Positions 1 through 31,435 of a stretch of 31,435 nucleotides of DNA are shown here, piece by piece. The DNA is taken from contig MGRI01000015.1 in assembly GCA_001798105.1 (NCBI GenBank), forward strand, positions 4,761 through 36,195, written 5' to 3'. A program made the translations under genes and the position numbers. Under the pieces are notes generated by a model. The model was not told the DNA's origin. It saw only the letters and a list, made by a program, of their open reading frames with translations, and did no database searches. Position 1 is the stretch's first letter. Every line of letters begins with the position of its first letter. Source of the stretch: Deltaproteobacteria bacterium RIFCSPHIGHO2_02_FULL_40_11. Its GTDB lineage: Bacteria; Bdellovibrionota; JACOXK01; 2-02-FULL-40-11.

Positions 1-2
1 TT

Positions 3-737
3 GGCATGCCGCCCTTTAGTGGCTTTTTTAGTAAAGATGAAATCTTATGGATGGCCTTTAACAAAAATCCAATTTATTGGGTTTTAGGTGTTTTGGGTGC
101 TCTCATGACAACCTTTTATATGGTTCGTCTTTTTACACTTACATTTTACAGCGATTCCAAACTTGAAAAAGACAAACATGTTCATGAAGCCCCGCCACTC
201 ATGGCCTTGGCTCTCATTGTTTTAGCTTTGCTTTCTTTAATTGGCGGCCTCATTGGCTTTCCACATGTATTTCACAGTGCAATCCATTTGGAACATTTCT
301 TAGATGGGTTTTTAACCCCCGTTTTTTCATCGCGTCTCGAGTCGCATGGTTCACAGATGACAGAACTTAGCTTAATGGGGATTACGACGTTCACTTCGAT
401 CGTACTTGCCATTTATACTTTTATTCAATTTCATAAAAATAGAGATTGGCTCATACACCTCAAATTAAAATATGCCACTCCCCATAAACTTCTTTTAAAT
501 AAATACTATATAGATGAATTGTATGACAGGTATCTGGTTCAGCCTGTCCGAAAAATGGCGACATTTTTTTGGACCATCATCGACACCAAAATTATTGATG
601 GCGCTTTTAATGGGCTTGCCACCTTAAGTACTTATTTTGGATTTCAAACGGTCAAAACACAAACAGGAAATCTACAAACCTATGCGTTTGTATTCGTAGC
701 AGGCGTTGTAGCAATTTTACTTTTTATATGGTTTTAA
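3..737 (+). CDS. nuoL: NADH-quinone oxidoreductase subunit L, 3' part (5' end outside window)
   Basis: Frame is open to the window edge; GMPPFSGFFSKDEI and YYIDELYD motifs; hydrophobic; directly upstream of nuoM and nuoN. Confidence 0.95.
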   Translation, partial: GMPPFSGFFSKDEILWMAFNKNPIYWVLGVLGALMTTFYMVRLFTLTFYSDSKLEKDKHVHEAPPLMALALIVLALLSLIGGLIGFPHVFHSAIHLEHFLDGFLTPVFSSRLESHGSQMTELSLMGITTFTSIVLAIYTFIQFHKNRDWLIHLKLKYATPHKLLLNKYYIDELYDRYLVQPVRKMATFFWTIIDTKIIDGAFNGLATLSTYFGFQTVKTQTGNLQTYAFVFVAGVVAILLFIWF

Positions 738-740
738 AAT

Positions 741-2270
741 ATGAACTTTGAAAACACCCTCCTAACACTTTTAATTTTAATTCCTTTCATTGGCACCTTA
801 AAAATTTTATTCATGCCCAAAACGTATGAAAAATATCTTATGTGGATTGCTTTTGGATTTTCTGTTTTTGAGTTTTTACTTTCTCTAACGCTACTTTGTT
901 ATTTCGATTCCACTTCCCATCTTTTGCAATTGGTCCAAAAAGTAAGTTGGATTTCTACATTTGGTATTTCTTATTTTGTGGGGATCGATGGCATTAGCCT
1001 TTGGCTTGTCCTTTTAACAACATTTCTGACGCCCTTGGTTATTGTGGCCACAACACCTCAAAAACATACCCGCATGTATTTGGCGAGTTTTCTCTTTTTA
1101 GAAACGGCCATGATTGGCACATTTGTCGCTTTAGATCTCTTCTTATTTTACGTCTTTTGGGAAATGATGCTTGTTCCCATGTATTTTATTATTGGAATTT
1201 GGGGTGGAGCTCGAAGAATTTATGCCACCTTGAAGTTTGTTCTTTTTACATTGGCAGGTGGGGTTTTAATGCTTTTGGGCATTATCTTTTTGGTGTACTT
1301 GTATCATGACCAATTTGGGGTTTTTTCGGCAAGCCTCTTAGACATGTACTCTTTACAAATCCCCTCAGAATATGGTCAACTTTTAACACCGCAAAATCTT
1401 TTATTTTTAGCCTTTACCTTGGCCTTTATCATTAAAGTCCCTATGTTTCCATTTCATACTTGGCTCCCGGATGCACACGTGGAAGCCCCCACAGGGGGGA
1501 GCGTTATTTTAGCCGGCGTCCTTTTAAAAATGGGAACCTATGGCTATTTAAGGTTTGCCCTTCCCCTTTTTCCACAAGCAGCAACCTATTTTACCCCCAT
1601 CCTTTTTACACTGGCGCTCATTGGGATTATTTATGGTGCTCTTTTGGCTCTGGCGCAACTCGATTTAAAAAAATTGGTGGCGTATTCTTCGATTTCACAC
1701 ATGGGGCTCATTATGCTGGGCATTTTTGCGCTCACACCCAATGGGGTGAGTGGCGGTATTTTTCAAATGCTCAGTCATGGCCTTGCAACCGGGGCATTGT
1801 TCTTAATGGTAGGGATGATTTATGAACGAAGACATACCCGGGAACTTGATCAATTTGGGGGCCTTGCGCAGACCATGCCCATTTTTTCTTCTTTTTTAGT
1901 TCTTTTTACACTTTCATCCATTGCTTTTCCATCCACCAATGGGTTTGTGGGTGAATTTTTAATTTTATTAGGTGTTTTTCAAAACAATCCTTGGATTTCG
2001 GCCCTTGCAGCAACATCGGTCGTCTTGGGTGCTTACTATATGTTATCGATGATTCAAAAAGTTATTTTTGGGAGCATTCGTTACGCTGAAAATAAAAGTT
2101 TAAAAGATCTTTCTATAAAAGAAATTTCGGTCCTGGTTCCCATTGTGATTCTTATTTTTTGGATGGGGCTTTATCCCAAACCCTTTTTATCGCGCATGGA
2201 AAAATCTGTGGATTATTTAATTACACACGCCCAAAATTATGATTTAGGCGTATACGAGAAGAACAAATGA
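741..2270 (+). CDS. nuoM: NADH-quinone oxidoreductase subunit M
   Basis: DLFLFYVFWEMMLVPMYFIIGIWG, IKVPMFPFHTWLPDAHVEAPT and LKKLVAYSSISHMG motifs. Confidence 0.97.
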   Translation: MNFENTLLTLLILIPFIGTLKILFMPKTYEKYLMWIAFGFSVFEFLLSLTLLCYFDSTSHLLQLVQKVSWISTFGISYFVGIDGISLWLVLLTTFLTPLVIVATTPQKHTRMYLASFLFLETAMIGTFVALDLFLFYVFWEMMLVPMYFIIGIWGGARRIYATLKFVLFTLAGGVLMLLGIIFLVYLYHDQFGVFSASLLDMYSLQIPSEYGQLLTPQNLLFLAFTLAFIIKVPMFPFHTWLPDAHVEAPTGGSVILAGVLLKMGTYGYLRFALPLFPQAATYFTPILFTLALIGIIYGALLALAQLDLKKLVAYSSISHMGLIMLGIFALTPNGVSGGIFQMLSHGLATGALFLMVGMIYERRHTRELDQFGGLAQTMPIFSSFLVLFTLSSIAFPSTNGFVGEFLILLGVFQNNPWISALAATSVVLGAYYMLSMIQKVIFGSIRYAENKSLKDLSIKEISVLVPIVILIFWMGLYPKPFLSRMEKSVDYLITHAQNYDLGVYEKNK

Positions 2271-3706
2271 TTTGCATATCTCCTATTCTGGTAATTATTT
2301 TTACATCCATATTTGTCTTACTTTTGGATGCCTTTTTACCCAATGGAGACAAAAAACTCTTAGCCATCATTACCGGCCTTGGGTTGGTCATCGCGGGCGC
2401 CACTTCCTATCTATTATGGGAAGCTCAACCGCAGTCTCTCTTTCATCAAGCTTTGAGAATTGACCAATTTTCAATCTTTTTTAACTTCATTTTTTTATTT
2501 TTAACAGGATTTACCTTGGTGTCAGCCCTACCCAAGTTTGATTCTCAACACCCTTTCCCAGGTGAGTTTTTCTTTTTCTTATTGGCCGCATGTAGTGGCA
2601 TGATGCTCATGGCATCTTCATCCGATTTGATTACATTTTTTATGAGCTTAGAAATCATGAGCTTAACGCTTTATGTTTTAACCGGCCTTTATAAACAACG
2701 CATACAATCCATTGAAGCTTCGCTAAAGTATTTTTTATTGGGTGCCTTTTCGACAGGTTTTTTACTTTTAGGCATTGTTTTTATTTATGCGGCAACCCAT
2801 ACAACAAGTTTTGCAGCCATTGGACATTATCTCATTACATCAGAACACGTCTTACCCCCTATTTTTATGCTGGGCGTAGGGTTACTTCTGACTGGATTTG
2901 CATTTAAAGTTGGCGCGGTGCCCTTTCACATGTGGGTTCCAGATGTATATGAAGGCGCCCCAACAGTCATTACAGGCTACATGGCAACTGCTGTAAAAGC
3001 AGCTGGATTTGCCGTTCTCATTCGGTTCTTTTTGGTCACGCTGCTTCCGATTTTAAATTCATTTTCGACGGTAATGATCACGATTACGATTTTAACCATG
3101 ACTGTTGGCAACTTGGCTGCCCTGATACAAAATAATATCAAACGCATGCTGGCTTATTCCAGCATTGCACATGCAGGGTATATTTTAATCGCCATTTGTA
3201 GCGCCAATAGCCAAAGCTTTAATTTAAGTATCGGAGCCGTTGTGTTTTATCTGGTGGCTTATGGCATGATGACGTTTGGTGCTTTTATTGTATTAAGCGC
3301 CGTGAGCACACACAAACACATTCACACTTTAAAGGATGTCATAGGATTAGGGTTTAAAAATCCATGGCTTGGCGCCTCTTTTTCAGTATTTTTGCTTTCG
3401 CTTACAGGTATTCCTTTGACAGCGGGATTTATTGGAAAATTCTATATTTTTAGTACGGCCCTCAAAGCCGGTTTTTATGGCTTAGCCTTGATGGGAATCT
3501 TAAATAGTCTTCTTGCCGCGTATTATTATTTAAGGGTGATTGTGTACCTGTATATGAAAGATGAGGAAGGCGTTTTAGAAAAACAAACTCCAGAATTTGC
3601 GTGGCATGTGGTGATTGGCATCATGGCGTTTGCGACTTTATACTTTGGGATTTTCCCAACCCCTATCTTGAACTTCATCGAAAAAGCAGTGCTGGCGTTG
3701 TTTTAA
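2267..3706 (+). CDS. nuoN: NADH-quinone oxidoreductase subunit N
   Basis: SIEASLKYFLLG, FKVGAVPFHMWVPDVYEGAP and KRMLAYSSIAHAGY motifs; ATGA overlap with the nuoM stop. Confidence 0.96.
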   Translation: MICISPILVIIFTSIFVLLLDAFLPNGDKKLLAIITGLGLVIAGATSYLLWEAQPQSLFHQALRIDQFSIFFNFIFLFLTGFTLVSALPKFDSQHPFPGEFFFFLLAACSGMMLMASSSDLITFFMSLEIMSLTLYVLTGLYKQRIQSIEASLKYFLLGAFSTGFLLLGIVFIYAATHTTSFAAIGHYLITSEHVLPPIFMLGVGLLLTGFAFKVGAVPFHMWVPDVYEGAPTVITGYMATAVKAAGFAVLIRFFLVTLLPILNSFSTVMITITILTMTVGNLAALIQNNIKRMLAYSSIAHAGYILIAICSANSQSFNLSIGAVVFYLVAYGMMTFGAFIVLSAVSTHKHIHTLKDVIGLGFKNPWLGASFSVFLLSLTGIPLTAGFIGKFYIFSTALKAGFYGLALMGILNSLLAAYYYLRVIVYLYMKDEEGVLEKQTPEFAWHVVIGIMAFATLYFGIFPTPILNFIEKAVLALF

Positions 3707-3711
3707 TAGGA

Positions 3712-5313
3712 TTAAATTTTCCAAGCCACACGCACATCTCCTTTTCGAATCGTCCACTTTTGAATATCAAAAAACTCGAGATATGGAATGGCAAATTTTC
3801 GGCTTAGATTAAAATATGTTTTAATATCCGAAACACAAATCGACTCATTCTTTTGAAAATGGGTCTGAAGGGTTTGACGCACACGCTCTAATTGTACTTT
3901 TGTTAAATACATCGACTTTGGAAGCCGTATGATTTCTTGATTTGCTTCTAGAATTTTTAAAAATTCTTTTTCCAGATTTTGGGCTAAGAAAGGTTCAAAC
4001 GAAGATTCCAGGGGTTTTAGTTTTTCTAAAAATATTTTTGGAACCTGGGGACAGATCTCGAAGAGATCTGTCCCCTTTTTCCTTTTTGCCTGGGGAACAT
4101 CCATAAACCCCGCTAAACTTTGTGGCAAGCGCCCTGTCATATCTGAAAGCGTTTCCAATCGAAGCTCGGGACGCTCTTTGAAAAGTGTTTGGATATACGC
4201 TTGCATTTGGCCTGGATCTTTTTCCAACCAAAACTGTTTTGAAACTGGACTTGCATCAATGATTTGTCCGCCCCCCAAAAGCCGATTTGTTCTTAAAATA
4301 AAACGATCGCCCAAAATAAGCGGTTGGGGAGCAAAAAATTTCAAATAATACGTCATCCCCCTTTTCTTTTTAACCTGAACTTTCGCATGGGAGGTGCCAA
4401 AAAATAGGTCAATGAGGTCAGACCCGGGTCTACGACCGGTAGGTCTGACCCGGGTCTGACCCCATTGGATTTTTGCATACGCTTGGCATGTATCGAGCCT
4501 ACGATTGGGAACCGAAAGCACGTTTCCCACTTGAATCTCGTCTCGATCCACGCCTTTTAAATTCAAGGCCACGCGACTAGGGGCTTTGATCGAAGACACG
4601 CCCTTTCCATAGGCCTCGATACGACGAATTTTTGCTTTCTTGTGACTGGGATAAATTTCCACTTCCTGATCTAAAACAAGTGATCCTGCCATCAAAGTCC
4701 CAGTAACAATGGTTCCAAATCCATGTTTTGAAAAAATACGATCGATTGGAAGATAGTGTAGGCGATTTTCTTCTAAAGGGCTAAAAGATTCATTTAAAAT
4801 TTTAGAAATGCTCTCTTTTAAAACCTCAATTCCTGCAAGCGTTCGAGAAGACACTTCTACAATCGGCGCATTTTCTAAAAAGCTTCCCTTCGTAAATTCT
4901 TTTATTTCTTGAATGCGCGCTTCAATTTCATGTTTCAAAACCAAATCGGTCTTACTTAAAACCACAATGCCCTGCAAAACACCCAGGTATTTTAAAATTT
5001 CAAGATGTTCAATCGTTTGGGTGCAAATTCCTTCTTTTGCACTCACCACAAAGAGCACACACATCATTTGTGTGGCACCCTTTACCATATTTTTAATAAA
5101 ATTTTCGTGGCCTGGGACATCAATGATCCCAATCGTTCCAAAATCCTCCAAATGCAAAGGGGCATATCCCAATTGAATGCTCATGCCCCGTTTTTTTTCT
5201 TCTGGTAAGCGATCTGTACGAAGGCCGGTCAATGCTTGGACCAACTGAGTTTTACCATGGTCTACATGGCCTGCAGTCCCTAAAATGAAAGAACACTTTT
5301 TTAATGAATCCAT
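3712..5313 (-). CDS. selB: Selenocysteine-specific translation elongation factor (compact C-terminal region, two palindrome inserts)
   Basis: GTAGHVDHGKT P-loop, TDRLPEEKKRGMSIQLGYA, DVPGHENFIKNM, IDRIFSKHGFGTIVTGT; C-terminal SECIS-binding winged-helix signature SRKFAIPYLEFFD...TIRKGDVR. Confidence 0.95.
   Translation of the reverse strand: MDSLKKCSFILGTAGHVDHGKTQLVQALTGLRTDRLPEEKKRGMSIQLGYAPLHLEDFGTIGIIDVPGHENFIKNMVKGATQMMCVLFVVSAKEGICTQTIEHLEILKYLGVLQGIVVLSKTDLVLKHEIEARIQEIKEFTKGSFLENAPIVEVSSRTLAGIEVLKESISKILNESFSPLEENRLHYLPIDRIFSKHGFGTIVTGTLMAGSLVLDQEVEIYPSHKKAKIRRIEAYGKGVSSIKAPSRVALNLKGVDRDEIQVGNVLSVPNRRLDTCQAYAKIQWGQTRVRPTGRRPGSDLIDLFFGTSHAKVQVKKKRGMTYYLKFFAPQPLILGDRFILRTNRLLGGGQIIDASPVSKQFWLEKDPGQMQAYIQTLFKERPELRLETLSDMTGRLPQSLAGFMDVPQAKRKKGTDLFEICPQVPKIFLEKLKPLESSFEPFLAQNLEKEFLKILEANQEIIRLPKSMYLTKVQLERVRQTLQTHFQKNESICVSDIKTYFNLSRKFAIPYLEFFDIQKWTIRKGDVRVAWKI
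4047..4075. repeat. 29-bp palindrome GGGGACAGATCTC-GAA-GAGATCTGTCCCC inside selB
   Basis: Perfect 13-bp inverted arms, identical to the arms of the copy at 13232-13260. Confidence 0.9.
4410..4467. repeat. 58-bp palindrome (21-bp arms, 1 mismatch, 16-nt spacer) inside selB
   Basis: CAATGAGGTCAGACCCGGGTC (4410-4430) and GACCCGGGTCTGACCCCATTG (4447-4467); encodes QWGQTRVRPTGRRPGSDLI. Confidence 0.85.
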
Positions 5314-5335
5314 CCTATGCTATTCTATACCCCAA
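5314..5335. promoter_or_regulatory. Putative bidirectional promoter between selB and the TPR gene
   Basis: TG-n-TATTCT on + (5318-5326) overlaps TAGAAT on - (5327-5322); only 22 nt separate the divergent ATGs; no SD on either side. Confidence 0.45.
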
Positions 5336-8158
5336 ATGGATCAAGATACACTGAAAACACTGTTAAAAAAGTATGGTATTTCAAGCACACAAAAATATCA
5401 GATTCGAACAAAAAATCAAACGCTGTCTGGACCCCTGACCATTGAAGAAATTGCAAAAGCCATTATGGAGCAAAAATATTCTGCTCAAGATGACATTTCT
5501 GAATACCCAAAAGAACAATTTAAACCCTTGGCGCAAGAACCCATTTTCTATGACCTTTTATTTTCTATTTTGCAAAAAACGGATCTGACTGAAATTCAAA
5601 AAGAAGAGATCACGCGCGTTTTAGAAGATCCCATGACCGTTCAAAAACTCAAAAAAAGGGGCGCCACCCCTTCTTTATTTGTGCCCAAAAAGAAAAAAAG
5701 TAGGAGAAAAGAAGATACAGGGGCATTAACGATTTTGCCTCCCCCTCCAAAAAAAATTCCCATACGACGAATGGTGTTACTGTTTCTTTTTATCGTTTTT
5801 ATTTTTTCTGTCCTTCTTCTTTTACAAAATACACAACAAAAACCACATCCAGAACAAATAGAACCGGCTCAGAAAACCTATCTTGAAATTTGGATTCCAC
5901 CCCAAACAGTCGCAAGTCCTTCGGTTTTAAAAGCAAAACAAAACTTTGAAGAAGCCCAAAACTTATATCCTAAAGATACTGTCCGATCTTATGAAGAAAG
6001 TATTCAATACTTGAAAGAGGCACTAAAAGCCTACCCAAAAGATGTTTCTTCTCTGTCTTTGCTTGCGAAGTGCTATTTACAACTTTGGGATCTATCGAAA
6101 AAAGATGTGGAATATTTCGAAAAAGTGGATCAAATTATTCAACGCGCACTTGAAATCGACCCTTCTCACCTCCAAGCAAAACAAGCTTTAGTATTTTTAT
6201 ACTTTAGAAAAAAGAACACTCAAAAAGCTACAGAAATACTTTCGCAGCTTAAAACCCAAAACAATTTAGACGGAGAAACATTCTTACTGGAAGGCCTTTT
6301 ATTTTTTGAACAAAATGAACTGAATCAAAGCATTGTCGCGTTTGAAAAAGCCCTGGAAAGATCTCCCGCTTTAGCACAATGCCATTATGCTTTAGGCAAA
6401 ACATATGAAAAACTCAATCAACCTGAAAAAGCTTATGAAATTTATTGGATTGGTCTGAATTTGCATCCGGAACACGCCTTAAGTCGTCTGCAGGCGAGTC
6501 TGATTGATATTCAAACATTTAATCATTTAAAAAAAGCGGAGGGAAATTTAAAAATTGTGACGCAATTTCCATCTCTATTAACAGATGAAAATCTTGCAAC
6601 CGCACACTACCACTTAGGATGGATTTATGAGGAAGAAAAGCAATTTGATTATGCCATTCAACACTATCAAAAAGCCCATGATCTGATGCCGGGAAACACA
6701 ATTTATACCCAAGCCTACGAGCGCCTGGGAGGAGCACAAGCCGTAAAGAGTCTCCCAAAAGATATTCAAATTCATGAAGAATCCCTTTATTTTTTAAATA
6801 TTGGGCGCCGTTATTTAAAAGACAATCGTCTCATTGATGCCAAAGCGCAATTCAAAGCAGCGCTTGAAATTGATGTAAAAAACCACCTGGCCCATTATGA
6901 ATTAGGCCAAATTTCAGAAAAAGAAAACCTTCTTAAAAAGGCCATGGAACATTACCAGCGCGCGCTTTCAATTAAAGCCTCACACATTGATTCTTACGTC
7001 GCTTTGGCAAAAATATATATCCATTATTATGATTTTGATGCAGCACTCCAATACATTTCAAAGGTAAAAAGCATTGAACCCAGGTCTTCTGAAATTTATG
7101 CTTTATCTGGTTTTTACCACAAACAAAAAGGCGATTTTCCAAAAGCGATATTAGAATATCAAAAAGCGGTGCAATTGAATCCAGAACATTATGAAGCATT
7201 ATTTGAATTAGCCAAACTCTACCGCCACACCAAACAATATGCATATGCAGAAAAATATTTTTTTAGAGCACTCACCCTTCAACCCAATGCAGATACCATT
7301 CAAACACAAGTCGCCTTGCTCTATTATGAAAGAGGGTTAAAATCGCAAGCGGTGGATCACCTGAAAAAACTGGTTTCCGCTTATCCATTAAATACGGTGT
7401 ATTTGAATGGACTCTCAAAATTATACCACTTGAATGAAAATTTTCAGTTTTCAAAAGAAACCTATTTAAAATCTTTTGAGTTGGATTCTAAAAATATTGA
7501 AACGCTTGAGGGATTGGCCGAATTGTACCAAGACACAGATGAACTGGAAAAGGCACTCAAAATGTATAAGGAAACTTTGAAACTCGACCCTACAAATGCC
7601 AAATGGTATTTTAAGCGTGCGGCCTTACACACTAAAAGTGGCGATTTACATCAAGCTTTAGATGAGTATAAATTGGCGTCACAAATTAATACAAAGTATC
7701 CCTTGGTACATTTCTATGCCGGAAGAACGGCGCTGATTTTAAAAAATTATCGCCTTGCAGAACAAGAATTTAAAAAAGAAATTGAAATTAATCCTCACTT
7801 AAAGGAACCCTACTTTTTACTGGCCGAATTGTATACACAAGCTCGCCAATTTGAAAATGCGCAAAAAAACTACAAAATGTATATTCGACTCGATCCCAAT
7901 AACGCACAGGCTTATTTTAATTTGGCGCAAATTCATCAAGCTCAAGAACGATTCGAAACAGCCATTGAATTTTATAAAACAGCTTTAGACAAAAACTCAG
8001 ATATGGCCGATGTATACCTACAACTGGGGATTGTTTATCGTCATTTAGATCGAAAAAGTGACGCCATTTGGGCCTTCCAAAATTATCTTCGTGTCAATCC
8101 AGATGCGGACAATATTGAACAAATCAAAAAACTGATCCAACAATTGCGTGGATATTAA
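5336..8158 (+). CDS. Large membrane-anchored TPR-repeat protein with N-terminal GYF_2-like domain
   Basis: Many ~34-aa TPR units (e.g. AHYHLGWIY...AIQHYQKAHDLMP, AYFNLAQIH...AIEFYKTALDKNS); one hydrophobic helix MVLLFLFIVFIFSVLLLL after a basic, Pro-rich linker. Start at ATG 5336 preferred over 5285, which overlaps selB. Confidence 0.85.
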   Translation: MDQDTLKTLLKKYGISSTQKYQIRTKNQTLSGPLTIEEIAKAIMEQKYSAQDDISEYPKEQFKPLAQEPIFYDLLFSILQKTDLTEIQKEEITRVLEDPMTVQKLKKRGATPSLFVPKKKKSRRKEDTGALTILPPPPKKIPIRRMVLLFLFIVFIFSVLLLLQNTQQKPHPEQIEPAQKTYLEIWIPPQTVASPSVLKAKQNFEEAQNLYPKDTVRSYEESIQYLKEALKAYPKDVSSLSLLAKCYLQLWDLSKKDVEYFEKVDQIIQRALEIDPSHLQAKQALVFLYFRKKNTQKATEILSQLKTQNNLDGETFLLEGLLFFEQNELNQSIVAFEKALERSPALAQCHYALGKTYEKLNQPEKAYEIYWIGLNLHPEHALSRLQASLIDIQTFNHLKKAEGNLKIVTQFPSLLTDENLATAHYHLGWIYEEEKQFDYAIQHYQKAHDLMPGNTIYTQAYERLGGAQAVKSLPKDIQIHEESLYFLNIGRRYLKDNRLIDAKAQFKAALEIDVKNHLAHYELGQISEKENLLKKAMEHYQRALSIKASHIDSYVALAKIYIHYYDFDAALQYISKVKSIEPRSSEIYALSGFYHKQKGDFPKAILEYQKAVQLNPEHYEALFELAKLYRHTKQYAYAEKYFFRALTLQPNADTIQTQVALLYYERGLKSQAVDHLKKLVSAYPLNTVYLNGLSKLYHLNENFQFSKETYLKSFELDSKNIETLEGLAELYQDTDELEKALKMYKETLKLDPTNAKWYFKRAALHTKSGDLHQALDEYKLASQINTKYPLVHFYAGRTALILKNYRLAEQEFKKEIEINPHLKEPYFLLAELYTQARQFENAQKNYKMYIRLDPNNAQAYFNLAQIHQAQERFETAIEFYKTALDKNSDMADVYLQLGIVYRHLDRKSDAIWAFQNYLRVNPDADNIEQIKKLIQQLRGY

Positions 8159-8172
8159 AAAAATGTTACCTT
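8144..8172 (+). promoter_or_regulatory. Putative sigma70 promoter of serS
   Basis: TTGCGT (8144-8149), 17 nt, TACCTT (8167-8172) with TG extension; 9 nt before the ATG. Confidence 0.45.
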
Positions 8173-8181
8173 TTTTGAATC

Positions 8182-9453
8182 ATGCTGGACTTAAAATACA
8201 TTTCTGAAAACCTGGATGCGGTCAAAAAAAACCTATCCCTTCGCGGTGAAGACCCTAAAAATCTAGACGACGTTATTCAATTAAACGAACAAAGAAAAAA
8301 ACTCATTTTTGAAAGCGAGCAATTGCGCAAAAAACAAAATGATGTCTCTCAAGAAATCGTAAAATTAAAACAAGAAAAAAAAGACACTTCCAAACTTTTT
8401 TCAGAAATGAAAGAAGTATCCCAAAAGGTAAAAGACTTGCAAACCCAACTTACGGAAATTCAAGGGAATCTGGCACAAAAACTTTTGGTATTGCCGAATC
8501 TTACCCATGCTTCTGTCCCACAGGGAAAAACTGCCCAAGATAATAAAGTGATCCGAACCTGGGGGAAAATTCCAAAATTTGAGTTCACCCCGAAAGATCA
8601 CCAAGCTTTAGGCGAAAAACTTGGAATTTTAGACATGGAAAGGGCTTCCAAAATTACAGGCGCCCGGTTTTCTTTACTGAAAGGCATGGGCGCAAAACTA
8701 GAGCGTGCTTTAATTCAGTTTATGTTAGACCTCAATACCCAAGAAGGAAAATATACTGAAATTTTCCCGCCTTTAATGGTGAATACCAAGGCCATGGTGG
8801 GGACGGGACAACTTCCCAAATTCGAAGCAGATGCTTTTAAAGTGCAAGACACAAAATATTTTTTAATTCCAACAGCTGAGGTTCCACTTACAAATATTTA
8901 TCGAGAAGAAATTCTAGAAAAAACGGACCTTCCTATTTATATGACAGCCTATACACCTTGCTTTCGAAGTGAAGCGGGATCGCATGGAAAAGATGTCAGA
9001 GGCCTCATTCGCCAGCATCAGTTTAATAAGGTGGAAATTGTAAAAATTGTTGAACCTGAAACCTCTTATGACGAACTGGAAAAACTATTAGCCGATGCAG
9101 AAAAGATCTTACAAAAATTAGAACTTCCATATCGCGTAGTAGCGCTGTGTACAGGCGATATCGGCTTTGGGGCAGCCAAAACGTATGACATTGAAGTTTG
9201 GCTTCCCAGTCAAAACTGTTATCGGGAGATTTCTTCATGTACAAACTTTGAAGATTTTCAAGCAAGACGGATGAACTTAAAATATAAACCTGATTCCAAC
9301 GCAAAACCCCGTTTTCCACATACACTCAATGGCTCGGCGTTGGCGGTGGGCAGAACCTGGTTAGCCATTTTAGAGAATTTTCAGATGAAAGACGGATCTA
9401 TTCAGATTCCAAAAGTTCTTCAGTCTTACATGGGGACAGATTTAATCAAATGA
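8182..9453 (+). CDS. serS: Seryl-tRNA synthetase
   Basis: N-terminal coiled-coil arm; [53 protein letters not shown] and [12 protein letters not shown] motifs. Confidence 0.98.
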
Positions 9454-9456
9454 TCG

Positions 9457-9543
9457 GGAGAGGTGGCAGAGCGGTTGAATGCGGCGGTCTTGAAAACCGT
9501 TAGACCCGAAAGGGTCTCGGGAGTTCGAATCTCCCCCTCTCCG
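9457..9543 (+). tRNA. tRNA-Ser (anticodon TGA), long variable arm, no encoded CCA
   Basis: Acceptor GGAGAGG/CCTCTCC + G73; anticodon arm GCGGT-CT TGA AA-ACCGT; GTTCGAATC T-loop. Confidence 0.96.
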
Positions 9544-9551
9544 AATTCCAA

Positions 9552-10700
9552 TTAATTTTGAATGGTTAATTTCATGACAACAGGCAAGTGATCTGAATAG
9601 CCTTCACCTGTAAAAAAGTCGTAGCGTTGTGGAAATGTAAAAAGTCTTATTTTCCCTGTTTTAGGATCTGCAAGATATTCATCAATCAATAAATATCTGG
9701 GAGCAAAAATTTCATAACTTCGAAGATCGATACGGAATTTTGAGTACCTGTTAAAAAGATCTTTGCTCGCTAAGAATCGATCCAGCATATCCCAGGCACC
9801 TCTATAAAAATGGGAGCCCCCTGGAAATTGTCCTGCAAGTCCAATATAATCTTGAATATCGACCAAAGGACGCGCCTTGTTTTGAACAAAATTATCAGCA
9901 ATATTTCCCTGAATGGGATTCGGTGTTTCTTCTAAAAGTGTATTAAAATCGCCCGTTGCAATAAAAGGAACACGATCGCGAATAGCTTGGCGTGCCAGAT
10001 TTTTCACAACACTTGCAGCCCGAAGTCTCATTTGTGTGGAATTTGCTTGAGACGGCCAATGGTTGGCGGTTACACGAAGTTTAAAATTTTTACGCACCTG
10101 AAAGGTGGCTTCAATGACATCTCGCGTGGGACGCTCCCCCTCTCCCAAGCTCACACCATGCACCTTGGGCGTCTCTGCCAAAGAAAAGCGACTCATCATG
10201 CCCACATCAATGCCACGACTCGATGGACTTTCAAAATGAATGGGCTTTTTGTACCCTTTCCACATTAAATGCTTTTGCCATAAATCTGTCAAAACACGCC
10301 TGTTTTCAAGTTCCTGTAAAACAATGATATCTGCCCCACCATTTTCATAATCTAAAAGCACTTGGGCAATTTTCTTAAGTTTGTCTTCATATTTTTGGGG
10401 CGTCCAATCTAACTTCACGCACATTTCATGATAAAATCCAACTTTGGTAGCACATTGATCCGTCTTCCATTTCTTTTTTATGGAAAGCGGTAAATACGCG
10501 GGATCCATCTGTTTGGCTCCGTCATCTGTGGCATCAAACAGGTTTTCCACATTATAACTCATAATAGAAACCGTGGTATCTTTTGCAAAAGCGACAGAAA
10601 AATTAAAGCATAAAATAAAAAAGAAAATGAGAGGAAATATACTATATATGGGGGATTTGTTGCTGCGAGTACTTCCTGTTTGGTCCTTTTGAAGGATCAT
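9552..10700 (-). CDS. Secreted or membrane-anchored endonuclease/exonuclease/phosphatase (EEP) family nuclease
   Basis: N-terminal hydrophobic signal; SYNVENLFD, LQELEN, GIDVG, NHWPS, TGDFN, MLDRFL and YSDHLPV motifs. Confidence 0.85.
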   Translation of the reverse strand: MILQKDQTGSTRSNKSPIYSIFPLIFFFILCFNFSVAFAKDTTVSIMSYNVENLFDATDDGAKQMDPAYLPLSIKKKWKTDQCATKVGFYHEMCVKLDWTPQKYEDKLKKIAQVLLDYENGGADIIVLQELENRRVLTDLWQKHLMWKGYKKPIHFESPSSRGIDVGMMSRFSLAETPKVHGVSLGEGERPTRDVIEATFQVRKNFKLRVTANHWPSQANSTQMRLRAASVVKNLARQAIRDRVPFIATGDFNTLLEETPNPIQGNIADNFVQNKARPLVDIQDYIGLAGQFPGGSHFYRGAWDMLDRFLASKDLFNRYSKFRIDLRSYEIFAPRYLLIDEYLADPKTGKIRLFTFPQRYDFFTGEGYSDHLPVVMKLTIQN

Positions 10701-10756
10701 CCATTAAAAGTGTAACCAATCTCACCTCTTTTTGTCTAGTAAAAACATATTAAGAT

Positions 10757-11296
10757 TTAATCAAGCGATGCTAGAACTTTAAGCATTTCTTTGGGGGTGG
10801 GGCGATCATCAGGTCTTTCACCGCGAAATACATAAACCAATTCCCCGGCACTGTTTACAATAAAATCTCCGCCCAATTGATACACATCTTCTTGCGTAGA
10901 CTGTATTTTTTTTCCTTGAATTGCATATTTTGTATACTGAAAAATCGTTTTGGGATGAAAAATGTGGAAAAATCCAGCACGTTTTAACCCCATGGCATGG
11001 TAAAATTTTCGATCGGTATCGGAATACAAATAAAACTGCCCGCTGATATTTTTCTGATAGGTTTTTAACTGTTCAATCGGTGTAAAAGAAATGACTCGAA
11101 TATCGGCATGATAGTTTTGAAACTCAGAAATGTGTTTTTGCACCTCGACCAGGTGCTCTTGGCAAGATAGTCAAGCCAAGTGACGCAAAAAAATTAAAAC
11201 TTGCGGCCTACCCAGAAAAGAAAGTGTGTTTACTTTCCTTCCCTCCAGATCGTAGAGCGTAATGGCCGGGATTTTTTCCCCTTTTTTTAGCCCCAT
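10757..11296 (-). CDS. AhpC/TSA (peroxiredoxin-like) selenoprotein, 179 aa, Sec at codon 42 in a UxxC motif
   Basis: Manual translation from ATG 11296: MGLKKGEKIPAITLYDLEGRKVNTLSFLGRPQVLIFLRHLA-TGA-LSCQEHLVEVQKHISEF..., continuous with the 128-aa ORF of the track; C-terminal QLGGDFIV...PDDRP; AAGGT SD-like element upstream; SECIS-like hairpin follows the TGA; selB is in the same window. Confidence 0.88.
11140..11156 (-). promoter_or_regulatory. Bacterial SECIS-like hairpin
   Basis: Minus strand GCACCT-GGTCG-AGGTGC: perfect 6-bp stem, loop starts with G and begins 21 nt after the TGA at 11173-11171. Confidence 0.75.
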
Positions 11297-12053
11297 TTTC
11301 AAAAATACCTTTCTTTTTTTGTAATTCTTCCTGAGTTAACTGAATTTGTAAAGGACTTAATGGGGTGGTTGTTAAAAGTTTTCCCAATGCATACAACCGA
11401 AACCGATCCATTCCCCAGTATGTTTGAGATAAATGATTTTGATCCACACCATTTCTTTTCAGGATAAACACATCTGGGAAATAAGAAATAGCGTATTGCG
11501 AGGCCATTCGAAGCCATAAATCATAATCTTCACAGGCGGGCAAGTCTTCATCAAATCCGCCCACTTTATCAAAAACACTTGGGTGGATCATTACAGAAGA
11601 AGCGCTTATGATACATAAAGGCAGGCAGTATTTAAAAATATCGCCTGAATATTTCTGGTGTTTTTTGCTGGGATTTACTCTTTTTCCAGATCGATACCAA
11701 ATTTCGTTCGTATAGGAAATCTTTGTTTTTTGCTGATCTGTTTTTGCCAATTGTTCTTCTAATTTTTTAGGCGTCCAGAGGTCATCTGAATCTAAAAAAC
11801 AAATCCATTCTCCTTGTGCTAAACGAATTCCCAAATTCCGAGCCGCGCTAATCCCTTTATTTTCTTGAAAAACGACTTTTATCGAAGGATACGTTCTTTG
11901 AAGATATTCCGTTGTGCCATCGGTGGAACCATCATCAATCACAATGAGTTCATAATCCAAATACGTTTGCTGTAAAACACTTTGAATGGCTTCTTCTACA
12001 ATCGATTTACGATTATAGGTACAAATAATGACACTAACTTTGCAGTTCTTCAC
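11208..12053 (-). CDS. Glycosyltransferase family 2
   Basis: VSVIICTYNR, LIVIDDGSTD, GISAARNLG, FLDSDD and EDYDLWLR motifs; GTG start overlapping the upstream gene's end. Confidence 0.92.
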   Translation of the reverse strand: MKNCKVSVIICTYNRKSIVEEAIQSVLQQTYLDYELIVIDDGSTDGTTEYLQRTYPSIKVVFQENKGISAARNLGIRLAQGEWICFLDSDDLWTPKKLEEQLAKTDQQKTKISYTNEIWYRSGKRVNPSKKHQKYSGDIFKYCLPLCIISASSVMIHPSVFDKVGGFDEDLPACEDYDLWLRMASQYAISYFPDVFILKRNGVDQNHLSQTYWGMDRFRLYALGKLLTTTPLSPLQIQLTQEELQKKKGIFENGAKKRGKNPGHYALRSGGKESKHTFFSG

Positions 12054-13971
12054 GGTTTTTAAATTCTTCTAAGGATTCTGGATTCGAAATTGCACTTTTG
12101 TTTCGAACCGGCTCGTTATGAATGACATTTTGGACCGCAAGCTCAACTTTTTTTCCACTCATGGTATAGGGAATGTCTTTAACGACTAAGATTTTTTCTG
12201 GCACATGCCGGGGACTTGCATTTTCGCGAAGCGAGGATCTTATTTTATCTCCTAAAGTTTGGTTTAAGACGTGCCCTTCTTTTAAAACCACAAATAAAAT
12301 AATTCGAACATCCTCTTTCCATTTTTGAGAAACGACAATACTATCTTTAATTTCTGGTAGCTTTTCGATTTGCCGATAAATTTCTGCTGTACCAATGCGA
12401 ACACCGCCTGGGTTTAACGTAGCATCTGATCTACCATACACAACCACGCCACCTTCTTTTGTAATTGTAATAAAATCGCCATGACGCCAAATATGGGGAT
12501 ACGTTTCAAAGTAGGCTTCATGGTACTTTTTACCTTCTGGATCATCCCAAAAACCGATGGGCATCGAGGGAAAAGGTGCGCTACAAACCAGTTCCCCTTT
12601 TTCTTCTAAAACAGGCCTCCCATTTTCATCGAAGGCTTCGACTTTCATGCCCAAACCCAGACATTGAATTTGCTCTTCGTAGACAGGCAAAAGTGGATTT
12701 CCAAGCATAAAACAAGAAATAATATCCGTCCCCCCAGAAATGGAAGAAAGCTGAAGATCTGCTTTTATATTTTCATACACCCATCGGAAATTTTCTTTTG
12801 TAAGAGGTGCCCCTGTTGAAAGAATGGTTTTTAAGTGAGGCATCTTCGCTATCTTTTTAGGAACAATGCCTTCTTTTTGGCAAGCCGATAAATACTTTGG
12901 ACTGGCTCCAAAAACCGTAATTTTTTCAGCTTCAATATCACGCCACCGAATGCCTAAATCAGGATAAGCGACACTTCCTTCTGATAAAACAACCGTGGCT
13001 CCCACAGTTAAAGAACTCACCAACCAGTTCCACATCATCCATCCACAGGTTGTCACATAACAAATGCGATCTTCACGCTTTAAGTCTGTATGCAAAATTA
13101 ATTCTTTTAAATGTTGGAGGAGCGTTCCGCCTTGCCCATGGACAATACACTTGGGAACACCTGTGGTTCCAGAAGAAAACATAATATAAAGTGGATGATC
13201 AAAGGGGAGCTGTACAAAATCGATTTCGGATGGGGACAGATCTCTTTGAGATCTGTCCCCATTTAAAAATGTTTCCCAGGTTCCACCCTTTCCAAGATAG
13301 GGGACCTCGATAACTTTTTGAATCGAAGGTATTTGGCGAACAATTTTTTGAACTTTACTCTGACATTCAAATTTTTTTCCATTGTAATAATATCCATCTA
13401 CCGTAAATAAGACTTTGGGTTTAATTTGCCCAAATCGATCTAAAACCCCTTGTACGCCAAAATCTGGGGAACAGGAAGACCAAATGGCTCCCAAACTATT
13501 GGTGGCGAGCATCGCAATAACAGTCTCTGGAATATTGGGCAGATATCCGCATACGCGATCATTTTTTTGAATGCCCACCTTTTTTAAGGCTCTGGCACAT
13601 TGGGCAACTTTTAAATACAATTCTTTATAGGTTAAATATTGAGGTTTTCTCGCTTCTCCAAGCGCAATTAAGGCCAAAGAATCATCTCGAAATCGAAGTA
13701 GGTTTTCTGAAAAATTAAGTTTTGCGCCTAAAAACCATTTTGTGCCTGGCATTTTAGGTTCCCCCATGGCCTTTTCATAGGAAGAAGCTTTCAGATTAAA
13801 AAATTTCCACAAAGACGCCCAAAAAACTGAAGGCTCTTTGATAGACCAAGCATATAGGGGGTCATAGGTATGAAAATTCAGATCATAGGTTTCTTTTAAA
13901 AATGAAAAATATTTTTGGAAATTACTCTTTTCGATACGCTCTTGAGAAGGTTTCCAAAGCGGTTTTTTCAT
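12034..13971 (-). CDS. Acetoacetate--CoA ligase (acetoacetyl-CoA synthetase)
   Basis: PLWKPS N-terminus, QLPFDHPLYIMFSSGTTGVPKCIVHGQGG, TTCGWMMWNWL and VYGRSDATLNPGGVRIGTAEIY motifs. Start at ATG 13971 preferred over TTG 14007. Confidence 0.93.
   Translation of the reverse strand: MKKPLWKPSQERIEKSNFQKYFSFLKETYDLNFHTYDPLYAWSIKEPSVFWASLWKFFNLKASSYEKAMGEPKMPGTKWFLGAKLNFSENLLRFRDDSLALIALGEARKPQYLTYKELYLKVAQCARALKKVGIQKNDRVCGYLPNIPETVIAMLATNSLGAIWSSCSPDFGVQGVLDRFGQIKPKVLFTVDGYYYNGKKFECQSKVQKIVRQIPSIQKVIEVPYLGKGGTWETFLNGDRSQRDLSPSEIDFVQLPFDHPLYIMFSSGTTGVPKCIVHGQGGTLLQHLKELILHTDLKREDRICYVTTCGWMMWNWLVSSLTVGATVVLSEGSVAYPDLGIRWRDIEAEKITVFGASPKYLSACQKEGIVPKKIAKMPHLKTILSTGAPLTKENFRWVYENIKADLQLSSISGGTDIISCFMLGNPLLPVYEEQIQCLGLGMKVEAFDENGRPVLEEKGELVCSAPFPSMPIGFWDDPEGKKYHEAYFETYPHIWRHGDFITITKEGGVVVYGRSDATLNPGGVRIGTAEIYRQIEKLPEIKDSIVVSQKWKEDVRIILFVVLKEGHVLNQTLGDKIRSSLRENASPRHVPEKILVVKDIPYTMSGKKVELAVQNVIHNEPVRNKSAISNPESLEEFKNREELQS
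13230..13262. repeat. 33-bp palindrome ATGGGGACAGATCTC-TTT-GAGATCTGTCCCCAT inside the acetoacetate--CoA ligase gene
   Basis: Perfect 15-bp inverted arms; same 13-bp core as 4047-4075; encodes NGDRSQRDLSP. Confidence 0.9.
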
Positions 13972-14059
13972 AAGGGTATTCGTAGCGTACTCATTTTTGA
14001 GACGCAAGGAAGATGTTTGACTTGGAATCTTATGTCATCTATGAAATAAAGGATCGTAT

Positions 14060-14150
14060 GGAGAGGTGGCCGAGATGGCCGAAGGCGGCGGTTTGCTAAA
14101 CCGTTATACGGTTAATAGCCGTATCGGGAGTTCGAATCTCCCCCTCTCCG
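14060..14150 (+). tRNA. tRNA-Ser (anticodon GCT), long variable arm, no encoded CCA
   Basis: GGAGAGG/CCTCTCC acceptor; GCGGT-TT GCT AA-ACCGT; variable arm ATACGG-TTAATAG-CCGTAT. Confidence 0.96.
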
Positions 14151-14196
14151 AATTTTACGATTGATTATGGAGGCATTGCTCAATTCATGAACTTAT

Positions 14197-15468
14197 ATGT
14201 CTAAAAATATTAAATTAAGCATGGTTTTATTTATTGTTCTAGGGTGTTTGCTTCGTGTGCTTTGGAATGCGGACATGCAGTGGAAAGGCGACCAAATTTG
14301 GGCATATGAAACGGCCACAGAAATTGTAGAAACCGGAAAATGGCCTGTGCTTGCCAATATCAGTGGCGCAAGTAATATTCGTACCCCAGGGATGGGTGTT
14401 TGGAGCTTTGCCGTCTTAAGATATTTTGTAAATACCCCGCTGGGCCTAAACCGAATGGTGCAAGCACTCAATATTTTGGCGGTTTTCATTTTTCTTCTGC
14501 TGATCCTCCTTAAAGTAGAACGCAGCGAAAAAGAAATATGGCTATGGGGAATAACCTTGGCAGCTGTTTCCCCAGCAATGATTTTATATTCTAATCATAT
14601 TTGGCAACCTAACCTCGTTCCCTTTTTTTCTGTTTTAATTATTTTTTGCCATTTTTTCAGAAATCATTTCATGGGCGCATTCTTATGGGGAATACTCGGA
14701 GCAATCATAGGCCAAATCCAGCTTTCAGGTTTTTATGGTGCTTTTGCTTTATGGAGCTTTACTGTGTTTTATGATGTCTATATTAAGAAAAATACTTTTA
14801 ACACAAAGTGGCTGGCGTGGTTTTTAGGAAGTACGATTGGGGCTGTCCCTCTTATTCCATGGTTTATACATGTGTGGACAACAACAGATCGTGGGCTAGA
14901 ATCGTATAGAGCTTGGCAAAATATCTTTGATTTTCAATTTTATACAAATTGGGTCCTGGATAGCATTGGCATAAACATTCGCCGTATTGTGATGGGGAAA
15001 AAATTTAGTGTGGAGCTTCAGTTTTTAAAAGACCCCCACATCTTCAATACCGCAACATATTTGGTGGGTGTTATCTATATTAGCCTAGCATCAATTGGAA
15101 TTGTCATGCTGAAAAGACTTTTTACAAATATTTCAAAAACATTAAAAGAAAAAAGCCTTCTTTCTTATTTAAATCAAATTTCTCAAACGGAGTTTTATCT
15201 CTTAGCCTACTTTGGTCTTATGGGCATCTTAATGACGCTCAGCGCCTTAAGTGCTCGCCCGCATTACTTACTCACAGCCTTTCCCTTTACTTATATTTTC
15301 TTTGCAAAAATATTTTTTCCAAACCGAAAAATTATTCTTACGTGCATTATCCTAAATCTTATTCTGTCTACATATCTATTAAGCTACATTCATAAAACAG
15401 GTGGAAATGTTTCAGGATGGGGATATGGGCTAACGTATCAAAAGCAAATGGAAATAAAAGAAAAATAA
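14197..15468 (+). CDS. Polytopic membrane protein, probable GT-C-fold (ArnT/PMT-like) glycosyltransferase
   Basis: About 10 hydrophobic segments; acidic first loop (WKGDQIWAYETA) after the first TM helix. Family assignment is inference. Confidence 0.5.
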   Translation: MSKNIKLSMVLFIVLGCLLRVLWNADMQWKGDQIWAYETATEIVETGKWPVLANISGASNIRTPGMGVWSFAVLRYFVNTPLGLNRMVQALNILAVFIFLLLILLKVERSEKEIWLWGITLAAVSPAMILYSNHIWQPNLVPFFSVLIIFCHFFRNHFMGAFLWGILGAIIGQIQLSGFYGAFALWSFTVFYDVYIKKNTFNTKWLAWFLGSTIGAVPLIPWFIHVWTTTDRGLESYRAWQNIFDFQFYTNWVLDSIGINIRRIVMGKKFSVELQFLKDPHIFNTATYLVGVIYISLASIGIVMLKRLFTNISKTLKEKSLLSYLNQISQTEFYLLAYFGLMGILMTLSALSARPHYLLTAFPFTYIFFAKIFFPNRKIILTCIILNLILSTYLLSYIHKTGGNVSGWGYGLTYQKQMEIKEK

Positions 15469-15472
15469 GAAC

Positions 15473-16693
15473 ATGGTTTCTTGGAAGTATTACTTCTGCT
15501 TAGCGCTATGTGGTTTATTTTTATTTATTTACTTAACCTCTCTCAAACGCACACACGGCGATTTTGATGTTTATTATGAAGCTGGACAAAATTTTATTTC
15601 CAAAAAACAAATCTATATCCCAAAGGGTGGCATTGAAGAATATAAATATGCCCCATTTTTTGCTCTTATTATTTCTCCCCTTACTTTCTTTGAGCGCCTA
15701 ACGGCATTATATATATGGAATATTTTACAATTTTGCTTTCTAAGTATTTCGTTAATACTATTATTAAATCTTTCCCAACTTTCCTTGGATCGAAAAAAAA
15801 CGTTTTTACTTTTCATTCTAACATTGATGGGTTGTTTCCGGTTCATGATTACCAATATTAAAATTGGCCAATCCAATCTTTTAATTTTAATGCTCTTGAT
15901 TTCAACTTTTTACTTTGTATTTCATAAAAAAAATGAGGTCCTGTCAGCAGGAACATTGGCCTTTAGTTTAACCCTGAAATTTTTTCCCCTTTTATGGATC
16001 GCTTACTTTTTAATAAAAAAGAAATTTCGATTGATCCTCTATACGCTATGTTTTTTATCTGTATTTTTAATCCTCCCCGCATTTTATACAGGGTGGGATT
16101 TATACCAAACACAGCTTACAGACTGGATGAACCTTCTCAGAAATAATCCAAAAGTTTTATATTACACCCCTAAAAATAATTCTTTTTTTGCATTTTATGC
16201 GTGGCTTTTGATTACTCGCCTAGAAAATATTCCCATGACAGAATATTTACACATTAGCACCCCTTTAAATTTAAAGATTTATATGTATTGGTTCTTCACG
16301 GGTGTTTTATTTTTTATACTCTTCTTTTTCAGAGAATTCTTAAAACAAAAAATCATGACTCGCGCTGAAGTTTTAATGGATTTGGCTGGTTTATTTTTAC
16401 TTTCCTTAATGTTCAATCCCTTGGCACATAAAGATTTTTTTATTTTTACCTGCGTTCCGTATTTTACATTTTTTTATATTTTACTTTTTTCGAACATTTC
16501 TTTACGCGCGAGAAGAATCGCAACCGTCTGCATTGTGATTAGTTTTATGCTTTTAACCATATTTAAAAGTGCTTTTTTGGGGCCAAAAGACTTATTTTAT
16601 TTTTTGCAGTTTAAGCCCCTTTTATGGGGAAGTGTTTTAATGTTTTGTGTATTTATTTATTTTAAACATCAAAAAAGACTCATTTCTTCTTAA
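15473..16693 (+). CDS. Glycosyltransferase family 87 (DUF2029-like) membrane protein
   Basis: GDFDVYYEAG, YKYAPFFA, GQSNLL and LTLKFFP motifs; multiple TM helices. Confidence 0.75.
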   Translation: MVSWKYYFCLALCGLFLFIYLTSLKRTHGDFDVYYEAGQNFISKKQIYIPKGGIEEYKYAPFFALIISPLTFFERLTALYIWNILQFCFLSISLILLLNLSQLSLDRKKTFLLFILTLMGCFRFMITNIKIGQSNLLILMLLISTFYFVFHKKNEVLSAGTLAFSLTLKFFPLLWIAYFLIKKKFRLILYTLCFLSVFLILPAFYTGWDLYQTQLTDWMNLLRNNPKVLYYTPKNNSFFAFYAWLLITRLENIPMTEYLHISTPLNLKIYMYWFFTGVLFFILFFFREFLKQKIMTRAEVLMDLAGLFLLSLMFNPLAHKDFFIFTCVPYFTFFYILLFSNISLRARRIATVCIVISFMLLTIFKSAFLGPKDLFYFLQFKPLLWGSVLMFCVFIYFKHQKRLISS

Positions 16694-17339
16694 AAAGATC
16701 TTCCGCAGCCTTGTATTTTGATTGCGTCGGATGGATATCTTCTTTCGCAAAACCATATTTAACGGCATCTTTGTCTGTGGGTTTTTTGGCGACACATTGA
16801 ACAACATACTTTCCATTCATTTCATCTTCATTATAAAATAAAATTTGAAGGTCTTTTAAATTTTTTAAAATTTCATTGGGATAAAAATAATCTTCGTTTT
16901 GGAGCCCTTCAATCGGTTTTTGGTGTAACTGATCTGTCGTGTAATTTTCAATCACAACACACCCCCCTTGCGCCAGTGCCCGAAAGATTTCGTTATAATA
17001 CCGTGGGACTGGTTTAAAATAAGACATTACAATGACATCAAAGGCCATCAATGGAAATATATAAAGATCTAGGTCTGCAACTTTGGCATCGATAGAAACA
17101 TCATTGTCATAGGCCAGTTTTTTAGCCTTTTCGATCGCGATGTCTGAAACATCAAATCCCTGTACCTGGAAGCCCTCTTTTGCAAGATATACTGCATTTC
17201 TTCCCTCTCCCATAGCCAATTCCAAAGCTTTTCCCTTCCGAAAACGATGCATTTGAGACTTCAGTAAGGGCAAAGGTTCCTTTCCAAATCGATACCCTTC
17301 TCTTTCATATAATTTATTCCAGTGGACTTTCTTAGACAT
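16680..17339 (-). CDS. Class I SAM-dependent methyltransferase (TehB-like)
   Basis: WNKLY N-terminus, KALELAMGEGRNAVYLA motif I, GFDVSDIAIEKA. Confidence 0.85.
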   Translation of the reverse strand: MSKKVHWNKLYEREGYRFGKEPLPLLKSQMHRFRKGKALELAMGEGRNAVYLAKEGFQVQGFDVSDIAIEKAKKLAYDNDVSIDAKVADLDLYIFPLMAFDVIVMSYFKPVPRYYNEIFRALAQGGCVVIENYTTDQLHQKPIEGLQNEDYFYPNEILKNLKDLQILFYNEDEMNGKYVVQCVAKKPTDKDAVKYGFAKEDIHPTQSKYKAAEDLFKKK

Positions 17340-17418
17340 ATTCGCGTTTTAACGTAAGTAATTTATGATTGCAATCAAGAGGATCTATTTATAAAACGTG
17401 TGAGAATCAAGTAATCAT

Positions 17419-17492
17419 GCGCCCGTAGCTCAGTTGGATAGAGCGGTTGTCTACGGAACAACAGGTCGGGAGTTCGAATCTCTCCGGGCGCA
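17419..17492 (+). tRNA. tRNA-Arg (anticodon ACG), no encoded CCA
   Basis: GCGCCCG/CGGGCGC acceptor; GTTGT-CT ACG GA-ACAAC; GTTCGAATC T-loop. Confidence 0.96.
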
Positions 17493-17509
17493 AATTTTTG
17501 GAGAGCGTC

Positions 17510-17839
17510 ATGCAACCTAGATCTTTAGAATGGAAAGAAAAAGAAAAATTATTTGTCGTAACCTGGCAATGCGGCCGCATTACATCTTTTCCCCTTGTTT
17601 TTTTAAGAAAAAATTGCCCTTGTGCAACCTGTAAAGATGCCTCCAAAGAAGCCAAACAAAAAGATCCTTTTAAACTTCTTCCTTCAAATCCCAAAGATCC
17701 CGATCAAGCGATACGCATTGATCCAGTAGGTCGATATGCGATTCGTATTTCTTGGGAGGATGGTCATGCGACAGGACTCTATTCTTTCGATGTTTTAAAA
17801 GAACTCTCACATAAATTAGATGCTGAAAATGCCCACTGA
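17510..17839 (+). CDS. DUF971 / gamma-butyrobetaine hydroxylase N-terminal-like protein
   Basis: LRKNCPCATC and VGRYAIRISWEDGHATGLYSF motifs; ATG 17510 preceded by GGAGAG. The longer track ORF runs into the tRNA. Confidence 0.85.
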   Translation: MQPRSLEWKEKEKLFVVTWQCGRITSFPLVFLRKNCPCATCKDASKEAKQKDPFKLLPSNPKDPDQAIRIDPVGRYAIRISWEDGHATGLYSFDVLKELSHKLDAENAH

Positions 17840-18296
17840 TCAAGATACATTTTGGATGGAAAAGGCGTTAACGCAAGCCCAAAATGCCTTTGAAAAAAAT
17901 GAAGTTCCAATTGGAGCAGTCATCGTTCAGAACAATATGGTACTTTCTGAAGCTTATAATCTCCGAGAAACAACCCAAGATCCCCTTGGGCATGCTGAAA
18001 TGAGGGCCATTCAAATGGCTTCAAAACAATTAAATACTTGGCGACTGATAGATTCTACATTATATGTTACGGTTGAACCATGCTTGATGTGTGCAGGGGC
18101 TATTTTGCAATCGCGCATTTCTCGTATTGTATATGGCTGCAAAGATAAAAAAGCTGGCGCTGTAGATTCGCTTTATCACACGCTTTCAGACGATAGACTC
18201 AATCATCGTGTAAATATCACTTCAGGCGTGTTGGAACATGCATGTAGACATCTCATGCAAACGTTCTTTGAAAAATTAAGAACTGAGCCCGTTTAG
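17820..18296 (+). CDS. tadA: tRNA adenosine(34) deaminase
   Basis: [28 protein letters not shown] and NHRV motifs. Confidence 0.95.
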
Positions 18297-18382
18297 GAGA
18301 GGTGTCCGAGTGGTTGAAGGAGCACGCCTGGAAAGCGTGTATGCGGGAAACCGCATCGAGGGTTCGAATCCCTCCCTCTCCG
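18296..18382 (+). tRNA. tRNA-Ser (anticodon GGA), no encoded CCA
   Basis: GGAGAGG/CCTCTCC acceptor; CACGC-CT GGA AA-GCGTG; variable arm ATGCGG-GAAA-CCGCAT. Confidence 0.96.
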
Positions 18383-18401
18383 AATCTCTAGGAGATTTAC
18401 A

Positions 18402-19259
18402 ATGAAAATTGCTCTTCTTTTTAGTAAACAACGCGCAGATACCTGGGGTATCTATGTAGAAAATGCGCTTCGAAAAACAAAGCATGAGGTTTATCATTTT
18501 CAGCCCAGTGATTTATCATCGTTAAGAAACGATTTTGACCTTTATTTTAAAATAGATGATGGAAATTATAATTATGATTTCCCTCTGCATCTGAAACCAA
18601 AAATATATTATGTTTCAGATGTACACCTAAAACACGCTTGTAAAAAAATAATAAGACAAGCCAGAAATTATGACATTATTTTCTGCGCGTTGAAAGAAGG
18701 CGTTGGAAAATTTCAACGTCTTGGCATTAAAAGTTATTGGATTAATGCGGCCTGCGATCCACAGATCCATAAAAAATTAACGCTTCCTAAAATATATGAC
18801 ATCGGCTTTGTCGGTACGAGTGGCGCAATCCCAAGACAATTTTATTTACAGGCCCTAAGAGAAAAATACCCCAAAAGCTATATTGACCTAGCTCCACATA
18901 CTAAAATGGGAGAAATATATAGTCAGTCTAAAATTGGGTTTAGTTACCCTATTAAAGAAAATTGTTTCACCATGAGAAGTTGTGAAATTTTATCATGTGG
19001 CACGTTCTTATTGATGAAAAATATTAAAGATGCCACCGATGACACTCTTGAACAGCTCGGTTTCCAAGATAAAAAGCATTTAAGAATTTTTCATACCCCT
19101 AAAGAAATGTTTGATATTATCGATTATTATTTAAAAAATGGCGCGGAACGCGAAAACATAGCACAAGAAGGATACCTTTTGATCAGAAAACATCATACTT
19201 ATGATGACCGCGTCCAGGAAATGTTAGAGATTGTCAGAAGAGAACTAACAGTTTTCTGA
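18402..19259 (+). CDS. CgeB-like glycosyltransferase (Glyco_trans_1_2 type)
   Basis: ACDPQIH, YDIGFVG, MRSCEILSCGTFLL and RENIAQEGY...HTYDDRV motifs; GGAG SD. Confidence 0.75.
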   Translation: MKIALLFSKQRADTWGIYVENALRKTKHEVYHFQPSDLSSLRNDFDLYFKIDDGNYNYDFPLHLKPKIYYVSDVHLKHACKKIIRQARNYDIIFCALKEGVGKFQRLGIKSYWINAACDPQIHKKLTLPKIYDIGFVGTSGAIPRQFYLQALREKYPKSYIDLAPHTKMGEIYSQSKIGFSYPIKENCFTMRSCEILSCGTFLLMKNIKDATDDTLEQLGFQDKKHLRIFHTPKEMFDIIDYYLKNGAERENIAQEGYLLIRKHHTYDDRVQEMLEIVRRELTVF

Positions 19260-19266
19260 AAAAGAA

Positions 19267-19812
19267 CTAGGCAGTGATTAAACCTTTTCTTTTTCTAAGT
19301 AATCTTGCGGGATTTCCAGCCACCACACTAAAAGGTTCTACATTCTTCGTAACCACAGAGCCTGCGCCGATGAGACAACCACGCCCTATCGTAATACCCG
19401 GAAGAATAATGGCGCCAATTCCAATATCGCAATCATCTTCAATAACAACGGTTTTGTATATTTGTTCACAAAACAATATAGGAATTTCAAGATGATCAGG
19501 CTCCTCATGAACATGAGTCAAGACTTTAACACAAGGCCCCATTCCTACATTATTACCAATGATGAGGCCACCCCCGCTATGCAGAAAACAATTTTGTCCA
19601 ATCCAGGTATTATCCCCTATTTTGAGAACATTTTTATAATACCCTTTTAAAAAGGTATTGTGGCCGATATACACATTATTACCAATTTCAATATTCTCAG
19701 GGTGGAAAATGAGAACTCCACTTTCAACAACAACATTTTGTCCTATTTTTTTTATCTGGTTAAGATCACACGTACCATCGCCATGTGATTTAAATTGCCT
19801 TATGTTGATCAT
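19267..19812 (-). CDS. Hexapeptide-repeat (left-handed beta-helix) acyltransferase
   Basis: IG[N/D]NxxIG repeats and C-terminal IGAGSVVTKNVEPFSVVAGNPAR. ATG 19812 lies 2 nt after the upstream stop. Confidence 0.88.
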   Translation of the reverse strand: MINIRQFKSHGDGTCDLNQIKKIGQNVVVESGVLIFHPENIEIGNNVYIGHNTFLKGYYKNVLKIGDNTWIGQNCFLHSGGGLIIGNNVGMGPCVKVLTHVHEEPDHLEIPILFCEQIYKTVVIEDDCDIGIGAIILPGITIGRGCLIGAGSVVTKNVEPFSVVAGNPARLLRKRKGLITA

Positions 19813-19814
19813 TC

Positions 19815-20927
19815 TTAGACTAACCTCCGACAAGCGGCGATCACATTTTTCTCAAGACGATTGACTTGTGCTACGGTTAACCCTGCGTGAAGAGGTAATG
19901 CCAAAGAATTCTTATACGCTAGATACGCATGGGGTAAATCTGTGGAATGATAATGGTACTTTTTTTTAAAATACGGCTGTACATGTAAAGCGTAATTACC
20001 AATTGTAGTTTCAATTTTATCTTTATAGAGCTCACCCATCAGTTGATCTCGGTTTATTCTGCTTTTTAGTAAAATAATATACGATTGGAATACTTGGAGC
20101 CGGTCTTTAAAAAAAGTAGGGAGACTAAAAAAATCGTTCCCTTCAAAAAAAGTGTTTAGTTTTTTTGCAATTTGACGTCTTTTTTTAATTATTTCTTTTA
20201 TTTTTTTCATTTGTGAAATTCCCATACATGCAGAAATTTCTGTAAGTCGATAATTATACCCCACAGATTCAAAGAGAACCCGGTTACCAGACATTCTAAT
20301 TCCATGATTCCTCAGTTGACGACAAACCTTGGCAATTTTGGGGCTATTGGTAGTAATGACCCCGCCTTCCCCAGTCGTAACAATTTTTCGTGGATGAAAA
20401 CTAAAACAGCCGACGTCAGATAAAGAACCGCACATTTTATTTTTATATTTCGCCCCCAAAGCACAAGCCGCATCTTCAATGAGTTTAATATTTTTATCTT
20501 TTGCTATTTTGATAATGGGTTCCATGTCCACAGGTGTTCCAAATTGATGAACAATAATAATGGCCTTTGTTTTGTGTGATATTTTTTGTTTCATATCTAC
20601 AATACTTATATTGAATGAGTTCAAATCAATATCGACCAAAACAGACTTCGCACCACAATTTTCGACAACATTGGCAGTCGCCGGGAAGGTAAAGGCGGGG
20701 ACAAGGACCTCATCTCCCTTGCCAACACCCAGCGCAAGCAATGCAATGTGAAGAGCAGAAGTCCCCGAATTAACGGCAATGGCGTATTTCGTATGAATAA
20801 ATTTACAGATCGTCTTTTCAAAAGACTCTATCATGACTCCTTTGGTTAATTGCCCTGAAGTAATAATTCTTCTGAGATCACTTTTAATTTCATTGAAACG
20901 AAGTGTGGGCGCGGCCAAGCGGATCAT
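19815..20927 (-). CDS. DegT/DnrJ/EryC1/StrS PLP-dependent sugar aminotransferase
   Basis: AVNSGTSALH, IEDAACALG, FSFHPRKIVTTGEGG (catalytic Lys) and GYNYRL motifs. Confidence 0.92.
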   Translation of the reverse strand: MIRLAAPTLRFNEIKSDLRRIITSGQLTKGVMIESFEKTICKFIHTKYAIAVNSGTSALHIALLALGVGKGDEVLVPAFTFPATANVVENCGAKSVLVDIDLNSFNISIVDMKQKISHKTKAIIIVHQFGTPVDMEPIIKIAKDKNIKLIEDAACALGAKYKNKMCGSLSDVGCFSFHPRKIVTTGEGGVITTNSPKIAKVCRQLRNHGIRMSGNRVLFESVGYNYRLTEISACMGISQMKKIKEIIKKRRQIAKKLNTFFEGNDFFSLPTFFKDRLQVFQSYIILLKSRINRDQLMGELYKDKIETTIGNYALHVQPYFKKKYHYHSTDLPHAYLAYKNSLALPLHAGLTVAQVNRLEKNVIAACRRLV

Positions 20928-21877
20928 AAATTAAATTCTTTATACCATTCGATGGCTTTCATTAAACCTTCTTCTATGTCTACTTTTGGGCGGTAGCCTA
21001 GAATTTCCTGAGCCTTCTTAATGGAGGGGACACGTAATCTCACATCTGTAAATTGGTGTTCTTGAAAAACAATTTTAGATTTGGAATGAGAGATCTCTTT
21101 AATTTTTTTTGCTAACTCAAGAATAGAAATAGTTGAAGCGGGGTTTCCAATATTAAATATATTACCAATCGCTTTTTCATCTGAAAGACAAGCGATCAAG
21201 ACATTAACGCAATCACTGACATAACACCAAGATCTGATTTGAGTCCCATCTCCTCGAACAATCAAATCATTATGCCTTAGGGCATTTTTAGCGAAGTGTT
21301 GAATAGCCCCCTCACCAATTTGACGAGGACCATAAATATTAAAAGGACGAACAACGACCACAGGCAAATTTGTCTCTTTTCGAAAAGAAAAACTTAGATG
21401 ATCTCCAGCCAATTTACTAACTGCATAAGACCATCGAGGAATAGTCGCAGGGCCTTGATGTGTTAAATCGCCTTCATTTGCATCAAATATCATCGGGCCA
21501 TAGACCTCGCTGGTTGAACAATTCAAAAATAGTTTTACCCCCATCTCAGAACTCGCCTTTAAAGCATGATAAGTTCCTAAAAGGTTTACTTCCATTGTTT
21601 TAAGAGGAGACTCATAATAACTCGACACACCCGCTATCGCCGCAAGATGAACAACGATATCTTTATTTCTAATTGCATTTTTTAAACTTTCGTAATTTAA
21701 AATATCTCCTTTGATAAATTGAAGGTTAGGATGTTTTTCAATCTGAGTATATCGCAAGGCATTACGCCGACCATTGTCATAGAGCGTAATCTTATTATTC
21801 TCAACCAACGCTTCGCAAAGATGGCTTCCAATAAAACCTCCTCCGCCTGTTATTAAAATATTTTTATTTTTAATCAT
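20924..21877 (-). CDS. NAD-dependent nucleotide-sugar epimerase/dehydratase (extended SDR)
   Basis: [24 protein letters not shown] (YxxxK) and [10 protein letters not shown] motifs. Confidence 0.9.
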
Positions 21878-22989
21878 TTAAAATCGTTCTCAAATGCTTC
21901 CTGAATGGTTTCCACTATAAAAACGACCTCTTTTTTAGTCAGCTCAGGAAATAAAGGCAATGAGAGAATTGTTTCACTATACTCTTCTGTGACAGGCATA
22001 TCCCCTTTTTTGTATCCCAGATGTCGATATGCGGGCTGTAAATGGAGAGGAATAGGATAGTGAACTCCGGTGGCAATTCCTTTTTGCGCTAAGTATTTAG
22101 AAAGTTTTTCACGATATCGGGTTCGAATTACATAAAGATGAAAGACACTTTTAAAATGATCGTGACATAAAGGAGGACTGATTTTATCTATATTTTTAAG
22201 TAAATCATTGTACAGGTAAGCCTCATTTTGTCTAGCTTCGGTCCATTGGTTAAGATGTTTGAGTTTTACACTTAAAATAGCAGCTTGAAGTGCATCCATT
22301 CTCTCATTGTAACCTTCAATAAGGTGTTCATATTTTTCAATTCTGCCATGATTTCTGAGAAGCGATATTGTCCTAGCTATATCTTCATTGTTTGTAAGAA
22401 CCATACCGGCATCTCCATAGGCGCCTAAATTTTTTCCAGGAAAGAAGCTAAAACAAGCAGCATCGGATAGTGTTCCAACTTTTTTTGATTTATATTCAGC
22501 GCCATGAGCTTGGGCAGCATCTTCAATTAAATAAAGAAGATGTCTTTTTGCAATTGCCTGGATGGCATCCATATCGGCGGGTCTACCATATAAATGGACC
22601 GCAATAATTGCTTTCGTTCTCGGCGTTATTTTTTGTTCAACCTGTTTGGGATCTATATTGTAAGATTCTTTTTCAATGTCTACAAAAATAGGTTTCGCAC
22701 CTACCTGAGAAACCGCTTCTGCTGTTGCAAAAAATGTGTTTGCAGGAAGAATAACTTCATCCCCCCCTCCAATGCCTAATGCTTTTAAAGATAGAAAAAG
22801 CGCTGAAGTCCCCGAACTCGTACCGATTCCAAATTTTGCATTGTGAAGATCGGAGAATTCTTTTTCAAACTGTCGAACCTCTTCCCCCATAATAAAATGA
22901 GCGTTCTCAATAATTTTCTTTATCGCAGCATCAATATCTTTTTTTATAACCTGATATTGTCTTTGGAGATCCACCAATGGGATATGCAT
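21874..22989 (-). CDS. DegT/DnrJ-family aminotransferase, WbpE/WlbC-like
   Basis: IPLVDL N-terminus, [26 protein letters not shown] and [13 protein letters not shown] motifs. Confidence 0.9.
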
Positions 22990-23003
22990 AAGAAGAATTT
23001 TCC

Positions 23004-24005
23004 TTACTCTATGGGCACAAACGCGCCCTGATTTTTTAGAGATGTCTGGGCCGCCTCTAAGACTTTTACCACTCTTAGTCCGTTCTCACCATCCGTTTTT
23101 GGAGATATTGATTTTCTAATACACTCTATAAAATGAGTAATTTCTATTTTGAGAGGTTCATTTAAATCTATTTTTGGAATATAAATATCCCCTGATCGCA
23201 ATTTTAAAAAATATTCTCCATAGGCATCCTCCACTTTGGAGATTCCTTTATCATAAATTTTAAGTTTAGCTTCATTGTCTATGTCATCATAAACAATCAT
23301 TTTTTTATCCCCCACGATGGTCATTTCTCGAACCTTAGAAGGACTTAGCCAAGAAACATGCACATACGCTATTACACCACTTGCGAACTCTAATGTCATA
23401 AAAACCACATCTTCAATTTTATCTTGAATAAATGCCTTTCCAACCGCACTGACTCGCCGAGGTGTCTCGCCCAATAAATATATTAATATAGAAATATCAT
23501 GGGGAGCTAAATTCCACATCGCATTAATATCTTCTCTAACCTGACCCAAGTTAAGTCTTGAAGAATAGATATAATAAACACTCCCCACGTCCCCATGATC
23601 AATATACTCTTTGAGTTTTATGACCGCGGGATTATACTCGAAGGTGTGCCCAACCATTAAAATCTTATGTCTTTCCTTGGCTATTCTTATCAGTTCTTGG
23701 ACTTCTTTGGTCGTAATCGCAAGAGGTTTTTCGACAAAAACATGTTTATTATTTTCCAAAGCTATTTTAGCCATCTCAAAGTGTCTCGTTGCAGGCGTGG
23801 CAATCACCACAACATCAATTTCATCACAAGAAAGAATTTCATTAAAATCTCTGGTCGTATTTACTGAAGAATAAGAGGTCCTAATATTTTGAAGACGTTC
23901 TTCACGAATGTCACAAGCCGTTAATTTTATTCCCTCAATTTTGGAAAAATTTCGAATTAAATTTGGCCCCCAAAAACCACAGCCCACAATAGCTATATGA
24001 TTCAT
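23004..24005 (-). CDS. Gfo/Idh/MocA oxidoreductase, WbpB/WlbA-like
   Basis: [36 protein letters not shown] and LAPHD motifs. Confidence 0.88.
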
Positions 24006-24625
24006 AGAGATTCCATTCTATTTATTTTGTTATTATCTAAAAAATATTTTAGCCCACATTTGTGACATACAGTGGTATCTGACGCAAAATTCAATTTGAT
24101 CCCACATTCACAAACCCAACCCTGCAACTTAGCTGGATTCCCATAAAATAACGCGTGGGGAGGAACATCTCTAGTCACAACACTGCCCGCCCCAATGAAG
24201 GCATGTTCTCCAATCGTATGGCCACATACAATAGTGGCATTGGCTCCTATACTGGCCCCTCTTTTAACGAAAGTTGGAAGATAATGTTCAGGGCTATTTT
24301 GGGGATATAAACAACGAGGATTTAAAATATTTGTAAAGACCATCGACGGACCACAGAAAACATAATCTTCGAGCTGAACGCCTGCATAAATAGATACATT
24401 ATTTTGAATCTTGCAATAATTTCCAATTCGAACATTTTCACCAATAAAGACAGATTGTCCTATATTACAGTTTTCACCAATATTTGCATTGTGGCGAACA
24501 TGAGAAAAATACCAAATTTTTGTCCCCTTCCCAATAGAAACATTTTCTTCAATAAAAGAAGATGCATGTACAAAATAGTCATTCATAAATAGAGGTAATT
24601 TATTAAAAAATTTGTTTTTTGACAA
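24002..24625 (-). CDS. Sugar N-acetyltransferase, WbpD/WlbB-like
   Basis: IGKGTKIWYFSHV, CKIQNNVSIY, VFCGPSMVFTNILNPR, GASIGANATIVCG and GWVCECG motifs; TTG start with GGAGGGGG SD. Confidence 0.9.
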   Translation of the reverse strand: MSKNKFFNKLPLFMNDYFVHASSFIEENVSIGKGTKIWYFSHVRHNANIGENCNIGQSVFIGENVRIGNYCKIQNNVSIYAGVQLEDYVFCGPSMVFTNILNPRCLYPQNSPEHYLPTFVKRGASIGANATIVCGHTIGEHAFIGAGSVVTRDVPPHALFYGNPAKLQGWVCECGIKLNFASDTTVCHKCGLKYFLDNNKINRMESL

Positions 24626-24711
24626 TAATATATCCCCCTCCTGTTTGCAACAGCATAGTTTACTTAATTTTTTTATAGTTTCCTACTCTTAGGGGGGCGT
24701 CTTGAACTGTT

Positions 24712-26262
24712 TTAAAAAAACTGCCACCAAAGATATACCATGATGATTAAAATGCTATAGACCAAGACTTTAAAAAGAGAATTTTGTTTGGGTGTGAGCT
24801 CACCGTCTTTTAAAACCTGTTTCACATCTTTCCAAACCAAGCCTGTAGTCTGCTCCTTAGAAGGCTTACCCGTAAAAAGTGAAATACCCACCAAAAGAAC
24901 GACAGAAGCGCCAAACGTAATGGCGGCAGAAATTAAAAATGGGTAGGGATTATAAACCAGAAGCAATATTCCCAAAATAAGTCCTCCAATTAAAGAACAC
25001 ATCACCCCTGGATAATTGGCCCTACGCCAAAAAATACCCAATAAAAAAGAAGCCGCAATGGGTGGACTAATCGCCGCATTCACTTGTTGTAAGTACTGAA
25101 ATAAAGATTCAGCCCGGGCTACCACAATCACCCACGCCATTCCAAATGCCATCACAATGGCCGTTGTCCAACGACCAATTTTTACAACAGAATGTTTCGA
25201 AGCTCTGGGATGAAAACGACCATAAAAATCCAGTGCCACCAAAGTTGAAGTCGAATTGAGCGTTGAATCCAAAGAAGACATCAGCGCTGCAATCAAAGCA
25301 GCCGCCACAAGCCCTGTCACACCCACCGGTAAAAGCTCATTCACCAGGGTGGGAAACACTGCTTTTGCTTCAATCTCTGGAAACAGCACACGCGCGCAGA
25401 GTCCCGGAAGAACAAATAAAAACACGGGTAGAATTTTTAAAAACGCTGCAAAAATAGATCCCATTCTGGCTTGATGTATCGACCTAGCCCCAAGAACTCT
25501 TTGCACAATCACCTGATCCGTACACCAATACCAAATTCCTAAAACAGGCACCCCTAAAACAAGCCCAACCCAAGGCATTTCTGGATCGGATGCAGGCCGA
25601 ACCATGTCAAACATACTGGCATCCAGTCCTGCTTTTAATTCCGTCCACCCGCCGACGCGATCAAGCGCAATGAAAGACAAGGCCGCTGTTCCGATCAGTA
25701 AAATAATCGCTTGAATGGAATCTGTGTACACAACGGCTTTTAATCCCCCTGCCGCTGTATATAAAACCGTCGTTCCCGCTAAAATAAAAATGGATGTCCA
25801 AAATCCAAGCCCAAACATTTGCTGCATGACAATCGCACCCGCATACAGCGCCACAGAAATTCGAACCAAAACATTTGCCACAATCGTAATAAAAGATAAA
25901 TAAATTCTTGCCCCAACCCCATACCTTTTTTCTAAAAATTCTGGCATGGTTTGAATTTTTGACCCCACATAAAAAGGCACAAAAACAACAGCTAAAATAA
26001 GTAAAATTAAACAGGCGCCCCATTCATAGTTTCCAACGGCAAGTCCTGTACGAAAACCATCTGCAGATAAACCAATTAAATGTTCAGAAGAAATATTTGA
26101 GGCAAATAAAGAAGCCCCGATCATAAACCAGCCCAACTTACGTCCCGCTACAAAAAAATCACTGTCACCTTTTTGATCTGTTCTCGAAAAATATAGCCCC
26201 AACGCCAAAACAACGACAAAATACGCAATTACAATAATTAAATCGATTCCCGTCAGTGTCAT
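24712..26262 (-). CDS. Sodium:solute symporter (SGLT-like sugar transporter)
   Basis: FFVAGR, ASNISSEHLIG, TMPEFLEKRY, YTAAGGLKAVVYTD, WYWCTDQVIVQR and AALMSSLDSTLNS motifs. Confidence 0.93.
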   Translation of the reverse strand: MTLTGIDLIIVIAYFVVVLALGLYFSRTDQKGDSDFFVAGRKLGWFMIGASLFASNISSEHLIGLSADGFRTGLAVGNYEWGACLILLILAVVFVPFYVGSKIQTMPEFLEKRYGVGARIYLSFITIVANVLVRISVALYAGAIVMQQMFGLGFWTSIFILAGTTVLYTAAGGLKAVVYTDSIQAIILLIGTAALSFIALDRVGGWTELKAGLDASMFDMVRPASDPEMPWVGLVLGVPVLGIWYWCTDQVIVQRVLGARSIHQARMGSIFAAFLKILPVFLFVLPGLCARVLFPEIEAKAVFPTLVNELLPVGVTGLVAAALIAALMSSLDSTLNSTSTLVALDFYGRFHPRASKHSVVKIGRWTTAIVMAFGMAWVIVVARAESLFQYLQQVNAAISPPIAASFLLGIFWRRANYPGVMCSLIGGLILGILLLVYNPYPFLISAAITFGASVVLLVGISLFTGKPSKEQTTGLVWKDVKQVLKDGELTPKQNSLFKVLVYSILIIMVYLWWQFF

Positions 26263-26270
26263 AGAATATA

Positions 26271-26299
26271 TTGATTTTCATACCCCTTCTTGTCATAAT
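26271..26299 (+). promoter_or_regulatory. Putative sigma70 promoter of the glucoamylase gene
   Basis: TTGATT (26271-26276), 17 nt, CATAAT (26294-26299) with TG extension. Confidence 0.55.
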
Positions 26300-26317
26300 A
26301 GCCAAGAAAATTCCTCT

Positions 26318-27697
26318 ATGAAGAAATCGTGTGTTTGTGTTTTTAGTTTATTGATTTTATTTTTGTCTTTTACAATTGAGGCCAAAAACCTAGACGATTG
26401 GCTGAATGTTCAAGAAAAAATTTCGCTTTCAAAAATTCAAGAAAATATTTCGCCGGAAGACGCCAAACCCGGTGTTGTGATTGCCTCACCCTCAACACAA
26501 AAACCCGATTATTATTACCATTGGGTGCGCGATGCTGCTCTTGCAATGGACGTATTTAATTACACTTCGGCGTCCAAAGATCTCCTTTTAGAATTCGCAA
26601 CCTTTTCAAGACAAAATCAAATCGATTCAGGTTTTTTGGGACTCGGGGAACCTAAATATTATGTTCATGGCCGCCCCTATGATTTGCCCTGGGGAAGACC
26701 GCAAAATGATGGCCCTGCTTTACGTGCACTCACTTTAATTCGATTTGCAAATACCTTATTAGAACAAGGGGATACTGAAACCGTTCGAAAACACTTATAT
26801 GTTGGCGCATTCCCAGCCACAAAAGTCATTAAAGTGGATTTGGAGTTTACAGGAAATTATTGGAGCCAACCTTGTTTTGATCTTTGGGAAGAGCGGTGGG
26901 GACATCATTTTTATACCCGAATGGTCCAACGGAGAGCCCTCTTAGAAGGATCTCGCCTAGCAGAAAAATTGGACGACCCAGAGGCTGCCACCTGGTATTT
27001 CAAAGAAGCCTCAAAAATAGAAAAGGATCTTTTACGATTTCAATCCATAGACAAAGAAGTTTTGCTTCCCACGCTCAACGGCGAAAATGGGAATGATTTT
27101 CGAGAAACAAAACTCGATACCAGTATTCTTTTAGCCGTGCTGCATAGTTACAATTTCCAAGATCGTTTTTATTCAGCATCGAACGAATGGATTTTATCCA
27201 CCACCTCACAATTGGAAGCGGCTTTTGAAAAAACCTATCCAATTAATGACCGCGCGGTACCTGGAATTTTAATTGGCCGCTACCCAGAAGATGAATATTA
27301 TGGTGGGAATCCGTGGTTTTTAACCACGCTTGCCATGGCTGAAATTTATTACCGGGCGATCTTAGAATTTATTCAAGATGAAAAAATTGAAATTACTGCA
27401 CTCAATCAAAAGTTTTTTAATCGGCTCATTCAAAGATATGGCGATCAAACAAAACTAAAAATTGGCGAAACCTTCACATTTCAAGAAGACAAATTTCATG
27501 AAATTTTAAATTTAATGCGATGGAAAGCAGATAATTTTCTACGTGTCATTCAACTTTACACAAAACCGTCTGGAGCGATGTCTGAACAAATTTCAAAACA
27601 GGATGGACGCCAAATTTCCGCGAATGATTTAACATGGAGCTATGCTGCATTTTTAACTGCGAAATGGCTCAGGGAAGAAGTTTTAGCGTATTTTTAA
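26318..27697 (+). CDS. Secreted glucoamylase (GH15), fungal-type signature
   Basis: Signal peptide; PDYYYHWVRDAAL, WGRPQNDGPALRA, FDLWEE, IGRYPEDEYYGGNPWFLTT, MSEQ and SANDLTWSYAAFL motifs. Confidence 0.93.
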   Translation: MKKSCVCVFSLLILFLSFTIEAKNLDDWLNVQEKISLSKIQENISPEDAKPGVVIASPSTQKPDYYYHWVRDAALAMDVFNYTSASKDLLLEFATFSRQNQIDSGFLGLGEPKYYVHGRPYDLPWGRPQNDGPALRALTLIRFANTLLEQGDTETVRKHLYVGAFPATKVIKVDLEFTGNYWSQPCFDLWEERWGHHFYTRMVQRRALLEGSRLAEKLDDPEAATWYFKEASKIEKDLLRFQSIDKEVLLPTLNGENGNDFRETKLDTSILLAVLHSYNFQDRFYSASNEWILSTTSQLEAAFEKTYPINDRAVPGILIGRYPEDEYYGGNPWFLTTLAMAEIYYRAILEFIQDEKIEITALNQKFFNRLIQRYGDQTKLKIGETFTFQEDKFHEILNLMRWKADNFLRVIQLYTKPSGAMSEQISKQDGRQISANDLTWSYAAFLTAKWLREEVLAYF

Positions 27698-27749
27698 AAA
27701 CCAAGAAAGTTCTTTCCAAAAGCATCTTACATATCCTATAAAGAAGGCT

Positions 27750-27856
27750 CTGGCAGCTGGGACCTTGGCGATGGAACGCCTTAAACCCCGCCAGGTCCGG
27801 AAGGAAGCAACGGAATGGGGTGTCTTCCAGGTGTTCAAGACAATCCTGGTTGCCAG
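27750..27856 (+). ncRNA. ffs: Signal recognition particle RNA (small, 4.5S type)
   Basis: Conserved CAGGTCC-GGAA-GGAAGCA core; terminal helix CTGGCAGC/GTTGCCAG; ACCCC/GGGGT; usual position upstream of dnaX. Confidence 0.92.
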
Positions 27857-27878
27857 CGTTTAAAAGAATCGGTAGTAT
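27850..27878 (+). promoter_or_regulatory. Putative leaderless promoter of dnaX
   Basis: TTGCCA (27850-27855), 17 nt, TAGTAT (27873-27878), 6 nt, ATG; no SD. Confidence 0.6.
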
Positions 27879-27884
27879 TCCATC

Positions 27885-29468
27885 ATGTCTTATTTAGTAC
27901 TTGCAAGAAAATGGCGTCCCACCAGCTTTCATGAGCTGATTGGGCAAACGCATGTCAGCCAAACCCTGCAAAATGCCATGGCACAAAATCGCCTGGCACA
28001 TGCTTTTTTATTTTGTGGTCCAAGAGGTGTTGGGAAAACATCGGCAGCGCGCATTTTGGCAAAAACACTCATGTGTCAAAATGGAAAAAACTTCACCCCA
28101 TGCAATACTTGCCCATTGTGTCACGAAATTGCAAAAGGCAGTTCGATCGATGTCATTGAAGTAGACGGCGCTTCCAATAACGGCGTGGATGCTATTCGAG
28201 AGCTTAGAGAACGTGCCAATTACATGCCGACCCAGGGCCAATATAAAATCTATATTATTGATGAAGTGCATATGCTTTCTACCAGTGCCTTTAATGCCCT
28301 TTTAAAAATTTTAGAAGAACCCCCTGCCCATTTAAAATTTATTTTTGCAACAACCGAAGCACATAAAATTCCAGCAACAATTCTTTCCAGGTGCCAAAAA
28401 TTCGATTTTAAAAAGATCCCCTTAAAACTTTTGTGCGAACATCTTTTAAAAGTCGCGACGGACGAAAACATAGACATTGAAAATGATGCTGTGATGAAAA
28501 TTGCAAAAGAAGCCCGGGGCAGTTTCCGAGATGCGCTTTCGCTTCTAGATCAATCCCGAACCTTTGCAGGGGATAAAATTACCTTAAAAGATCTGCAAGA
28601 AATGTTGGGAACGGCCAATGAAGAAGCTTTATTTGATCTTCTAGACAAAATATTTGAAAAAAATGCCTCTCTTACTTTAAAAACGCTATTTCAAATTTAT
28701 GAAAGAGGGCAAGATCCAAAACAATTGGCCACCGAACTTTTAACTTATTTCAGAGCGCTCCTTTTAATGAAAGTAACAGACGGCCAGGCTTTTGAAAAAG
28801 AAAATCCATTGGATTTAACAGATCATGAAAAAACAGCGCTTCAAAACCTTGCACATAAAACAACCCTTGAGGAACTGGAACAAATGTTTCAAATTCTCAT
28901 TCGTTCCCTTCAAGACATGTCTTATACCTTACATCCCAGATTTGTTTTTGAAGCAACGCTGGTAAAGCTTTTGCAACTTCGCCCGCTGGTTCAACTAGAT
29001 GAACTTGTACAAAGAGTTGAAGCGCTCTCTCAAGGAGAGGCACCGATCCCGAAACCTTCGGCCGCACCTGAAACAATACAGTGGGATAAGCTGGTTGGGT
29101 ATATTAAGACCAAAAAACCCTCTTTAGCAGCGCTTCTGGAGCATGGCCATTTTGTGGGAAGTAGCCATGGAAAACTCACCCTTGGCTTCCCAAAGGGATC
29201 TGTTTTTTTTAAAATTGTTTCCAATGCAGAAAACGTTTCTAACTGTGAGCAGCTGGCCTCGCGGTTTTTAAATCAAAAAATTTCCTTCTGTGTTACAGAA
29301 ATGGAATCCAAAACAGACACCAAAAGTATTGTGGAAAAAGCAGAAAGTGAACATGAAAGCATAAAAAAAAAGACTTTAGCAAGTCCTTGGGTGCAAAAAG
29401 CACAAAAGATTTTTGAAGGAAAAGTTGTTGATATTACAATTGAAGAAGAAAAGGGGGATACAAAATGA
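27885..29468 (+). CDS. dnaX: DNA polymerase III subunit gamma/tau
   Basis: LARKWRP, GPRGVGKTS, PCNTCPLC, EVDGASNNGVD, IIDEVHMLS and LSRCQ motifs. Confidence 0.98.
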   Translation: MSYLVLARKWRPTSFHELIGQTHVSQTLQNAMAQNRLAHAFLFCGPRGVGKTSAARILAKTLMCQNGKNFTPCNTCPLCHEIAKGSSIDVIEVDGASNNGVDAIRELRERANYMPTQGQYKIYIIDEVHMLSTSAFNALLKILEEPPAHLKFIFATTEAHKIPATILSRCQKFDFKKIPLKLLCEHLLKVATDENIDIENDAVMKIAKEARGSFRDALSLLDQSRTFAGDKITLKDLQEMLGTANEEALFDLLDKIFEKNASLTLKTLFQIYERGQDPKQLATELLTYFRALLLMKVTDGQAFEKENPLDLTDHEKTALQNLAHKTTLEELEQMFQILIRSLQDMSYTLHPRFVFEATLVKLLQLRPLVQLDELVQRVEALSQGEAPIPKPSAAPETIQWDKLVGYIKTKKPSLAALLEHGHFVGSSHGKLTLGFPKGSVFFKIVSNAENVSNCEQLASRFLNQKISFCVTEMESKTDTKSIVEKAESEHESIKKKTLASPWVQKAQKIFEGKVVDITIEEEKGDTK

Positions 29469-29785
29469 GTAAACTTTTTGGAGGCATGGGCAATATGTTG
29501 AAACAAGCTCAAAAAATGCAAGCCGAAATGAAAAAAATACAAGAAGGATTAGCTCAAAAAACCGTAGAAGCCTCGAGCGGAGGGGGAATGGTAAAGGTTG
29601 TCGCCAATGGCAAACAAGAAATTATTTCAATTCAAATTGAACCAGAGGTTTTAAAAGAAGACAAATCCATGGTGGAAGATCTGGTAACGGCTGCCGTCAA
29701 TGAAGCCATTCAAGAATCTCAAAAAATGGTTCAAAACGAAATGGGACGTCTCACAGGAGGGCTGAATATTCCTGGCCTCTTTTAA
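29465..29785 (+). CDS. ybaB: YbaB/EbfC nucleoid-associated protein
   Basis: MLKQAQKMQ, SSGGGMVKV and EDLVTAAVNEA motifs; lies between dnaX and recR. Confidence 0.95.
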   Translation: MSKLFGGMGNMLKQAQKMQAEMKKIQEGLAQKTVEASSGGGMVKVVANGKQEIISIQIEPEVLKEDKSMVEDLVTAAVNEAIQESQKMVQNEMGRLTGGLNIPGLF

Positions 29786-29790
29786 TTTTC

Positions 29791-30387
29791 ATGGAACAAA
29801 AAACACCCCTTGTAAAATTGGTTAATGAGCTGTCAAAACTTCCGGGCGTGGGGGAAAAAACAGCGACACGCCTGGCATTTCATATTTTAAAATCGGACCA
29901 TGCTTACGCAAAGAGTCTTTCGCAATCCATTCTTGAAATTAAGGAAAAAATTCGCCTCTGCTCCATTTGTTTTGATTTAACAGAACACAATCCCTGTGCG
30001 TTGTGTTCCAATGCACACAGAAATGAAACAGAAATTTGCGTCGTAGAAGAACCTCAAGACATGATGGCCATTGAAAAGGCAAAAGTATTTTCAGGAACAT
30101 ATCATATTTTACATGGCACCCTTTCGCCCATTCATAATATTGGCCCCGACCAACTTAAAGTGAGAGAACTGTTAACCAGACTTCAAACCAAAGACGTTCA
30201 GGAAATTATTTTAGCGACCAACCCCTCGGTGGAAGGTGAGGCTACAGCTTTATATCTTGTAAAACTTTTAAAACAATTTCCCATAAAAATTACACGCATT
30301 GCCCATGGGGTTCCAACAGGCGGAGATTTGGAATACATTGACACAGCCACCATTGGCAATGCCATGAAATATAGAGTAACACTGTAA
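29791..30387 (+). CDS. recR: Recombination mediator RecR
   Basis: LPGVGEKTATRLA, C4 zinc finger, ICVVEEPQD and EIILATNPSVEGEATA motifs. Confidence 0.98.
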   Translation: MEQKTPLVKLVNELSKLPGVGEKTATRLAFHILKSDHAYAKSLSQSILEIKEKIRLCSICFDLTEHNPCALCSNAHRNETEICVVEEPQDMMAIEKAKVFSGTYHILHGTLSPIHNIGPDQLKVRELLTRLQTKDVQEIILATNPSVEGEATALYLVKLLKQFPIKITRIAHGVPTGGDLEYIDTATIGNAMKYRVTL

Positions 30388-30388
30388 A

Positions 30389-30976
30389 ATGTCTTTTATT
30401 AATACCGCATCCAAAGAAATAAACTGTAAGGTGGTTTATTACGGCCCAGGATTAAGTGGAAAAACCACAAATCTTCAATACGTGTATGCGAAAACCAATC
30501 CAGAGCTCAAAGGAAAAATGATTTCTTTGGCGACCGAAACAGAACGAACCCTTTTTTTTGATTTTTTACCCTTAGCCATTGGCCCCATTCGCGGCTTTAA
30601 TATTCGCTTTCATTTGTATACGGTTCCTGGCCAAGCGTATTATGATGCCAGTCGAAAATTAATTCTGAAAGGCGTCGATGGAATGGTTTTTGTTGCAGAT
30701 TCTCAACTGAACCGAATGGAAGAAAATTTAGAAAGTTTCTCAAATTTAAAAATAAATTTAGAAGACCAAGGCTACACCTTAAAAACCCTGCCCCATGTTA
30801 TTCAATACAATAAACGCGATTTATCGAACATTGCCCCCACACAAGAATTAAGCAGAAATTTAAACGAATTTGACGCCCCTGAATTTGAAGCCATTGCCAC
30901 CCAAGGCCTCGGCGTTTTTGAAACCCTAAAATCCATCTCCAAAAAAATCCTCAAAGCATTAAGGGATGAAGCGTAA
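30389..30976 (+). CDS. mglA: MglA-family small Ras-like GTPase
   Basis: MSFIN..KEINCKVVYYGPGLSGKTTN, TETERTLFFDFLP, LYTVPGQ and QYNKRD motifs; closely matches Myxococcus MglA as recalled. Confidence 0.93.
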   Translation: MSFINTASKEINCKVVYYGPGLSGKTTNLQYVYAKTNPELKGKMISLATETERTLFFDFLPLAIGPIRGFNIRFHLYTVPGQAYYDASRKLILKGVDGMVFVADSQLNRMEENLESFSNLKINLEDQGYTLKTLPHVIQYNKRDLSNIAPTQELSRNLNEFDAPEFEAIATQGLGVFETLKSISKKILKALRDEA

Positions 30977-30992
30977 AATCTCATAGAAAGGA

Positions 30993-31021
30993 TTGACAAG
31001 AAAATCTCTTTTCAATACTGT
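30993..31021 (+). promoter_or_regulatory. Putative sigma70 promoter of the tRNA-Asn gene
   Basis: Consensus TTGACA (30993-30998), 17 nt, TACTGT (31016-31021), 19 nt before the tRNA. Confidence 0.6.
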
Positions 31022-31040
31022 TACTTTCATATTTTGGCGC

Positions 31041-31075
31041 TCCCCGATAGCTCAGTTGGTAGAGCAATTGACTGT
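31041..31075 (+). tRNA. tRNA-Asn (GTT) 5' exon, positions 1-35; 3' exon not in window
   Basis: TCCCCGA-TA-GCTC-AGTTGGTA-GAGC-A-ATTGA-CT-GT is a canonical Asn-type 5' half; the expected TAA-TCAAT continuation is replaced by unrelated sequence. Confidence 0.8.
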
Positions 31076-31435
31076 AAACGGGAGGGCATGAACGGAGAGA
31101 TAATTGGCGAAAGAAAAGCGTACCTATAACGATCGTAGAAAGTACATCATAGCAGCTGTTCAGAAGCGTAGAAGAAAAGTTCGCATGCTGGCTGTGACCT
31201 ATAAAGGTGGTAGTTGTAAAAGATGTGGGTATGATCGTTGTTTGGAGGCTCTTGATTTTCACCATTTGGATCCAACTAAAAAGGACTTTAGTATTTCATC
31301 TAAGGGTTATACTCGTAGCTGGAAAAAAGTTCAGGCAGAGCTGGATAAATGCATTATGGTGTGTGCTAATTGTCACCGAGAAATTCATGCTGAACTAGCA
31401 GCTCTTAGAAGAAATTCTAAGATGAACAGTGGGCT
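31076..31435 (+). mobile_element. Probable group I intron in the tRNA anticodon (35/36), runs off the window
   Basis: Insertion follows a U; candidate internal guide GCAG at 31398-31401 pairs with exon CUGU including the U-G wobble; 8-bp hairpin with GAAA loop at 31403-31422 (P2-like); HNH ORF in the L1 loop. Catalytic core not visible. Confidence 0.72.
31104..31435 (+). CDS. HNH endonuclease (putative homing endonuclease), 3' end outside window
   Basis: TTG start 6 nt after GGAG; MAKEKRTYNDRRKY...GGSCKRCGYDRCLEALDFHHLDPTKKDFSIS...ELDKCIMVCANCHREIH: CxxC, FHH and CxxCH..H. Absent from the ORF track. Confidence 0.88.
   Translation, partial: MAKEKRTYNDRRKYIIAAVQKRRRKVRMLAVTYKGGSCKRCGYDRCLEALDFHHLDPTKKDFSISSKGYTRSWKKVQAELDKCIMVCANCHREIHAELAALRRNSKMNSG

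Follow-up and report, generated by a model that had tools for sequence, protein, structure and literature searches.

A probable selenocysteine-decoded gene for a SelL-related redox protein, annotated as a truncated AhpC/TSA family fragment, in a groundwater bacterial lineage

Reading frame, in-frame UGA and downstream hairpin

The window, the whole stretch of 31,435 nucleotides analysed here from contig MGRI01000015.1 of Deltaproteobacteria bacterium RIFCSPHIGHO2_02_FULL_40_11, contains a minus-strand reading frame that runs from an ATG at 11296 to a TAA at 10759-10757 and holds a single in-frame stop, a TGA at 11173-11171. When this TGA is taken as selenocysteine (Sec, U), the frame (10757..11296, minus strand) encodes 179 aa plus a stop, and the translation, matches to NF040769 and Pfam and an AlphaFold model point to a SelL-related/PRX-like2 redox protein of thioredoxin fold. 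The putative Sec codon (11171..11173, minus strand), which is TGA or Cys at the same column in homologs, would specify U42, the first residue of a U42-L-S-C45 redox motif (codons 11162..11173, minus strand) that is recognizable in the sequence, in the alignment and in the model. The residues around it read VLIFLRHLA-U-LSC-QEHLVEVQK, and the sequence spanning U42 is LRHLA-U-LSCQEHLVEVQK.

The listing of open reading frames under translation table 11 yields only a 128-aa ORF for this locus (10757..11143, minus strand), which starts at a GTG at 11143, and a public protein collection holds the same 128-aa product together with truncations of 124-130 aa from relatives, named 'AhpC/TSA family protein'. 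The original prediction had claimed that this ORF extends through a single TGA to the ATG at 11296, that the TGA lies at the first position of a CxxC-type motif, and that standard annotation cuts short a 179-aa selenoenzyme; the coordinates and translation, the motif as read, and the presence of the 128-aa version in both the ORF listing and the protein collection agree with these claims. The fact that gene callers report the 128-aa ORF here and in relatives would also fit a real stop at the TGA, with the locus being either a decayed gene or a 41-codon leader followed by an AhpC-TSA_2 fragment of 128 aa that begins with the GTG at 11143, all the more as TGA is a common stop in the source genome. 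However, the 128-aa product would be devoid of strands beta1-3 and of the whole redox motif, and its GTG start falls within the stem of a conserved hairpin.

This hairpin, a bacterial SECIS element as judged by folding and conservation, lies at 11140..11156 (minus strand), within the codons for E-H-L-V-E-V-Q, and consists of a 6-bp stem, GCACCU/AGGUGC, and a 5-nt loop, GGUCG. Its arms (GCACCT at 11156-11151 and AGGTGC at 11145-11140) pair perfectly around the loop (GGTCG at 11150-11146), and it begins 14 nt past the TGA, the loop beginning 20 nt past the A of the TGA. Folded alone the hairpin has an energy of -10.4 kcal/mol (z = -2.96), equalled by 1 of 200 shuffles, and its 61-nt context gives z = -3.1, none of 200 shuffles being as stable. 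The published consensus for bacterial SECIS elements comprises a loop of 3-9 nt, a stem of 4-16 bp, a G in the first two loop positions, a distance of 16-37 nt from UGA to loop and a minimum free energy of -7.5 kcal/mol or lower (PMC13188914), and the window hairpin, with its 5-nt loop, 6-bp stem, 20-nt spacing and -10.4 kcal/mol, lies within all of these limits. Both the perfect GCACCT-GGTCG-AGGTGC hairpin downstream of the TGA and its bacterial SECIS geometry had been predicted, and they stand in arms, loop, position and every element of the consensus. Apart from three matches to unrelated families at chance level, a scan of 10900-11400 against Rfam with E values up to 10 returned nothing, and no SECIS family among them, a null result that is uninformative about a bacterial SECIS.

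The hairpin is retained, with its offset unchanged, in each of the Sec-form homologs checked, and in one of them a C:G pair has become U:A, a compensatory change. Across a set of 50 different Sec-form sequences, 98.3% of the cells of the 6-bp stem are paired, with covariation from G:C to C:G in six sequences and from C:G to U:A in one; none of 500 shuffles matched the observed stem pairing or covariation score, and all slid controls stayed below 46%. Changes on both sides occur at only two of the six stem pairs, and since the stem overlaps codons of a conserved helix, part of its conservation could be exerted at the protein level. Two other folds were considered and rejected, namely an alternative 13-bp fold favoured by RNAfold in actinobacterial copies, which is paired in 75% of cells and does no better than shuffles, and a UGA-enclosing stem, CUUGGC...GCCAAG, whose paired cells amount to 55.6%, less than the mean of the shuffles, and which is specific to the window rather than conserved.

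Selenocysteine and cysteine forms among relatives

When 40 related genomes were searched in six frames, seven full-length homologs at 39-48% identity were identified, six with one in-frame TGA and one, in genome G002, with none in the gene; a match in G007, truncated by the end of its contig, was kept apart. In the six homologs of the same class, with identities of 39-49%, the TGA always lies in LRHL(A/M)-U-x-x-C, and in the G002 ortholog the Sec column holds a Cys (TGT), in LRHLM-C-LSC. Homologs had been expected to carry C or U opposite the TGA, as they do, and the conservation proposed for the 41 codons upstream of the TGA was likewise recovered, given that in all relatives the gene starts at an ATG 39-46 codons before U, with M1, P10, G19, I35 and L37-L40 invariant. 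Protein-level conservation of these 41 codons in relatives of only 39-49% identity, and the retention of TGA at this single column by seven genomes of the class and across many phyla, argue against a real stop, which we consider very unlikely.

In the G002 ortholog the hairpin is gone, the peptide QEHLVEVQK being replaced by QEHLHQVKA, and no selA, selB or tRNA-Sec was detected above cut-offs in this genome, which is 92% complete; in the Sec-form genome G004, selA, selB and tRNA-Sec are all present. Cys forms such as that of G002 and the eight above-cut-off Cys members of the phylum scan described below would be compatible with a sequencing or assembly error in a TGT or TGC codon of the window gene. 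Nevertheless, the TGA recurs independently, and in every case together with the hairpin, in six further genomes of the class and dozens of unrelated assemblies, and the Cys ortholog is without the hairpin, so that such an error is scarcely credible.

The Cys-form ortholog of G002, the closest one (CLSC, at L064:3001-3528, also L014), lies between the same ligase and nuclease genes as the window gene. A different Cys form, CLPC, in a Solirubrobacteraceae MAG (L076:3037) has a 5-bp hairpin-like remnant, CACCU...AGGUG, at the SECIS position, and may represent a recent Sec-to-Cys conversion.

The distribution of the family was surveyed in a scan that took a single genome for each GTDB species and gave 74 loci in about seven phyla. 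According to record titles, these belong to 'Deltaproteobacteria' groundwater MAGs, Planctomycetota, Binatia, Thermodesulfobacteriota, Acidobacteriota, Actinomycetota (including cultured Pseudonocardia and Modestobacter), Chloroflexi and one Bacteroidales MAG. The motif column holds TGA in 68 of the 74 loci, a proportion that overstates the frequency of the Sec form, because the sample is biased by motif and one of the two search patterns (CQEHLVEVQ-like) is encoded by the SECIS itself. When 301 genomes of the phylum were scanned with the HMM, without this bias, NF040769 members above the cut-off turned up in 15, of which 7 have TGA and 8 have Cys, and all 7 TGA members belong to the same class as the window (families f1 and f2).

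The hairpin GCACCU-N(3-5)-AGGUGC, which encodes Q-E-H-L-V-E/Q-V-Q, is retained across about seven phyla (record titles). Because the SelB proteins of these phyla necessarily differ, and because the hairpin has decayed in the Cys ortholog of G002, where Sec machinery was not detected, it is conceivable, although we regard it as rather unlikely, that this family has its SECIS fused to the active-site helix as a self-contained, horizontally mobile 'Sec cassette' able to serve any bacterial SelB. On the same reading, the window protein could, in groundwater lineages with small genomes, be one of just two proteins that the entire Sec machinery is kept for.

The original prediction also described the gene as apparently co-transcribed with a glycosyltransferase and an acetoacetate-CoA ligase, and held this context to be unusual. 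Both genes do lie upstream on the same strand, the GT2 glycosyltransferase, which we treat as context only, at 11208..12053 (minus strand; Pfam Glycos_transf_2, 129.9 bits) and the acetoacetate-CoA ligase at 12034..14007 (minus strand; ORF listing and profile match), but this arrangement is not conserved in the nearest relatives. The GT2 ORF and the selenoprotein gene share 89 nt (11208-11296), the start codon of the latter falling within the 3' part of the former; for genes on the same strand this overlap is unusually long, and it counts against the selenoprotein reading. The GT2 ORF encodes 281 aa, and its Pfam matches stop near residue 196.

In G002 the acetoacetate-CoA ligase and a downstream EEP-family nuclease directly flank the Cys ortholog, with no GT2, and among the nearest relatives this flanking was seen only there, which indicates local synteny within the window's family of genomes. 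The neighbours in the nearest Sec-form relatives are instead MlaC, an SDR, a Pyr_redox_2 flavoprotein, IscS/IscU and GreA. The flavoprotein gene of G004 (L063:185-1612, plus strand) encodes a 475-aa FAD/NAD(P) pyridine-nucleotide-disulfide oxidoreductase with Pyr_redox_2 and Pyr_redox_dim domains, and its stop overlaps the selenoprotein start (L063:1609) by 4 nt, which looks like translational coupling; flavoprotein disulfide reductases of this type are a possible class of reductase partner. A GT2 gene was also found directly upstream on the same strand, with 25-28% identity, in nine loci of Gemmataceae/Limnoglobus type (L082-L085, L088, L100, L106, L113 and L114; GT2 at about 1910-2720, match at 3001), but since GT2 genes are very common this recurrence is only a lead and perhaps due to chance. 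Given that neither the GT2 nor the ligase is kept in the nearest relatives, no function can be deduced from this context, and among the relatives compared there is no conserved operon that would define a substrate.

Selenocysteine machinery and genetic code of the source genome

The gene for SelB, the Sec-specific elongation factor expected to bind the hairpin, is located at 3712..5313 (minus strand), as assigned by TIGR00475 (289.9 bits; cut-off, 242.25) and by the Pfam domains GTP_EFTU and SelB-wing_3 (residues 485-529). It is 5.4 kb from the selenoprotein gene, as had been predicted. Together with genes for a 957-aa TPR protein, serS and tRNA-Ser(UGA), selB forms a group at 3712-9543, and the window contains three tRNA-Ser genes in all (9457-9543, 14059-14151 and 18296-18382).

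Elsewhere in the source genome there are selD (380.2 bits) and, on contig C62, a tRNA-Sec (56.2 bits with Rfam; called SeC with anticodon tca (UCA) by ARAGORN). The expectation that the genome would encode selA, selC and selD was thus borne out for selD and for the tRNA; selA was not found, there being no TIGR00474 match in the assembly, which consists of 115 contigs and is 83.57% complete. With this degree of completeness a missing selA is weak evidence against Sec, and selA is present above cut-off in six of eight genomes of the same family and in two of three of the same class.

The absence of selA from the assembly could be taken in favour of a real stop, and also of read-through of the UGA without Sec, that is, by a near-cognate Trp or Cys tRNA, by an alternative genetic code, or with Ser inserted via tRNA(Sec) if selA had been lost. 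An alternative code is ruled out by stop-codon usage, since TGA closes 255 of 897 ATG-initiated ORFs of at least 250 aa (28%); TGA is therefore an ordinary stop in the source genome, which uses the standard code and neither code 4 nor code 25. Against the other forms of non-Sec read-through, the genome retains dedicated selB, selD and tRNA-Sec genes and a member of a second known selenoprotein family, Sec-form genomes of the same family do have selA, and a conserved hairpin of SelB type would have no role in plain read-through. We therefore regard non-Sec read-through as highly improbable.

The candidate second selenoprotein gene emerged when the genome was crudely scanned for a TGA combined with a redox motif and a hairpin; of the 42 hits so obtained, seven of the more promising were translated. 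Among those examined, only the window gene and a gene for a UshA-like protein with a PCGU motif hold up; a Tgt candidate proved to be a spurious upstream extension, and five others had no similarity recognizable by eye. The UshA-like gene (C14:2675-4552, plus strand, equivalent to L137:1176-3053; TGA at C14:2819) encodes 625 aa with a lipoprotein-like N-terminus, a UshA-type metallophosphoesterase containing P-C-G-U and a C-terminal multihaem cytochrome c with several CxxCH. It matches NF041198, 'UshA-like (seleno)protein', with 356.8 bits (cut-off, 275), and a 6-bp hairpin whose loop starts with GGUC begins 15 nt into the stretch that opens with the TGA. This gene is an independent sign of UGA-to-Sec decoding in the source organism.

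Taken together, the recoding signals, the Sec/Cys pairing among relatives, the Sec machinery, the second selenoprotein, the fold and the family membership indicate, from sequence-based evidence, that 10757-11296 is very probably a genuine Sec-decoded gene of the SelL-related/PRX-like2 (AhpC-TSA_2) family. In the mechanism that we propose, SelB-GTP carrying Sec-tRNA(Sec) would dock on the GGUCG-loop hairpin downstream of the UGA, and the UGA at codon 42 would be decoded as selenocysteine instead of stop.

For annotation, this would mean that genes deposited as 'AhpC/TSA family' fragments of 124-130 aa without an active site are restored to complete redox enzymes by UGA read-through. It would also mean that a groundwater lineage with a 1.7-Mb genome has kept a functional Sec system that serves at least two proteins. 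The source genome and G002 offer a natural Sec/Cys pair in the same synteny, which can be used to ask what Sec confers.

Fold, redox motif and comparison with known systems

The read-through protein matches NF040769, 'SelL-related redox protein', with 142.3 bits (curated cut-off, 120) over residues 8-174, corresponding to positions 2-172 of a profile of 173; when the genome was searched in six frames the match scored 133.3 bits. Its Pfam matches are AhpC-TSA_2 (PF13911, PRX-like2; residues 56-160, 54.5 bits with a gathering threshold of 27), AhpC-TSA (46.6 bits) and Redoxin (31.4 bits), and the score with NF006960, an equivalog model used to judge membership in the canonical peroxiredoxins (PrxQ/Bcp), is 29.6 bits (cut-off, 140).

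Modelling with AlphaFold on eight family sequences gave a pLDDT of 86.5 and a pTM of 0.85, and in the model U42 follows the strand formed by residues 32-37 and just precedes the helix of residues 43-54. As modelled, U42-x-x-C45 is found where strand beta-3 ends and the first long helix starts, which is where thioredoxin-like oxidoreductases have their CxxC motif. The nearest PDB structures are of the Bcp/PrxQ/AhpE type (TM 0.7-0.85 for Bcp/PrxQ), the nearest Swiss-Prot models are AAED1, PRXL2C and prostamide/PGF synthase (TM 0.79-0.83, rmsd 2.3-3.0), and in a profile search of PDB sequences 9us9 was the sole solved chain matched across residues 18-177.

Columns 42 and 45 of the [U/C]xxC motif are invariant in the alignment of relatives (A1). 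In the PDB profile alignment C45 stands opposite the conserved Cys of Aeropyrum Bcp, which we take to be the peroxidatic Cys, and U42 opposite the residue three before it. The PxxxTxxC signature is replaced by R38-H-L-A-U42-L-S-C45, R38 occupying the place of Pro and U the Thr column (2cx3 alignment), and with this signature lost and UxxC present the motif is thioredoxin-like rather than peroxiredoxin-like, although the fold is peroxiredoxin-like. There is a single Sec in place of a UxxU pair, as only one TGA is in frame and the second position of the motif is TGC, a Cys codon. Most likely, Sec42 would be the nucleophile that attacks an oxidised substrate, either a disulfide, a sulfenate or a peroxide, Cys45 would resolve the adduct as an internal selenenylsulfide, and a cellular thiol reductant would recycle the selenenylsulfide.

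The window protein shares with peroxiredoxin Q/Bcp the peroxiredoxin fold (TM values of up to 0.85 when normalized by target) and matches Pfam AhpC-TSA, but it differs from these enzymes in the motif residues just described, being without PxxxTxxC. PRXL2B (prostamide/PGF synthase), PRXL2C and plant AAED1 are its best full-length structural matches and share Pfam AhpC-TSA_2; these proteins are eukaryotic, have Cys in place of Sec and are only 19-25% identical, and nothing observed here points to a shared substrate.

Eukaryotic selenoprotein L (SelL) has a UxxU motif that forms a diselenide, and its SECIS is of the eukaryotic type, in the 3'-UTR. With SelL the window protein shares a thioredoxin fold of PRX-like2 type and a Sec in the motif at the CxxC position, as judged by the name of NF040769 and by the structural neighbours, but its Sec is single (UxxC) and its SECIS is bacterial and in frame. 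A text search of the literature on 'SelL-related' returned nothing relevant; a passage of PMC2398784 cites the eukaryotic SelL (Shchedrina et al. 2007) as 'a Prx-like protein'.

Bacterial UxxC selenoproteins termed 'Prx-like' have been catalogued since 2004-2005 (Sargasso Sea, PMC1088965; GOS, PMC2398784; table in PMC13188914). They are described as distant peroxiredoxin homologs in which a thioredoxin-like UxxC replaces the TxxU of Sec-peroxiredoxins, with a presumed thiol-disulfide redox function (PMC1088965; PMC2398784; PMC13188914). The window protein has the same peroxiredoxin-like fold and UxxC as these survey proteins (PMC1088965), and could be assigned to no specific numbered subfamily (Prx-like 1, 2 or 3) of PMC1088965, PMC2398784 or PMC13188914. 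Selenoproteins of cd02970 (PRX-like2) are listed with UxxS (PMC13188914), whereas the window protein has UxxC.

The closest correspondence is with the SelL-related redox proteins of NF040769, from which we found no distinguishing feature, the length, the [U/C]xxC motif and the fold being the same. This family is already curated and widespread, so the gene is less novel than the original prediction implied; it reveals neither a new mechanism nor a new family, and is the rescue of a mis-annotated member of the curated NF040769 family.
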